Assembly (NCBI GenBank): GCA_030633185.1
Contig: DAOVTG010000001.1
Span: 1-61,868 of the forward strand
DNA: 61,868 bases
Reading direction: 5' to 3'
DNA from: Deltaproteobacteria bacterium
Lineage (GTDB): Bacteria > Desulfobacterota > Anaeroferrophillalia > Anaeroferrophillales > Tharpellaceae
This document shows, in pieces, positions 1 to 61,868 of this stretch; position 1 is the first letter of the stretch, and every line of letters begins with the position of its first letter. The notes under the pieces are model-generated. The model saw nothing but the letters and a program-made list of their open reading frames with translations, ran no database searches and had not been told where the DNA came from. A program made the translations under genes and the position numbers.

Positions 1-828
1 ATCAATGAAAAAAAGGTCTACCAACTGATTCAGGAGGGCACCATCCCCTGCACGCGGGTGGTCGGTAAATGGCTCTTTCCCCTTGGTCAAATCAATAGAT
101 GGTTGGAAGAGCAAACAGAACTCTCTAAGAATATTCTAGTGGCAGGCAGCGATGATCCTCTCCTGATCACTCTTATCGAGGAATTTAACCGGCTTCATTT
201 TCCGCAACACTTGGCCTTTCATGCTTCGGTCGGCAGCCAACGGGGGCTGATCTCACTGGCCGCCGGCAAGGCCCAGATTGCCGGAATCCACCTTTTCCAT
301 CCTCCCACCGGTGAATATAATCTCCCCTATGTTAAAAAACATCTCGGCGGGAAAAAGTATGTGGCGGTCAATCTAGCCTATCGACGTCAGGGTTTTCTCA
401 TACTAAAAGGTAATCCTTGCGACATTCATGGGATAGCTGATCTCGAACAAAAAAAGATACGGCTGGTAAATCGTAATCAAGGTTCGGGAACCCGCTATCT
501 ACTCGACTACCTACTCGAAAAGAAGGGACTTTCTCCAGACCGGATAAACGGCTACCATATTGAACGAACAACCCACCTGGAAACCGGTTTGGCAATACTT
601 AGAGGGGATGCCGATGTCGGTCTGGGGATTGAGTACGTAGCCCATCTTTTGAAATTGGACTTCATCCCCTTGGTTGAGGAACGTTTTGATCTGGTAACCA
701 TGAGAGAAGGTTTTGCGGCTCACCCACTTAAGGACTTCTTTGCCTTCCTTGAACCCGAACGGCTCACCTTAAAAACCGAGACCTTCAAAGGTTACGATTT
801 CCGTCGTTGCGGAAGCATCGTTTCATGA
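1..828 (+). CDS. HTH (excisionase/MerR-type) DNA-binding domain fused to a periplasmic-binding-protein-like (molybdate/tungstate-binding-like) domain; 5' end cut by the window edge
   Basis: Frame 1 is open from nt 1 (INEKKVYQLIQEGTIPCTRVVGKW...), so the HTH continues upstream of the tracked M at 58. The rest looks like a PBP-type substrate-binding fold (NRNQGSGTR, GDADVGLG). The TGA at 826-828 overlaps the trkH ATG (ATGA). Confidence 0.6.
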   Translation: MNEKKVYQLIQEGTIPCTRVVGKWLFPLGQINRWLEEQTELSKNILVAGSDDPLLITLIEEFNRLHFPQHLAFHASVGSQRGLISLAAGKAQIAGIHLFHPPTGEYNLPYVKKHLGGKKYVAVNLAYRRQGFLILKGNPCDIHGIADLEQKKIRLVNRNQGSGTRYLLDYLLEKKGLSPDRINGYHIERTTHLETGLAILRGDADVGLGIEYVAHLLKLDFIPLVEERFDLVTMREGFAAHPLKDFFAFLEPERLTLKTETFKGYDFRRCGSIVS

Positions 829-2324
829 TAAAAAAGTTAGCCAACCGCCTGACGGTTTTAAATTATCTGGGTTCACTGCTGTTTATCTTCGGCTTTGCCA
901 TGATGGTTCCGGCTCTGGTTCATATTTTCTTTCCCGGACCGGCGATCTCGGCCCGTATCATTGCCGCCTTTGTTGTGCCCGGCATGCTGATCAGTGCCGG
1001 CGGCATGTTCCTGACCAAACGGCTGCCGGACAAGGTTCCCAGCATCCAGGACAGTATGATTATTACGGCTCTGGCCTGGATCGTGGTCTCTGTTGCTAGT
1101 ACCATTCCTCTATATCTGCTGCTGGATCACTCCTTTATTGACACCTTTTTTGAAGCCACCAGCGGCATTACAGCTTCCGGTTTGACGATCTTCACAGGCC
1201 TCGACGAGATGCCGCCGGCGATACTCTTCTGGCGCTCTTTTACTCAGTGGATCGGTGGCATCGGGATTTTGACTTTTTTTTTGGCCGTCAGTTTTCGCGG
1301 AGGCAGCGCGGCGGCCACCCTCTTTAGTGCCGAAGGCCATAAAATTCAGACCAGCCGGCCGGTACCCGGCATCTTTAATACAGTCAAAATCATCTGGATT
1401 ATTTATGGCAGTATGACTTTGGTTGCCTTCCTGCTCCTCTACATTGAAGGAATGACCCTTTTTGATGCCATAAATCACACTTTGACCCTGGTTTCGACCG
1501 GCGGCTTCTCGACCCATGACGCCTCAATCGCCTATTTCAGCAGTCTCCGCTACGGCGTTCTCATTGAGTACACAATGATCTTTTTCATGCTTATGGGGGG
1601 TACCAATTTTCTGCTGCATTACAAGATCAGCAGCGGCAATTGGCGGGCCCTGTACGAAGATTTTGAAATGCGGCTCTTCTGGTTTATAATTCTTGCTGCC
1701 ATTATTTTAATCGGGGCTGACATTTACATCTCCCATGGTCCTAAACTGATCACCTCATGGTCGACTTTTCATCTCCATTTCCGCACAACTCTTTTTCAGA
1801 CCATATCAGTCATCACCAGTACCGGTTATGCCACCCGCAATCTCAACGACCCTTACTACCCGGCCATGGCAAAACAGATATTTCTGCTCTTGATGTTTAT
1901 TGGCGGCTGTATCGGATCTACGTCAGGCGGCTTCAAGGTGTTGCGTATAGGCGTCCTCTGGCAGACTCTGGTTAGCGAGCTCAAACAACTTTCACTGCCG
2001 CCTAAAGCAATTATTCCCCTGGTTATTCAGAAAAAAATTATCTCACCAAGAGAGATTAAACGCATCTGCGCTTTGCTTTTTGCCTGGATCGGCCTGATCT
2101 GGATCGGCACTGCCCTGACCCTGGTCTGTACCGACCTTGGTGGTTGGCAGGCGCTCTCCGGAATGCTCTCGGCAGTCAGCAATATGGGACCATTCTTCTT
2201 TTCAACTGAAGAGCTGGCCGCCTTTCCGGCGTGCGTCAAACTCAGCTATATCTTCGGGATGCTGGCCGGGCGCCTGGAAGTACTGCCAATTTTTGTCCTT
2301 TTTGGCCGTCTGGGCGGAAGGTAA
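825..2324 (+). CDS. trkH: TrkH/KtrB-family K+ transporter membrane subunit
   Basis: Polytopic membrane protein with repeated selectivity-filter-like TSG/TGG segments (ATSGITASGL, LVSTGGFSTHD, ITSTGYATRN, GSTSGGFKV). The ATG at 825 (MIKKLANR) overlaps the upstream stop; the tracked TTG at 807 is less likely. Confidence 0.85.
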   Translation: MIKKLANRLTVLNYLGSLLFIFGFAMMVPALVHIFFPGPAISARIIAAFVVPGMLISAGGMFLTKRLPDKVPSIQDSMIITALAWIVVSVASTIPLYLLLDHSFIDTFFEATSGITASGLTIFTGLDEMPPAILFWRSFTQWIGGIGILTFFLAVSFRGGSAAATLFSAEGHKIQTSRPVPGIFNTVKIIWIIYGSMTLVAFLLLYIEGMTLFDAINHTLTLVSTGGFSTHDASIAYFSSLRYGVLIEYTMIFFMLMGGTNFLLHYKISSGNWRALYEDFEMRLFWFIILAAIILIGADIYISHGPKLITSWSTFHLHFRTTLFQTISVITSTGYATRNLNDPYYPAMAKQIFLLLMFIGGCIGSTSGGFKVLRIGVLWQTLVSELKQLSLPPKAIIPLVIQKKIISPREIKRICALLFAWIGLIWIGTALTLVCTDLGGWQALSGMLSAVSNMGPFFFSTEELAAFPACVKLSYIFGMLAGRLEVLPIFVLFGRLGGR

Positions 2325-2368
2325 GAATTCATTTAAAGGTGCCCTAAAGTAAACAAAGGAAACAGATT

Positions 2369-3037
2369 ATGTATGTAGTTATTGCCGGAGGCGGTGTCGG
2401 TGGAGCCCATGTCGGGCAAATGCTGGCCAACCGCAAGGACGATGTTGTAATCATTGAACAGGATCAGGCACGTTGCGAAAAGTTATACGCCGAGACCGGC
2501 ATCATCACGATTAACGGTGGCGCCACCGATATTCTGACCTTAAAAGAGGCCGGCATCGAAAAGGCTGATGTCGCCATCGGCACACTTTATAAGGATAGTG
2601 ACAACCTTGCCTTTTCCCTGCTGGCTCACAGTCTCGGGGTTCCCAAGATCATGGCCAAAATGCGTCATCCTGATTATGCCGAGGCCTACAGTTTTGCCGG
2701 AGTCACAACCATCTGCAATATGATTGAACTCTTCCAGAACAAGATACTGATGGAACTCGAAAACCCCAATATCCAGATCATCACTCAACTTAGAGGAGAC
2801 ACCTTGCTGATCATGGCAAAGTATCCCGGCAACGGCCCAACTGAAGGTATCAGCATTGTCGAACTCTCGCAGATCCATGTCTTCTCGCACAATTGCGTCT
2901 TTGCCGGTATTCTTAACGAAAAGGCCGGGAAGATAATTATGCCCCGAGGTCATGACAAAGTCTTTCCCGGCGACAAACTATTTCTAGTCGTCAACCGCCA
3001 GCAGATACCGGGGATATCTCACTACTTACGTGGATAG
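2369..3037 (+). CDS. trkA: TrkA/KtrA-type K+ transport regulatory subunit (TrkA-N Rossmann domain plus TrkA-C)
   Basis: N-terminal VVIAGGGVGGAHVG...VVIIEQD dinucleotide-binding motif, about 220 aa, immediately downstream of trkH. Confidence 0.85.
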   Translation: MYVVIAGGGVGGAHVGQMLANRKDDVVIIEQDQARCEKLYAETGIITINGGATDILTLKEAGIEKADVAIGTLYKDSDNLAFSLLAHSLGVPKIMAKMRHPDYAEAYSFAGVTTICNMIELFQNKILMELENPNIQIITQLRGDTLLIMAKYPGNGPTEGISIVELSQIHVFSHNCVFAGILNEKAGKIIMPRGHDKVFPGDKLFLVVNRQQIPGISHYLRG

Positions 3038-3281
3038 GGGAGTGGTCACTGAAAACCGACCACTGTTTTATCGGATTTACAATAATTTTTCATGTAAATC
3101 AGCTAAATTTGTTGTTTTCGCATCTTTTGGCTTGCAATTTACTTTTTTTTGGAGTATAGGCCGCGTGCTTCTCCGATCCGAGGATCGGTAAATGCCCGGA
3201 CGCTTATGATCTTTTTCGGCCGGCATCCCGTTGACCTTGCAATGAATAATCCATATAAATATAAATTATGGTTGATCAAGT

Positions 3282-3316
3282 CGCCTGCCGTCGCAAGATT
3301 GCAGGCGCTCTTTTTT
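3282..3316 (+). terminator. Rho-independent terminator-like hairpin not attached to any ORF (trkA-fusA spacer)
   Basis: CGCCTGC (3282-3288), 12-nt loop, GCAGGCG (3301-3307), then CTC plus T6 (3311-3316). Confidence 0.6.
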
Positions 3317-3401
3317 ATTGGAATCAAATTACAAATGTGATGATTATGGCCAAGGGCCGATCCACACGACTATCGACAAATAGTAAAAAGGTGAAAAGAA
3401 G

Positions 3402-5492
3402 ATGAGTATTGAATTAAACAAAATACGCAATATCGGAATCAGCGCCCATATCGACTCGGGCAAAACCACCCTGACCGAAAGAATCCTGTTCTACACCCAG
3501 AAGATTCATGCAATCCACGATGTCAAAGGCAAAGATGGCGTCGGTGCCACCATGGACTCCATGGAACTTGAAAAAGAACGGGGCATCACCATCGCCTCAG
3601 CCGCCACTTTCTGCGAATGGGACGAACATGAAATCAACATCATCGACACCCCGGGCCATGTTGACTTCACAATTGAAGTCGAACGTTCCTTAAGGGTTTT
3701 AGATGGTGCAATTTTAGTCTTGTGTTCGGTAGGCGGGGTTCAATCCCAATCAATTACTGTTGACCAGCAGATGAAACGCTACAAAGTCCCCTGTATCGCT
3801 TTTATCAATAAATGCGATCGCAGCGGGGCCAACCCGGAAAGAGTTACCGAACAACTTATAGAAAAGCTGGGCCACAATGCGATTGCCATGCAGATGCCGA
3901 TAGGCCTTGAAGCTGAACATGAAGGAGTCGTTGATCTGGCCTCGATGAAAGCCATCTACTTCGACGGTGACAACGGTGAAGACTTAAGGATCGAGGAGAT
4001 TCCGGCAGAGCTCAAAGATCGGGCTGAAGAGAAACGGGAAGAGCTTATCGAGCAAGCCTCCAACTTCTGCGATGACCTGGCCGAGGCCTTCCTTGAAGAA
4101 CAGGAAATCAGTGCTGAGATGATTTTGAGTGCCATGCGTAAAGGGGTTCTGTCTCGTAAAGTCACCCCGGTATATATGGGCTCAGCCTACAAAAACAAAG
4201 GAGTTCAACCCCTGCTCGACGCCGCGGTTCAACTGCTGCCAGATCCTTCCGACGTCAGCAATTCTGCCCTCGATCTTGACAATGAAGAGACCCCGATTGA
4301 GCTCGGCAGTTCCAGCGAAGATCCGACCGTTGCCTTAGCTTTTAAACTTGAAGATGGTCAGTATGGACAACTCACCTATATCCGGGTTTACCAGGGCACA
4401 ATTACTAAGGGTGACACCCTGATCAATACGAGGAGCGGGAAAAAGATAAAAATCGGCCGCCTGGTACGCATGCATGCCAATCAGATGGAGGATATCGGCA
4501 GCATTCAGGCTGGCTACATTGGCGCTCTTTTCGGTATTGATTGTGCTTCTGGAGACACCTTTGCCGACCCTAAGCTAAACTATTCGATGACCTCAATGTT
4601 TGTCCCCAACCCGGTTATCTCACTGGCCATTATTCCCAAAGACAACAAGGCTCAGATCAATATGTCCAAAGCCTTGAACCGTTTTTCGAAAGAAGACCCG
4701 ACCTTTCGCGCCTTTGTTGATGATGAAACCAACGAAACTATTATCGAAGGCATGGGTGAACTTCACTTAGAAGTCTATGTTGAACGGATGCGCCGTGAAT
4801 ACAATGCCGAAGTCACAACCGGCCAACCTCGGGTCGCCTACCGTGAAACCATTACCAAAAGGGCTGAATTCAACTACACCCATAAAAAGCAGACCGGTGG
4901 TTCCGGACAATACGGCCGCGTCACCGGTTATATGGAACCTTTGAGTGAAGGTGAATTTGAATTTATCAATAAAATTACCGGGGGCGCAATTCCGACCCAG
5001 TTTATCTCATCCTGTGAAAAAGGCTTCAAGTCAAGCCTTGAAAAAGGCGCCCTGATGGAGTTTCCAGTCACCGGCATCCGGGTTGAAATCAATGACGGCG
5101 CGGCCCATAACGTCGACTCCTCGGAGATGGCTTTCCAGGCGGCGGCCAAAGGTGCTTTTCGGGAGGCCTACAATAAGGCCAAACCGGTTATCCATGAACC
5201 GATCATGAAAGTAGTGGTTGAAACTCCGACCGAATTTCAGGGCTCGGTAATGGGAACCATCAACCAGCGTCGCGGCACTATCGTCGGAACCCAGGACGAA
5301 GGCCCAATATGCGTTATCGAGAGCCAGGTTCCACTGGCTGAGATGTTCGGATATTCAACCATTTTACGCTCCAGTACACAGGGCAAGGCCCAATTTACCA
5401 TGGAGTTCGCCAACTACCACAGGGTCCCGCAGAGCATCACTGAAGAACTCCAGAAGAAAAAAGCGGAAGAGGCTAAAAAAGGCGCCGCCTAA
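3402..5492 (+). CDS. fusA: Elongation factor G paralogue (stand-alone, not in an rpsL-rpsG-fusA-tuf context)
   Basis: [10 protein letters not shown]1 motif, DTPGHVDF G3, NKCD G4, full five-domain length (696 aa). RBS AAAAGGTGA upstream of the ATG. Confidence 0.9.
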
Positions 5493-5548
5493 TGAAAACC
5501 CAAACTCGTAGCGCCCAGGTAATCTACCTTAGAGAGAGGAACTTTATA

Positions 5549-6244
5549 ATGTTAAAAAAAGATTTAATGATGCGTAACCCCTTGCGGGCCGTCAGTGACG
5601 AAAATGGATACATCTTGCCTGAAGGTGGTTTAGGAGCCGTTGTGGCCCGAGCCGGAGTCGGCAAAACCGCCCTTTTGGTACAACTTGCTTTAAACTCACT
5701 CCTCAAAGGTGACAACGCCCTCCACATCAGTCTCGGTGACCCGGTCAGAAAAGTCAGCCTCTGGTATAAAGAGGTTTTTAACAATATCGGCGTCCAATAT
5801 CAGATTGAAAAAATCGACGATCTTTGGAATGAACTTTTGCCCCAACGCTTCATTATGACCTTCAACATCGACGGCTTCAGCGTCCCCCGTCTTGATGAAC
5901 GCCTGACCGAACTTGCTGATCAAAATATTTTCCATCCTCAGATGATTTTAATTGACGGCCTGCCTTTCAATGAGCAAACGAAACGCACCGATCTACAAGC
6001 TTTGAAAGAGCTCTCCGAAAAATTTAAATCACACATTTGGTTTACCGTCCGCAGCCATCGCCACGAAGAACCTGACAGCGACGGCATGCCGATTCAGATA
6101 GCTGAGTTCGCCGATCTTCTCGATGTTGTAGTTAAACTCGAACCGCAAGAGAGCGATATCAGACTCAATGTCTTAAAAGGTAGCGGTGCCATCTCTTCAC
6201 AAAATCTCTCACTTGATCCGGCAACCATGCTGATCAAAGAATAA
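5549..6244 (+). CDS. RecA-superfamily (KaiC/DnaB/RadA-like) P-loop ATPase, function unknown
   Basis: Walker A ARAGVGKTALL and Walker B-like QMILIDGL. The ATG at 5549 (MLKKDL) is preferred because of GAGAGGA 9 nt upstream. The tracked ATG at 5492 would overlap the fusA stop (TAATG). Confidence 0.5.
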   Translation: MLKKDLMMRNPLRAVSDENGYILPEGGLGAVVARAGVGKTALLVQLALNSLLKGDNALHISLGDPVRKVSLWYKEVFNNIGVQYQIEKIDDLWNELLPQRFIMTFNIDGFSVPRLDERLTELADQNIFHPQMILIDGLPFNEQTKRTDLQALKELSEKFKSHIWFTVRSHRHEEPDSDGMPIQIAEFADLLDVVVKLEPQESDIRLNVLKGSGAISSQNLSLDPATMLIKE

Positions 6245-6288
6245 CGATTCCAGTAACGATTTACAATAATTTATTTAACAACGTAAAA

Positions 6289-6315
6289 AGACGGATTTAA
6301 CTCCGTCTTTTTTTT
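6289..6315 (+). terminator. Rho-independent terminator after the P-loop ATPase gene
   Basis: AGACGGA (6289-6295), loop TTTAAC, TCCGTCT (6302-6308), T7 run (6309-6315). Confidence 0.65.
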
Positions 6316-6435
6316 GTGCCGTGGGTCTTGTTCGACATAAGAAAAAATTTTTTTCTTGAATTCACTCCTTAAATATGACAGGTTCCATATAGCACTAAAC
6401 CTAAACCTTGCTTTTCACCACCTGGAGCTGTCATC

Positions 6436-6897
6436 ATGAGATGTGTTGCCGATATCATGACCCGTGATCTATTCCCCTTAAAAGCCAATCAAACCCTCAA
6501 TGTTGTGCGTTTACTGATGCGTACCGTGCAAGTCCGCCATGTCCCGATCTTAGATGATGAAGAACACTTTGTCGGACTCTTGAGCCATCGTGACCTCCTG
6601 GCCTACTCGATCTCAAAACTTGCCGACATCAACCCCATAGAACAACGTGAACTTGACCGCCACATCCCGATCAAGGATGTCATGCGCACCGAGATTGCCA
6701 CGACAACGCCGGCCACTGACCTTAAAGAGGCAATCTCCAGCATGCTGGAGAATAAATTCGGTTGTCTGCCGGTAATTGACAACCAAAAAAACTTAGTCGG
6801 CATCATCACCGATGAGGATATCATCAGACTGGCAATCAAGTTGCTGGAGAAAGAGGAGAAGGAAGAAGCTTCAAGTCTGACTCCGGTAGAAAACTAA
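6436..6897 (+). CDS. CBS-pair domain protein
   Basis: Two CBS repeats (IMTRDLFPL...VRHVPILDDEEHFVGLLSHRDLL and VMRTEIATTTP...CLPVIDNQKNLVGIITDEDII). Confidence 0.8.
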   Translation: MRCVADIMTRDLFPLKANQTLNVVRLLMRTVQVRHVPILDDEEHFVGLLSHRDLLAYSISKLADINPIEQRELDRHIPIKDVMRTEIATTTPATDLKEAISSMLENKFGCLPVIDNQKNLVGIITDEDIIRLAIKLLEKEEKEEASSLTPVEN

Positions 6898-6951
6898 GTA
6901 GAAAACTAATAAGAGTAGAAGGGATTGACAAATAACTTTTTCATTAATAAG

Positions 6952-6979
6952 TTGACTGAAACCCTAATCCACTGATAAT
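6952..6979 (+). promoter_or_regulatory. Candidate sigma70-type promoter for the BI-1 family gene
   Basis: TTGACT (6952-6957), 16-nt spacer, GATAAT (6974-6979), 32 nt upstream of the ATG at 7012. Confidence 0.35.
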
Positions 6980-7011
6980 TTTAGCAACCCAAAAGTTTGG
7001 AGAGAATACTT

Positions 7012-7698
7012 ATGCAAAGCGTAAGCCTGCAAAACAACCGCGAGACCACTGCCGTTAATGAATTTATCTATAGCGTTTACAACTGGATGTCTATCGGTCT
7101 GGCATTGACCGGTTTTACCGCCTATTTCGTGGCCAACAGCCAAACTATGTTGGGAATTATCTTCGGCAACAAGCTGGTCTTTTACGGACTCATCTTCGGT
7201 GAGCTGGGACTGGTCTTCACCCTCGCGGCAAGAATCGAAAAACTACAAAGGAGTACGGCTGTCGCCTTGTACATCCTCTATGCGATCCTTAACGGTGCCA
7301 CCCTGTCGGTAATTTTTCTGCTCTATGCCCGCTCAACCATCACCTCAACCTTCTTTATCTGCTCCGGCACCTTCATTGTCTGCAGTGCTTACGGCATGCT
7401 GACCAAGCGTGACCTGACCTCAATGGGCAGTTTCCTCTTCATGGGACTGGTGGGAATAATCATCGCCTCCATCGTCAACATGTTTGTCCAGAGTTCACAA
7501 ATGAGCATGATGATCAGCTATATCGGGGTTCTGGTTTTTGTCGGTTTAACGGTCTACGACACCCAGCGTCTGAAACAGCTGGCTCATACCCAAGGCGCGA
7601 ACGGAAAAGGTGCCATTATGGGTGCCCTGACCCTCTATCTAGACTTTATCAACCTTTTTTTGATGATGCTGCGCATCGTCGGCGGCGGCCGCGACTAA
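7012..7698 (+). CDS. Bax inhibitor-1/YccA family membrane protein
   Basis: Seven hydrophobic segments and the typical C-terminal [16 protein letters not shown] motif. The ATG at 7012 is preferred over the tracked TTG at 6997. Confidence 0.85.
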
Positions 7699-8387
7699 CA
7701 ACGAGCCGGATCTTCCAGAGCCGCCTCGCGAAAAGCATTTTCGCGCAGGCGGCAGCTGTCACAGAGACCGCAGGGCCGCCCGGCCGAATCGGGATCGTAA
7801 CAACTTATCGTCATTCCGTAATCAACCCCGAGCCCCACTCCCCACCTGATAATCTCACTTTTTTTAAGCTTCATCAAAGGGGCCTGCAGACGAAAGTGGT
7901 CGGGCTCTTGAACGCCCTGACGGGTTCCTAAGTTTATAGACCGCTGCATAGCCGCCAAATATTCCGGTCGGCAATCGGGATACCCACTGTAATCAAGTGC
8001 GTTAACGCCAATAAAAATATCGCGAGCCCCAACCACCTCAGCCCAGGAAGCCGCATAGGAGATAAATATAGTATTACGAGCTGGTACATAGGTAACCGGA
8101 ATAACCTCCTCGACATTCAGATTATCCCCTTCTTTAGGAACCTCTATAGCCCTGTCGGTCAGGGCCGAACCACCAATCAGACCCATATCAAGATTGAGTA
8201 CCAGATGTTCACTGGCACCAAAGTAAGTGGCCAGACGCCGGGCCTTATCAACCTCAACCTCCTGCCGCTGTCCATAGCGAAAACTCAGGCAATAGAGAGC
8301 AAAACCCTGTTCCCTGACAATCGCTGCAACCGTTGCCGAATCAAGTCCTCCACTCAAGAGAACAACCGCTTTTTTTTCATCCGACAT
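7695..8387 (-). CDS. queC: 7-cyano-7-deazaguanine synthase
   Basis: [14 protein letters not shown]-loop and the C-terminal zinc cluster [20 protein letters not shown]. The start at MSDEKK (8387) is preferred over the extended ORF start at 8438. Confidence 0.9.
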
Positions 8388-8421
8388 AATTTTATAACCG
8401 ATATCCATCCCTGTACGAGTT

Positions 8422-9891
8422 TTATAATCCGGTATCAAATTCGAGAAGCTCTCCTTTGGCGATGATCAGTTCATCCGACACTAAGAGTGGTTCATCCATT
8501 CCTTGCAGTATGACACTCAATTGATACGAACCGGGGTTAACAATGTAGGGCCGCCACAAAGCCCATCCGTTTCCTTCCTTTTGAACATTTAATATGGTCT
8601 TTTCACCATCAATTGTTTGTAGCTGCCAACCGATTACGGTTGAATCCTGTGCCTCTTTCACTTTGATGCCGGTATCAATAGTTACAACGTATTCACCAGC
8701 TTCCGGGACAGTGCAGGTTTCTGAGACGAACAATGGTGCTACAGGCGTATTATCCCGAGACATTTCAGGGTAAACTGTAAAAATATAACTGCCAGCAAGA
8801 AGAGGTTTCGGCATGTAAAAATAATAGGCATTTCCACTCTTGGCAATAAGGGCAAGGTTGAAATCGGGTTCATCGGTTTTTGTAATGGTTAGTCGGTGAG
8901 CGGGTATCCTTTCCAGGGGTTCGGATATGTTAATTATTAATAGCCCAGGTTTAACCTCGGTAATTTCGCCCCCATTTATTTCGTGAATTCCATAAGATAC
9001 TTCAGAGTCCGGCTGATAATTTGAATTACCAAAACCGGCGACCAATTCATAAGTACCAGCGGGGAAGGGGTAGGTGCTATCATTTTTAATGTTTTTTATC
9101 GTTCTTAAAACTTTATTGTCTTTTTTTCTGATGATTTTGAGTGCATTTAAACTTCGTAATCCCGGTTCCGGAATAACAACTCTAAGTTTACCGAGGCCGG
9201 TACTCTTTTTTTTAACTGTGCTCTTTGCTTTCTCAAATGCGACTTTTTTAACTACTTCTTTTTCAACTGTTTTAAAGGCAGCAAGCAGGGAAGAGTAGTC
9301 AGCAGCACCAAAATACGCGCCCCCTCCAGCCTCAGCCATACAAGAGAGTTGCTCTTTTTGCTTACTGTTAACTCCAAAACCGACAACATGAAGAACAAAT
9401 TTAATGCCGGAATCTTTTAAACTCTTCACTGCCGCACAAGGAGAGTCATGACAAGTCTCTTCACCATCACTGAGCAGAACGATGGTAGTTTCCGTCTCTT
9501 TGTTCTTTAGCTGATTGGCAACATTTTCTATTGCTGCAGCCATGGGAGTCATGCCCTTGGGGCTGAGAGCCATAACTTTTTGCAGTAACCCATTTCGGTC
9601 ATTAGATCCGGGTGGGATCAAGGTTTCTATATCGTTGCAGTCTCCTTTTCGATTATGGCCGTAAGCAGTGAGTCCGACCCGTACTTCTGCAGGAATAGAA
9701 GGAATGATCTCATTCATCACTTGCTTTGCCGCATCCATTCTGGTTTGGGTTTCGGTTCTACTCCACATGGAACCGGAGGCATCAATGATAAACATCATTT
9801 CAGGATATTGGGGTTTAGCCCGTGCTCCGGTTGATGCAAATAAACTTAAAAAGATGATTACAGTTGACAATAAAGATATAAATGATCGCAT
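8422..9891 (-). CDS. Secreted von Willebrand factor A (VWA) domain protein with a beta-rich C-terminal region
   Basis: Signal peptide ([25 protein letters not shown]), MIDAS DASGSMW, typical VWA core ([10 protein letters not shown]). GGGGGA RBS. Confidence 0.8.
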
Positions 9892-9919
9892 GATTCCCCC
9901 TACTAAAATTGTTCAATTT

Positions 9920-10078
9920 ATCAATAGTGATGGCGTCGTAAAAAGTCCGATCTACTGCGCTGTTGTGTTTTTCAGGCACTCGACATACTACATGTATGGT
10001 CTCGCGCCTGAAAAACCACAACATCTTGTATATCGAAATTTTTACTTAGCCATCCCGTGACTTTTCACGAGGGCATCA
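9920..10078 (+). repeat. Intergenic repeat copy A: about 140 nt homologous to the aroG-3'end/pheA-upstream spacer, plus a 33-nt TTAGCCATC...GGGCATCA box
   Basis: By hand alignment it is roughly 85% identical to the reverse complement of 60279-60420. It contains the long hairpin TGTTGTGTTTTTCAGGC...GCCTGAAAAACCACAACA. Confidence 0.7.
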
Positions 10079-10080
10079 TT

Positions 10081-12381
10081 ATGTTGAAGCGATTTATTTT
10101 TATTTTTGCTCTTGTCATTCTGCTTCTTGGGCTCTTTTTTTACCAGGTTCGCCAAGCTGAGATCGAGATTATCAAAGAACGGATAGCCTTGTCTGAAATG
10201 GGTCAGGTCAATTTGCAGGAAAGAGTGCTGACCACTTTTTTTATTGGTCATATCGCCGATGTTGAGATTATCTCCGAGCTTTATGAACTGAAAAAGATCG
10301 CTATGGGAGCCACTGATTACAGCTCTTTAGGGCATGATTTCCTCTCCTTTTCGGGAAAGAGAGGGTGTTATGATCAGATTCGTTACCTTGATAAAAATGG
10401 CTTAGAAAAAATCAGAGTCGATGTAAAGGACGGCAAACCATTATTAGTGGCAAAATTTTTTTTACAGGATAAGTCAGACCGCTACTATTTCGATGCGATC
10501 CTGCAGCTAAAATCCGGGCAAATTTACCTTTCACCTTTAGATCTCAATGTTGAAAAGCTGGAGATTGAGTACCCTTTCAAACCTATGTTGAGAATCGGAA
10601 CTCAGATTGTTGACCAATCTGGCGAATTTCAAGGTGCTTTGATAATCAATTATTTGGCGGCTCCGATGTTGGCGGCTTTCAGGGAATCAAGCCTCGATTC
10701 GTACGGTGAAAACTCCCTCCTCAATTATGAAGGTTTCTGGCTCTCAGCCGAAATCTCAGATGATGAGTGGGGTTTTATGTTGGACGGTTGTCAGACGAAA
10801 AATTTTGCCCGGCGCTATCCATTGGCCTGGAAGGAAATCACCTCCGGGCGGAGTGGTCAACTGGAAAGACCTGCCGGACTCTTTACTTTCTCCACGTTTA
10901 ACCCGGTGGCTTTAAAAAGGGGGGTCTCAACCAGTTACAGCTATCATTTGACGGACGGTTCTCAAGTGGATGAGAGGCATATTTCCTATCCCTGGAAAAT
11001 AGTCTCGCTGGTGACTAAAGCTCGTATGCAAGAGATAATTGCCCAAAAACTAAAAAATAAAGAAGTCCTTTGGCTGGGGCTTTTTGGTTTGCTCTTTCTC
11101 CTTTCAGGGTCTTTGTTGTGGATTTTTCTCAAATACCGGCAAAAAAAGCGGGAGCAGCTGGTGCAGATTGCCCGGATCAATGCCTCCCAGGAAATTGAAA
11201 AAAGTCTTAAAGATGCTAAAGCTGAGGCGGAAAAAAACAGTGCCGCAAAAACCCTCTTCCTCTCGAGTATGAGTCATGAGTTTAGAACCCCGATGAACTC
11301 AATTTTAGGCTTTGCCCAACTCTTGGCCGATGAAGACTCTTTGGGAGCCAGAGAGAGGAATTTTGTCGAAAAGATTCTGGTGTCAGGTGATCACTTAAAG
11401 GTTTTGATCAATGACATTCTCGATTTGGCGAAGATCGAAGCCGGAGCCGTGGAGATCAATCTGGTCGATATCAACCTCTGTTCGACCGTTCATGATCTGG
11501 TCGGTGTGATCGAGTCCCTGGCCAAAGCGCAAGAAATCAAGTTGTTTACCGGAGAACCGGAAACGCGTTATCTGGTCAGAGCTGACTCTTTAAGGTTACA
11601 GCAGATCATCTTGAACCTGCTTGGCAATGCGGTCAAATATAATCGCATTGGCGGTCAGGTGGAACTCTTTTGTACCAAACTTGATGAAGAGTGGGTTCGT
11701 TTTAATGTGGTTGACGATGGCCCCGGGATTGCGCCGGATAAACGTCCTTTTTTGTTTCAGCCTTTTAATCGTTTAGGTGCTGAAACCTCGTCTGTTCAGG
11801 GCTCCGGGATCGGTCTTGTGATCTCTAAAAACCTGACCGAACTGATGGGGTGTCGTCTTGGTTTGCTGGATAAAGATGGTTCTGGATGTCATTTCTATCT
11901 TGATCTGCCAATTGTTGGTGAGGTGCCCTCAGTTGCTCTCAATACTCCGATGCCGGAACTGGAAACCAGCGTTTTTGAATCTTCTGAACTTATGGCAAAA
12001 GAGAACTACTCTTGTACGTTGCTCTATATCGAAGATAATGAGCTTAACCGGATGCTCTTGGCCTCCATCATCGAAAAACGACCCTCTTTTACACTGCTCA
12101 GTGCGGTTGATGGCCGTCAAGGAATTGAGATGGCTTTAAAAGGACTGCCGGATCTTATTTTGGCCGATATCGGGCTGCCTGATATCGATGGTTTTGCGGT
12201 CTTGGATGAACTGCAAAAACACACAGCAACCGGGAAAATTCCGGTTGTCGCTCTAAGTGGTAATGCCTCAAAAGAAGATATCGAGAAAGCCTATGCCGCA
12301 GGTTTTGTCGGCTATCTGACCAAGCCCATCAATGTCGGTCACCTTTTTGAAACGATAGATGAGATTCTACTGAAAACTTAA
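10081..12381 (+). CDS. Hybrid sensor histidine kinase/response regulator (periplasmic sensor, HisKA, HATPase_c, REC)
   Basis: N-terminal TM, about 300-aa extracytoplasmic region, second TM, H-box SHEFRTPMNSILGF, N/G boxes (GNAVKYN, DDGPGI, GSGIGL), C-terminal REC (LLYIEDNELN...LADIGLPDIDG...TKP). The ATG at 10081 (MLKRFIF) is preferred; the tracked GTG at 10057 lies inside the repeat box. Confidence 0.85.
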   Translation: MLKRFIFIFALVILLLGLFFYQVRQAEIEIIKERIALSEMGQVNLQERVLTTFFIGHIADVEIISELYELKKIAMGATDYSSLGHDFLSFSGKRGCYDQIRYLDKNGLEKIRVDVKDGKPLLVAKFFLQDKSDRYYFDAILQLKSGQIYLSPLDLNVEKLEIEYPFKPMLRIGTQIVDQSGEFQGALIINYLAAPMLAAFRESSLDSYGENSLLNYEGFWLSAEISDDEWGFMLDGCQTKNFARRYPLAWKEITSGRSGQLERPAGLFTFSTFNPVALKRGVSTSYSYHLTDGSQVDERHISYPWKIVSLVTKARMQEIIAQKLKNKEVLWLGLFGLLFLLSGSLLWIFLKYRQKKREQLVQIARINASQEIEKSLKDAKAEAEKNSAAKTLFLSSMSHEFRTPMNSILGFAQLLADEDSLGARERNFVEKILVSGDHLKVLINDILDLAKIEAGAVEINLVDINLCSTVHDLVGVIESLAKAQEIKLFTGEPETRYLVRADSLRLQQIILNLLGNAVKYNRIGGQVELFCTKLDEEWVRFNVVDDGPGIAPDKRPFLFQPFNRLGAETSSVQGSGIGLVISKNLTELMGCRLGLLDKDGSGCHFYLDLPIVGEVPSVALNTPMPELETSVFESSELMAKENYSCTLLYIEDNELNRMLLASIIEKRPSFTLLSAVDGRQGIEMALKGLPDLILADIGLPDIDGFAVLDELQKHTATGKIPVVALSGNASKEDIEKAYAAGFVGYLTKPINVGHLFETIDEILLKT

Positions 12382-12399
12382 TTTTTGGAGAGGATTGTA

Positions 12400-13524
12400 A
12401 TGTTTTTACCTGAAGGACTTACTGCTGCCAGAATTCTGATTATCGATGATAATGAATTTAATGTTCAGCTCTTGGAAGCTGTGGTTACCGAGGCGGGTTA
12501 TAGCTCAGTGTTGAGTATTACCGATTCCCGGAAGGCCGAGGATATTTATCGGGCCTATCAACCGGATCTGGTGCTGCTTGATATCAGTATGCCTAACCTT
12601 GACGGTCATCAGGTGATGGAGCAATTCAAAAAAATCGAGAAATCTCCCTACCTTCCGGTTTTGGTTTTAACCGCCTTGCAAGATGATGAAACCCGGCTTA
12701 AAGCCCTGGCGAACGGAGCTCAGGATTTCCTGACCAAACCCTTTAACAGACTTGAAACCCTGACCCGAATAAAAAATATACTGACCGTCAGGCTCCTGCA
12801 CCGGCAGGTAAAAAAACAGAATGAGGAGCTTGAAATAAAGGTCAAAGAGAGAACTAAAGAGTTGCAGGAGACCCGGCTTGAGATTATCCGGCGTTTAGGC
12901 CGGGCTGCAGAATATAAAGATAATGAGACCGGTTTTCATATTATTCGGATGAGCAAGAGCTGCGCTCGCCTCGGTGAACTTGCCGGTTTAAGTGAGGCCG
13001 AGGTCGAGCTCGTTCTTAATACCAGTCCGATGCACGATATCGGTAAAATTGCGATTCCCGATATAATTCTTTTGAAACCGGGGGCGCTTGACCGTAAAGA
13101 GTGGGAGAGAATGAAACAACACCCTCTGACTGGCTACAGCTTACTTGAAGGTCACGACTCAGAACTGATGCTCTCAGCTCGTGAAATTGCGCTGACTCAT
13201 CACGAAAAATGGGATGGTAAAGGTTATCCTCAGAACTTAAAGGGGAGCGAGATTCCTTTCAACGGCCGCCTGGCCGGGATCGCCGATGTTTTCGACGCCT
13301 TGACTTCAAAAAGACCCTATAAAGATCCCTATCCGGTGAGCAAAGTGGTAGAGATTTTCAAATCGGAACGGGAGAAACACTTTGATCCCGAATTAACCGA
13401 TCTTTTCCTCCAGAATATTGATGATTTTGTCACCATAAAAGATACTTTTCCTGAAGTTGAAGCGGAGGTCGAAAACGGATATTTTCAATTAAGTGACAGG
13501 GATAAAAATGAAAAAAAAGAGTAA
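12400..13524 (+). CDS. Response regulator with HD-GYP c-di-GMP phosphodiesterase domain (RpfG-like)
   Basis: REC (ILIIDDNEFN, LLDISMPNLDG, TKP) followed by HDIGKIAIPD and HHEKWDGKGYPQ. Confidence 0.85.
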   Translation: MFLPEGLTAARILIIDDNEFNVQLLEAVVTEAGYSSVLSITDSRKAEDIYRAYQPDLVLLDISMPNLDGHQVMEQFKKIEKSPYLPVLVLTALQDDETRLKALANGAQDFLTKPFNRLETLTRIKNILTVRLLHRQVKKQNEELEIKVKERTKELQETRLEIIRRLGRAAEYKDNETGFHIIRMSKSCARLGELAGLSEAEVELVLNTSPMHDIGKIAIPDIILLKPGALDRKEWERMKQHPLTGYSLLEGHDSELMLSAREIALTHHEKWDGKGYPQNLKGSEIPFNGRLAGIADVFDALTSKRPYKDPYPVSKVVEIFKSEREKHFDPELTDLFLQNIDDFVTIKDTFPEVEAEVENGYFQLSDRDKNEKKE

Positions 13525-16171
13525 CCTTATTTATTTGATACCTGCACTCCTGGTTATTATATTAGGGTTTTGTGGAAGTATTTTATGGTTCATTGGTCAA
13601 CATAAAACCAGTGTCGGGGAGATATCTCTCTATCAGCGTTTTTTAGAAGAGAAGGGCAAAGCTGAACATAATAATTTTCTCCAGATTCAAGGGGTTGTCG
13701 GTCTCTTGGCTGAAAATCGGAAGATTATAGAATTGCTTGATGGAAACCTTCAAAAAACATCGTTAGAAGATGAACTGTTCAAAGAATATCTCAATCAGGA
13801 GTTGCGCGAAATTGCTAATCTCCCACATTTTACAGTGGCTGCGGTTTTTGATCGTAAAGGTACCTGTATTCTTTCAAGCGTAAAAAAAGCCATTGGTAAA
13901 AATTACAGTTTTCGTCCCTATTTTCAGCAGGCACTAAAGCAAGAATATGGCCTTTATGCGGCCATGGGAGTTGCTGATAAAACTCTGGGGATCTACTATT
14001 CCGTGCCGATCCGCAGAAAGGATGAGGTCATGGGGGTGGCGATGGTCAAATTTCGGCCCAGCTTTTTTGGCGCAGACCCGCTAACGGCCTATAAGAGAGT
14101 CAGAAGTGATGCAAATACGCTTACTGTTGGTATCGCTTTGCAGGATGGTGTCTTTTTTTCGACCAAAAATAAAAAACTCTACACCCTCTCCCCCTTGCCC
14201 GCAGAAGAGATCGTCCGCATGGTCGATGAGCGACGTTTTCCTGAAGAGGCTATTAATGCCTTACACTTTCCCGGCCCCAGCTGGCAGAACTTAAAACGGC
14301 AAGGTTTTATTCGCTTAACTGATGATTCAACTAAGAAAACCTATCTTCTTTTTCTTGAATCAATCTTTAATCGGGATCTTTTTTTACTCCATTTGATAGA
14401 AGAGAGCTATTTTAAACGGGCCTATAACTCTTTAAGCCAAAGCCAAAAATATCTGCAGATGATTCTACTTGCGGTTTTGGCATTGCTTTTGGGAGCACTT
14501 ATCTTTAATACTCGACGTCACTTGCAATTTAAACGAGCAACAGAAGATCTTGTCAGAGAGAAAGATAGTCATACCCACTCTATTGTTCGGCAGGAAGAGC
14601 TTTCGCATCTCCTCTACACCGCCCTTGAACAGAGTGCCAGTTCCATTGTTATTACCGATCTCGAAGGGGAAATTGAGTACGTCAACAAAGCAACCTGTTT
14701 GATGACCGGTTATAGTCGCAATGAACTGTTGGGGAAAAACCCCAGGGTTTTAAAATCTGACGAGCATGATCCCGCTTTCTATGCGGATATCTGGGGTACT
14801 ATCACCAGTGGCAAGACTTGGCGCGGTAGAATTTGCAATCGGCGTAAAGATGGCGTTCTCTATTGGGGCGAGGTCTTTATCTCCCCGATTCTCAATCGCA
14901 CCGAGACTATTACTCACTATCTCGCCATTAAAAATGATATTACCGAGCGCTTGGTGATGGAGCATGAGTTGCGAAAAGCTCTTGTCCAGGCTGAAGCTGC
15001 AAACCAGGCAAAATCAGAATTTCTGGCCAATATGAGTCATGAGATTCGCACACCCATGAATGCGGTCATCGGCATGAGCCGCTTGGCGCTTGAGAGCAAG
15101 CTAACCAAAGAGCAAAGTAATTTAATCTCATCTGTTTATAGCTCCGCCGCCGGTTTGTTGGCCTTACTTAATGATATTCTCGATCTTTCAAAGATCGAAG
15201 CGGGCCAATTGACGCTGGAAAACAGCTCTTTTTCACTTTTCTCATTGATCAAACTGCTGCAAGATACGATGCAGCAGTTAGCTGATGAAAAAGGGGTGTC
15301 ATTTCAGGTTATGGCAGAGTACGAGGCTCTGACCGACCATCTTATGGGTGATGAACTCAGGTTGCGTCAAATCCTCATAAATCTGGTCAACAATGCCATA
15401 AAATTTACTGAAAAAGGGTCGGTTAAGTTAGAAGTTATGGCGCTTCATAACGAACTTGATGACACCGTTAAACAGACGCTTAGTTTTTCGGTTACTGATA
15501 CCGGCATCGGTATCTCAGCGGAGAAACTTGACCACATCTTTGACAATTTCAGCCAGGCCGATAATACTACGGCTCGAAAATACGGTGGCAGCGGACTCGG
15601 TTTGGCAATCTCCAAAAAGTTGGTTGAGATGATGGGAGGAAGTTTGGTTGTGACCAGTGAAGTCGGCAGCGGCTCAACCTTCTCTTTTTCTCTTCAAGTG
15701 AAAAAAGGATTAGGCTCCCCTCCGGTTTTAATTGAGAAAGAGGGGCAACTCCACCGCTATCTGCCGGTGTCGGAAAAGAGTGCGGTTGCACCTAAAGCAA
15801 CTCTCTCAACCTCACCTGAAAAGCTCTCTTCAGAAAATGAAAAAGTAGTATCTTCCTTGCCGGAGATAATCTTCCAATACCTAAAAAAAGAGTATCAGTT
15901 AGAAGACGAACAGATAGAGTCGTTAATCGAGGTCTCACGGCAAAATATGCACAAAAATCTGGAGTTATTGCAAAAAGAGTGTGAAACTGAAAATTTCGAC
16001 GCTATTAAACAAAGCGCCCACGCCTTGAAAGGAATTCTTCTGAACATGGGCCTTAAAGTTCAGGCTGAATATGTCCTGAAAGTTGAACGTGAAGCGTTGT
16101 CTGAAAACGCAGCCGGCTGCCGGAAACTGGTGGTTGGTTTGTTGGATGAGCTACAAGGATTTATCCTATGA
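13508..16171 (+). CDS. Sensor histidine kinase with extracytoplasmic Cache/PDC-like domain, PAS, HisKA, HATPase_c and C-terminal Hpt
   Basis: TM, periplasmic region and TM; PAS (SSIVITDLEGEIEYVNKA...); H-box [14 protein letters not shown]; G-boxes; terminal Hpt (QSAHALKGILLNMGL). The start MKKKSNL at 13508 overlaps the HD-GYP gene end. Confidence 0.85.
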   Translation: MKKKSNLIYLIPALLVIILGFCGSILWFIGQHKTSVGEISLYQRFLEEKGKAEHNNFLQIQGVVGLLAENRKIIELLDGNLQKTSLEDELFKEYLNQELREIANLPHFTVAAVFDRKGTCILSSVKKAIGKNYSFRPYFQQALKQEYGLYAAMGVADKTLGIYYSVPIRRKDEVMGVAMVKFRPSFFGADPLTAYKRVRSDANTLTVGIALQDGVFFSTKNKKLYTLSPLPAEEIVRMVDERRFPEEAINALHFPGPSWQNLKRQGFIRLTDDSTKKTYLLFLESIFNRDLFLLHLIEESYFKRAYNSLSQSQKYLQMILLAVLALLLGALIFNTRRHLQFKRATEDLVREKDSHTHSIVRQEELSHLLYTALEQSASSIVITDLEGEIEYVNKATCLMTGYSRNELLGKNPRVLKSDEHDPAFYADIWGTITSGKTWRGRICNRRKDGVLYWGEVFISPILNRTETITHYLAIKNDITERLVMEHELRKALVQAEAANQAKSEFLANMSHEIRTPMNAVIGMSRLALESKLTKEQSNLISSVYSSAAGLLALLNDILDLSKIEAGQLTLENSSFSLFSLIKLLQDTMQQLADEKGVSFQVMAEYEALTDHLMGDELRLRQILINLVNNAIKFTEKGSVKLEVMALHNELDDTVKQTLSFSVTDTGIGISAEKLDHIFDNFSQADNTTARKYGGSGLGLAISKKLVEMMGGSLVVTSEVGSGSTFSFSLQVKKGLGSPPVLIEKEGQLHRYLPVSEKSAVAPKATLSTSPEKLSSENEKVVSSLPEIIFQYLKKEYQLEDEQIESLIEVSRQNMHKNLELLQKECETENFDAIKQSAHALKGILLNMGLKVQAEYVLKVEREALSENAAGCRKLVVGLLDELQGFIL

Positions 16172-17541
16172 TTTTAAATATAAGACTAAAAATTATTTTG
16201 TTATTATGTTTTGTTTTCACTAATATGTTGATATTTGCCCTCACGGAAATCAACGGAAGACAAAGAATTAAATTGGCAATCAATGCCAATTTGCAAGATT
16301 TACAGACACAGTTTGAGGTGATAAATCGATTTCATGAAATAGATGCGAGATCTATATATCTCTCAACCCAAAGCAACCAAAAAGTTCAAGAGATATTATT
16401 ACAGTTAAAGGATGCTGATAAGAAAAAAAAGGATATCCTGAGGGTAGAATTACTTAACCAATTAAAACAAAAATATGAGTACCTGAGATTTAGAGGAGTA
16501 TATCAATATCATTTTGTCATGCCGGATAATACAACTTTCTTGAGAATGCATAACCCTGAAAAATATGATGATTACTTGGGTGAAGTAAGATATTCATTTT
16601 ATAATACCAACAAAACACATAAACCAACGATTGGATTTGAACGGGGGAAAACTGCCCACGCATTTAGAAACACCTACCCTGTCTTTGACAAAGACGGCAA
16701 TTATCTGTGTGCTTTGGATATTGGATATGGTTCTGAAGTTATACAAGACCACCTGACTCAAGTAAGCCATCTTCATACGCATTTTTTAGTACATAAAAAT
16801 GTCTTAAGTGCAAGAATATGGAAAAGAAAATGGCTTAACCTAGATTATATCCAGAGTATCGAAAATGAAAACTATCTGTTTGCAATAACGAAAGAGCATT
16901 CAGAGGCAAAACTGAAAAGAACAAATCAATTTTTAACAGAAGCTCATAAAAAAGATATAAAAGAAAAAATGAACTCAGGAAAAAGTTTTGGCATATATTT
17001 TTTGCAGGATAAAGAATCTATGATAGTGTCTTTTGTGCCAATACTTAACATAAGGGATAAAAAAGTAGTTTCATATTTAGTTTCATACAAGCCCAGCAAA
17101 TTTATTGACAGCACATTATTGTTTATCAACATAGTTAGATCTGTCTTTTTGTTATTATTATTAGTACTCTTTTATTTTATTTATGAAAATGAACTTGCCA
17201 TCATAAAAGAGAGAGATTTTAGCTTTGAGCTTGAACGAAAAGTTGAAAAAAGAACTTATGAACTTGGAATTCAGAAACGCGAAGCAGAAGAGGCACATGA
17301 AAAAATTGACATTCGCAACAAGGAACTTAACGAAGCGTTATCAAAAGTTAAATTACTGAGTGGTATTATCCCAATATGTGCTTCGTGCAAAAAAATACGT
17401 GACGACGATGGTTATTGGAACCAAGTTGAGGCTTATATCAGAGACCGTTCAATGGCAGAGTTTAGCCATGGTATTTGTCCAGAATGTAAAAAAAAGTTGT
17501 ACCCTGAATTTTGTGACAATGAGGTTGATGAACAGAAATGA
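16168..17541 (+). CDS. Membrane sensor: single-Cache-like domain, TM, coiled coil, C-terminal Cys4 (CxxC...H.x.CPxC) module; no recognisable catalytic output
   Basis: Cache-like core (YQYHFVMPDNTTFLRMHNPEKYDDYLGEVR...GFERGKTAHAFRNTYPVF), TM (VFLLLLLVLFYFIY), coiled coil, then IPICASCKKIRDDDGYWNQVEAYIRDRSMAEFSHGICPECKKK. ATGA overlap with the upstream kinase. Visibly AT-rich. Confidence 0.6.
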   Translation: MILNIRLKIILLLCFVFTNMLIFALTEINGRQRIKLAINANLQDLQTQFEVINRFHEIDARSIYLSTQSNQKVQEILLQLKDADKKKKDILRVELLNQLKQKYEYLRFRGVYQYHFVMPDNTTFLRMHNPEKYDDYLGEVRYSFYNTNKTHKPTIGFERGKTAHAFRNTYPVFDKDGNYLCALDIGYGSEVIQDHLTQVSHLHTHFLVHKNVLSARIWKRKWLNLDYIQSIENENYLFAITKEHSEAKLKRTNQFLTEAHKKDIKEKMNSGKSFGIYFLQDKESMIVSFVPILNIRDKKVVSYLVSYKPSKFIDSTLLFINIVRSVFLLLLLVLFYFIYENELAIIKERDFSFELERKVEKRTYELGIQKREAEEAHEKIDIRNKELNEALSKVKLLSGIIPICASCKKIRDDDGYWNQVEAYIRDRSMAEFSHGICPECKKKLYPEFCDNEVDEQK

Positions 17542-17557
17542 TCCAACAAAATGAAAA

Positions 17558-17707
17558 ATGCGGATTTTAATTGTCGATGATGAACCCGCTAACGTCTCTA
17601 TCTTGGGTAATCTTCTTGAGAATGATTATACTGTTATGGTTGCCATGAACGGCAAAATTTTTGACCATCTCTCAGGAGTATCAAGTCAGAAAGGAGAATC
17701 AAAATGA
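17558..17707 (+). pseudogene. Truncated response-regulator receiver remnant (first ~33 aa of a REC domain, then out-of-family tail)
   Basis: MRILIVDDEPANVSILGNLLENDYTVMVAMNGK matches beta1-alpha1-beta2 of REC, then IFDHLSGVSSQKGESK and a stop. The phospho-acceptor Asp region is absent. At 49 codons it is below the track cutoff. Confidence 0.55.
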
Positions 17708-18351
17708 TTAAAAAAGGAGTTGTTTGGGCGATTGTTCTGTTAGCAATCACATTTTCAGTGGCGGCGGCCTCAGATTATGTCCCTTTTGTCAAAAAAAACG
17801 TAACAATTGAGACGCTTAAACAGTTACAGCTTGGTGGTTTTGTGCTTTATTTGCGGCATGGCCCGACCGATACTTCACGTCCTGATCGAGTGCCTCGGGT
17901 CGATCTTGACGATTGTTCGACTCAGAGACCGCTTACCGAGGCGGGGCGGGCTGAGGCTGCGGCCGTGGGTCAAGCCCTGCGCCAAGCCAAGATTCCGATT
18001 GGCGAGGTTCAATCCAGCCCGATGTGCAGAACCAAAGAATCGGCAATCGCAGCTTTTGCCAAAGAACCGGTAATAAACCATGATCTAATGTACACCTCCA
18101 ATCTGACCAGCTCGGAGAAGGTGCCTAAAATTAAGACGCTGCGTCGGCTTCTCTCAACCCCGGTAGCCGCTGGAGCCAACCTGGTATTGGTTGCCCATGC
18201 CCCGAATTTGATGGATGTTATGGGCTATTTTGTTAAACCGGAAGCCACCGTTGTGGTCTTTAAGCCGTTAGGCCAACAGGGTTTTGAATATCTTGGTTCA
18301 ATTGAACCGTCACAATGGCAGGGACTTCTTGAAGACTTAGCCATCTCGTGA
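17704..18351 (+). CDS. Secreted histidine phosphatase superfamily (phosphoglycerate-mutase-like/SixA-like) protein
   Basis: Signal peptide (VWAIVLLAITFSVAAA), catalytic RHG motif (LYLRHGPTD), later VLVAHAPN (the second catalytic His). Confidence 0.75.
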   Translation: MIKKGVVWAIVLLAITFSVAAASDYVPFVKKNVTIETLKQLQLGGFVLYLRHGPTDTSRPDRVPRVDLDDCSTQRPLTEAGRAEAAAVGQALRQAKIPIGEVQSSPMCRTKESAIAAFAKEPVINHDLMYTSNLTSSEKVPKIKTLRRLLSTPVAAGANLVLVAHAPNLMDVMGYFVKPEATVVVFKPLGQQGFEYLGSIEPSQWQGLLEDLAIS

Positions 18352-18369
18352 CTTTTTACGAGGGCATCA
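18337..18369 (+). repeat. 33-nt box TTAGCCATCTCGTGACTTTTTACGAGGGCATCA (copy C)
   Basis: Near-identical to 10046-10078. It spans the stop codon of the phosphatase gene and ends 3 nt before the ATG of the next kinase. Confidence 0.6.
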
Positions 18370-18372
18370 ACC

Positions 18373-20928
18373 ATGACTCTCCACGAAAAATCTGCACAAG
18401 CTTTGCCAAATAAGCCGGGAAATACCATTCTTTGGCTCTTTCTTCTGCCGATAATCATGGTTGCCCTGATCGCGGCCCTGATTAACCTCTGGTCGTTAAA
18501 TACCATGAAAGAGCGCAACCATATCCGGGCTGAAATCACCCATCAGTATTTGGTTCTTCTGCTGGAAATGGCACAACTCGGTCAAGAGATGGCAGATATT
18601 CACCTTCTGGCAACCGACAGTTTGAAAAAGGCCGTCGAGGGGGTAGTTGACGAGGGGGAGCTTTATCAAATCCATTCCATACTGGTTGATGGTTTGGCGG
18701 AGCTTGGGGAGAAAACCAGGATCCTGGCTGTAAGGCCGGAGGTTACAACCTGGGCTCCTGCAGATGCCCAGGTTATGGTTGATGATTTTGCCATTTATCG
18801 AAATTTCATGATCATGGCCACTGATATTGCGGCGATTGAGCCGCAAACGGCAAAATTTCATATCGACAAGGCCCGGGATCTTTTCATGGATATGGTTAAA
18901 CGTCGCCAGGCCATCTCTACAATCCTGACCGAAAATGCCCAGCAACAAAATCGGGTCAGTGAGCGCTCTACGTCTAAGATTTTTAATCAGGTTATGGGGG
19001 TCAGCGGATCGGGCTTGTTGGTGATGTTGCTGGTCTCGATTTTCCTCTCTCAGCTACTAAGTCGATGGATGAGCCGGATCGCTACCGCCCTCCATCTTCT
19101 GGCCCCAACCAGCAAGACCGCAATTGCCTTGCCCGAGATCGAACAGATGCAAAAAAAGGGGGTTGGTGAGTTCAAAAATATGGCTGGGGCGGTACTCGTT
19201 TTTCGCCAGGCGATTCAAGAACGTTATGCCGCGGAAACCGAACTTAAAGCCTATAAAGATAGTCTCGAAGAGTTGGTGAGCGAGCGTACCACGGAATTGA
19301 CTATCACCGCTAAACGGTTACAACAAGTCCAGAAGATCGCCCACTTAGGTAGTTGGGAATGGAATGTCAGCAACAATAAAATGGTCTGGTCAGAGGAAAC
19401 CTATCGTATACACGGATTTAATTCCTACGAAAAAATGATTGATTTTGAAACATTTTTCAGCATGGCCCATCTTGATGATCGCAAAGCGGTCAAGCAGGTT
19501 GTGAAAAAAGCTCTTAATTCCCAGCAGGGGTCTTATAGTATTGATCATCGGATTATTCGGCCTGATGGCAGCTTTCGTTTCGTCCAGGTGCAGGGTGAAA
19601 TGTTTCTTGATGACAGCGGTAATCCATGCAAAATGGTGGGAACAGTTCTGGATATAACGGATCGTAAAGAGATTGAACTAAACTTGATCAAAGCTAAAGA
19701 AGATGCCGAATCGGCAACCCGGGCCAAGGGCGAATTTCTGGCTAATATGAGCCATGAGATCAGAACTCCGATGAATGCCATCACTGGTTTTACTGAACTC
19801 GCCTTAGAGACCGAACTTAGCCCTAAACAGACCGATTATCTCAATAAAATACAGCTTTCCGCCTCATCTCTGTTGGGCATTATTAATGATATTCTCGATT
19901 TCTCCAAGATTGAAGCCGGGGCTTTGCTGATCGAAACAGTCAGTTTCCGTCCCGCCACTCTGGTTAATAATCTCTCCACCATTTTCAGCAGTCTGACTAA
20001 TGATAAAGGGCTGGGTATGATTTTCGATCTTGATGCCGAATTGCCCAAAGCTTTGCGGGGTGATCCCGGTCGACTTAACCAGGTTTTGGTCAATCTCACC
20101 TCAAATGCGATTAAATTTACCGAGCAGGGTGAAGTCGGGATCTCGATTCAAGTGGTTGAGCGAGATAACTCGGCGGTCAAGGTTCGATTTTCGGTTAAAG
20201 ATAGCGGTATCGGCATCGAAAAAGATACGTTGGGAAAAATCTTTACATCTTTCACCCAGGCCGACACCTCGACCACCAGAAAATACGGGGGCACCGGCTT
20301 AGGCCTGACGATCTGCGCTCAACTGGTTGAACTTATGGGCGGCAAGATCACGGTAGAGAGTACCTTAGGCCAGGGTTCTCTATTTTTTTTCACCCTGGAT
20401 ATGACGATCGGGGAAGAGGTCAAAGTCGTAACTGCGACCGACTCTCTCTTGCCGGCTGGAGCTGCGGGCAGTGCTAAAGAGCCAGCCCTTCTAAAGGGCT
20501 GCCGGGTTCTTCTGGTTGAGGACAATTTGATTAATAAGGAAGTGGCCATAGCGAAGCTTGAAAAAATCGGTCTTATAGTCGATCTCGCTGGTAATGGTCG
20601 GGAAGCGGTCAAGGCGGCAGCGGCATTTGACTATGACGCCATTCTTATGGATATCCAGATGCCGATTATGGGTGGTTTAAAAGCTGCAAGCTTAATTCGT
20701 GAAGAGGAAGTTGTGCAACTTGCAAAAGGGGCCGACCGTCGGGTACCGATTATCGCCATGACCGCCAATGCCATGATTGAAGATGAGAAAAAAAGCCTTG
20801 CGGCCGGTATGGATAGTCACATCAGTAAACCGATTGACACCAAACTGCTCTATCAAACCTTGATCAACTGTGTTACCCAAGAACGCGAAAAAAGGGCCAT
20901 CTCCGCTACCACAAAAGGTGATAAATAA
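18373..20928 (+). CDS. Hybrid sensor histidine kinase/response regulator (helical periplasmic sensor, HAMP-like, PAS, HisKA, HATPase_c, REC)
   Basis: Two TMs; PAS (LGSWEWNVSNNKMVWSEETYRIHG); H-box [14 protein letters not shown]; G-boxes; REC (VLLVEDNLINK...LMDIQMPIMGG...SKP). Confidence 0.85.
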   Translation: MTLHEKSAQALPNKPGNTILWLFLLPIIMVALIAALINLWSLNTMKERNHIRAEITHQYLVLLLEMAQLGQEMADIHLLATDSLKKAVEGVVDEGELYQIHSILVDGLAELGEKTRILAVRPEVTTWAPADAQVMVDDFAIYRNFMIMATDIAAIEPQTAKFHIDKARDLFMDMVKRRQAISTILTENAQQQNRVSERSTSKIFNQVMGVSGSGLLVMLLVSIFLSQLLSRWMSRIATALHLLAPTSKTAIALPEIEQMQKKGVGEFKNMAGAVLVFRQAIQERYAAETELKAYKDSLEELVSERTTELTITAKRLQQVQKIAHLGSWEWNVSNNKMVWSEETYRIHGFNSYEKMIDFETFFSMAHLDDRKAVKQVVKKALNSQQGSYSIDHRIIRPDGSFRFVQVQGEMFLDDSGNPCKMVGTVLDITDRKEIELNLIKAKEDAESATRAKGEFLANMSHEIRTPMNAITGFTELALETELSPKQTDYLNKIQLSASSLLGIINDILDFSKIEAGALLIETVSFRPATLVNNLSTIFSSLTNDKGLGMIFDLDAELPKALRGDPGRLNQVLVNLTSNAIKFTEQGEVGISIQVVERDNSAVKVRFSVKDSGIGIEKDTLGKIFTSFTQADTSTTRKYGGTGLGLTICAQLVELMGGKITVESTLGQGSLFFFTLDMTIGEEVKVVTATDSLLPAGAAGSAKEPALLKGCRVLLVEDNLINKEVAIAKLEKIGLIVDLAGNGREAVKAAAAFDYDAILMDIQMPIMGGLKAASLIREEEVVQLAKGADRRVPIIAMTANAMIEDEKKSLAAGMDSHISKPIDTKLLYQTLINCVTQEREKRAISATTKGDK

Positions 20929-21019
20929 GACTGGTTTCCGGATTCTCTGCCGGGGTTGTCTGTGTGAGTCTGTGGCTAAAAAAGTAGTTACTTAGAAGCG
21001 CCCAAGGAAAAAATAGATA

Positions 21020-22555
21020 ATGAAAAGCAAACAAGCCCTTAAACGTGCGACCGGTAGCTTACTTTTTGCTTGGACCCTGTTATTTGTTCTCTTGTTACTG
21101 CTCTCCGGCAGCCATATCAAGCAGACAACCAGAGAGATTGCTCGCTCTGAGGCTCGGGCCCATTTTAATAAAGATGTTGCTTTCAGGCAGTGGACTGCCA
21201 GACATGGCGGTCTCTATGTTCCGGTTAGTGACGACACCCCGCCCAATCCCTATCTCTCCCATATTGTTACTAGAGATATAACCAGTTCCGACGGAACCAG
21301 ATTAACCTTGATGAACCCGGCTTATGCGGTTCGTCAGTTAAATGAGATGTTTACCGAGAACTACGGTATTACTGGCCATATAACCAGCCTTAAATTAATG
21401 CGGCCCGAAAATGGCCCGGATCAATGGGAGGAGGCAGCTCTGCATAAATTTGAAACAGGTGAAAAAGAGATTTCGGAGTTTACCTCAATTGCTGGTGAAC
21501 CATACCTGCGCCTGATTCAACCCCTGATAATTCAACCAGGCTGTTTGAAATGCCACGCTCATCAAGACTATAAGGTTGGGGATGTTAGGGGTGGTATCGG
21601 GGTCTCTCTGCCCATGGCCTCACTTTATAGCAAAGAACAACAGTCTCTACTTTTGTTTACAATTTCATTGGTCAGTCTCTGGTTGCTGGGAGTCAGCCTG
21701 GTCTTGTGGGGCAGTCATAAAATTGGGAAGGTCACTCGGGAACGAGATAATGCCTACGAAAACATGGAGGAATTACTGAACAAACGTACCGCCCATCTCC
21801 GGAAGGCTATGAGCAAAGCCGAGGCCGCAAACCAGGCCAAAAGTGAGTTTTTGGCAACTATGAGTCATGAGATCCGCACTCCAATGAATGCGATTATCGG
21901 TTTTGGTGAGTTGGTTATGGATACCGATCTAACTCCCAAACAGACAGATTATCTGAGTAAAATCCAGATCGCCTCAACTTCTCTACTGCGTATTATTGAC
22001 GACATTCTCGACTTTTCCAAGATTGAGGCGGGAAAACTGCGTATTGAGCAGATTGATTTCACTCTTGTATCTCTTGTTGACAAAATTTCTGCCATCTTCA
22101 GCAGTCCGGCCTCTGATAAAGGTCTGAGATTGATTTTTGATCTGGATCGCCGCTTGCCTCAGGTTTTACAGGGCGATCCCAACCGGCTCAACCAGGTTCT
22201 AACAAACCTGGTCTCCAATGCCGTTAAATTTACCGAAAAAGGCGAAGTCAAAGTGTTGATTGAAGAGTTTGACCGCGATCTGACAACGGTAAAAGTCAAA
22301 TTTTCGGTTGTTGATAGTGGCATCGGCATGGAAAAAGATATCGTGGATAAAATTTTTGCCTCCTTTATCCAGGCCGACAGCTCGACTACCAGAAAATATA
22401 GCGGAACCGGTCTTGGTCTTAGTATCTGCAAACAGTTAATTGAACTTATGGGTGGCACGATTGCGGTTGAAAGTCTGCCCGGTCAAGGATCAAACTTCTC
22501 TTTTATACTTGATTTCTCTATCGGAGATGGGGAACCGGTTTGCAATCCGGTATGA
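21020..22555 (+). CDS. Sensor histidine kinase with DUF3365-type c-type-heme sensor domain (no REC)
   Basis: Signal/TM, DUF3365-like region with the CLKCH heme-c motif and [16 protein letters not shown]-box [14 protein letters not shown], HATPase_c. By eye the kinase core is about 65% identical to the preceding gene. Confidence 0.8.
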
Positions 22556-22576
22556 CGGTTATGAGACTTTTTTACG

Positions 22577-24418
22577 ATGTTCAAATTTACTAAAATTGTA
22601 TTATTTATAATGTCGCATCTTCTATCAGTTCCCTGCCCGGTCTCTGCGGCTGCAATCGAGCATCGGGACAGTATTGTTCAGTATTGGTGTCCGTTGCTTG
22701 TCATTGCATTGATTTTTTTCTTTATCTTATTGTGGAACCGCCTTCTGCATCGTCAGGTGGCTGAGCGCACCGTCCAATTACAACAACATAAACAAGAGCT
22801 TGAAATGAAGGTCGCGGAACGTACTGCAGAGCTGCTACAGAGCCAGGGTCATTCTCAAGCTATACTTAATGCGATGAGCAAGAGTGGGGAAGGTTTGCTT
22901 ATTATTGATTCAGACTACCGGATCAGAGAGATGAATTCGGTGATGATCGACTGGTTCGGTGACCAGACGGGCAAAAATTGTCATCGCTCACTTGGAGGCC
23001 TGGAGCAACCTTGCCCCTGTTGTCAGTTGGAACGTGTTATCCAGCAGGGAGAGACGGTCAACTACCAGCCCACGGCTCCAGATGGCCGTGTCCTGGAAAT
23101 TGTCGCTACTCCGATTAATAACAGTGATGGTAGTACCTCTAAAATGGAGATGATAAGAGATATTAGCGCACGAATAAAAGATCAACAAGATTTAGAGGAT
23201 AGTCGACTTCAACTAAAACTTGCCATGGAGGCAGCGAACCTCGGTTCCTGGGATTGGCGACCGCAGAGCGACGAGCTTTTTACCAATGATATTTTCCTTA
23301 CCATGTTTGGCTATGCTCCTGATGCCTTTCCTGAAACCACCGAACGTTGGGCAGCGTTGGTACATCCTGATGATATGGAATCGATCATGAGGGTTGTGCA
23401 ACCACTTCTTGATGGCGATGACACTCCTTATAATATTGAATATCGTATGCGAAATGCTGATGGCCAATGGTGCTGGGTTCTGGATGTCGGACAGGTGGTT
23501 GAACGTGACGCAGAGAGAAAAGCGGTTCGTTTTATCGGAGTGCATATCGATATTACCGAATATAAACAGGTTGCTGGAAAACAGATAGAAAAGATTGAAG
23601 ATTATGGGTTGCGTGGAGCAAAGATTCTCCTGGTCGAGGATAATGAGTTAAATCAGGAACTGGCAAATGTGTTACTTGATCGTGAAGGAATGTTTGTCAC
23701 CTCGGTTTGGAATGGCCAGGAGGCTCTTGAGATACTGCATACAGAGCGCTTTGACGGGATCTTGATGGATCTGCAAATGCCGGTTATGGACGGCTATGAG
23801 GCAACCCGTGAGATTAGAAAACTCCCTCAATATAAAACCCTTCCCATTATTGCCATAACCGCTAACGTCATGACCGAAGACCGGGAAAAGGCCATGGCGG
23901 CAGGAATGAATGACTACATGGGCAAACCTTTTAAAAAACTTGAGATGTTTCGCACCATGGCTCGTTGGATTACTCCGTCCGAGCCTTGCCTTGGGGAGAA
24001 TGTGCAGGTTGTTGATGAAAAAGAGCAAAAGCCGGAGACCGAAAAACAAGAAAAAATTCTTGTTGGCATTGACATGCAAGAGGGGTTGGAAATCTGTCTT
24101 GACGACCCGAAATTATACCAGAAGATTCTTGGTATGTTTTGCCAATATTATCGTAATTTCGAGCAGGATTTTCTGAAGGCACAACAAGGCGATGAACCCC
24201 AGACCGCCATCCGCCTGGCCCACACCCTCAAAGGTGCTGCCTGTGAAATCGGCGCGACCGATATCCCGCAGTTAGCCCAAAGTTTAGAGACGCTCTGCCA
24301 TGAAGGCGGTTCCCGTCAAGAGATCAGCATCGCGTTGCAGGAGTTGATCAAGGAGCTAAATCCATTAATTGTTTCAGTAGATCGTTTTCTTGCCGAAGTT
24401 ACTAAAAAGAGTTTTTAA
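22577..24418 (+). CDS. PAS-PAS-REC-Hpt phosphorelay protein lacking a kinase core
   Basis: TM, coiled coil, PAS with Cys cluster (NCHRSLGGLEQPCPCC), second PAS (LGSWDWRPQSDELFTND), REC (ILLVEDNELNQ...LMDLQMPVMDG...GKP), Hpt (LAHTLKGAACEIGA). Confidence 0.8.
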   Translation: MFKFTKIVLFIMSHLLSVPCPVSAAAIEHRDSIVQYWCPLLVIALIFFFILLWNRLLHRQVAERTVQLQQHKQELEMKVAERTAELLQSQGHSQAILNAMSKSGEGLLIIDSDYRIREMNSVMIDWFGDQTGKNCHRSLGGLEQPCPCCQLERVIQQGETVNYQPTAPDGRVLEIVATPINNSDGSTSKMEMIRDISARIKDQQDLEDSRLQLKLAMEAANLGSWDWRPQSDELFTNDIFLTMFGYAPDAFPETTERWAALVHPDDMESIMRVVQPLLDGDDTPYNIEYRMRNADGQWCWVLDVGQVVERDAERKAVRFIGVHIDITEYKQVAGKQIEKIEDYGLRGAKILLVEDNELNQELANVLLDREGMFVTSVWNGQEALEILHTERFDGILMDLQMPVMDGYEATREIRKLPQYKTLPIIAITANVMTEDREKAMAAGMNDYMGKPFKKLEMFRTMARWITPSEPCLGENVQVVDEKEQKPETEKQEKILVGIDMQEGLEICLDDPKLYQKILGMFCQYYRNFEQDFLKAQQGDEPQTAIRLAHTLKGAACEIGATDIPQLAQSLETLCHEGGSRQEISIALQELIKELNPLIVSVDRFLAEVTKKSF

Positions 24419-24513
24419 TGGAATTTTTCGAGTGGTTGGACAGTTTTTCATTTCACAATTCCAACGATGAGCGACACTTGTCTTGTTCGGTCTCTGTTTC
24501 GAAAAAGTCTTGA
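24418..24513 (+). pseudogene. Hemerythrin-like gene remnant (first ~17-20 codons only)
   Basis: GAGTTTTTAATGGAATTTTTCGAGTGGTTGGACAGTT... matches 49756-49815 almost base for base ([14 protein letters not shown] vs [14 protein letters not shown]). Similarity is lost after about 24480, with a stop at 24511-24513. Confidence 0.6.
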
Positions 24514-24544
24514 CTATTTCGGAGTTGGGGTCTATATGGTCAGA

Positions 24545-25690
24545 ATGAAAAGAGTACTGATAGATAATATCCGCGCTGATTTGGTCAAAAAAATTGTTCT
24601 GGTTAGCGGGCCTCGCCAGGCAGGTAAAACTACTCTGGCCAAGATGATTGATCCATCTTTTGATTATTTCAATTACGATAGTGCAGAGCATCGTCTGGCC
24701 TTGATGGAGAAGTCCTGGGATCGGACAAAAAAATTGGTGATTTTTGACGAGCTCCACAAGATGAAGGAGTGGAAGTCCTGGTTGAAAGGGGTCTATGACA
24801 CCGAAAAGATACCTCCCTCATTGTTGGTGACCGGGAGTGCCAAGCTTGATAGCTTTCGTAAGGTTGGTGACTCTCTAGCCGGCCGCTTTTTTCGGTACCG
24901 ACTTCATCCCCTTGACCTGAAAGAGATTCAACTGGTCTTGCAGCCCGCAGAGATGGGGGTTGTTCTTGATCAACTTCTGCTGCTCGGGGGATTTCCGGAA
25001 CCTTTTCTTGAGGGCTCAGAGAGGTTCTATAAACGCTGGAAACATTCACACTTAGATATTATCCTCAGGCAGGATCTTATTGATCTTGAAAATATAAGTC
25101 AAATACAGTCAGTTGAAACTTTAATTGAATTGTTGAGAGGTCGGGTCGGCAGCCCGATCTCTTATTCGTCTTTAGCCGGAGATTTACAGTGTTCAGATAA
25201 GACAGTGAAAAAATGGCTGACCATTTTAGAGAATATGTATGTAATATTCAAGGTCACCCCCTATCATAAAAATATTGCCCGCTCGCTGCTTAAAGCACCA
25301 AAATACTATTTTTATGATACCGGTCAGGTTTTGGGAGATCAAGGACTGAAATTAGAAAACCTTACGGCCTGCGCCCTGCTCAAAGAGATCCATCGTCAAA
25401 GTGACTGTTTTGGAGAGATCTTTAAATTGCATTATCTGCGCAGCAAAGAGAAGCATGAAATTGATTTTCTTGTGGTCGGTGATAAAGTTGAGCCACTGCT
25501 GCTTGAAGTAAAGTGGAGTGATGACAAACCGAGTAAGAATTTCAATAAATTTAGTGACTATTTTCCCGGGGCAAAAAAAGTGCAGATCGTAAAAAAACTT
25601 GAGCGGGAAAAAACCTACCCCGACGGAAGCGAAATTCGCAGAGCTCATTCCTGGTTGACTGAGTTCTCTTTGGCCGCAGGCGTAGAGTAA
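24545..25690 (+). CDS. AAA+ ATPase with C-terminal DUF4143 / PD-(D/E)xK-like module (COG1373-type)
   Basis: Walker A GPRQAGKTTLAK, Walker B VIFDELH, C-terminal HEIDFLV...LLLEVKW (D...ExK pattern). The start MKRVLIDN at 24545 is preferred over the tracked 24467. Confidence 0.8.
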   Translation: MKRVLIDNIRADLVKKIVLVSGPRQAGKTTLAKMIDPSFDYFNYDSAEHRLALMEKSWDRTKKLVIFDELHKMKEWKSWLKGVYDTEKIPPSLLVTGSAKLDSFRKVGDSLAGRFFRYRLHPLDLKEIQLVLQPAEMGVVLDQLLLLGGFPEPFLEGSERFYKRWKHSHLDIILRQDLIDLENISQIQSVETLIELLRGRVGSPISYSSLAGDLQCSDKTVKKWLTILENMYVIFKVTPYHKNIARSLLKAPKYYFYDTGQVLGDQGLKLENLTACALLKEIHRQSDCFGEIFKLHYLRSKEKHEIDFLVVGDKVEPLLLEVKWSDDKPSKNFNKFSDYFPGAKKVQIVKKLEREKTYPDGSEIRRAHSWLTEFSLAAGVE

Positions 25691-25822
25691 TATATTGCAA
25701 AATCAAAAATTGAGGTGAATAAATGAAATTTAGTTTAACTGAAGAGATCTGGAAAGAAGCGCTTGACATTAAGATAGTTCAATATTAAAGATTGATTAAT
25801 CTTAATATTGTGGTGCGGCGTA

Positions 25823-26992
25823 ATGTGGATTGATCGGACAATTACAAAAAAAATTTACCGTTCTACAGAATCTAGACCGGTTGTTATGCTGACAGGAGCT
25901 CGGCAAACTGGTAAAAGTTCTTTATTAAAGAGGCTTTTTCCCGAAAGTCGGTATATCACTTTTGATTATATCAGGCAGGTGGAGGCGGCCAAAGAGTCCC
26001 CACAACAATTTCTGAAATACTGTACTGGTCAAACAATCCTTGATGAAATCCAATATGTTCCAGAACTTTTTCGAGAACTCAAAATCCATGTCGACAATGC
26101 CCGTGATGTTTATGGAAAATGGATTATTACCGGTAGTCAACGCTTTGAATTGATGGAGCAAGTTAGCGAAAGTTTAGCCGGTCGTATTAGTGTTATTAAT
26201 CTTGAAACACTTAGTGCGAGAGAACTGCGGGAGAGTAGTTTTGAGTGTGTAGATGATTATCTTTGGCAAGGAGGTTATCCCGAGCTTTGGAGTAATCCGA
26301 GTCTGGATCTGGAAGATTTTTTCGAAAACTACATTAGAACCTATATTGAACGTGACTTAAAACAACTTATTGAGGTGAAAAATCTCAATGATTTTAGGCG
26401 TTTTATAAGAGTGCTTGCGGCTCGGATTGGCCAGCTTTTGAATTATCGAAATATTGCAAATGATGTCGGGGTTACGGATGTTACCGTTAAGCGTTGGTTG
26501 CATGCTTTGGAAATGGGTGGTTTAATCTATCTGTTACCTCCTTTTTTTACAAATATCGGCAAGCGTTTGGTCAAAGCTCCCAAGCTTTACTTTAGTGATC
26601 ATGGTCTGGCTTGTTATCTTCTTGGTATATCAGATGCAGATAAATGGTGTAATCATATGCATCGAGGTAACCTTTGGGAAAATTTTGTTTTACTGGAACT
26701 TATCAAGAACAATAATTTGATACCTGGCAAAGAGTTGTTCTTTTACCGTGACCAAAATGGTGTTGAGATAGACTGTGTTATTGAACAAGGAGACAGGATT
26801 ACACTGTTAGAAGCAAAAGCCGGGGAAAAAATTGATAACCGAAAGTTGAATTTTAATAAAGTTGTTCCTCTTCTCCAGAAAAACTATCAAATTGAGTGCG
26901 TAGTAGCGCACACTCCCGCTGACAACTCAATAGCGCAACTCAAAGACTACAAATCATTCAATCCACTTAGGGTCAATTTTACTCCGAAATAA
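25823..26992 (+). CDS. AAA+ ATPase with C-terminal DUF4143 / PD-(D/E)xK-like module, divergent paralogue of the preceding gene
   Basis: Walker A GARQTGKSSLLK, Walker B TILDEIQ, C-terminal VEIDCVI...TLLEAKAG. The ATG at 25823 (MWIDRTI) is preferred over the TTG at 25808. Confidence 0.8.
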   Translation: MWIDRTITKKIYRSTESRPVVMLTGARQTGKSSLLKRLFPESRYITFDYIRQVEAAKESPQQFLKYCTGQTILDEIQYVPELFRELKIHVDNARDVYGKWIITGSQRFELMEQVSESLAGRISVINLETLSARELRESSFECVDDYLWQGGYPELWSNPSLDLEDFFENYIRTYIERDLKQLIEVKNLNDFRRFIRVLAARIGQLLNYRNIANDVGVTDVTVKRWLHALEMGGLIYLLPPFFTNIGKRLVKAPKLYFSDHGLACYLLGISDADKWCNHMHRGNLWENFVLLELIKNNNLIPGKELFFYRDQNGVEIDCVIEQGDRITLLEAKAGEKIDNRKLNFNKVVPLLQKNYQIECVVAHTPADNSIAQLKDYKSFNPLRVNFTPK

Positions 26993-27078
26993 GAGGAGGC
27001 GTAGACCCACATAGACAATTTTCTCCGGTTGCTGACTCTCAAGGTTGTGTTAGCATTTTTTATTCATTGTATCAGAAC

Positions 27079-29181
27079 TCAAACATAGGTGCTGATATCG
27101 CGGAAATTCAGTACCAGGATAGGTTTTCCGGTACCGACCACGGCGGTTCCGGTGAAGGTCTGGTTGTTTTTTAGAAATTCATGGTCAAATTGGGAGACCA
27201 CGACCTTGACTTTGAATTTAATACCATGAACACCACAGGCCAAGCGGCGTTGTTGTTCATCTTCAACGATAATGATGCGTTCAGATTTTTGCCCGTTAGT
27301 TACACAATTTAAAAACTGACCCATATCTATGAAGGGGAGCAAGGCTCCTCGGTAGTCAAAAAAATTGTTCTCCTGGAAAGATGAGAGGCTGATATCGTCA
27401 ACATTCATGACTTCCACCAGGGAGCAATATTCAATTCCATAGGCCTGGTCGCCGAGTTCAACCAGTTGTACATCTCTGGTTTGATTGCCCATATCCAGAG
27501 GCAAAAAGAGGTCAAGAACGGTACCCTCTCCAAAGGTCGAGGTGAGTTGCAGACGTCCACCGGCTGATTCAATCGTTGTGCGTACCACGTCCATACCGAC
27601 GCCGCGACCGGAAACACTGGTAACCTCTTTGTTGGTAGAAAAACCGGCGGCAAAAATCAATTGGTTTACGGCCTGGTCATCTAGGTTATCATCTGCCGTG
27701 ATCAACCCTTTAGAGATGGCCTTGGCTCTGATTTTGGCCGTATCGAGCCCCTTTCCATCATCTTTGATACTGATTTTCAGCAGATCGTCAGCCCGGCTGG
27801 CCAGGATTAACAACTTTCCCTGAGCTGGCTTGCCGCTGTTTTCCCGTTCCGTTGGGGTTTCGATACCGTGATCCACCGAGTTGCGGACGATATGAACCAG
27901 AGGATCATTAAGGGATTTGACCAGGCTGCGGGGTATTTCAATCTCTTCGCCGCCAAGTTCAACTGCAATATTTTTACCTAACTCCTCGGCAAGCTTGGAG
28001 ACTACCGAAGGCAGACGTTGAAAAACATCTCTCAAGCGGCGATTATTAAGGCTCGAGACTTTGGCTTCAAGATTGTTGACGTTATGATCAAGATCAGTAT
28101 AGCTATCTTTTAGATGTTTACGGTAGGTTGTTGGGATATGTTTGCCCATCTCCTGAACCAGATTTTCCAGGGTATTACGATTTGCCACCAGGGCGCCGAC
28201 ATTATGAGACACCTCTTCTAGGATCTTGCCCGGTACGCGGAAAAATTCCTCTTTTTCCGGTTGTTGTTTAGTCGTAGTTTCAGCTATTGACGAATCCACT
28301 TTTGCTTTGCTTTCGACCTCTTTTTCAGGCTCTTTTTCCTTCCAGGTAATCTCGGCATCTATGGCAATACCTTTTTCCCAAAAATAGGCAAAGGCTTGCT
28401 CTATGACCTCAGGCATGGTGTCATAGACATCAAAGAGGGTCTCCCATTCAAGCATTTTTTCACCATTGGTGAGGTCAGCCTGAAGACTCTTCTGGTCGCT
28501 GAAAAGCGAGACTATATCATATTTGGCAAAGAGATCTGCCGGGCCATTACGAGCCAGATCCTCAAGCACCGTCAGTTGTAGTTGTACCATCTTGGTGACA
28601 TCTTTGCCCGCCAGTATGACTTTTTCCAAATCCTTGAAATTAACTGCCAGTTGTTGTTGATCTGCGCCTGAAAGCTTGACCATTAAGGCTCTTATCTCGG
28701 TAACTGCCGGCAATAGAGTGTCGCTGCCGATTTCATTTTCATCAGTTGTGAGTCTATCCTTAAGTTCCTCTATCAAAGTGATAAAACTTTCCAGAGAGCC
28801 CTCTTCCTGGCGTAAGTCACTTAAGGCCTGCAAAGCTTCGGCATAAGTCGGCAGATGTAGAATGCCGGGATCGTCGGCCTCTTGTACGGCCTCGGTCATA
28901 AGATCCATACTGGTAAGCAGGGCCTCAGTCTCCGGCTGATTAAGACCATCCTTCATCTCCTGCTTGTCCCGGACAAAATCTTCTACTTTATGGACATATT
29001 GGGAAAAATCAAAGAGATCAAGAAAACTACTGGTTCCTTTAAGGGTATGAAGGCAGCGGAAAATGGCGTCAACTCCATTGGCGTCACATTCACCACTTCC
29101 CAACTCATCCCTGGCATCATCGAGCAGGGTGAGTGCTTCTTGCATAAAACCTTCTAGCAGTTGTGGGTCTACCTGGCTCAT
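27079..29181 (-). CDS. cheA: CheA-type histidine kinase, third paralogue (Hpt, long linker, dimerisation, HATPase_c, CheW-like)
   Basis: P1 FRCLHTLKGTSSFLD, P4 LVHIVRNSVDHGIE...GRGVGMDVV, C-terminal CheW-like P5. Confidence 0.8.
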   Translation of the reverse strand: MSQVDPQLLEGFMQEALTLLDDARDELGSGECDANGVDAIFRCLHTLKGTSSFLDLFDFSQYVHKVEDFVRDKQEMKDGLNQPETEALLTSMDLMTEAVQEADDPGILHLPTYAEALQALSDLRQEEGSLESFITLIEELKDRLTTDENEIGSDTLLPAVTEIRALMVKLSGADQQQLAVNFKDLEKVILAGKDVTKMVQLQLTVLEDLARNGPADLFAKYDIVSLFSDQKSLQADLTNGEKMLEWETLFDVYDTMPEVIEQAFAYFWEKGIAIDAEITWKEKEPEKEVESKAKVDSSIAETTTKQQPEKEEFFRVPGKILEEVSHNVGALVANRNTLENLVQEMGKHIPTTYRKHLKDSYTDLDHNVNNLEAKVSSLNNRRLRDVFQRLPSVVSKLAEELGKNIAVELGGEEIEIPRSLVKSLNDPLVHIVRNSVDHGIETPTERENSGKPAQGKLLILASRADDLLKISIKDDGKGLDTAKIRAKAISKGLITADDNLDDQAVNQLIFAAGFSTNKEVTSVSGRGVGMDVVRTTIESAGGRLQLTSTFGEGTVLDLFLPLDMGNQTRDVQLVELGDQAYGIEYCSLVEVMNVDDISLSSFQENNFFDYRGALLPFIDMGQFLNCVTNGQKSERIIIVEDEQQRRLACGVHGIKFKVKVVVSQFDHEFLKNNQTFTGTAVVGTGKPILVLNFRDISTYV

Positions 29182-29666
29182 ATCTTCTCCTCATGGTTGA
29201 ATGTTTGAACCATGTCCAACCAATATCGGTGTCGGCTATACATTGTATTAATGGCCTTGGCCAGCTCACCTGGTTTTATGGGTTTAAGGAAAATATAGGT
29301 TGCTCCACAACGTTGAGAACGGCTGACAACTTCGAGCGTGTTATGGGATGTAACCACGATAAAATAGCAGCTAGGTCGTTTTAGATGGAGTCGCTTGATA
29401 AGTTCAAAGCCATCGATATATGGCATCGAGATATCTGTGATCAGCAGGTGATACGGATTTTTGAGAAAATCCTGCATAGCCAGAACCGGATCGTTAAACG
29501 TTGTACAGGTGAAACCGTGTTTTTTTAAAATTGCTGAGAGCTGTAAAGTAATACTGGGATCGTCATCGACGACCATAATGTTTAATGCAGATTTCGGGTT
29601 ACGAATCTCGGACGGAGTCAACTCTTTTTCTACTTTAGCTGAAGTTGACTTATTAGTTTTTTTCAT
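29178..29666 (-). CDS. Single-domain response regulator (REC) with ~30-aa N-terminal extension
   Basis: IMVVDDDPSI, LLITDISMPYIDG, LKP. ATGA-type overlap with the downstream cheA paralogue. Confidence 0.8.
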   Translation of the reverse strand: MKKTNKSTSAKVEKELTPSEIRNPKSALNIMVVDDDPSITLQLSAILKKHGFTCTTFNDPVLAMQDFLKNPYHLLITDISMPYIDGFELIKRLHLKRPSCYFIVVTSHNTLEVVSRSQRCGATYIFLKPIKPGELAKAINTMYSRHRYWLDMVQTFNHEEKI

Positions 29667-29707
29667 GTTTAATGCCCTCCAAATATGTACAACTTTTTGA
29701 TCCTAAT

Positions 29708-30046
29708 TCAGAAAATATTTTTAAATTCCTCAAAATTTTGGATAAGTTCTGGGATCAGTTTTTCGGCTGTATTATAATCTTCAGTTTTCCCTGACTGTTC
29801 GATAGCTTCAGCGCTATCTCTTAAAGCCAAGGCCCCAGCGTTGGCAGCTCCACCTTTGATGAAATGAGCATGACTTTTTATCTCCGGCCCCATCTTGTCA
29901 ATAATAGCCTGTTGCAGGAGCTCTATTTTTTCTTCAGTGGATTGTAAAAAAACCGGGACAATCTCATTCATTAGATCTTCATCATCCATGCAGCGCTGCA
30001 ATAATCCCTCTCGATCAAAAATTACTGATTCATTTTCACTTTGCAT
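29708..30046 (-). CDS. Stand-alone Hpt phosphotransfer protein
   Basis: 112 aa, all-helical, SHAHFIKGGAANAGA phospho-His motif. Confidence 0.75.
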   Translation of the reverse strand: MQSENESVIFDREGLLQRCMDDEDLMNEIVPVFLQSTEEKIELLQQAIIDKMGPEIKSHAHFIKGGAANAGALALRDSAEAIEQSGKTEDYNTAEKLIPELIQNFEEFKNIF

Positions 30047-30059
30047 TGTTTTTTGCTCC

Positions 30060-30764
30060 TTATAAATTGGGCAAACTTATTTTAAAACACAGCCCTGTGG
30101 AAGAGCGATTTTCCACCTCAAGCTTGCCCTTTAGTCGGGAAACCGCCTGGCGACAGAAGGGCAGGCCCAGACCGACTCCGCGATAACAGCCCAACCTTGA
30201 ACCCTCTTTTTGATAATAGTTATCAAAAATGTAGGGTAACTGTTCCGCTGGTACTCCGGGGCCTTCATCCTCAATCTCCACAATGATACCGCCCTTTATT
30301 TCTATTTCAGTGTTAATCCAGACCCGGCTGCCGGGGCTGGAATATTTGATACTGTTAATTAGTAGATTGTTGAGTATTCGTTGGAATAGCTTTGCATCAG
30401 TTCGGGAAACCAGTTGGCGATTGCTGTTTCCCAACACCAGTTCCACATCCTTTTCCAGGCTGAGAAGCATCGGTATTGCCAACATTTTCGGCAGTGCTTC
30501 TTGCCAATCTATCTCAGTGATTTCCAGCGTAATATCTTGAGATTGCATCTTGCCAAGATCAAGAATATCTTGAAGCATCATCCGGCTAAAATCCAGAGCC
30601 TGATCACAACTGTTAACCAGATTTTGATGAAGTTTATTGGCACCATCATAGCGCCCTCTTTGCAAGAGCCCGACAATGGTTTGAAACGAGGCCAGGGCGG
30701 GTTCCAGGTCATGTACGAGAAAAGCGAGTTCAATTCGCGAATCCACAGCTTGTTGTTTTTTCAC
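30060..30764 (-). CDS. Small cytoplasmic HisKA/HATPase_c histidine kinase
   Basis: H-box LAFLVHDLEPAL, N-box LNNLLINSIKYS, G-boxes EDEGPGV and GVGLGL. The GTG at 30764 (GAGGA 4 nt upstream, 10 nt after the cheV stop) is preferred; the tracked ATG at 30842 would overlap cheV by 68 nt. Confidence 0.7.
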   Translation of the reverse strand: MKKQQAVDSRIELAFLVHDLEPALASFQTIVGLLQRGRYDGANKLHQNLVNSCDQALDFSRMMLQDILDLGKMQSQDITLEITEIDWQEALPKMLAIPMLLSLEKDVELVLGNSNRQLVSRTDAKLFQRILNNLLINSIKYSSPGSRVWINTEIEIKGGIIVEIEDEGPGVPAEQLPYIFDNYYQKEGSRLGCYRGVGLGLPFCRQAVSRLKGKLEVENRSSTGLCFKISLPNL

Positions 30765-30774
30765 ATAGTCCTCT

Positions 30775-31656
30775 TTACAGTATTTTTTCAATTTCACCGA
30801 TGAGCTCTTCAATATCAAGTTTGGAAACATGGGCGTTGGCACCTACTTCACGAGCCCTATCTTTCATGCCAATATCGCCGATTGATGAGTAGACGATTAC
30901 CGGGGTTTTCGGTCTCGCCTCTTTAATTAACTTGGTCAGGCTCAAGCCTTCAAGTTGTGGCATCTCGACATCGGTGATTACCAGAGCCCAATCCTCATGT
31001 TCATGAAAAATGTTCAAGGCCTGTTTGCCGTCTTTGGCCGTAATGATTTCAAAACCCATTTCGGAGAGCTCCACGGCCAGCATATCCCTTACAGCCTGGG
31101 AATCCTCGGCAATAAGTACCTTGCGTCCGGCCCCCGTAATCCGGCAATCCTGGGCTTTATTCAGCTCCTGGGTTCTGATCTCCGGGCTGAGCTCTAAAAT
31201 TATTTTTTCATAATCAAGGAGCAGGATATTGGTCTTGTCATCTGGTCTAACGATGCCAATAACGTAAGGACTGCCCAGGTTACCAAGTACCTCTTCGGCG
31301 TCAAAGACCCGCTCCCAGAGAATAGTGTGCAGGTAGTGAACCTTGTCGATAAAAAAACCGTTTTGCCGACGAAAAAATTCGGTAATCAAGATCCGTCCCC
31401 CTCGGGGTTTATACTCTTGATCGGGATCACGCATTTTCAAGAAAACGGCAAGATCAATAATCGGTACCACTAAACCCTGCTCCTCAATGAGCCCGGACAC
31501 CGCCGGATGGCTGTTAACCACGCCTGTCAACTGCTGCGGGGCACTGATTACCCGGCTGGTTTTGAGTACATTGAGACCAAAATGCAAACCGGCGCTGGAA
31601 AACTCCATTATTTTTAATTCATTGGTGCCTGACTTCAGATATGAACCCGGTTCCAT
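30775..31656 (-). CDS. cheV: CheV-like coupling protein (CheW domain plus REC)
   Basis: N-terminal CheW-like fold (LKIMEFSSAGLHFGLNVLKTSRVI...) and C-terminal REC (VLIAEDSQAVRD...VITDVEMPQLEG...SK). Confidence 0.8.
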   Translation of the reverse strand: MEPGSYLKSGTNELKIMEFSSAGLHFGLNVLKTSRVISAPQQLTGVVNSHPAVSGLIEEQGLVVPIIDLAVFLKMRDPDQEYKPRGGRILITEFFRRQNGFFIDKVHYLHTILWERVFDAEEVLGNLGSPYVIGIVRPDDKTNILLLDYEKIILELSPEIRTQELNKAQDCRITGAGRKVLIAEDSQAVRDMLAVELSEMGFEIITAKDGKQALNIFHEHEDWALVITDVEMPQLEGLSLTKLIKEARPKTPVIVYSSIGDIGMKDRAREVGANAHVSKLDIEELIGEIEKIL

Positions 31657-31717
31657 ATATGCCTCTTTTTGGTGTCTGGTTTAGTATATAAAAATTTCGT
31701 AATTTTTTATGGTGGTT

Positions 31718-32116
31718 TTATGAAATCCCGAGATTATGTAATTCTTGAGTTAATTTCTCATGAAAAATTGGTTTTATCAGATAACCGTCGCATTGTGCAT
31801 CCCTAAAAGAGTGCCTGGCAGTTTTCATATCATCTTGAGCCGTAATCATTAAAATTTTAGATCGATTCTGGGCAAAAATTGCGTGTTCATGTTCGTGTTT
31901 TCTGATTTTTTTTGCCAAGTCCAAACCAGTATCACCTGGAGGCATGGTTATGTCAAGGCAGATAAGAGAAAATGGGCTCTTGTTATCGATTGCCATTTTG
32001 GCAATGATCCAGGCCTCTTTTTCACAAGATGCCAAATAACAATCGCCATAAGGTGAAAGCATTTTGTGTAAAATTAAACGGGTAGCTATTTCATCTTCAG
32101 CTATAAGTATTTTCAT
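31718..32116 (-). CDS. Single-domain response regulator (CheY-like, divergent)
   Basis: MKILIAEDEIATR, LICLDITMPPGDTG, LIKP. Confidence 0.75.
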   Translation of the reverse strand: MKILIAEDEIATRLILHKMLSPYGDCYLASCEKEAWIIAKMAIDNKSPFSLICLDITMPPGDTGLDLAKKIRKHEHEHAIFAQNRSKILMITAQDDMKTARHSFRDAQCDGYLIKPIFHEKLTQELHNLGIS

Positions 32117-32134
32117 GTCAACTCCTGAGCGAAG

Positions 32135-34477
32135 TTATATCAGTTTATGGGTGTTGAGGATTAAAATCAGTCGTCCATTACCAAGGATTGAAACTCCGTT
32201 GAAAACATCAATATCTGCAAGCACAGGAGGTAAGGGTTTCATAACAATTTCCATGTTGCGAACAAATTTATCCACAATGATACCAAATTCGCTATCTTTG
32301 CTTCTGATAATCACCAGAAAAACCTCATCAAGCTCGTTGAGCTGTTGCCGTCTCCGCTGGCAATCTTTTCCTCCGGTTAACAGTGTGCTAACAAATGAGA
32401 CTGGAAGTACTTTATCACGGTAATGGAACAGCATATTTTCACCTGTACCACGAATTGAGGCCGGGTGAATTTTAATTGCCTCCACAACATTTTCAAATGG
32501 AAGCCCATAGTTGAGTCCGCAAATCTCAACTAGCAAAACCGTGCTAATGCCCATTGAGGCCGGAATTGTCAGGGTTAACAGTGAGCCTTTTCCCGGTTCG
32601 GAACTGACCTTTACATCCCCGTCAAGAGCGTCGATGGAGGAACGCACGACATCCATTCCCACGCCGCGACCGGAAAGATCTGTAGATTTGTCCATGGTAG
32701 AGAGCCCGGCTTTGAAGATAAGGGCAAGAATTTCCGGTTCATCCATACTCTCTACATCAATCCCGTCTTTTTTCGCCTTGGCCTTTAGTTTTTTCTGGTT
32801 AATACCAGCGCCGTCATCAATAATCCGAATAACAATATTACCGTTCTCCTGGCTGGCGGCCAGGGTAATAGTACCTTTCTCTGATTTGCCGGCGGCTCTG
32901 CGGACTTCGGGTGTTTCAATTCCATGATCGCAGGAGTTGCGAATAAGATGGATCATGGGGTCGGTAAGAGTGTCGGCCACTTTTTTATCAATTTCAGTCT
33001 CTTCACCCTGGAAAACAAGATCTATCTGTTTCTTCTTTTTTCTGGAAATATCACGAACAATACGGGTGAATTTTTGAAAAATAGTTTTAATCGGTACCAT
33101 CCGCAGATCCATGATGCCATGATGCATATCATTAACCAGCCGGGTAAAGTCGTGGAGGTTATCGCTTAATGCCTTCATCGCATCACCAGCAATTTTATCA
33201 TCAAGTCCGGCGAGCAGATACTCGTAAGAGTTCCTGCTTACCAACATCTCTCCAATCAGGTTCCCGAAGTTTTCAATCTTTGTTTCATCGACTTTCATAG
33301 TACGTATTTGATTGTTTTTTGAAAGAGCTTGCAAGTCTGCCGCTCCGGCTACTTCCATGATTTTTTGTTGTTGTAAAGCCCGGTCAATATCTGCGGGTTC
33401 AACTTTGCCCTGTTCCACCAGGATCTCTCCCAAAGCTTTCTGCTCTCCCAGCGCGGCATCCACATCTGCCCGGCTGATTTTGCCTTCTGCAACCAGTATC
33501 TCTCCAATTGGCTGTGGCCCTTTGACAAGGCCATCGGCAAAGTTAATAATCTCTTGCAAAGTTTCGAGAAAATCGGTTTCACTGATCTTTAGCATATCAT
33601 TTGCCAGATCAATAAGAAGGGCCAGGGTTGGTAATGAGATCTCCGCAAGAGCTGAAGATATATCGACCAAAGCCAGACTGATAATCTTTTGTTGCTCAGC
33701 GGATAAAGGTGAGATGTTGTTTTCAACAATGATGTCTCGTTGCCGGATAAGCGTTTCTATAAATGTTATCCTGACTTCGTACTCTTCCTTCGCCAGCAGG
33801 ACAAGACTTTCCTGGATCACGGGATCAACAAGCTCAGTTTGTACTCCTGAAATTTTAATTGATCGAAGTTTTTCTACGACCTCTGATTCAGGTTTTTTGC
33901 TGGCAAAAAGATCTTGCAAAGAGCTACCATAATTGACAATGGCATCAATGATTTTGTCAATCTCATGTCCGGTGGTCGAGAGATTACTGTTTTCCAGTTT
34001 CTCAATATCTTCATGGAACTCAGTCAAGGCAAGTTTGACACAAGAGTAGAAGATATGATCAAGCTTCAGCTCTTTGGATGATAAAAGTAAATCTTTTTCA
34101 TCTTGTTGATATGTGGCTTTAAACTGTTCAACAAGTTCAAGGTTGACTACCGGCGAATCACCAATGCTGGCTTTTTGGAGCATGTTTACAATGTAATCAT
34201 TACCTGACAGGGTTAAATCAATAATCTGTGAGGTAACGACAATTTTTTTATTGCGTAAAGCATCAAGCATCCCTTCAAGATGATGGGCAAAATCAGAGAC
34301 CGTTGAGAGGCCAAAAAAACCAGCTGTGCCTTTTACAGTGTGAATCCCTCGGAAAATGGCGTCAAGAATGGAGAGTTCCTCCGGGTTATTCTCAATGAGT
34401 AACAGGTCAGATGCAACTTTTTCTAAAATTTCATTTGATTCTTGAATAAATTCAAGTAATTCATTGTCAGGGTTCAT
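32135..34477 (-). CDS. cheA: CheA histidine kinase, second paralogue, with two tandem MshEN-like 24-25-aa repeats before the dimerisation domain
   Basis: P1 FRGIHTVKGTAGFFG; repeats PIGEILVAEGKISRADVDAALGEQ / ALGEILVEQGKVEPADIDRALQQQ; P4 MIHLIRNSCDHGIE...GRGVGMDVV; P5 CheW-like. Confidence 0.9.
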   Translation of the reverse strand: MNPDNELLEFIQESNEILEKVASDLLLIENNPEELSILDAIFRGIHTVKGTAGFFGLSTVSDFAHHLEGMLDALRNKKIVVTSQIIDLTLSGNDYIVNMLQKASIGDSPVVNLELVEQFKATYQQDEKDLLLSSKELKLDHIFYSCVKLALTEFHEDIEKLENSNLSTTGHEIDKIIDAIVNYGSSLQDLFASKKPESEVVEKLRSIKISGVQTELVDPVIQESLVLLAKEEYEVRITFIETLIRQRDIIVENNISPLSAEQQKIISLALVDISSALAEISLPTLALLIDLANDMLKISETDFLETLQEIINFADGLVKGPQPIGEILVAEGKISRADVDAALGEQKALGEILVEQGKVEPADIDRALQQQKIMEVAGAADLQALSKNNQIRTMKVDETKIENFGNLIGEMLVSRNSYEYLLAGLDDKIAGDAMKALSDNLHDFTRLVNDMHHGIMDLRMVPIKTIFQKFTRIVRDISRKKKKQIDLVFQGEETEIDKKVADTLTDPMIHLIRNSCDHGIETPEVRRAAGKSEKGTITLAASQENGNIVIRIIDDGAGINQKKLKAKAKKDGIDVESMDEPEILALIFKAGLSTMDKSTDLSGRGVGMDVVRSSIDALDGDVKVSSEPGKGSLLTLTIPASMGISTVLLVEICGLNYGLPFENVVEAIKIHPASIRGTGENMLFHYRDKVLPVSFVSTLLTGGKDCQRRRQQLNELDEVFLVIIRSKDSEFGIIVDKFVRNMEIVMKPLPPVLADIDVFNGVSILGNGRLILILNTHKLI

Positions 34478-34481
34478 ATTT

Positions 34482-36059
34482 TCATATCCGTTTTTGAATC
34501 TCTTCTTTCAGCATCTCTCGTTTTAGGGGTTTGTTTAAAAAACCATTTGCCCCGGCATCGTTGGCCAGCTCTTTTTGGGACTGTTCCGACTCGGTAGTGG
34601 CCATAATAATAGGTAGATCTGAATATTGCGGGCGCTTACGCACCTCTCTAATCAGTTCAATACCGTCCATGTTCGGCATATTCATGTCCGTGATCAAGAT
34701 ATCTATTTGAACCCCGGAATCAAGTATCTCTAACGCCTTCTTGCCATCTAAGGCAGTGGTGATCTGGAGCCCCATCTCCTTGGCCGCACCCTGATAGAAA
34801 AAAAGCAGCGCCTTGGAGTCATCAGCGACCAGCAGATGGGTATCAGAAAGGTTAGCAGCGCTCAACGATTGCAAACCTTTCAAGTCGGCGGCGGCCCGGG
34901 TTCCAACCAGCTCTTTCAAGATCTGACTAAAGAGTTCTGTGGCCTCCGGGTCGTTACTGTCGAGTAGACGCTCTATGAGGATTTCGCCTTGTTCTTTATC
35001 TCTGTAGACCAATTCCATAAGATTACTTGAGCGGGTATCGATCATGGTTTGGATGATTAGGCTGGCCTGAATCTCATTTTCATTAAGGCAGGTTTGGAGC
35101 AAATCCGCGATACGCTCATCGGCTTGTTGTTCAAGGCCGGTGATTACGGCCATAAGTAACAGGTCATCTGTCTGTTTTAGACCATCTATCAAAGTTACCA
35201 GACTGCGGGAAGCTGAAATTCTTCCCAGAGCTTCGTAGAGGGCAAACTTTAGATTTGGTTCAAGCTTAGTCCGGCGATAGAGTAGACGACAGGTAAGTCC
35301 GGCTCCTTTAACATCGCCAATCATGCCGATGAGGTTAGCCGCCAGGATACGTTCGTCTTTGTCGCCAGTGGCGAGACAGGATTCCAGAGCAGGCAAGCTG
35401 GTTGTGCCGATGGCCAATATCTGTTCATGACAAATCATCCGCAGGCCGGGATTAAGGTGATGAATCTGTTCAATCAGAAAAGCCAAGGAGTCATCATCTG
35501 GAAAATGGTTAAATTGAGCTAAGGCCAGGCCCGATTTTAGCGAGTCGCTGCCGGTTTTGACTTCAGCCCTAACCACCTCCATCATCATATCTCGGCCAGA
35601 AATATTTTGCATACGTCCGACATGCGCCATAACCGTACCGCTGATGGTAAGATCATCATGGTCGAGATAGGGGAGCAGGATGGTGAAAATTTCGGCTTCA
35701 CTCAACATTGTCAGAGAGCGGATAATTGCAGTTAAAATCTCGATATCATCGCGATTATCAGCCAGCATTTTTTTTAAGTGTGAAAGTGAATCTTCGATTC
35801 CGGAGGCTCCGGCCATTTTTATCGAAAGCAACCGCACTCGTCGACTCTTGGCCGAAAGTCCGCTCACGATCTCTTTTTGCTGACCAGGCAAGAGCACTAA
35901 TAGAGCGTGATAGACCATCTTGTCTACCGCTGGATCGGCCAGGGGCTCTTCATAAATTCGCAGTAGTCCCAGCAGAGCCGTAATATCTGCGGTTTCCTGA
36001 ATCGTGGCGAGCAGGTTGATCTGCTCGATCATATCTTTATCTTTAAAATCAGTTAACAT
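34482..36059 (-). CDS. HEAT-repeat protein with C-terminal receiver domain
   Basis: About 400 aa of alpha-solenoid/HEAT-like repeats, then REC (LLVADDSKALL...ILITDMNMPNMDG...NKP). Confidence 0.75.
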   Translation of the reverse strand: MLTDFKDKDMIEQINLLATIQETADITALLGLLRIYEEPLADPAVDKMVYHALLVLLPGQQKEIVSGLSAKSRRVRLLSIKMAGASGIEDSLSHLKKMLADNRDDIEILTAIIRSLTMLSEAEIFTILLPYLDHDDLTISGTVMAHVGRMQNISGRDMMMEVVRAEVKTGSDSLKSGLALAQFNHFPDDDSLAFLIEQIHHLNPGLRMICHEQILAIGTTSLPALESCLATGDKDERILAANLIGMIGDVKGAGLTCRLLYRRTKLEPNLKFALYEALGRISASRSLVTLIDGLKQTDDLLLMAVITGLEQQADERIADLLQTCLNENEIQASLIIQTMIDTRSSNLMELVYRDKEQGEILIERLLDSNDPEATELFSQILKELVGTRAAADLKGLQSLSAANLSDTHLLVADDSKALLFFYQGAAKEMGLQITTALDGKKALEILDSGVQIDILITDMNMPNMDGIELIREVRKRPQYSDLPIIMATTESEQSQKELANDAGANGFLNKPLKREMLKEEIQKRI

Positions 36060-36083
36060 TAAAAGTCACAGAGGATGGCTAAG

Positions 36084-39029
36084 TTACAATTTGGTTGTGT
36101 TTAATAATAAGATCAAGCGACCATCACCCATAATTGAAGCCCCGCTGATCTCTTCTATATGAGCCAGGGTCTGGGGTAGGGGTTTGACTGCTATTTCCAT
36201 GTTGCGGACAAAACGATCGACAATGAAACCGATGGTGGCGTTACCGATTTTAATGATTACCAGAGAAATTTCTTGAGCCGGATTCAGACAATCTCGATCC
36301 CGGTGTTTGTCCCCCGGTTGGGCTAAGCGATTTTCCAAAAAATCAACTTCGATGACCTGGCCCCGGTAATGAAAGATGAGTCCATCCCCTGCCTTACGCA
36401 GTTCGCTGGGCATAATTTTAATGGTTTCTAAGACATGCTCGAAAGGTAGACCGTAAGACTGGCCGCCTGCTTCAATCAGCAGAATCACAATGATTCCCAT
36501 AGTCATAGGGATGGTCATGGTAAGTTTCGTGCCCGTACCCTCCTCCGAACTCAGTTGGATATGACCGTTCAGCGAATCAATCGTCGAGCGCACGACATCC
36601 ATGCCCACTCCGCGACCGGAGATATTGGTGGCCTGATCCATCGTTGAGAGACCGGCATGAAAGATAAGACCAAGAACTGCGGCTTCATCCATGCCGTCAA
36701 CATCAATACCGGAGTTCATGGCTTTAGCTACAAGTTTCTCTTTATTGATTCCGGCCCCATCATCACTGATCTGGATTATAAGGTTACTACCGAGCTGACT
36801 TGCTGAAAGAGTTACCGTGCCTTTTTTCGCTTTGCCTGTCGCCTCGCGCACTGTCGGAGACTCTATACCATGATCGCAGGCGTTACGGATCAAGTGAATT
36901 AAAGGTTCGGATAGGGTGTCGGCCACCTTTTTGTCGACCTCGGTATCCTCGCCTTTAAGGATGAGTTGGATATCTTTTTTCTGTTTACGGGCGACGTCAC
37001 GAACCACCCGGGTATATTTTTGAAAAATCCCTCTGATCGGGATCATCCGCATGGCCATGATACCATGGTGCATATTTTCTACGAGCCGGGTAAAAAGATG
37101 TAGGTTTTCTTTTAAGGACTTGGTTTGAGCGGCAAGTTCCTGAGCACCATTTATATTCTCCAGGTTATTAATTAAATACTCATAGGAGTTACGTGCCACC
37201 AGAAGCTCACCAACGAGATTGGAGAACTCCTCGATTTTGAGTTCATCAACCCGCATGGTGTGGGTTTCTTTCTCAATCGCCCTGGGCTTCATGGTCTGGG
37301 CAACCTCCATCAGAACCTGTTTTTTCAGGGCTTGATTAACCTCGGCCTTTGCCAGCTTGCCTTGATCAACCAGGATTTCACCGACGGGTTTCTGTTGGGC
37401 CAGGGCTTGAGAGAGATCCTTTTTGCTGACCTTGCCTTGTTCCACAAGGATTTCTCCCAATGGCTTTTGCTGTTCCAGGGCTTCGCTCAAATCCTGGCCG
37501 CTGATCTTACCGTCGGCTACCAGAATTTCGCCCACCGGTTTGGGTTCGCCGGTCAAACCGTCGATGAAGCTGACAATTTCACCAATGGCAGTTACCAGAG
37601 AGGATTCATCTCTATCGAGTGAGTCATGGGCTCGGAGCAGTAGTTTTTTCATGGTTGGTAGATCCACAAAACTACCGGCCCGCTCAAGACCACTCAAGGA
37701 GCGGGTTATGATCTCTCGATCCTCAGAGGCCAGAGGCGAGTTGCTATGCCTGGCCAAAATATCTTTATGCTGCATAACCTGATCGAGAAAAACCTCACGC
37801 ATATCTTCAGGCAGGTTAGCTAGTTCATCCCCGCCGGCAGGGGTTTCATTTGCAGTGCTGTCACGCTCTCCGGCCATAGCCGCTAATTCCTTATAGCCCG
37901 CCGGAAACTCATGTACGGTTTCTCCCTTGGACAATGAGTTAATAAGAGATTTCAGGCCATCCACACCGACCAATAGGAGGTCTATAATCTCAGCATTTGG
38001 TTTAAGCTCGTTTTTGCGGAGACGTACCAGCAAACTTTCCAGAACATGGCCGAAACGGGTGGTTATTTCAAGCTGGAGGTAATCAGCATCGCCCTTGATG
38101 GTATGAGCTCCGCGAAAGAGCTCATCCAGAGCATCTTGGCAACCACTTTTTTCGTAATTGATAACGGCCCGTTCCATGACTTCAATATGCTCTACGGCAT
38201 CGCTTAAAAAGAGGGCAATATCCTCTTCGTCAATTACCGGCAGCAGCATATCGGTTTCGCTATCATCAGTTTCGGCATCGCTGATGTTCGCAGCTTCCAT
38301 TCCCCCTTTACTAACCGCTATCAGGGTCGAGGATAGATGTTCGAGTTCGGTTTGGAGTTCGGTCAGGGGCAGGTTTTCATGGACATCCAACTGTTTGAGC
38401 CGGGCCAGAGTTTTTTCGAGTTTGGCCCCGGCTGAAACTATGGCGCCCAGATCATAGATCTGGGCGCCAGCCACGATAATATGAATTTCGCTATAAAGAT
38501 CATCAAGCAGATCCTGGTTTTGCGAATCGCTCTCAAGCTGGTCGAGGAACTTTCGGGCGGAGACCAAGGCGTCACTGGCCTCACTTATGAACTCTGTCGG
38601 GACGGCAGTTTTTTCACTCTCCTCTTTTTGGGGATTGGGAAAAGAGTTGCTACTTGGTGTTTTCTGGTAGGCGTCACGAAATTGAGTCACTAATTCATCG
38701 TCGCCGACCGGTTCCTCGTCATTTTCAAAAGCCTTAAGCATCAGGCTGATGCGATCAATTCCGGCCAAAATCAGATCTGCAATTTCAGGTTCCAGTTCGA
38801 CCTGATCTTTGCGCAAAGCATCGAGCAGACCTTCAAGGTGATGAGCAAAGCCGGAGACCGCATTTACCTCGAAAGTTCCGGCATTACCCTTGATGGTATG
38901 GATAGAACGAAAGATGGAGTGCATAACATCTTTGTCATCCGGGTTGGCCTCGGCCTGGAGGATATCATCGCTGGCTTTTTCCAGCAACTCTCGCGCCTCC
39001 TCTAAAAATTCTTTTTTAAAATCGTCCAT
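36084..39029 (-). CDS. cheA: CheA histidine kinase, first paralogue, with two Hpt domains and three tandem MshEN-like repeats
   Basis: Hpt1 FRSIHTIKGNAGTF and Hpt2 FRGAHTIKGDADYL; three 25-aa repeats P[VL]GEILVxxGKxxxxxxxxALxxQ; P4 LIHLIRNACDHGIE...GRGVGMDVV; P5. The ATG at 39029 (MDDFKKEF) is 2 nt after the cheY stop; the tracked TTG at 39038 is the alternative. Confidence 0.9.
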   Translation of the reverse strand: MDDFKKEFLEEARELLEKASDDILQAEANPDDKDVMHSIFRSIHTIKGNAGTFEVNAVSGFAHHLEGLLDALRKDQVELEPEIADLILAGIDRISLMLKAFENDEEPVGDDELVTQFRDAYQKTPSSNSFPNPQKEESEKTAVPTEFISEASDALVSARKFLDQLESDSQNQDLLDDLYSEIHIIVAGAQIYDLGAIVSAGAKLEKTLARLKQLDVHENLPLTELQTELEHLSSTLIAVSKGGMEAANISDAETDDSETDMLLPVIDEEDIALFLSDAVEHIEVMERAVINYEKSGCQDALDELFRGAHTIKGDADYLQLEITTRFGHVLESLLVRLRKNELKPNAEIIDLLLVGVDGLKSLINSLSKGETVHEFPAGYKELAAMAGERDSTANETPAGGDELANLPEDMREVFLDQVMQHKDILARHSNSPLASEDREIITRSLSGLERAGSFVDLPTMKKLLLRAHDSLDRDESSLVTAIGEIVSFIDGLTGEPKPVGEILVADGKISGQDLSEALEQQKPLGEILVEQGKVSKKDLSQALAQQKPVGEILVDQGKLAKAEVNQALKKQVLMEVAQTMKPRAIEKETHTMRVDELKIEEFSNLVGELLVARNSYEYLINNLENINGAQELAAQTKSLKENLHLFTRLVENMHHGIMAMRMIPIRGIFQKYTRVVRDVARKQKKDIQLILKGEDTEVDKKVADTLSEPLIHLIRNACDHGIESPTVREATGKAKKGTVTLSASQLGSNLIIQISDDGAGINKEKLVAKAMNSGIDVDGMDEAAVLGLIFHAGLSTMDQATNISGRGVGMDVVRSTIDSLNGHIQLSSEEGTGTKLTMTIPMTMGIIVILLIEAGGQSYGLPFEHVLETIKIMPSELRKAGDGLIFHYRGQVIEVDFLENRLAQPGDKHRDRDCLNPAQEISLVIIKIGNATIGFIVDRFVRNMEIAVKPLPQTLAHIEEISGASIMGDGRLILLLNTTKL

Positions 39030-39030
39030 C

Positions 39031-39387
39031 TCAACCAACCAGCATCTTTACATGTAAAACCAGGGTATTAGGTTTAACCGGCTTGACGATATAAAGATTG
39101 GCTCCGGCCAGGATAGCTTTCTCCTTGTTGGCGGCCTCGGCCTGGGTCGAGATCATGATGATTGGCGTCTCATTATCACTTTGTCGATATTTCTCGACAA
39201 AAACAATACCATCCATATTGGGCATATTGATATCCGAGAGGATAAGATCGTACTTATTGCTCAGGGCTTTTTCCAGAGCTTCGACCCCGTCCATGGCTCC
39301 ATCCGCTTTAAAACCGGCAGCTTTAAGCAAATTTGTATGAAAATTCCTGACAAAACGGGAATCGTCAACTACGAGTACTTTTTTCAT
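39031..39387 (-). CDS. cheY: Chemotaxis response regulator CheY
   Basis: 118 aa, VLVVDDSRFVR, LILSDINMPNMDG, VKP. Confidence 0.9.
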   Translation of the reverse strand: MKKVLVVDDSRFVRNFHTNLLKAAGFKADGAMDGVEALEKALSNKYDLILSDINMPNMDGIVFVEKYRQSDNETPIIMISTQAEAANKEKAILAGANLYIVKPVKPNTLVLHVKMLVG

Positions 39388-39405
39388 AATAAATAGCTCC
39401 GCACA

Positions 39406-39442
39406 GGGTAGAAAGGGTGAAGTGTGAAGGGTGAAGGGTGAA
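39406..39442. repeat. Tandem heptamer array (GGGTGAA-like, about 5 units) in the cheR-cheY spacer
   Basis: GGGTAGAA AGGGTGAA GTGTGAA GGGTGAA GGGTGAA on the plus strand (TTCACCC units on the coding strand), ending 19 nt upstream of the cheY ATG. Confidence 0.6.
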
Positions 39443-39480
39443 AAAATATCCTTTTGTCAAGTTATTGCTGAACTCGCAAG

Positions 39481-40317
39481 TCACTCTTTATAATAGACCA
39501 TGTGGTTGGCAGATTTTTTTATTTTGAAAGCCGGATTAATCCTGGAGGGTGATTCGCTGGAGCCCAGAAAAATAAAACCGCCATTATTTAGAGCCAGATA
39601 ATAGTGATCGACCACCTTTTTTCGGGAAATATTGTCAAAATAGATCAGGACATTACGGCAAAAAATGAAGTCAAAATCACGGCAGGGCCGAAGCTGTTTC
39701 CGATCACTGAGATTGATATGTTTAAACGTCACCATATCTTTGATCTCATCCGTGACTTTGAAGATCCCGGCCTTTTGGGTGAAATAGCGAGTTAGATATT
39801 CTTGGGGTACATCTTTGACACTGCGTCGCATATAGGCACCCTGTTGGGCTTTTTCGAGAATATTCAGATCAATGTCTGAAGCCATAATCTCGACATCCCA
39901 ACGTTGGAGATTCTCTAACATCTCCTTGACGATGATCGCTATAGTGTAGGGTTCCTCGCCACTTGAGCAACCGGCCGACCAGATGCGCAGGGTTTGGTCT
40001 CCAGCTCTCTTTTTTTGTTCGACAATCTTGTCCAGACCAAATTCGGCAAATGAGAGTAGTTGGTTAAAGTCACGGAAGAAATAGGTCTCATTTATCGTCA
40101 GTAAATTGAGGAGTTCCTGGAGTTCATGACCTTGATGATCGTGAAACTTGAGGTGGCGCAGATACTCATCGGTATTGGTTAGATCTAAAGCCACAACTCT
40201 TTTTTCCAGCCGTTTGGCCACATAATAGATCTTTTTTTGTTCGAAACGAATGCCGGCTTTTTGGTAAATCAGGTCGGCAAGTCGTTCAAATTCATCAACA
40301 TCAAGTTCAAATCGCAT
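39481..40317 (-). CDS. cheR: Chemotaxis protein methyltransferase CheR
   Basis: N-terminal helical CheR_N and the SAM-binding core (RIWSAGCSSGEEPYTIA, IFCRNVLIYF). Confidence 0.9.
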   Translation of the reverse strand: MRFELDVDEFERLADLIYQKAGIRFEQKKIYYVAKRLEKRVVALDLTNTDEYLRHLKFHDHQGHELQELLNLLTINETYFFRDFNQLLSFAEFGLDKIVEQKKRAGDQTLRIWSAGCSSGEEPYTIAIIVKEMLENLQRWDVEIMASDIDLNILEKAQQGAYMRRSVKDVPQEYLTRYFTQKAGIFKVTDEIKDMVTFKHINLSDRKQLRPCRDFDFIFCRNVLIYFDNISRKKVVDHYYLALNNGGFIFLGSSESPSRINPAFKIKKSANHMVYYKE

Positions 40318-40337
40318 AGCTTAAAGCTCCACTATAT

Positions 40338-41405
40338 TTACAGTAATTCCTTACAAAGTTCTCGTAAATCTTCATCTTTACTATCTTCCATGATCTTTAG
40401 AATCTGGTCTCGTTCGCCGGCAGCAGCTAAGAGACGAACACCCGGCAGGGCCATGGCCGGATCGTTGTTGGAGATTAAGAGTTGGCCCAATTCATTTAAG
40501 AGTGCAATTTTTAGTTTACTTCCGGCTCCCGATTGGCCCAGGAGTAAGCTCTCTACAGCTTGATAACGGGCCTCGTTTCCGGCTTCCGGGTTACGGATAA
40601 TATCAATGAGCAATTTGAGAATTGTCTCTTCGGCCAGAAGGTCGGGAAAACGTTTTAAGGCATCAGTTAACATATTGCTTACCTCCTCACCATAGAGATC
40701 AAGATCGGTGATTGAGGTGGCGAGCCGGATGATGGCTTCTCGTTCTCCGGCTTTGGCGGTAAGCTCAGTTAGCGGGGCCAGGTAGATGGGGTCAATTTCA
40801 GCACTACCGCCCTCCGGGATCAAGGTTGTGAGAATCTTAGTGATGGCATTGGCATCGGCTACCATCGTCATGGTTTCGAGGATGGCCGCCCGCAGCATCG
40901 GCTCATCACTCTCTTTAAAGAGGGTGACCATGTCGGCGACACCTTCGCTATCGGCCATACAGCCCAGATACTCGACCGCAGTGATCTGGACATTGGGCGA
41001 TTCGTCAAAGAGCCCGGCTCGTATCACCAGCAGGGTTTCATCCGAGCCGATCAAATACATTGCATCAAGCACCAGCTTGCGTACCTCCCGGTCACTGTGA
41101 TCAAGTTTGGAGGTCAGAAAAGCTACTGCATCTTCACCCCCTTCACCGAATATAATCACTGCCCCATTGCGTAAAAAGGCGTCAGTCGACATGAAAAATT
41201 CAAAAATCTGATCATGTACTTGAGTGATGTCAAGTCTCTGCAAGCCTGAAATAATGGCATTTTTCACCGCCACCGATTCCTCTTTGGCCAATTGATAGAC
41301 CAGCGGTACCGCCGCCTCAGCCCGGCCCAGATCAGCCAGATCTTCGGCCGCATAGAGTCGGGTAGCCTCATCCGGGCTTTTAAAATCTTTAATTAACTCT
41401 TCCAT
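40338..41405 (-). CDS. HEAT-repeat protein (PBS-lyase-HEAT-like)
   Basis: Repeated ~30-aa helical units (DEATRLYAAEDLADLG, DAFLRNGAVIIFGEGG, DREVRKLVLDAM, SPNVQITAVEYLG, EPMLRAAILETM). Confidence 0.7.
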   Translation of the reverse strand: MEELIKDFKSPDEATRLYAAEDLADLGRAEAAVPLVYQLAKEESVAVKNAIISGLQRLDITQVHDQIFEFFMSTDAFLRNGAVIIFGEGGEDAVAFLTSKLDHSDREVRKLVLDAMYLIGSDETLLVIRAGLFDESPNVQITAVEYLGCMADSEGVADMVTLFKESDEPMLRAAILETMTMVADANAITKILTTLIPEGGSAEIDPIYLAPLTELTAKAGEREAIIRLATSITDLDLYGEEVSNMLTDALKRFPDLLAEETILKLLIDIIRNPEAGNEARYQAVESLLLGQSGAGSKLKIALLNELGQLLISNNDPAMALPGVRLLAAAGERDQILKIMEDSKDEDLRELCKELL

Positions 41406-41427
41406 TAAAACCTCCTAGTAGAACCTT

Positions 41428-42495
41428 CTAGCCTACTGCACTAATAATCTCATCAGCGATATCCCAACTTGGTGCCACCACGTCAGCTCCGCCTCGTTCG
41501 ATAGCCTCTTTGGGCATGCCGAAGACGATGGCAGTTTCGTCGGATTCGGCGATCGTGCGACCGCCAAGTTCTCTGATTCGAACCATGGCATCGGCACCAT
41601 CATCACCCATGCCGGTCATCAGAACGCCGACGGTATCATCTCCAAATATCTCCATAACCGAGTCCATCATCACCTCTACCGATGGGACAAAGAGATGTTT
41701 GGGACGTACCGGAGTCCGGATAACTAGTTTGTGGCCCGGTCTTCTAAACAGGGTCAGGTGACGTCCGCCAGCAGCTAGATAGATGGTGCCGGGTTTTAGC
41801 TCCATACCGGTCTCGGCATGAACACAGTTCATGGGACAGGCTTGATCTAAACGTTGAGCAAAAGAGGCGGTAAAAGCGGCCGGCATATGTTGAACCATGA
41901 TAATCGCGGCATTAAGATCGGCCGGAATAAAAGGCAATACGTCAAAAATCGTCTTTGGGCCGCCAGTTGATATACCAATAACTATAGCTTTAAAACCTAA
42001 TCCTCTGGTTTTGCCTGCGACCGGTTTGCGGCTTGGCCTGAAGCGTTGTCCGGGGCTACGTTTAGGATCGGTTCGGTGGGGGCGTAATTTGTCCAGGGTG
42101 CCCTGGCTGGTGGCCGCTTTAAGTTTGGCAATAAGTTCTCGGGCGACCTCCTCCATATTAACCGAGACGGTGCCGCCGGGTTTGGCGATATAGTCAAAGG
42201 CACCCAGAGCCATTGACTCAAAAGTGGCCTCAGCTCCCTCCTCGGTCAGGGAAGATACCATAAGAACCGGAGCAATCTTCTCTTCAACAATGATCTGCAT
42301 GGCGCTGATACCATCCAGACCCGGCATATTGATATCCATGGTAATGACATCGGGCCGCAGCTCGCGGGCCTTGGCCACGGCGTCATTACCATCTCGGGCC
42401 GCAGAGATAACTTTGAAACCGCGATCCGATTCAATTATTTTCTTTAAACTCCGCCGCATCAGGGCGGAGTCATCACAAATTAGTACCTTTTTCAT
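41428..42495 (-). CDS. cheB: Chemotaxis protein-glutamate methylesterase CheB (REC plus CheB_methylest)
   Basis: REC (VLICDDSALMRR, VITMDINMPGLDG) and esterase core (IGISTGGP, MVQHMP, MTGMGDDGA). Confidence 0.9.
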   Translation of the reverse strand: MKKVLICDDSALMRRSLKKIIESDRGFKVISAARDGNDAVAKARELRPDVITMDINMPGLDGISAMQIIVEEKIAPVLMVSSLTEEGAEATFESMALGAFDYIAKPGGTVSVNMEEVARELIAKLKAATSQGTLDKLRPHRTDPKRSPGQRFRPSRKPVAGKTRGLGFKAIVIGISTGGPKTIFDVLPFIPADLNAAIIMVQHMPAAFTASFAQRLDQACPMNCVHAETGMELKPGTIYLAAGGRHLTLFRRPGHKLVIRTPVRPKHLFVPSVEVMMDSVMEIFGDDTVGVLMTGMGDDGADAMVRIRELGGRTIAESDETAIVFGMPKEAIERGGADVVAPSWDIADEIISAVG

Positions 42496-42529
42496 TTGAG
42501 TGTCTCATAACGTATAATATATACTATAA

Positions 42530-42538
42530 ATTATAGCA
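42530..42538 (-). promoter_or_regulatory. Candidate extended -10 promoter (TGCTATAAT) upstream of cheB
   Basis: The coding-strand sequence TTTGCTATAATTTATAG lies about 35 nt upstream of the cheB ATG. No good -35 was seen. Confidence 0.3.
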
Positions 42539-42551
42539 AATGGTGTGAATA

Positions 42552-42718
42552 TCGCTTTGCCCTGCTTCGCAAGGGGACACCGCTCAGATCGGCGATGGGC
42601 TTTCAGCCCGCGCCTGGAGCAATGTCCCCGTTCTGGGGCAGGTCGGGGACATTGCTCCAAGGCAGGGCGCCAGCCCAAGACGGTCTGAGCGGTGTCCCCT
42701 TTTAAGAGGGCGAAGCGA
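42552..42718. repeat. 167-nt GC-rich nested palindrome (long imperfect hairpin) between the triple-CheW gene and cheB
   Basis: Outer arms TCGCTTTGCCCT / AGGGCGAAGCGA; GGGGACACCGCTCAGA (42573-42588) / TCTGAGCGGTGTCCCC (42684-42699); inner GGAGCAATGTCCCC (42616-42629) / GGGGACATTGCTCC (42645-42658). Confidence 0.75.
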
Positions 42719-42756
42719 ATTTCGATGATTTTCGATGTAACTTAAGCCCCCCCCCT

Positions 42757-44715
42757 CTATTCATCTATCTTCATCTTTTTAACTGGTTTTTTTTGGGGTG
42801 CGGTTTTGGCCCGGGGTTTGACCTTTTTCTTCTCCATCGCCGCTATCTCTTTTTTATCATTGGTACTGAGTATCTCATTAATATCAAGCAGGAGAACCAT
42901 GCGTTTGCCTTGGTTGAGTTGACAAACTCCTTCTATAAAGCGGTTTTCGGTGTCACCGGTGACAATGCCTGGAGTCGGGGCGATATCGGCCTTGGGCAGG
43001 CGTAGAACTTCATTGACCTTGTCGACCCGCAGTCCGGTGCGACGGCCTTCAATATCAACGATGATAATTCGGGTGGAGTCATCTTGGTCACGAGATTCGA
43101 GACCAAACAAAGTTCGGATATTAAGCACCGGGATGACATTGCCGCGCAGGTTGGTGACCCCGTCAATAAAGGCCGGAGATTTTGGTACCTGAGTGATCTC
43201 TTCTAAGCGATTAATCTCTTGGACCTGCATGATCCGGACACCATACTCCTCTTTGTCAACAATAAAGGTGACCAGTTGTTCTTCATCCATATCTTTTTGG
43301 GCCAGGCTGATCTCATTTTCAGTTTCGGCATCAGCAGTTTTTTTTACAGCTTCACTCATCTTGCCAAGCTCTTCACTCTCCTCATGGCTGATCAATGATG
43401 ACTCTTCCATGATCATAATCAAGCGTTTGCCATTGTCGAGTTTGGCGACCCCTTTCAACTCTTTTTTGGCTGAGGAAGCAGCCCAGGGGGGGGCATCGAT
43501 AGTCGATTTTGGGATTCGCAAAACCTCGTTTACCGAGTCGACAATGAAACCGACATGAATATCACCCGTCTCCACTACCAGAATGCGCTGGAACTCATTG
43601 ATATTTTTTGCCAGCTTATTCTTGATTGCGATAAATTCTGAGAGGAGAATTTTTTCCAGAGGGGTAATATGCTCTTCGAGATAGAGGACGGCTTCGTCCT
43701 GAGAATGGCTGCGGAGTTTCAGGGCCTCGGCCCCAAACTCATGAAAATTGATGTGGGGGATTCTGATATCATTTATCAGGTCACCGACATCGCCAGAGCG
43801 ATCCTTGGTCAACCATTGACCTAAGGCACATTTAGTCGGATCCAGAGCCCCGTTAAACGGGGCGTTGCTCTGCAAAGACTGTTTAAGATCCTTGAGCCAT
43901 TGTTCATGGATAACCATTATCTCATTGATCTCGTTATGGAACTGTTCTATCAGGGAGGTGTTGCCCAACATGGTCCGCAGATCGAGAATCGGCAGGAGTT
44001 GGTTGCGAATGGTGAGTAGCCCTCGAACATAGTTTGCGGCATTGGGTACTTCGGTAATCTCCCCCACCCGAAGGATCTCCCGCACCCGGTTTATATCGAA
44101 AGCGTACTCCTCGTCTGCGACCTTAAAGGATATAAGTTGTTCTTCATCGATGTTTTTTTCAACCGCATTTATTGCCGTTTTCCCAGCCTGTAGAGCCGCT
44201 TGCTTTTGATCTGACTTAACCTCTTTCGTTTGAACCTGCACAACTTCATCGAGATCCAGGATGAGAATGAGACGAGCCCCATCGTTCATCTTGACTACGC
44301 CGGAGAGGAACTCTCGATCTACCCCTTTGCAAACTGCCGGCGGTTCTTCCATCTGCTCTTTTTTGGTATGCAGTACCTCGCGGACATCATCGACAATCAG
44401 GCCGGTGGCTGTGGTACCAGTTTCAATTACTAATAGTCGGGTGCTGTCATCGGCCTCTTTATGTTCCAGACCAAAACGTTGCCGGCTATTTATGGCGGGC
44501 AACACCGAACCTCGCAAGTTACAGATCCCGGCGACATAGTCGGGGCTCTGGGGAATCGGGGTAATATCCGGTACCCGGACAATCTCCCGCACCGTATTGA
44601 TATCTACGCCAAACTCCTCATCAGCCAGGGCAAAAACCACGAGTTGGCCTTCGGCTGAATCGAGAGATTGGGCGGTTTCCATATTTTCAGACATAATTAA
44701 CTCCGTTTTAATCAT
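42757..44715 (-). CDS. Triple CheW-domain scaffold with a CZB (chemoreceptor zinc-binding) domain inserted in the middle CheW domain
   Basis: Three CheW-like units (QLVVFALADEEFGVDINTVREI, QLISFKVADEEYAFDINRVREI, QLVTFIVDKEEYGVRIMQVQEI). CZB signature H270xxW...C296ALGQW...H321INFH325. An alternative start is the ATG at 44694 (GGAG RBS). Confidence 0.85.
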   Translation of the reverse strand: MIKTELIMSENMETAQSLDSAEGQLVVFALADEEFGVDINTVREIVRVPDITPIPQSPDYVAGICNLRGSVLPAINSRQRFGLEHKEADDSTRLLVIETGTTATGLIVDDVREVLHTKKEQMEEPPAVCKGVDREFLSGVVKMNDGARLILILDLDEVVQVQTKEVKSDQKQAALQAGKTAINAVEKNIDEEQLISFKVADEEYAFDINRVREILRVGEITEVPNAANYVRGLLTIRNQLLPILDLRTMLGNTSLIEQFHNEINEIMVIHEQWLKDLKQSLQSNAPFNGALDPTKCALGQWLTKDRSGDVGDLINDIRIPHINFHEFGAEALKLRSHSQDEAVLYLEEHITPLEKILLSEFIAIKNKLAKNINEFQRILVVETGDIHVGFIVDSVNEVLRIPKSTIDAPPWAASSAKKELKGVAKLDNGKRLIMIMEESSLISHEESEELGKMSEAVKKTADAETENEISLAQKDMDEEQLVTFIVDKEEYGVRIMQVQEINRLEEITQVPKSPAFIDGVTNLRGNVIPVLNIRTLFGLESRDQDDSTRIIIVDIEGRRTGLRVDKVNEVLRLPKADIAPTPGIVTGDTENRFIEGVCQLNQGKRMVLLLDINEILSTNDKKEIAAMEKKKVKPRAKTAPQKKPVKKMKIDE

Positions 44716-44718
44716 TCT

Positions 44719-46644
44719 TTATACATTCTGCATCTCGTCAGCTTGACTGGCGATCTCTTCGATGGCTTCGGCGATATTTTCCATGCCTTTATTGCCTTGA
44801 GTTGCTGCCGTGGAGGCCTCACTTGCGGCCTTAGTCGCAAATTCCGCCGCCTCGGCAATCTCAGCTACCGCCTTATTGACCTGAGCCACAGCTCCCAAGG
44901 CCTGTTTGGCGGTACCATTGATATCCTCAATGCTGGTCTGAACGACATCGGTCTCTTTTTCAATTCGCTCCAGGTTGGAGGAGGATTCTTTGGCATTTTC
45001 CACATCTTGAAGCGAAGTCTTGCCCGCTAGATCAATATCTGCAGCAACAGTGGTGATCTGATCTCGCATCTGGCGTACCATGTCTTTGATCTTGTCAGCA
45101 TTAGTAGATGAATCATCAGCCAAAGTGCGGATATCAGCGGCAACTACAGAAAAGCCGCGGCCAAATTCACCGGCGCGCGCCGCTTCGATGGAGCCGTTAA
45201 CAGCCAACATATTGGTTTGCAATGTAACGTTAACGATTTGATCGACAATTTTGTCAATACGGTTGGTGCGATCCTGAAGGTTTTGGATGTTTCGAGATGA
45301 ATCCAGGGAGGCATTGGCGGCCTTGGAGATGTTGGCGATCAGATTGCCGACATTAACCTTATTGGCGGCCAAAATTTTCTTCAAAGTTTCAATTTTTTCA
45401 GCCGCATCCGTGGACTCTACATCGACATTTTTGGCTCCCTCTTCGACGCGAGATCCCATCTCTATGCATTTTTCAGAAATTTTTGTCTGGTTCTCAGCCG
45501 ATTTGGCGATCTGCTCGATAGCCGCCATAATCTGGCCTGCCGAAGTTGTTGATTCTTCGATGTTGGCGGAGAGCTCTTCGGCGGCCGCAGCCACCTCTTC
45601 CGCCGATTTCTGGGTGTCGGTGGCATTTTTCAGGGAATCGGAGAGTTCTGCGAGCCCTTCGGCAGCGGTCTGCATCTCGGCAAACGCTTTGTTTTGCTCA
45701 TCTAAAGACTTATTGGACTCCTCGCAGGCACTGGCTTGTTCATTGGTTGATCGGCCAATCTCCTCTGCGGCCTTAAAGAACTCGTTGGCACCGTCCAGAA
45801 CCTCCGCAGCTCCTTGATCCACCTTTTTGCTGCCGGTATTTATGGCCAAAAAGATCTCGCTTATCTGATTTAAGTCCTCAGTGATCTGTTTGGATTTTTC
45901 CATCTCTTCACGGCCGGCATTGCCGGAGGCATCCACATCATTAACGACCTGTTGAACCTGTTCTTTGATCTCATCGACCACGTTACGAATGTTACGGGCT
46001 GAGCTTTCTGAAATTTCGGCCAGGTTGCGCACCTCATCCGCAACTACGGCAAAACCGCGGCCATGCTCTCCGGCTCGGGCTGCTTCAATTGCCGCATTTA
46101 AGGCTAGTAAGTTGGTCTGGTCGGCAATGCGGACAACGGTGCCGACAATTTCACCGATCTCTTCAGAATTTTGTTCCAGAACCTTGATCATCTTGGTTGA
46201 CTCAAGATTGCCTTCAACCGATTTTTTAACTCCGGAGATCAAGGTGTCGATGTTTTTATTAATGGAGTCGATCAACTCCTGTAGAGTTGCGATTTTTTCC
46301 AGGTTGGCCTTGCTTAAACCTAAACAGTTCTCGCTGGCCTCCAGGATCTGTTCAATTTCAGTTTTGGAGTTTTCGGCTGCCGAGGCCGCATGTTCAGATT
46401 TGACGGAGATATCTTCCATGTTGCCTGTCAACTCTTCCGAGGAGGCACCAGCTTGTTCCAGAGAAGCCGACATCTCCTCGACTGCCGTTGCCATACGCTC
46501 GGCTAAGGCCTGAGTTCGGGCCAAAGTTCGGGCTTGAGTTTTGGCCTGGGCCTGTTTTTTTGCTGCCGAACGCTTGGCGGCGAGATCTTCGTGGTCTTCG
46601 TTTTTACCGGTAATGCCTGTGGGACGCGCTAGTTTTCTTGCCAT
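44719..46644 (-). CDS. Soluble methyl-accepting chemotaxis protein with two tandem MCP-signal (MA) domains and a basic N-terminus
   Basis: No TM segment. Two complete hairpin tips, [34 protein letters not shown] and [34 protein letters not shown], lie exactly 300 aa apart. The start MARKLARP at 46644 has AAAGGAG upstream. Confidence 0.85.
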
Positions 46645-46754
46645 TTTAAACTCCTTTTTACTCTTTAGATTACGGAAAAGAGGTGGGGGCAATCCCGCCA
46701 TTTTCCTTAAGTTATCGAACTTTTACAAACTGAATAGTTACTTTTTGTTATCTT

Positions 46755-48242
46755 TTACAATATCTGGATACCGCATTCTGCATTGGCTTTACCGCTATCC
46801 AGATCTACGGCGTTGACGGAGAGAACTCCATTGGGGTCGATACTGAAAGTGACATCAATATTGGGCTCTCCTTGGGCTTTCTCTGCGTCCATTTCCAACT
46901 GAAACACACCCAGCGAAGTGAACTCTTCTGACCCTTCATGGCCTCTATCCTGCATGACATGAATAGCGACTTCCGGTTGGTTGTTAGCGGTTGTCGTAAA
47001 AAGTCTGGTCTCAGCGCAAGGGTAGGGGGTGCCTGCGGCGATCAAGGGGATAAAAATGCCTTGATCATCCTCCAAACCAAGATTGTGAGAGGTGATATCG
47101 TGAAATTCCATGCCTGCAATTTCATCGTTCAAAATGCCTGCCAGAATCCCGGCCCCTCGGGCCACCGCTTCATCAGGGTTGACTTGGCGTTTAAAAAGTC
47201 GCTCACGGGTTTCAGCCATGGTCTCCGGATCGGGGCTTAAAAAGCGGCATACCATCTCTTCTACCGCCGGAATCCGGGTGGCACCGCCGACCAGTATGAC
47301 TGAATCCACCCAGTTCGGTTCAAGCTCTGCTCGGGCAAACGTCTCGATTAGATATTTTTCAATATCATGGATAATATCTTTGCTGATCTCGCTGAATTTA
47401 TCCCGACTCAAACTTTGATTCAGATGGATGGGGCCCTCGTCGCTTACAGCAATATAAGGAATCATGACGGTGGTCTCGGTAGAGGAGGAGAGGTCGATTT
47501 TGGTCTTTTCGGCATAAATCACGAGTTGCTGAAAGGCGATCGGGTCGTTACGCAGGTCATAGGGCGAATTAAGGTCGAAAGTTTCAAGGGTATGCTCAAT
47601 AATTTGTCGGTCAAAATTTATGCCGCCAACCGTGGTTGCTCCACCCACCCCACGAACTCTGAAAACTTTGTCGCTGTATTCCATCAAGGTTATATCCAGA
47701 GTGCCGCCGCCCAGATCCAGCACCAAAAGTCGAGCTTGCTCTTGAGTACTGCCCAGGCCATAAGTGAGAGCTGCAGCCGTGGGCTCATTGAGTAATTTGT
47801 GAACTTTGATGCCAGCTATAGTGGCGGCCCGCAGAGTGGCTTGACGTTGATTGTCATTAAAGTAGGCCGGTACCGTGATTACCGCATCGGTGATCTCTTG
47901 CTGCAGGTACTGCTCAGCGCAGTTCTTGAGATGGCTGAGAATTAAAGCTGAAATCTCTTCCGGCAGCAAACTCCGGTCGCCAATTGTATAGGGCTCCGTT
48001 GTCCCCATCATAAGTTTGACATTGCTGACTGTGGAGTCGGCATTGAGTACGGCCTGATTTAGAGCCATTTCGCCGACAATAATCTCCTGTTCAGATTTGA
48101 AACAAACCACTGATGGTGTCGTCCGGCTGCCACGTTCATTCGGGATGATTCGCGGTTGTCCATTTTTGATAAATGAGATCAGGGAATTGGTGGTGCCAAG
48201 ATCGATCCCGACAATTCTTGGCTTCGTCGTTGGTTTAGTCAT
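46755..48242 (-). CDS. Hsp70/DnaK-family protein lacking the C-terminal helical lid
   Basis: IVGIDLGTTNS phosphate-1 motif, VLDLGGGTLDITL, ILVGGATRIP, followed by a beta-sandwich-like region only (about 495 aa). Confidence 0.8.
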   Translation of the reverse strand: MTKPTTKPRIVGIDLGTTNSLISFIKNGQPRIIPNERGSRTTPSVVCFKSEQEIIVGEMALNQAVLNADSTVSNVKLMMGTTEPYTIGDRSLLPEEISALILSHLKNCAEQYLQQEITDAVITVPAYFNDNQRQATLRAATIAGIKVHKLLNEPTAAALTYGLGSTQEQARLLVLDLGGGTLDITLMEYSDKVFRVRGVGGATTVGGINFDRQIIEHTLETFDLNSPYDLRNDPIAFQQLVIYAEKTKIDLSSSTETTVMIPYIAVSDEGPIHLNQSLSRDKFSEISKDIIHDIEKYLIETFARAELEPNWVDSVILVGGATRIPAVEEMVCRFLSPDPETMAETRERLFKRQVNPDEAVARGAGILAGILNDEIAGMEFHDITSHNLGLEDDQGIFIPLIAAGTPYPCAETRLFTTTANNQPEVAIHVMQDRGHEGSEEFTSLGVFQLEMDAEKAQGEPNIDVTFSIDPNGVLSVNAVDLDSGKANAECGIQIL

Positions 48243-48279
48243 TTTAATCAATCAATCCATTATCCAGCTATTCACTAAT

Positions 48280-48669
48280 TTACCAATTTAAAACTGCAAG
48301 ATTTTCCGCAGCTCTCTCATTTTCCGAGTCAATTTTCAGTACCTGTTCAAACATCGCTATGGCTTTTTCTTTGAAACCCAATTCGAAATAGACCAGGCCC
48401 AGGTTGTTCATGGCCTTGATGTTGTTTGGTTGTTGATAATGTACGGCTTGTAAAAAGCCCATGGCATCAATGTAGTTCTCTTTGTTCAAGCAGACCAGCG
48501 CCTGTTGGAACAGATTTTGGATCTGCTGGTCACTTTTTTGTTCTAACTCTTCAATGCGGTGGCGTAAACTTGAAATCTCTTGACTGTTTTCCGGACGCGT
48601 ATCAACTAAGGGCTGGACGCCTTTTTCAAACAGCAACTCTCGAAGAGATATTTTTGCTTTTGCACTCAT
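48280..48669 (-). CDS. Small TPR-repeat protein
   Basis: Coiled N-terminus, then TPR-like units (YIDAMGFLQAVHYQQPNNIKAMNNLGLVYFELGFKEKAIAMFEQVLKIDSEN). The ATG overlaps the parA-like stop (ATGA). Confidence 0.7.
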   Translation of the reverse strand: MSAKAKISLRELLFEKGVQPLVDTRPENSQEISSLRHRIEELEQKSDQQIQNLFQQALVCLNKENYIDAMGFLQAVHYQQPNNIKAMNNLGLVYFELGFKEKAIAMFEQVLKIDSENERAAENLAVLNW

Positions 48670-49424
48670 AATATCTCAATCTTCTGAGTCAGTTTTGCGT
48701 AATCAGAAGCGCCGATACTCTTTTCGTCGTATTCGAAAATTGTTTGACCATGGGCCGGGGCTTCGGCCAAAGTGATATTGGTACGGATGGGAGGTAACAG
48801 TTTGTCCGGGCCAAAAGTTTTCGTGATCTCTTTACCAATCTCCTTGGCCAGTTTGGTGTTTTTATTGTAAAGGGTGGGAATGATGCCGGCCATGCGAAGT
48901 TTCGGATTATAGCTGGCGTTCAACTTGTAAATAACCTGCATCATTTCGGCCAAGCCTTCCATGGCAAGAAAATGCAAAGGCATAGGGATGTAGACCTCGC
49001 GGGCTGCAATAAGGCCGGAAATCATCAATAGCCCCAAGGTCGGCGGCGGATCGATAATAATAAAATCATAATTAACCAACTGGTCGTTCAAATGCTCGGC
49101 CAGTATTATCTCGCTATCTTCCCGGCCGGTATTTTCGAGCTCAAAACCACCCAGTTCACGGGATGCCGGTAAGAGCGAGAGGCCAGCAATATGGCTGGCT
49201 AAAATCACTTCCCCTATGGGCACTCGGTCTAAAAGGACATCGGCCAGGCTGCTTTTGACCATGCCCGGCTTAAAACCCAGACCAATCGTGGTATGGGATT
49301 GGGGGTCGATGTCAACCAATAAGACCCGATGTCCCCGAATGACCAGGCCATGGGCAACATTGACGGCTGTAGTAGATTTCCCACAACCACCTTTACGGTT
49401 GGCAAAGATACAGATTCTGGTCAT
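48666..49424 (-). CDS. ParA/MinD-family deviant Walker-A ATPase at the head of the chemosensory cluster
   Basis: ANRKGGCGKSTTAVNVA (KGGxGKS/T), IIIDPPP Walker B-like. The start MTRICIF at 49424 has GGAGA upstream. Confidence 0.85.
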   Translation of the reverse strand: MTRICIFANRKGGCGKSTTAVNVAHGLVIRGHRVLLVDIDPQSHTTIGLGFKPGMVKSSLADVLLDRVPIGEVILASHIAGLSLLPASRELGGFELENTGREDSEIILAEHLNDQLVNYDFIIIDPPPTLGLLMISGLIAAREVYIPMPLHFLAMEGLAEMMQVIYKLNASYNPKLRMAGIIPTLYNKNTKLAKEIGKEITKTFGPDKLLPPIRTNITLAEAPAHGQTIFEYDEKSIGASDYAKLTQKIEIL

Positions 49425-49652
49425 TTTTTTTCTCCGCAGGTTGACTACAATTTCCGTAAACACTCAGCCTACCTAATGCGTCTGAAATTTCTCGCAAGAG
49501 AACAAACATAATCCTTATTTTACAACATTTTGTGTTGTAATATAAGTAAAAAAAAAGACTAAAATACAACGATAAAACATCTATTAAAACTAGAGGTTTA
49601 AAGAGGGAGAGAGAAAAAGGTTGTTTCATGTTTACTTTTAGAGGTTAGTATG

Positions 49653-49685
49653 TTAGCCATCCTATTACTTTTTACGAGTTCATCA
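49653..49685 (+). repeat. Degenerate copy D of the TTAGCCATC...CATCA box
   Basis: TTAGCCATCCTATTACTTTTTACGAGTTCATCA versus TTAGCCATCCCGTGACTTTTCACGAGGGCATCA at 10046-10078. Confidence 0.45.
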
Positions 49686-49768
49686 GGTGAATGATATATA
49701 GTTATGGGATCTTTTTACCTGTCGACTTGCCGTCGACTTGTCTTGGCTCAGAGAGTAAGGAGTTTTTA

Positions 49769-50185
49769 ATGGAATTTTTCGAGTGGTTGGACAGTTATTC
49801 AATTCATAATCCCAATATTGATGCTGAGCATCAAATTTTTATCAAGTTGATTAACAGGTTGATTTCCGCAAATAATGATGGCCTGGACGACTATTACAAA
49901 GAACGTCTGAGTCTGGAAATTCAAAAATATGCCGAGTTTCATTTTGTCAGTGAAGAAAATTTTATGATTGATATCGACTATCCTTTACTGGAGGAACACC
50001 AACAACAGCATACTTTAATTCTGGAAAAGTTTAATGTTGAGATGAATTATATTGAGCTCGGCCAAAAGAGTTATGCGGAATTTATAACCTTTTTGGTTGA
50101 TTGGCTTACAGAACATACGCTTACGCAGGACAAAAAAATCGGTGATTTTGTTAAAGAGAGCAGTGACCCGAATGGTAGTCGGTAA
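49769..50185 (+). CDS. Hemerythrin-like (bacteriohemerythrin) metal-binding protein
   Basis: [22 protein letters not shown]...FHFVSEE...HQQQH...[10 protein letters not shown] gives the His/Glu/Asp ligand pattern. AAGGAG RBS. The stop overlaps the next ATG (TAATG). Confidence 0.8.
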
Positions 50186-51804
50186 TGAACGATAATTTTC
50201 CTTGTAAAACTTTGCTGATTTTAAGTGATCATCCTGAAAATATGGAGCTTTTAGGAGATGCTTTAAAGGATGAATATTGCATTGTTAAAGAGGAACTCGA
50301 CCGTAATGGTCTAAAGAATCCTTCCCCCTTGGCGAAGGCGGATTTAATTCTTTTAGACACCAATTTGATGGGCCGTAATGGTTTAGATCTTCACTGCTGG
50401 TTGCAGGAAGTTCCGGGAATAGAGCAGGTTCCGGTTATGATTCTCTCGGCTCTTAATCACGAGGAGGATATTGTTGCGGGTTTTGCGGCCGGGGCGGTTG
50501 ATTACATAGCCAAGCCTTATAAGCTTTCAATTATGAGAGCCCGGGTCAAAACTCAGTTTAAACTTTTGCACGCCTTAGAGATTGCCGAGCAGGCCAATCA
50601 GGCAAAAAGCGAATTTTTGGCCAATATGAGTCATGAAATACGGACTCCGCTCAATGCCATAATCGGTATGAACCATTGTGCTCTGGAGTCGTCGCCTCCG
50701 GACAATGTCAGGAGTTTTTTAGAAAATGTAAAAATCTCGGCTGATTCGCTTCTCGCGGTTGTCAATGATGTTCTCGATTTTTCCAAGATAGAAGCGGGTC
50801 GGCTTGAGTTGTTAGAGAGGCCGTTTGATTTGGCCTGCTTAATAGAAGAACTTCTGGAAACATACTCGGTTGGCGCGAAAGAGAGAGGCAACCAGATTGT
50901 CCAGGAGGTCGACAGCCACATCTTTCAGGCATTGATCGGCGATGACCACAGATTGCGCCAGGTTCTGGTTAATCTGATCAGTAATGCGGTAAAATTTACT
51001 GAAAACGGTAAAATTATTCTTGGGGTTTTTATCAAACAGGAATCCGAGACTGAGATTCTACTGCAATTTAAAGTCTCTGATACCGGTATAGGTATACCTC
51101 TTGAGGTTCAGAACAGTATATTCAAGAGCTTTACTCAGGCTGATTCGACGATCACCAGGCGCTACGGTGGTACTGGTCTGGGGTTGGCAATTTGTCAACA
51201 GTTGGTTCAGTTGATGGGAGGTAGTATCGGGCTTGAAAGTCGTTCCGGGGTTGGCAGTACCTTCTCTTTTACGGCTCAATTTAAGAAAGCTCTCCCGGAA
51301 ACGTGCCCGGCTGAAGTTGAAGGATCTCTTGACGAGTCGGTGTTTCTAACTCCCTTACGCATCCTTGTGGTTGAAGATAACCAGTTCAATCGGGAATTGG
51401 TCCAGTTTCTTCTTGAAAAAGAGGGGCACCAGGTAACGACGGTTGAAGATGGGCTTAAAGCGTTGGAAAGCCTGATGCTGGATAGTTTTGACGCTGTTTT
51501 AATGGATGTCCAGATGCCGGAGATGGATGGAATTACGGCCACGAAATTTATCCGGGATTGTGAAAAAAGTAGTCTCGATGATCGTTCTCCTCATCAGAAA
51601 ATTGGGGCTCGGCTTACGACAAAAATTAAAGGGGGTCGCATCCCGGTTATCGCGATGACCGCCCATGCCATGTCCGGTGATCGTGATAAATGTTTAGAGG
51701 CCGGTATGGATGACTATATTACCAAACCTTACCAGCCGGATGAGATTTTCAAAGTACTCAGACGAGTTTTAGCATGCGAGGTACAAAATGGGAAATCTGA
51801 TTGA
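50185..51804 (+). CDS. Hybrid histidine kinase (REC-HisKA-HATPase_c-REC)
   Basis: N-terminal REC ([13 protein letters not shown]...AKP), H-box [15 protein letters not shown]-boxes, C-terminal REC ([11 protein letters not shown]...[11 protein letters not shown]...TKP). Confidence 0.85.
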
Positions 51805-53074
51805 TGATGGCCATGCGGTCATGAAAAAAATCCTTTTGGTTGAAGATAACCGTTTCTTCGGAGCGATGTTGATCCGGAAATTTGCCAAAGAGAGTGATCT
51901 GGAGATTGTCTGGGCGCAAAGTTTGAGCGAAAGCCGCGATATTTTGGCTTCCGGTGAGCATGTTTTTTTTGCGGCGATTCTCGATTTCAATCTTCCTGAT
52001 GCTCCTCGGGGTGAGGTTATTGTAGAGGTTATAGCTCATAGTATACCGGTTCTTGTCTTTACTGCCAGCAGTGATGCCGTAGTTCGGGATAAGGTTTGGT
52101 CTTACAATGTTGTCGACTATGTTTTCAAAGATGATGCTCAAAGTCTTGAGTATCTAATCTATTTGATCCGTCGTCTTGAGAAGAACCAACAAACCAAGGT
52201 TATGGTGGTTGATGATTCATCTTTTTTCCGCAAGGTTTTGGTCGATCTTTTAGAGACTCATCAATTCCAAGTTCTATCTGCCTCGGACGGAAAGGCGGCT
52301 CTTGCCTTGTTTGAAGAGCACCCTGATATTAAGTTGGTACTGACCGATTTTGAGATGCCTGAATTGACTGGTCTTGAGTTGACCCGGAAACTACGGCAAC
52401 GCTATCGTCGTGACGAATTGGTGATTATCGGTATTTCTGCGGCCGGAGACCAGATGGTGGCGGCCAGTTTTATAAAAAACGGGGCTAATGATTTTATTGT
52501 CAAGCAGACCTTTATGACCGAAGAGTTCTACAGTCGGATTACGCAAAATATTGAGAATGTTGAACGCGCCCAGATGATCCTTGAGATGTCGATCAAAGAT
52601 CATCTGACCGGACTCTATAATCGTCGTTATCTCTTTGAGGCCGGGATTCAGTTTTTTGACCGGGCGCGGCGGCAGAAAACGACGATTGTTTGTGCTATGC
52701 TTGACATCGACCATTTCAAAAGGGTCAACGACAATTATGGTCACGATGTCGGCGATTTGGTTTTGCGTCGGTTAGGGGAGGTTTTGCAGGATAATTTTCG
52801 CACCACCGATATCGTTGCCCGCTTCGGCGGGGAAGAGTTTTGTGTTCTGGCAGTTGATCTTGATGAGAGTGGTGCGGTTAAACTTTTTGAGAGGTTGCGA
52901 GAGAAAGTTAAGCACCAAACTTTTACAACCGCAAAGGGTGAAAACCTTTCCGTTACCATTAGCATCGGAATTTGCACGGAACTCAAAGACAATCTGGAGC
53001 AGATGATCAAAACGGCGGATGAACGACTCTATGAAGCAAAAGAGGGTGGTCGTAACCGGGTTGTGGCGGAATGA
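51788..53074 (+). CDS. PleD-like response regulator diguanylate cyclase (REC-REC-GGDEF)
   Basis: Two receiver domains and a GGDEF domain with GGEEF active site and [16 protein letters not shown] before the ATG at 51788. Confidence 0.85.
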
Positions 53075-53094
53075 CGGGATCTACTTTTCATGAA

Positions 53095-53123
53095 TTGACA
53101 AACAGACTCTGTTTGACTAAAAA
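53095..53123 (+). promoter_or_regulatory. Candidate sigma70-type promoter for pgpA-recA, overlapped by a 17-bp perfect palindrome
   Basis: TTGACA (53095-53100), 17-nt spacer, TAAAAA (53118-53123). The palindrome CAAACAGA-C-TCTGTTTG is at 53099-53115. Confidence 0.35.
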
Positions 53124-53176
53124 GAAGATTGTTTGTTATTTTGTTTGTCCGAGAGCTGCTGAATTAAGAGGATTGG

Positions 53177-53638
53177 GTGGTGGAAAGATTAAAAAAAGAA
53201 GATTGGGTCTTGTTTCTGGCCTCGGGTTGTGGACTTGGAGCCCTGCCTAAAGCCCCTGGTACCTGGGGATCTTTAGGGGCTTTGCCTTTATGGTTTCTTT
53301 TTTCCTGGTTGAGTAATAGCTGGTATCTGCTGCTGGTATTGGTTATTGCCGTTATGGCAATTTTTATTGCCGACGAAGCGGGAAAATATTTAGAGGTTAC
53401 CGATAGCCCGGTGATTGTTATTGATGAAGTTGCCGGTCTGTTGTTGGCTTTGACCGGTGTACCTTTTGATTTTGTTAACTTTCTGACGGCATTTCTTCTC
53501 TTTCGTTTTTTTGATATATTTAAACCTTTTCCGGCAAATTGGTGTGAAGAGAATCTGACGGGTGGCCTGGGCGTAGTTGCTGATGATCTGGTTGCCGGCA
53601 TCATGACCTGGGTGGTGATGCATCTTCTGTTTGTCTAA
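53177..53638 (+). CDS. pgpA: Phosphatidylglycerophosphatase A
   Basis: GLGALPKAPGTWGSL, VIDEVAG and FRFFDIFKPFP motifs. GTG start. Confidence 0.85.
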   Translation: MVERLKKEDWVLFLASGCGLGALPKAPGTWGSLGALPLWFLFSWLSNSWYLLLVLVIAVMAIFIADEAGKYLEVTDSPVIVIDEVAGLLLALTGVPFDFVNFLTAFLLFRFFDIFKPFPANWCEENLTGGLGVVADDLVAGIMTWVVMHLLFV

Positions 53639-53676
53639 TTTTTTTGTTTGACTATATGTTGAAATAGGAGTCTTTC

Positions 53677-54714
53677 ATGGATAAAAATCGTCAACGGGCG
53701 ATGGATATGGCGGTTAGTCATATCGAAAAAGAGTTTGGTAAGGGTTCAATCATGCGGCTTGGTGATGAGTCCCGGGCTGATAGTATCGATGTTATTTCAA
53801 CCGGCTCATTGAGTCTTGACATTGCTCTCGGAGTCGGCGGTGTCCCGCGCGGCCGAGTGATCGAGATCTACGGCCCGGAATCTTCGGGTAAGACCACTTT
53901 GGCTTTAAGTATCGTTGCCGAAGCCCAAAAGATCGGCGGGGCCGCGGCTTTTGTCGATGCCGAACACGCACTTGATGTGATCTATGCCCGTAAACTTGGG
54001 GTCAACGTTGACGATCTTCTGGTTTCGCAGCCCGATACCGGAGAGCAGGCTCTGGAGATAACCGAGATTCTGGTGCGCAGCGGAGCCCTTGATGTTGTCG
54101 TTGTTGATTCGGTGGCCGCTTTAGTGCCGAGAGCCGAGATTGAGGGTGAAATGGGGGACTCCCATATGGGTCTGCAGGCTCGACTTATGTCACAGGCCTT
54201 GCGTAAACTGGTGGCGGCGATCAGTAAATCGAAAACCACAGTTATCTTTATCAATCAGATCCGCATGAAAATCGGGGTTATGTTTGGTAATCCGGAAACC
54301 ACTACCGGCGGTAATGCGTTAAAATTTTATGCCACTGTGCGTCTCGAGATTCGTCGAACCGGTGCGATCAAAAAGGGTGAGGATATCCTTGGGAATGCGA
54401 CTCGGGTCAAGGTTGTGAAAAATAAGGTCGCTCCGCCTTTCAAAGAGGCTCGCTTCGATATCCTTTTTGGTGAGGGGATCTCCAAGGCCGGTGATGTTCT
54501 TGACTTGGCGGTTGATTGCGGGGTCGCGGAAAAAAGCGGTTCCTGGTACTCTTATGAAGGTGAACGTTTAGGTCAGGGGCGTGATTTTGTCCGTAGTCAT
54601 CTCAAAGAGAATCCTGATATCCTTGATGGTATGGAGCTGAAAGTTCGGGAATTCTACTCGATTCCGGCAGTCGGCGGTCAAAAGCAGGAGAAACCGGTAG
54701 CAGATAAAGAGTAG
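53677..54714 (+). CDS. recA: Recombinase RecA
   Basis: GPESSGKTT Walker [10 protein letters not shown], full-length canonical RecA. Confidence 0.95.
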
Positions 54715-54720
54715 ATATCA

Positions 54721-55905
54721 ATGGAACTTTTTCACAATATTCTCAAGACGGCACTTAAGTTTAAGGCTTCCGATATTCATTTAAAGGTAGGATCCCCGCC
54801 GATTGTCCGGGTTGACGGCAGCCTTTATCCTTTCAAGGATTTTCCTCGTTTAAGTGTTGGTAATCTTGAAGAGATGTCCGAGGCCATGATGGGCCCAACC
54901 CAAAAAGAGTATCTGCGTGATTTTCATGAGGTTGATCTCGGTTACGGGGTTCCCGAAATCGGGCGTTTTCGGGTTAATGTCTATCAGCAGAGGGGTTCTT
55001 TGGTAATCGCTATGCGGACCATATCTTTCGAAATTCTCGATCTGGTCACGTTGAACATGCCGTCGATTGTTGAAAAACTGATTGATGAGCAACGGCGTGG
55101 TTTGATTCTTGTGACCGGAACCACCGGCAGCGGCAAGAGCACGACCCTGGCGGCAATGATTGACTATATTAACCAGCATCGTAGTGAAAATATTATTACG
55201 ATTGAGGATCCCATAGAGTATCTGCACCGTGATAATTTAAGTCTTATCAACCAGCGTGAAGTAGGCTTTGATACAACCTCTTTTGCTTTGGCTCTGCGAG
55301 CTGCCCTGCGGCAGGATCCGGATGTTCTGCTGGTTGGTGAGATGCGCGATCTTGAAACTGTTGAGATTGCCATGACTGCCGCTGAAACCGGTCACCTGGT
55401 GCTTAGTACCCTGCATACCGTCGATGCCGTCGAGACTATTAACCGGATTATTTCGGTTTTTCCGCCTCATCAGCAAGCTCAGGTGCGCCTCCAGTTAGCC
55501 AGTATTCTGCGCGGCGTTATCTCGCAACGTCTGATTGAGCGTTGCGACGGAAAGGGCCGGGTACCGGCCATTGAGGTGTTGATCAATACACCGATGGTTC
55601 GTGAATGTATCGCCGATCCCGATAAGACCCTGGAAATAAAAGATGCAATTATGAAGGGGCATTCGATCTACGGCATGCAGTCGTTTGATCAATCGATATT
55701 AAGCCACTATCGAAATGGTTATATCTCTTATGACGAGGCCTTGAAGCAGAGTAGTAATCCTGATGATTTTCTACTCAAGATCCAAGGGGTCAGCTCCAGT
55801 TCCGATACGAGTTGGGACGCTTTTGATGGATCCGGTGAAGAGGCGGATGAAACTCCGGTTAAACCTGCTGATGACGAGATGGATATCGAAAGATTTGCCA
55901 AATGA
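54721..55905 (+). CDS. pilT: Type IV pilus retraction ATPase PilT family
   Basis: ASDIHL, GTTGSGKST Walker A, Asp box, LVGEMRD Walker B, His box TGHLVLSTLHT. Confidence 0.9.
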   Translation: MELFHNILKTALKFKASDIHLKVGSPPIVRVDGSLYPFKDFPRLSVGNLEEMSEAMMGPTQKEYLRDFHEVDLGYGVPEIGRFRVNVYQQRGSLVIAMRTISFEILDLVTLNMPSIVEKLIDEQRRGLILVTGTTGSGKSTTLAAMIDYINQHRSENIITIEDPIEYLHRDNLSLINQREVGFDTTSFALALRAALRQDPDVLLVGEMRDLETVEIAMTAAETGHLVLSTLHTVDAVETINRIISVFPPHQQAQVRLQLASILRGVISQRLIERCDGKGRVPAIEVLINTPMVRECIADPDKTLEIKDAIMKGHSIYGMQSFDQSILSHYRNGYISYDEALKQSSNPDDFLLKIQGVSSSSDTSWDAFDGSGEEADETPVKPADDEMDIERFAK

Positions 55906-56357
55906 GCCGGGCTCCGGTTTCAGCCTGGTGGAAAGCACAAGAACTTCTTGCCCGCCGGGCGCATGGTTCGCAGGAGCTCATCAATAAACTTAAAATTCGC
56001 GACTATCCGGCGGCCGAAATCGAGGACGCCGCACGGCGCCTGTTCGAGGCCGGGCTTCTTGATGACGAGGCCTTCGCTCAGAGCTTGGCTAAAGAACTCT
56101 TTTTTCGCCGGGGTTATGGCTTTTATGTCGTCAAGATGCGTCTGCGTCAAAAAGGTCTGGCCGCGGAGATATGTGAACGGGTTACCAGGCAATTTTTCGG
56201 CGAGCTTAACGATGATGAATTATTAACGGTGATGCTCAAACTTATCGAACGTCGCCGGGCTCAAGAAAAAGATAAAAATCGACTTTTTGCCTGGCTCAAA
56301 AGACGCGGTTTTCGCAGTGATGAAATCTCCCGAGCCCTGCAAAATCTTAGAATTTAA
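55902..56357 (+). CDS. recX: RecA regulator RecX
   Basis: About 150-aa helical-repeat protein (LLARRAHGSQELINKL...). ATGA overlap with the pilT stop. Confidence 0.85.
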   Translation: MSRAPVSAWWKAQELLARRAHGSQELINKLKIRDYPAAEIEDAARRLFEAGLLDDEAFAQSLAKELFFRRGYGFYVVKMRLRQKGLAAEICERVTRQFFGELNDDELLTVMLKLIERRRAQEKDKNRLFAWLKRRGFRSDEISRALQNLRI

Positions 56358-56529
56358 TCCGGCAGAGTCGGAGTTAAACAGGTTTTCCCGAAAAGACGCA
56401 AAGGCGCAAAGAGTTCAAAGGCAAACCCACTTCATGCTTTTTCTCTGCGTCTTGGCGTCTTTGCGGGATATAAAAGAACTTTTCGTGTTCTTTTGCATCT
56501 AAATATTTAACTAGGAGAGAGAGAAATTG

Positions 56530-59193
56530 ATGACCGGGAATGAGATTCGCAAGCAGTTTTTGGACTATTTTTGCGGGCAGGAACATGCCGAAGTTTCGAG
56601 TTCCAGTCTTGTACCGGCCAACGATCCAACCCTGCTCTTTACCAATGCTGGCATGAATCAGTTTAAGGATACCTTCTTAGGTCTTGAAGAGCGCGGCTAC
56701 AAGCGGGCTACCTCCTCACAGAAATGTGTACGGGCTGGCGGCAAACATAACGATCTTGAGAATGTTGGTCGTACCGCCCGTCACCATACTTTTTTTGAGA
56801 TGTTGGGTAATTTCTCCTTTGGTGACTATTTCAAGCAAGAGGCCATTGAGTATGCCTGGGATTTCCTGACCCGGGTAATGGGGCTTGATGGGGAAAAATT
56901 GTGGGCTACCGTCTTTCTTGATGATGATGAAGCCTATGATCTTTGGAAAACCGTGATCGGGGTACCGGAAGAGCGCATTGTCCGGCTTGGCGAAAAGGAT
57001 AATTTTTGGGCCATGGGCGATACCGGTCCCTGCGGGCCTTGTTCCGAAATTCTTTACGACCAAGGCGAGAGCATGAGTTGCGGCCCCGATTGTGGCATCG
57101 GTATTTGTGATTGTGACCGTTACTTAGAGATCTGGAATCTGGTTTTCATGCAGTTTAATCGGGATGCGGAAGGCACTATGAATCCGCTGCCCAAGCCCAG
57201 TATCGATACTGGTATGGGGCTTGAACGTCTGGCGGCCGTGGTTCAGGGCGTACAGAGCAATTATGATACTGATCTCCTGCGTCAGGTTATTGCGGCCGGT
57301 GAAAAAATCTCCGGTAAAGTCTACGGCGACGATAACGAAAATGATGTCTCTTTGCGGGTTTTGGCCGATCACAGCCGGGCCGCGACCTTCCTGATTGCCG
57401 ACGGTATTCTGCCAGCCAATGAGGGGCGTGGTTATGTTTTGCGCCGGATTATGCGGCGTGCCTCTCGTCACGGCAAGATGCTGGGGCTTAACGATCCTTT
57501 TCTTTATCAATTGGCCGAAGCTGTAGCCCAGGTGATGCAACAACCCTATCCTGAACTTAAAAAGTCATTACCCTTCATCACTAGAGTGATTAAAAGCGAA
57601 GAGGAGCGTTTTGGTGAAACCCTCGACCGTGGACTCAAAATTCTCGATGAAGAAATTGAGAAGTTGAAAGTTTCCGGATCCACCACCCTCTCAGGTGAAT
57701 TTACGTTTAAACTTTATGACACATTTGGTTTTCCCGTCGATTTAACCGCTGATATTATTGAAAAAGATGGTTTTGCAGTTGATCATGAGGGCTTTTCCGA
57801 ACAGATGCAAAAACAACAGGAGCTCTCCCGCAAAGCCTGGAAGGGTTCGGGTGAAGACGCGGTTGATGAGATTTACAAAAGCTTGCTCAATGAAGGACTG
57901 AAAAGTGAGTTCGTCGGCTATGAAAACTTTTCCGCCCAGGGAAAAGTTATCGCCCTGTTGCATGATGGAGGGCCGGTGTCACTGGCCGAAAAAGGTCAAG
58001 AGGTCGAAATTCTTTTCGATCGTACCCCTTTCTATGGTGAGTCCGGTGGCCAGGCCGGTGATCAGGGGCGAGGGCGGATCGAGAGAAATGGTGAAGAGAG
58101 TGCAGCCTTTGAAATTATGACAACGACAAAACCTCTTGATGGTCTGATTCTGCACCGGGCTCGAATTACCGATGGTCAATTGCGGCTTAATGATGAGTGT
58201 CAGCTTGTCGTCGCCCGAGAAGAACGCCTGGCTACAGCCCGACATCACTCGGCAACCCATCTTCTCCAGGCTAAATTGCAAGAAGTTCTCGGAGATCATG
58301 TTAAACAGGCTGGATCTCTGGTGACACCGGAACGTTTACGTTTTGACTTCAGTCATTTTTCTCCGTTAACTGAAGCCGAACTTGAAGAGATTGAACTGCT
58401 CGTCAACCGCGAAATTATGGCCAATCGCTCGGTTTACACTGAAGAGACAAGTATGGATGAAGCCATAAAAAAAGGCGCGATGGCGATCTTTGGCGAAAAA
58501 TATGGCACTAAAGTGCGGATGGTGAGCATGGGGGAGGCCAGCCTTGAACTCTGTGGCGGAACCCACGTTGAATCAACCGGTGACATCGGTTTTTGTAAAA
58601 TTATCAGCGAAACCGGAATCGCCGCCGGGGTGCGCCGCCTTGAAGCTCTGACCGGGGTTGCGGCCTGGAATTACATCAATAAGCGGGGAAAAATCATGCG
58701 GCAGGCGGCAACCTGTCTCAAAGGAATTCCCGAAGAGTTGGTCGAGCGGGTTGAACGTTTGCAGGAGCAAAACAAAGATCAGCAAAAAGAGATCAGCTCG
58801 TTGAAGGAGAAACTGGTTAGTGCCAGCGTTGGTGGGGGAGGTGTCGGTAATGCGGTTCCTATTGAAGAGATCAATGGGGTTCCGGTTTTGGTGAAACGGG
58901 TCGAGTGTGATGATCCTAAAGAGATGCGCCAAGTTATGGATGCTTACAAACAGAAAAACAGCGACGGTATTACCCTTTTAGGGGCGACTCATGCGGGCAA
59001 AGCGATTCTCATTGTTCATGTCGCTAAAGCCTGGCAGAAAAAGTATCCGGCCGGCACCCTGATTCGTGAACTTGCTGCAAAAGTCGGCGGCAAAGGCGGC
59101 GGCAAACCCGAACTCGCCCAAGCCGGCGGCCCGAAGGGCGACCAGCTTGATGCTGCTTTAGAGCATTTGAGAGCTCTGTTACAAACTTCATGA
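56530..59193 (+). CDS. alaS: Alanine--tRNA ligase
   Basis: FTNAGMNQFK, class II core, editing-domain HxxxH/CGGTH motifs, C-terminal DHHA1-like region. The ATG at 56530 follows the tracked TTG at 56527. Confidence 0.95.
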   Translation: MTGNEIRKQFLDYFCGQEHAEVSSSSLVPANDPTLLFTNAGMNQFKDTFLGLEERGYKRATSSQKCVRAGGKHNDLENVGRTARHHTFFEMLGNFSFGDYFKQEAIEYAWDFLTRVMGLDGEKLWATVFLDDDEAYDLWKTVIGVPEERIVRLGEKDNFWAMGDTGPCGPCSEILYDQGESMSCGPDCGIGICDCDRYLEIWNLVFMQFNRDAEGTMNPLPKPSIDTGMGLERLAAVVQGVQSNYDTDLLRQVIAAGEKISGKVYGDDNENDVSLRVLADHSRAATFLIADGILPANEGRGYVLRRIMRRASRHGKMLGLNDPFLYQLAEAVAQVMQQPYPELKKSLPFITRVIKSEEERFGETLDRGLKILDEEIEKLKVSGSTTLSGEFTFKLYDTFGFPVDLTADIIEKDGFAVDHEGFSEQMQKQQELSRKAWKGSGEDAVDEIYKSLLNEGLKSEFVGYENFSAQGKVIALLHDGGPVSLAEKGQEVEILFDRTPFYGESGGQAGDQGRGRIERNGEESAAFEIMTTTKPLDGLILHRARITDGQLRLNDECQLVVAREERLATARHHSATHLLQAKLQEVLGDHVKQAGSLVTPERLRFDFSHFSPLTEAELEEIELLVNREIMANRSVYTEETSMDEAIKKGAMAIFGEKYGTKVRMVSMGEASLELCGGTHVESTGDIGFCKIISETGIAAGVRRLEALTGVAAWNYINKRGKIMRQAATCLKGIPEELVERVERLQEQNKDQQKEISSLKEKLVSASVGGGGVGNAVPIEEINGVPVLVKRVECDDPKEMRQVMDAYKQKNSDGITLLGATHAGKAILIVHVAKAWQKKYPAGTLIRELAAKVGGKGGGKPELAQAGGPKGDQLDAALEHLRALLQTS

Positions 59194-60261
59194 AAAACGG
59201 GGATATGAGCCCAACACTTTCATGTAGAGGCAGATCTCTTTGGTGACTTTGAGCATGGCTGCAACTTTTTCATCCTCACGGTGACCTTCGAAATCGGCAA
59301 TAAAGAAGTAGCTCCATTTTTCGTTACGGGTTGGCCGAGACTCCAGTTTAACCATATTCACACCATATTCAGCCATTGGCGTCAAGACGTGGTGCAGGGC
59401 GCCAGGCAGATGCGGGGTGACAAAAAGAATTGAGGTTTTGTCCTGGCCTGAAGGAGGGCTGTCCTCTTTGCCGAGTACCAGAAAACGAGTTGTGTTGCCG
59501 GGTAAATCTTCAATTTTAGGGGCAATAACCTTGAGATTATAGAGATCAGCTGCGGCGGAACCGGCAATTGCGGCGGTTTGGCCGCGTTGCGTGGCGGCCC
59601 GTCTTGCAGCCTCAGCCGTGCTACCACATTCGGTCAATACGGCACCGGGCAAATGACGTCTGAGCCATTGTCGACATTGAGCAAATGCTTGGGCGTGCGA
59701 GTAGATTGTACGGATACTCTCAAATGGTATATCGCCAGCGGCCAGCAGGTCATGTGAAATCGTCTGATAGCGTTCGGCGCAGATTTTCAGCTCTGAAGTA
59801 AAAAAGAGATCCAGGGTATGGTTAACTGGACCTTCGATGGAGTTTTCCACGGGAACCATACCGTAGTGGCATTGTCCTTTTTCCACCGCCTGAAAAACCT
59901 CGGCAACGTTGGTTTGGGGTACCATTATAGAGCAGCCGCCGAAATGGCCTAAGGCGGCCAAGTGGGTAAAAGAGGCTTCAGGCCCCAAGAAGGCAATTTT
60001 ATGCTGACTCTGGAGTTCGCGGGCGGCGGCCATGATCTCTTTGAAAATCAGGTGCAAAGCGGTTTGCGTTAAAGGTCCATGATTGAGCTTTTTAAGGTGT
60101 TGTAGAACCAGGCTTTCGCGAGCGTTATTGAGCGTAGTAAGGCCCTGGCCCTGTTTTTCCCGGCCAATTTTTCGAGCCAGTTCGAGACGACGATTAATAA
60201 GCTCTAAAACATTGCTGTCCAGATTATCGATCTCTTTGCGTAAAATATCAAGTTCGGACAT
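59188..60261 (-). CDS. pheA: Bifunctional chorismate mutase / prephenate dehydratase (P-protein) with ACT domain
   Basis: N-terminal CM_2 (LRKEIDNLDSNVLELINRR), PDT core (IAFLGPEASFTH...TRF), and ACT with ESRP. Confidence 0.9.
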   Translation of the reverse strand: MSELDILRKEIDNLDSNVLELINRRLELARKIGREKQGQGLTTLNNARESLVLQHLKKLNHGPLTQTALHLIFKEIMAAARELQSQHKIAFLGPEASFTHLAALGHFGGCSIMVPQTNVAEVFQAVEKGQCHYGMVPVENSIEGPVNHTLDLFFTSELKICAERYQTISHDLLAAGDIPFESIRTIYSHAQAFAQCRQWLRRHLPGAVLTECGSTAEAARRAATQRGQTAAIAGSAAADLYNLKVIAPKIEDLPGNTTRFLVLGKEDSPPSGQDKTSILFVTPHLPGALHHVLTPMAEYGVNMVKLESRPTRNEKWSYFFIADFEGHREDEKVAAMLKVTKEICLYMKVLGSYPRFS

Positions 60262-60278
60262 TGTTTTTCTCTCCTAAA

Positions 60279-60420
60279 ACGGGATGGCTAAGTAAAAATT
60301 TCGATAGGCAAGTTGTTGTGCTTTTTCAGGTGCGAGACCATACAGTTAGTATGTCGAGTGCCTGAAAAAGCACAACAACGCAGAATATCGGAACTTTTTA
60401 CGCCGCCATCAGAGATTGAT
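60279..60420 (-). repeat. Intergenic repeat copy B (aroG 3' end to pheA RBS) with a 19-bp perfect stem
   Basis: Coding-strand GTTGTTGTGCTTTTTCAGG...CCTGAAAAAGCACAACAAC. Homologous to 9920-10058. Confidence 0.7.
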
Positions 60421-61462
60421 TTTTCATCCGTTTGTGGGCACAACGCAGCAATTTCTCGGTGGTTTCCCAGGAGATGCACTCGTCGGTTACTGAAACCCCA
60501 TAGGCCAACTCCTCGATATTTTTACTGCAAGGCTGATTGCCTTCGTAGAGATTACTCTCCAACATCATGCCGACCAGGGCCTGATTACCATCCCGGCGCT
60601 GACCGATAATGTCTTTTAAAACCCGCTCCTGACCTTGATGTTTTTTGCGCGAATTACCATGTGAACAATCGACGACAATAGTCTCTTTAAGCCCCTCGTT
60701 GGCTAATTTTTGACAAGCTTCTTCGATGCTGACGGAATCATAGTTGGGGCGTTGCCCGCCTCGTAAAACCATATGGGTCCAGGGATTTCCCGTGGTTGAA
60801 ACAATGCAGGTTTTACCGTCGGGATCGACGCCGATGAAACTTTGCGGAGCCTGGGCCGCAATCATGGCGTGGATCGCTTTACTTAAACTTCCGTCGGTGC
60901 AGTTTTTGAAGCCGACCGGCATTGAGAGTCCGCTGGCCATTTCACGATGGGTTTGAGATTCGGTGGTGCGCGCGCCGATAGCCGACCAGCAAACCAGTCC
61001 GGCCAGATATTGCGGGGTAATCGGATCGAGCATCTCGGTGGCCGTCGGCATCCCCATCCCGGTTATTTTCATAAGAATCCGTCGAGCCCGGCGCAAGCCT
61101 TCACCCATATCACAGCTGCCGTTCATGTGAGGATCGTTGAGGAGGCCTTTCCAACCGACCGTCGTCCGGGGTTTTTCAAAATAGACCCGCATTACCAGGA
61201 GCATGGTGTCAGCAACTTCAGCTTGTAGTTTTACCAGTCGTTCAGCATATTCTAAGGCTCCTTTTTCATCATGGATCGAACAGGGGCCGACGATCATCAG
61301 TAAACGCTGGTCACGATGAGCCAGAATATCTTCGATTTGACGCCGTCCTTCAATCACGGTTTTTCGGCTGGCCGGGGTCAATGGCAACTCCTTTTTGAAG
61401 GTGTTAGGGTCAATCAATGGTTCGAAACTTTTGATATTAATGTCATGGGTGCTGGTAGTCAT
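60398..61462 (-). CDS. aroG: 3-deoxy-7-phosphoheptulonate (DAHP) synthase, class I-alpha (AroG/F/H type; isozyme specificity not determinable here)
   Basis: LLMIVGPCSIHD, KPRTTVGWKGL, and VDCSHGNS motifs, about 354 aa. AGGAG RBS. Confidence 0.9.
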   Translation of the reverse strand: MTTSTHDINIKSFEPLIDPNTFKKELPLTPASRKTVIEGRRQIEDILAHRDQRLLMIVGPCSIHDEKGALEYAERLVKLQAEVADTMLLVMRVYFEKPRTTVGWKGLLNDPHMNGSCDMGEGLRRARRILMKITGMGMPTATEMLDPITPQYLAGLVCWSAIGARTTESQTHREMASGLSMPVGFKNCTDGSLSKAIHAMIAAQAPQSFIGVDPDGKTCIVSTTGNPWTHMVLRGGQRPNYDSVSIEEACQKLANEGLKETIVVDCSHGNSRKKHQGQERVLKDIIGQRRDGNQALVGMMLESNLYEGNQPCSKNIEELAYGVSVTDECISWETTEKLLRCAHKRMKNQSLMAA

Positions 61463-61483
61463 GGTTAAATCTCCTGTTTAAAT

Positions 61484-61518
61484 AAAAAAAGGGCCGTGAG
61501 GATTGTCCCCCACGGCCC
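61484..61518 (-). terminator. Attenuator/terminator hairpin 2, 21 nt upstream of the aroG ATG
   Basis: Coding strand GGGCCGUG, 12-nt loop, CACGGCCC, then U7. Confidence 0.65.
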
Positions 61519-61525
61519 TTAAAAG

Positions 61526-61558
61526 AAAAAAGCCGGGGGTTGGTTTACCCTCGGCTTT
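61526..61558 (-). terminator. Attenuator/terminator hairpin 1
   Basis: Coding strand AGCCGAGGG, 8-nt loop, CCCCCGGCU (one A/C mismatch), then U6. Confidence 0.55.
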
Positions 61559-61583
61559 ATTAATTTATATGAGTTTAGAACTC

Positions 61584-61664
61584 TTAAATGCCCCAGGCAA
61601 ACCTATCCTTATCTCTGCTAAAATAAAACCAAAAAAAGAGAAGGGCGGAAATGGGGCGGATCAT
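61584..61664 (-). CDS. Candidate aromatic-amino-acid leader peptide (26 aa)
   Basis: ATG at 61664, TAA at 61586-61584: MIRPISALLFFWFYFSRDKDRFAWGI. It has six consecutive aromatic codons, an AGGA 11 nt upstream, and is followed by the two U-tract hairpins and then aroG. Confidence 0.55.
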   Translation of the reverse strand: MIRPISALLFFWFYFSRDKDRFAWGI

Positions 61665-61868
61665 TTAAATCTAATTCCTGATTGATTTATAGTTGGTTGG
61701 CGAGCCTTCACACTATTTGTGTTCGTTAATGGTGGCCTACTAAATCAATTTATTGCTTATGTCAAGCTATATTATCAGGAGAGGCTATAAGCAAAAGCTG
61801 GTTTTTCATTCCTGTTTGTGATATTTCTTAGCAGATTCCAATTCAAAATTTGAAAACTCTATTTCATC

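Follow-up and report, generated by a model that had tools for sequence, protein, structure and literature searches.

The window, meaning the whole 61.9-kb stretch of DNA analysed here, carries on its minus strand the genes aroG and pheA, which encode a class I DAHP synthase and a P-protein made up of chorismate mutase, prephenate dehydratase and ACT domains. The interval between the two genes was searched for terminator-like sites, and none was found. An earlier note on this DNA had described, upstream of aroG, a short leader ORF with six consecutive aromatic codons (FFWFYF), two hairpins with U tracts and a gap of 21 nt between the second U tract and the aroG start, and each of these is present exactly where it had been placed. 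The features discussed below are listed in the order in which an RNA polymerase would meet them.

61760-61765, minus strand: TTGACA, putative promoter -35 hexamer, its function suggested by conservation
61737-61742, minus strand: TAGTAG, weak -10-like hexamer 17 nt after TTGACA, of which the TA is conserved
61675-61679, minus strand: AGGAA, Shine-Dalgarno-like sequence of the leader, 11 nt before the leader start
61584-61664, minus strand: leader ORF of 26 codons plus stop, MIRPISALLFFWFYFSRDKDRFAWGI, with homologous ORFs in 22 loci
61590-61657, minus strand: 1:2 hairpin (anti-antiterminator), enclosing the aromatic codons
61620-61637, minus strand: regulatory codons UUU UUU UGG UUU UAU UUU (FFWFYF), the proposed ribosome stall site
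61590-61603, minus strand: region 2, GGUUUGCCUGGGGC, the 5′ strand of antiterminator AT1, ending 3 nt before the stop codon
61526-61555, minus strand: terminator T1, a hairpin (61555-61532, GCCGAGGGU/ACCCCCGGC) and U6 (61531-61526)
61542-61555, minus strand: region 3, GCCGAGGGUAAACC, the T1 5′ arm and loop, which is the 3′ strand of AT1
61508-61539, minus strand: AT2 (4:5 hairpin), T1 3′ arm and U tract CCCCCGGCUUUU with AAGGGCCG.GGGG (A tract and T2 5′ arm)
61484-61518, minus strand: terminator T2, a hairpin (61518-61491, GGGCCGUGGGG/CCUCACGGCCC) and U7 (61490-61484)
61471-61475, minus strand: AGGAG, ribosome-binding site of aroG
60398-61462, minus strand: aroG, class I DAHP synthase, the first regulated gene (Pfam DAHP_synth_1, PF00793, E = 2.6e-81)
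59188-60261, minus strand: pheA, P-protein, the second gene of the operon (Pfam CM_2, PDT and ACT)

The leader ORF and its conservation

The six frames of the whole window contain no stretch of at least five consecutive Phe, Trp or Tyr codons other than the run FFWFYF, and Markov-1 simulations put the chance expectation for runs of at least six at 0.09 per window. Since TTT and TAT are common codons in this genome, a rare-codon effect would be of no help to stalling, and rare codons were dropped as an explanation for the invariant UUU and UAU. The spacing of the leader Shine-Dalgarno in the window, 11 nt, exceeds the optimum; reading by eye the 22 nt upstream of each leader start in the related loci gives (A)AGGA, GGAG, AGG or GGG at 4–16 nt before the start in about 20 of 22, and no clear Shine-Dalgarno within those 22 nt in loci L103 and L041. 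The weak promoter to which the earlier note had pointed is likewise there, and its arrangement (TTGACA, or TTGACT in one locus, then N17 and TAnnnn) recurs 5′ of the leader in 18 of the 22 loci. Leader peptides of this kind, 22–27 aa long, are left unannotated by every gene caller in all loci examined. A further conserved block, GAAAAACCAGCTTTTGCT, lies 5′ of the promoter, with one copy in the window; it is confined to relatives in which the divergent neighbour is an AI-2E-transporter gene, probably belongs to that gene, and was left out of the element.

The comparison covers 22 aroG loci: nine from close uncultured relatives, 11 from Desulfobacterota (among them Desulfococcus multivorans, Desulfonema ishimotonii and Desulfoferrobacter suflitae), one from a Dehalococcoidia MAG and one from an unassigned contig. 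Beyond these 22 loci, the AroG search showed more than 100 further protein clusters with 63–69% identity. Most of the organisms compared are MAGs, and related sequences are not independent of one another. All 22 loci have, 5′ of aroG, an ORF of 22–27 codons with an aromatic run and then a terminator, across a range in which AroG identity falls to about 55%. The earlier note had itself named conservation in orthologous aroG leaders as a check, and ORF, aromatic run and terminator are indeed kept across Desulfobacterota. The relatives that it had expected to be Desulfuromonadales are not demonstrably so, those found being Desulfobacterales-type Desulfobacterota (Desulfococcaceae, Desulfonema). 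Within the close family of nine loci FFWFYFS is invariant and the N-terminus of the peptide varies freely; at the nucleotide level, all nine carry UGG UUU UAU UUU AGC unchanged. F, Y and W interchange between loci with the aromatic class kept. By way of background frequency, an upstream ORF with at least four consecutive aromatic codons was present in only 9 of 160 unselected aroG loci, and eight of these nine ORFs are leaders with a confirmed terminator; the ninth, at L003, was rejected as a spurious overlapping frame, the real leader of that locus being YYYCYYY.

These data bear directly on whether the ORF might be a chance reading frame in a T-rich spacer, close to ordinary terminators of the upstream gene. 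The run does consist of T-rich codons, the intergenic region around it is AT-rich, and chance would give 0.09 runs of at least six aromatic codons per window. It is nonetheless hard to see how chance would have kept ORF and run in 22 loci despite such divergence of AroG, and the structural covariation described below argues in the same direction. Moreover, the upstream neighbour is divergent in seven of eight close relatives, and T1 and T2 were therefore dropped as terminators of that gene. A chance ORF is scarcely credible, and we regard it as effectively refuted by the comparative data already.

The codon content of the run follows the pathway downstream: in the window a Phe-dominated leader precedes a gene for chorismate mutase-prephenate dehydratase (pheA), and at L003 a Tyr-only leader precedes DAHP synthase and chorismate mutase-prephenate dehydrogenase (tyrA). 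The element is, besides, always co-oriented with and directly 5′ of the DAHP synthase gene. The distance from the T2 U tract to the aroG ATG (61462) is exactly 21 nt (61483-61463) with AGGAG inside it, so that, as the earlier note had it, a promoter would find no room there; the gap from the last terminator hairpin to the ATG is 21–28 nt, ribosome-binding site included, in the window, L001 and L003. All of this speaks against an independent small RNA of about 180–250 nt, ended by T1 or T2, in which the ORF would be incidental or would encode a micropeptide and aroG would be transcribed from a promoter of its own. A promoter followed by structured RNA and strong terminators admittedly has the look of an sRNA gene, some loci have 90–137 nt between the last terminator and aroG, into which a promoter could fit, and trans-acting RNAs derived from attenuators exist, one example being rnTrpL of Sinorhizobium (PMC6614838). 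A plain sRNA would nevertheless give the conserved, mutually exclusive antiterminators no role, and any trans function of the terminated leader would come in addition to attenuation, so that we hold this explanation to be very improbable. By analogy with rnTrpL, the abundant terminated leader RNA might also act in trans.

The remaining question at this level is what would sense the amino acids, since attenuation could be real and the choice between terminator and antiterminator be set by a tRNA (as in a T-box), a metabolite (as in a riboswitch) or an RNA-binding protein of the TRAP or PyrR kind. T-boxes and protein-mediated attenuators govern aromatic amino-acid genes in other phyla, and translation of the leader ORF is a prediction from sequence. 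Searches of Rfam returned no match in the whole window at the gathering threshold; for the leader region at a permissive E-value they returned noise only, the best leader match being to His_leader (19.5 bits, E = 0.86), whose gathering score is 49, with no T-box and no Phe_leader match. The best hits overall (E = 0.08–0.9) fall far under the gathering scores, and membership of a Rfam leader family (Phe_, His_, Trp_, Thr_ or Leu_leader), T-box or riboswitch was accordingly dropped. The ORF takes up about 70 nt of the leader, and an aptamer or specifier domain would not fit. What is conserved, moreover, is the frame, the ORF length, the Shine-Dalgarno, the aromatic class of the codons and the position of the stop next to region 2, and the sensor is therefore taken to be a translated one, as only such a sensor would be expected to give this pattern. 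A non-ribosomal sensor is thus assigned very little weight.

Alternative hairpins in the leader RNA

The fold of the 238-nt leader, which the earlier note had suggested checking, is markedly more stable than its shuffled counterparts (z = -5.2; none of 200 shuffles was equally good). T1 has a stem with one A.C mismatch (-12.7 kcal/mol), and the T2 hairpin is considerably stronger (-23.0 kcal/mol). The 1:2 hairpin is present in the minimum-free-energy fold of the ribosome-free RNA, which folds as 1:2 plus T1, and it is composed of two helices, GCCCCA (61657-61652) with UGGGGC (61595-61590) and the pyrimidine run CCCUUCUCUUUUUUUGG (61645-61629) with AGCAGAGAUAAGGAUAGG (61619-61602). An equivalent helix surrounds the aromatic run in distant loci (e.g., CGCAGGCAGAC:GUCUGCCUGCG at L085), with compensatory differences between loci, such that enclosure of the aromatic codons is a property of the window and of other loci alike. 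Across loci, 92.8% of T1 cells are paired and 13 cells are changed on both sides; the corresponding figures for T2 are 94.2% and 17.

The antiterminator AT1 excludes T1 and is built from the 3′ end of the leader ORF. Its duplex in the window has a predicted stability of -21.4 kcal/mol, as against -7.5 +/- 2.2 for shuffles (z = -6.2), and folding predicts that 12 pairs form before the 3′ arm of T1 has been made. Over 20 loci 90% of AT1 cells are paired, compared with 30–47% in slid controls, and the two-sided changes, C-G to U-A among them, were counted on a MAFFT alignment that had not been fitted to the structure. Cognate partners are more stable than non-cognate ones, with none of 5000 permutations as good. 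The earlier note had pointed to other pairings, visible by eye, and these fared differently. Its pairing of a C5 run with a G5 run holds up, though as part of a longer hairpin (12 bp, -19 kcal/mol) between the T1 3′ arm with its U tract and the T2 5′ arm. Its other pairing, of GCCUGGGG in the last leader codons with the T1 3′ arm CCCCCGGC, does not stand as a conserved antiterminator: the two central positions are unpaired in 19 of 20 loci, and what is left in the 20-locus alignment is an interrupted 3+3 bp helix with no covariation, so that GCCUGGGG:CCCCCGGC was rejected as the main antiterminator and AT1 is the one conserved instead.

The effect of a ribosome was modelled by folding only the RNA 3′ of its leading edge; an earlier 28-nt ribosome mask was replaced, since helices closed across the ribosome and gave misleading all-T1 output. 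With the ribosome stalled on the aromatic run, 22 of 22 loci are predicted to have 7–15 AT1 pairs in place by the time the T1 3′ arm emerges. In the 14 loci with T2, the energies of AT1 and T1 are roughly equal (about -5 to +6 kcal/mol), whereas in those without it T1 has an advantage of about 4 to 12 kcal/mol. Moving the ribosome to the stop codon shifts the balance by 10–17 kcal/mol toward T1 in all loci. T1 is also weaker where T2 is present (-14.3 vs -16.3 kcal/mol, one-sided p = 0.03). It is important to stress that in the window the global minimum-free-energy fold of the full-length RNA with a stalled ribosome is still T1 plus T2, favoured by 8.6 kcal/mol, and on this model antitermination must therefore be kinetic. 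Kinetic antitermination is usual among attenuators.

All of the sequence features of a leader-peptide attenuator are found here: a Shine-Dalgarno, a leader ORF with clustered codons, a 1:2 hairpin, an antiterminator, a terminator and a stop codon (UAA) adjoining region 2. Computation thus gives conservation of the ORF and of its aromatic run, five hairpins, their mutual exclusivity, covariation and energetics. The comparison accordingly supports the aromatic-sensing attenuator that the earlier note had proposed, and the element is very probably a ribosome-mediated leader-peptide transcription attenuator of aroG-pheA that senses how much charged Phe-, Tyr- and Trp-tRNA is available.

A proposed relay from one ribosome to two terminators

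We infer that the leader ORF is translated, that the ribosome stalls in it, that the hairpins terminate transcription and that the state of T1 is relayed to T2. The model that we propose posits that transcription would start from the conserved TTGACA-N17-TAGTAG promoter and that the 26-codon leader would be translated while RNA polymerase transcribes the remainder of the leader. Given an ample supply of aromatic aminoacyl-tRNAs, the ribosome would reach the UAA and cover region 2, T1 would fold, and transcription would stop at U6; polymerases that had passed T1 would then encounter T2, which could fold, since T1 would keep its own 3′ arm engaged. If these tRNAs are in short supply, a stall on FFWFYF would break the 1:2 hairpin and expose region 2, which would join the T1 5′ arm and loop as AT1 ahead of synthesis of the T1 3′ arm. 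Left without its partner, the T1 3′ arm, together with the U tract, would in turn join the T2 5′ arm and the A tract before it as AT2, which would bar T2 and let the polymerase read into aroG-pheA. If the leader were not translated at all, 1:2 would form and both terminators would fold, a state of super-attenuation.

The relay between the terminators would depend on AT2, in which the T1 3′ strand pairs with the T2 5′ strand. This pairing is found in all 14 loci that have T2, with 9–14 bp and stabilities of -15 to -23 kcal/mol, near those of T2 itself (-12 to -23); in the window it has 12 pairs and -19.1 kcal/mol. Because AT2 is about as stable as T2 in 14 of 14 loci, one ribosome decision is probably relayed through both terminators. 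Pairing amounts to 93.8% of cells, against 34–58% in slid controls. Cognate partners are more stable than non-cognate ones, with 27–159 of 5000 permutations as good, a modest support (p about 0.005–0.03) to be read with the fact that related sequences are not independent. The covariation lies mainly in one variable pair (GC in five loci, AU in four, GU in four), at which the window has a C.U mismatch.

A competing explanation accepts T1 as an attenuator and regards T2 as uncoupled from it, either as a constitutive, leaky back-up or as a duplication remnant that would lower expression in both states, the 4:5 complementarity being a by-product of T2 having been copied from T1. Since the 5′ arms of T1 and T2 are alike, both containing GCCGYGG, the AT2 complementarity could indeed be in part such a by-product. 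T2 has also been lost or has decayed while the leader was kept at L166, L167, L003, L081 and L082, the covariation of AT2 is concentrated in that one pair, and in the window T2 is thermodynamically ahead of AT2 by about 4 kcal/mol. However, a T2 of -23 kcal/mol with U7, if nothing ever relieved it, would shut off an operon whose products make aromatic amino acids. AT2 also draws on the T1 U tract and the A tract 5′ of T2, which lie outside both stems and are nevertheless used in 14 of 14 loci, and it is isoenergetic with T2 locus by locus, with the preference for cognate partners noted above. At the variable position AT2 is paired in 13 of 14 loci and T1 itself in only 11 of 14. An uncoupled T2 is therefore possible but doubtful. 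We lean, with some reserve, toward a relay with one sensor and two terminators, in which a single stall would flip five mutually exclusive hairpins (1:2, 2:3, 3:4 = T1, 4:5 and 5:6 = T2), leaving both terminators armed or both disarmed, and which would be conserved across Desulfobacterota aroG operons.

Known attenuators and the meaning of the element

Leader-peptide attenuation is textbook knowledge, mainly from Gammaproteobacteria with scattered cases elsewhere, and the mechanism at pheL-pheA of E. coli is well established. With that attenuator (pheL; PMC11802643) and with trpL, hisL, leuL and thrL, the window shares a short leader with regulatory codons, the alternative hairpins 1:2, 2:3 and 3:4, an intrinsic terminator that precedes the first biosynthetic gene and a stop codon at which a terminating ribosome would mask region 2; pheA is regulated both here and at pheL-pheA. 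There is no similarity to this class in sequence or Rfam model. The first regulated gene here encodes DAHP synthase, an enzyme that in E. coli is under TyrR and TrpR repression, and the codon run combines Phe, Trp and Tyr rather than serving one amino acid. The window leader differs further in having two terminators and a fifth hairpin, AT2, and in its phylum, Desulfobacterota. The closest functional precedent is aroR-aroF of Corynebacterium glutamicum, likened by function alone, where an aromatic leader with Phe-Tyr-Phe precedes an operon that begins with a DAHP synthase gene and stalling under Phe limitation raises read-through (Neshat et al. 2014, as summarised in PMC11802643). It belongs to the Actinobacteria, has a different DAHP synthase gene and a run of three codons as opposed to 6–10, and the summary in PMC11802643 describes no second terminator or relay. 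Attenuators have also been predicted before aroF-tyrA of Vibrio in the Merino database (PMC1173090, Table 7), a DAHP synthase-tyrA operon like that at L003. These are gammaproteobacterial and are listed there as predictions only, and no tandem-terminator description was found for them.

A relay of alternating hairpins is shared with the his leader, the his side of this likeness being drawn from general knowledge. In Salmonella and E. coli that leader has more than four segments, which pair as A:B, C:D and E:F or else as B:C and D:E, and the position of the ribosome is relayed along them. Only its last hairpin is a terminator, whereas in the window 3:4 and 5:6 both have U tracts and two sites would be gated. 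In synthetic tandem pT181 attenuators, each unit is said to need an input of its own. More than one attenuation site in series per leader is also a feature of those constructs (bioRxiv 10.1101/003335), of the Salmonella mgtCBR leader, where translation of two short ORFs is expected to influence the stem-loops that form (PMC3641672), and of some rimP leaders with tandem terminators (PMC2965389). In the window, by comparison, a single leader ORF seems to govern both terminators by way of strands that they share. A literature search, in a collection without most subscription-journal papers, found no aromatic attenuator in Desulfobacterota or deltaproteobacteria and no tandem-terminator leader-peptide attenuator, and an earlier description may exist. 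The mechanism would thus belong to a known class, in a lineage and with a two-terminator layout for which no published description was found.

The element occurs in three cultured hosts, Desulfococcus multivorans, Desulfonema ishimotonii and Desulfoferrobacter suflitae, and the model is therefore directly testable. If the relay is true, the termination efficiencies of the OFF state would multiply at little cost to the ON state; coupling of a second terminator by shared strands suggests an evolved reduction of attenuator leakiness that needs no second sensor, which may be of interest for the design of RNA switches and for the way in which co-transcriptional regulatory decisions spread. The mixed Phe, Trp and Tyr run fits an enzyme of the common pathway, a reading supported by the Tyr-only leader in front of the tyrA operon, which amounts to a natural specificity swap. 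Overall, the element would add Desulfobacterota, and it seems Dehalococcoidia too, to the lineages with leader-peptide attenuation, here placed at the committed step in the synthesis of aromatic amino acids.

The leader and its genomic setting

An earlier note had read this region as a candidate ribosome-mediated attenuator upstream of aroG-pheA, and the leader ORF, both hairpins and the spacing it described were recovered at its coordinates:

61664-61584, minus strand: leader ORF of 26 codons encoding MIRPISALLFFWFYFSRDKDRFAWGI, with an AGGAA motif upstream
61637-61620, minus strand: FFWFYF run, six aromatic codons
61555-61532, minus strand: first U-tract hairpin (T1), GCCGAGGGU/ACCCCCGGC, -12.7 kcal/mol, one A.C mismatch, then U6
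61518-61491, minus strand: second U-tract hairpin (T2), -23.0 kcal/mol, then U7
61462, minus strand: aroG ATG, exactly 21 nt from the T2 U tract, with AGGAG inside the gap

FFWFYF is the sole run of at least five aromatic codons in the six frames of the whole window, and Markov-1 simulations predict only 0.09 runs of at least six per 61.9 kb. The leader RNA is far more stable than its shuffles (z = -5.2). By Pfam, the aroG product is DAHP_synth_1 and the pheA product is CM_2 + PDT + ACT; their junction contains no terminator-like site. None was detected either for alaS (plus strand, end 59193) or pheA (minus strand, end 59188), which are convergent and share 6 nt where their 3′ ends meet. On the plus strand, the reverse complement of T1 (61529-61558; stem plus ATTAATTTAT tail) likewise scores terminator-like, and might be a stop for antisense transcription or an incidental match.

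That T1 and T2 terminate the upstream gene can be excluded, as this neighbor, encoding an AI-2E-family transporter, is divergent in seven of eight close relatives; both hairpins are therefore part of the aroG 5′ leader. A predicted TTGACA-N17-TAnnnn promoter is kept in 18 of the 22 loci with an aromatic leader. About 25 nt separate the -35 hexamer from an upstream 18-nt block, GAAAAACCAGCTTTTGCT (61790-61807, minus strand), which is itself preceded, at a distance of about 10 nt, by a ATAGCACA-like motif. This block occurs once in the window and is conserved in the close family (L162, 2633-2648; L164, 2630-2645; also L166, L167, L168 and L171), but only where the neighbor is the divergent transporter gene, being missing from L169, whose neighbor differs; it is probably a promoter or operator of the transporter gene.

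Conservation and codon content

AroG-based scans of genomes and metagenomes, together with AroG homologue look-ups, yielded 174 loci. The closest relatives belong to uncultured “Deltaproteobacteria”/Desulfobacterales MAGs rather than to the Desulfuromonadales that the earlier note had assumed. In the close family (AroG 78–90% identical in eight fetched loci, which do not include the closest homologue, P0001, at 97%), the N-terminus of the leader peptide varies but its FFWFYFS core does not (e.g., MIRPLSALFFFWFYFSRDKDRFARGI in L171). Equivalent leaders occur in more distant Desulfobacterota, with AroG about 59–68% identical, so that the aromatic-run ORF and terminator are conserved among aroG leaders of this phylum, as the earlier note's comparison asked; the ORF spans 22–27 codons in all 22 loci.

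Leader peptides in more distant Desulfobacterota
L001, Desulfococcaceae MAG: MGHFFAGGYFWFWYYFYTGLLPGVR
L004, Desulfobacteraceae MAG: MLSQFSGRVFFYFWYYFFGTGLPEAC
L172, Desulfococcus multivorans: MNPYAGSVYYFWFYFYGTARLPGVR
L173, Desulfonema ishimotonii: MTHFFADKFFYFWFYFFYATCLPGVR
L174, Desulfoferrobacter suflitae: ...GRLFGYYYFYYAFRLPEVR

Among 160 unselected aroG loci, only nine have an upstream ORF with at least four consecutive aromatic codons, and eight of these are leaders linked to a terminator (the ninth, in L003, is spurious and overlaps the real leader there, YYYCYYY); the aromatic-leader signal is therefore specific. Outside Desulfobacterota, analogous aromatic-run leaders with a terminator precede aroG in a Dehalococcoidia MAG (L041, about 2757-2880, MRELPANRYFGYYFYRTDCEVVG) and an unassigned GC-rich metagenome contig (L103, about 1195-1330, MSMVAAYYYFYYFYAFDPGGET); neither has obvious RNA sequence in common with the Desulfobacterota element.

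All nine close-family loci have UGG UUU UAU UUU AGC (61617-61631 in the window, minus strand) without a single nucleotide difference, even at synonymous sites, while flanking codons vary. Since TTT and TAT are the common codons here, rare-codon choice does not account for this; some of these nucleotides pair inside the 1:2 hairpin, which encloses the aromatic codons.

Leader codon content tracks the pathway downstream, as expected of a translated sensor. In the window, a Phe-dominated leader precedes aroG-pheA. The L003 DAHP synthase gene is followed by tyrA, a chorismate mutase-prephenate dehydrogenase gene (4124-5308; Pfam CM_2 + PDH_N + PDH_C), and its leader (2827-2965; MAHIADKAYRYYYCYYYTCGLSAAP, single terminator) is Tyr-only, YYYCYYY; judged by its codons, L003 is a natural specificity swap on the same attenuator scaffold. 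Operon genes otherwise vary by species, from aroG-pheA in the window to aroG-aroB-pheA in D. multivorans (2501-5759) and aroG-aroB and then a second DAHP_synth_1 gene in D. ishimotonii (2501-5782), where aroB is called as two fragments and is possibly frameshifted.

Competing structures and the proposed relay

The ribosome-free minimum-free-energy fold contains a long 1:2 hairpin around the aromatic codons plus T1. A stalled ribosome was modeled by folding only the RNA 3′ of it, ending before the T1 3′ arm is made. Under these conditions AT1, the predicted antiterminator joining region 2 to region 3 (the T1 5′ arm and loop), forms in all 22 loci with 7–15 pairs. The window version joins GGUUUGCCUGGGGC (61603-61590) to GCCGAGGGUAAACC (61555-61542), the entire T1 5′ arm and loop. 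AT1 and T1 are roughly isoenergetic in T2-bearing loci (about -5 to +6 kcal/mol), with AT1 ahead by 0.6–2.0 kcal/mol in the window, whereas loci lacking T2 favor T1 by about 4 to 12 kcal/mol and their AT1 depends on forming first. The stop codon lies 3 nt past the end of region 2, and a ribosome at this codon covers that region, favoring T1 by 10–17 kcal/mol.

In a MAFFT alignment of 20 loci, not fitted to structure, 90% of AT1 cells are paired, compared with 30–47% in slid controls, and 92.8% of T1 cells. One AT1 pair is C-G in nine loci and U-A in seven, 13 cells have both sides changed, and in L167 the T1 loop has an AAA-to-ACA change that matches UUU-to-UGU in region 2. Cognate regions 2 and 3 pair at -20.2 versus -16.9 kcal/mol for non-cognate ones (0 of 5000 permutations as good), and in the window this duplex is far more stable than its shuffles (z = -6.2). 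The earlier note had instead paired region 2 with the T1 3′ arm; that helix is an interrupted 3+3 bp, its center almost never paired, and is not the conserved antiterminator.

Fourteen of the 22 loci carry T2, those of all three cultured species among them; in the other eight it is missing or decayed. In L167 it appears to be decaying: the site (about 3001-114 to 3001-60) is a degenerate copy in which the 5′ arm is GGGCCGCGGGAG, the 3′ arm is incomplete and the U tract is absent, while the T1 stem has 9 bp, GC-rich and without mismatch (-18.5 kcal/mol). Wherever T2 is present, region 4 (the T1 3′ arm and U tract) can pair with region 5 (the A tract and T2 5′ arm) over 9–14 bp to give AT2, a predicted 4:5 hairpin (61539-61508 in the window). 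Locus by locus, AT2 (-15 to -23 kcal/mol) and T2 (-12 to -23) are comparable: -19.1 vs. -23.0 in the window, -22.5 vs. -17.7 in L001 and -23.0 vs. -20.9 in D. multivorans.

Folded T1 would take up region 4 and leave T2 to fold as a back-up; with AT1 formed, we infer that free region 4 would capture region 5 and disarm T2. T2 could instead be leaky and unregulated, its complementarity to T1 being a product of duplication, an account we consider rather unlikely. Pairing holds in 93.8% of AT2 cells versus 34–58% when slid, and one pair covaries (GC 5, AU 4, GU 4), covariation that rests on few variable positions; T2 itself is paired in 94.2%, with 17 cells changed on both sides. Non-cognate AT2 partners match or beat cognate ones in just 27–159 of 5000 permutations. 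Since the loci share ancestry, neither these nor the other shuffle-based counts can be read as probabilities. Loci with T2 have the weaker T1 (mean -14.3 vs. -16.3 kcal/mol; one-sided Mann-Whitney p = 0.03). At full length, the antiterminated state would be favored kinetically, not thermodynamically. Overall, a two-terminator relay from one leader ORF is the reading we lean toward.

Precedents and significance

The element belongs, on sequence criteria, to the leader-peptide attenuator class (pheL, trpL, hisL), because every sequence-level defining feature is found, and it falls in no Rfam family. The his leader is a classical hairpin relay in which the last hairpin alone is known to terminate; here, in contrast, T1 and T2 are both U-tract hairpins. 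By analogy, the closest functional precedent is the Corynebacterium glutamicum aroR-aroF attenuator, with a Phe-Tyr-Phe leader ahead of DAHP synthase (PMC11802643). Predicted Vibrio aroF-tyrA attenuators are also related (PMC1173090). Tandem attenuators with two short ORFs are described for the Salmonella mgtCBR leader (PMC3641672) and tandem attenuators for synthetic constructs (bioRxiv 10.1101/003335); tandem terminators are present in some rimP leaders (PMC2965389). In the literature searched, which covered few subscription-journal papers, no prior description was found of a Desulfobacterota aromatic attenuator or of two terminators controlled from one leader ORF.

The conserved ORF and aromatic run, the alternative structures and the match of codons to pathway support the earlier attenuator reading, making ribosome-mediated attenuation of the aroG operon very probable. 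By its sequence, the element is most likely a conserved Desulfobacterota aroG leader-peptide attenuator sensing all three aromatic amino acids, probably with a two-terminator relay.
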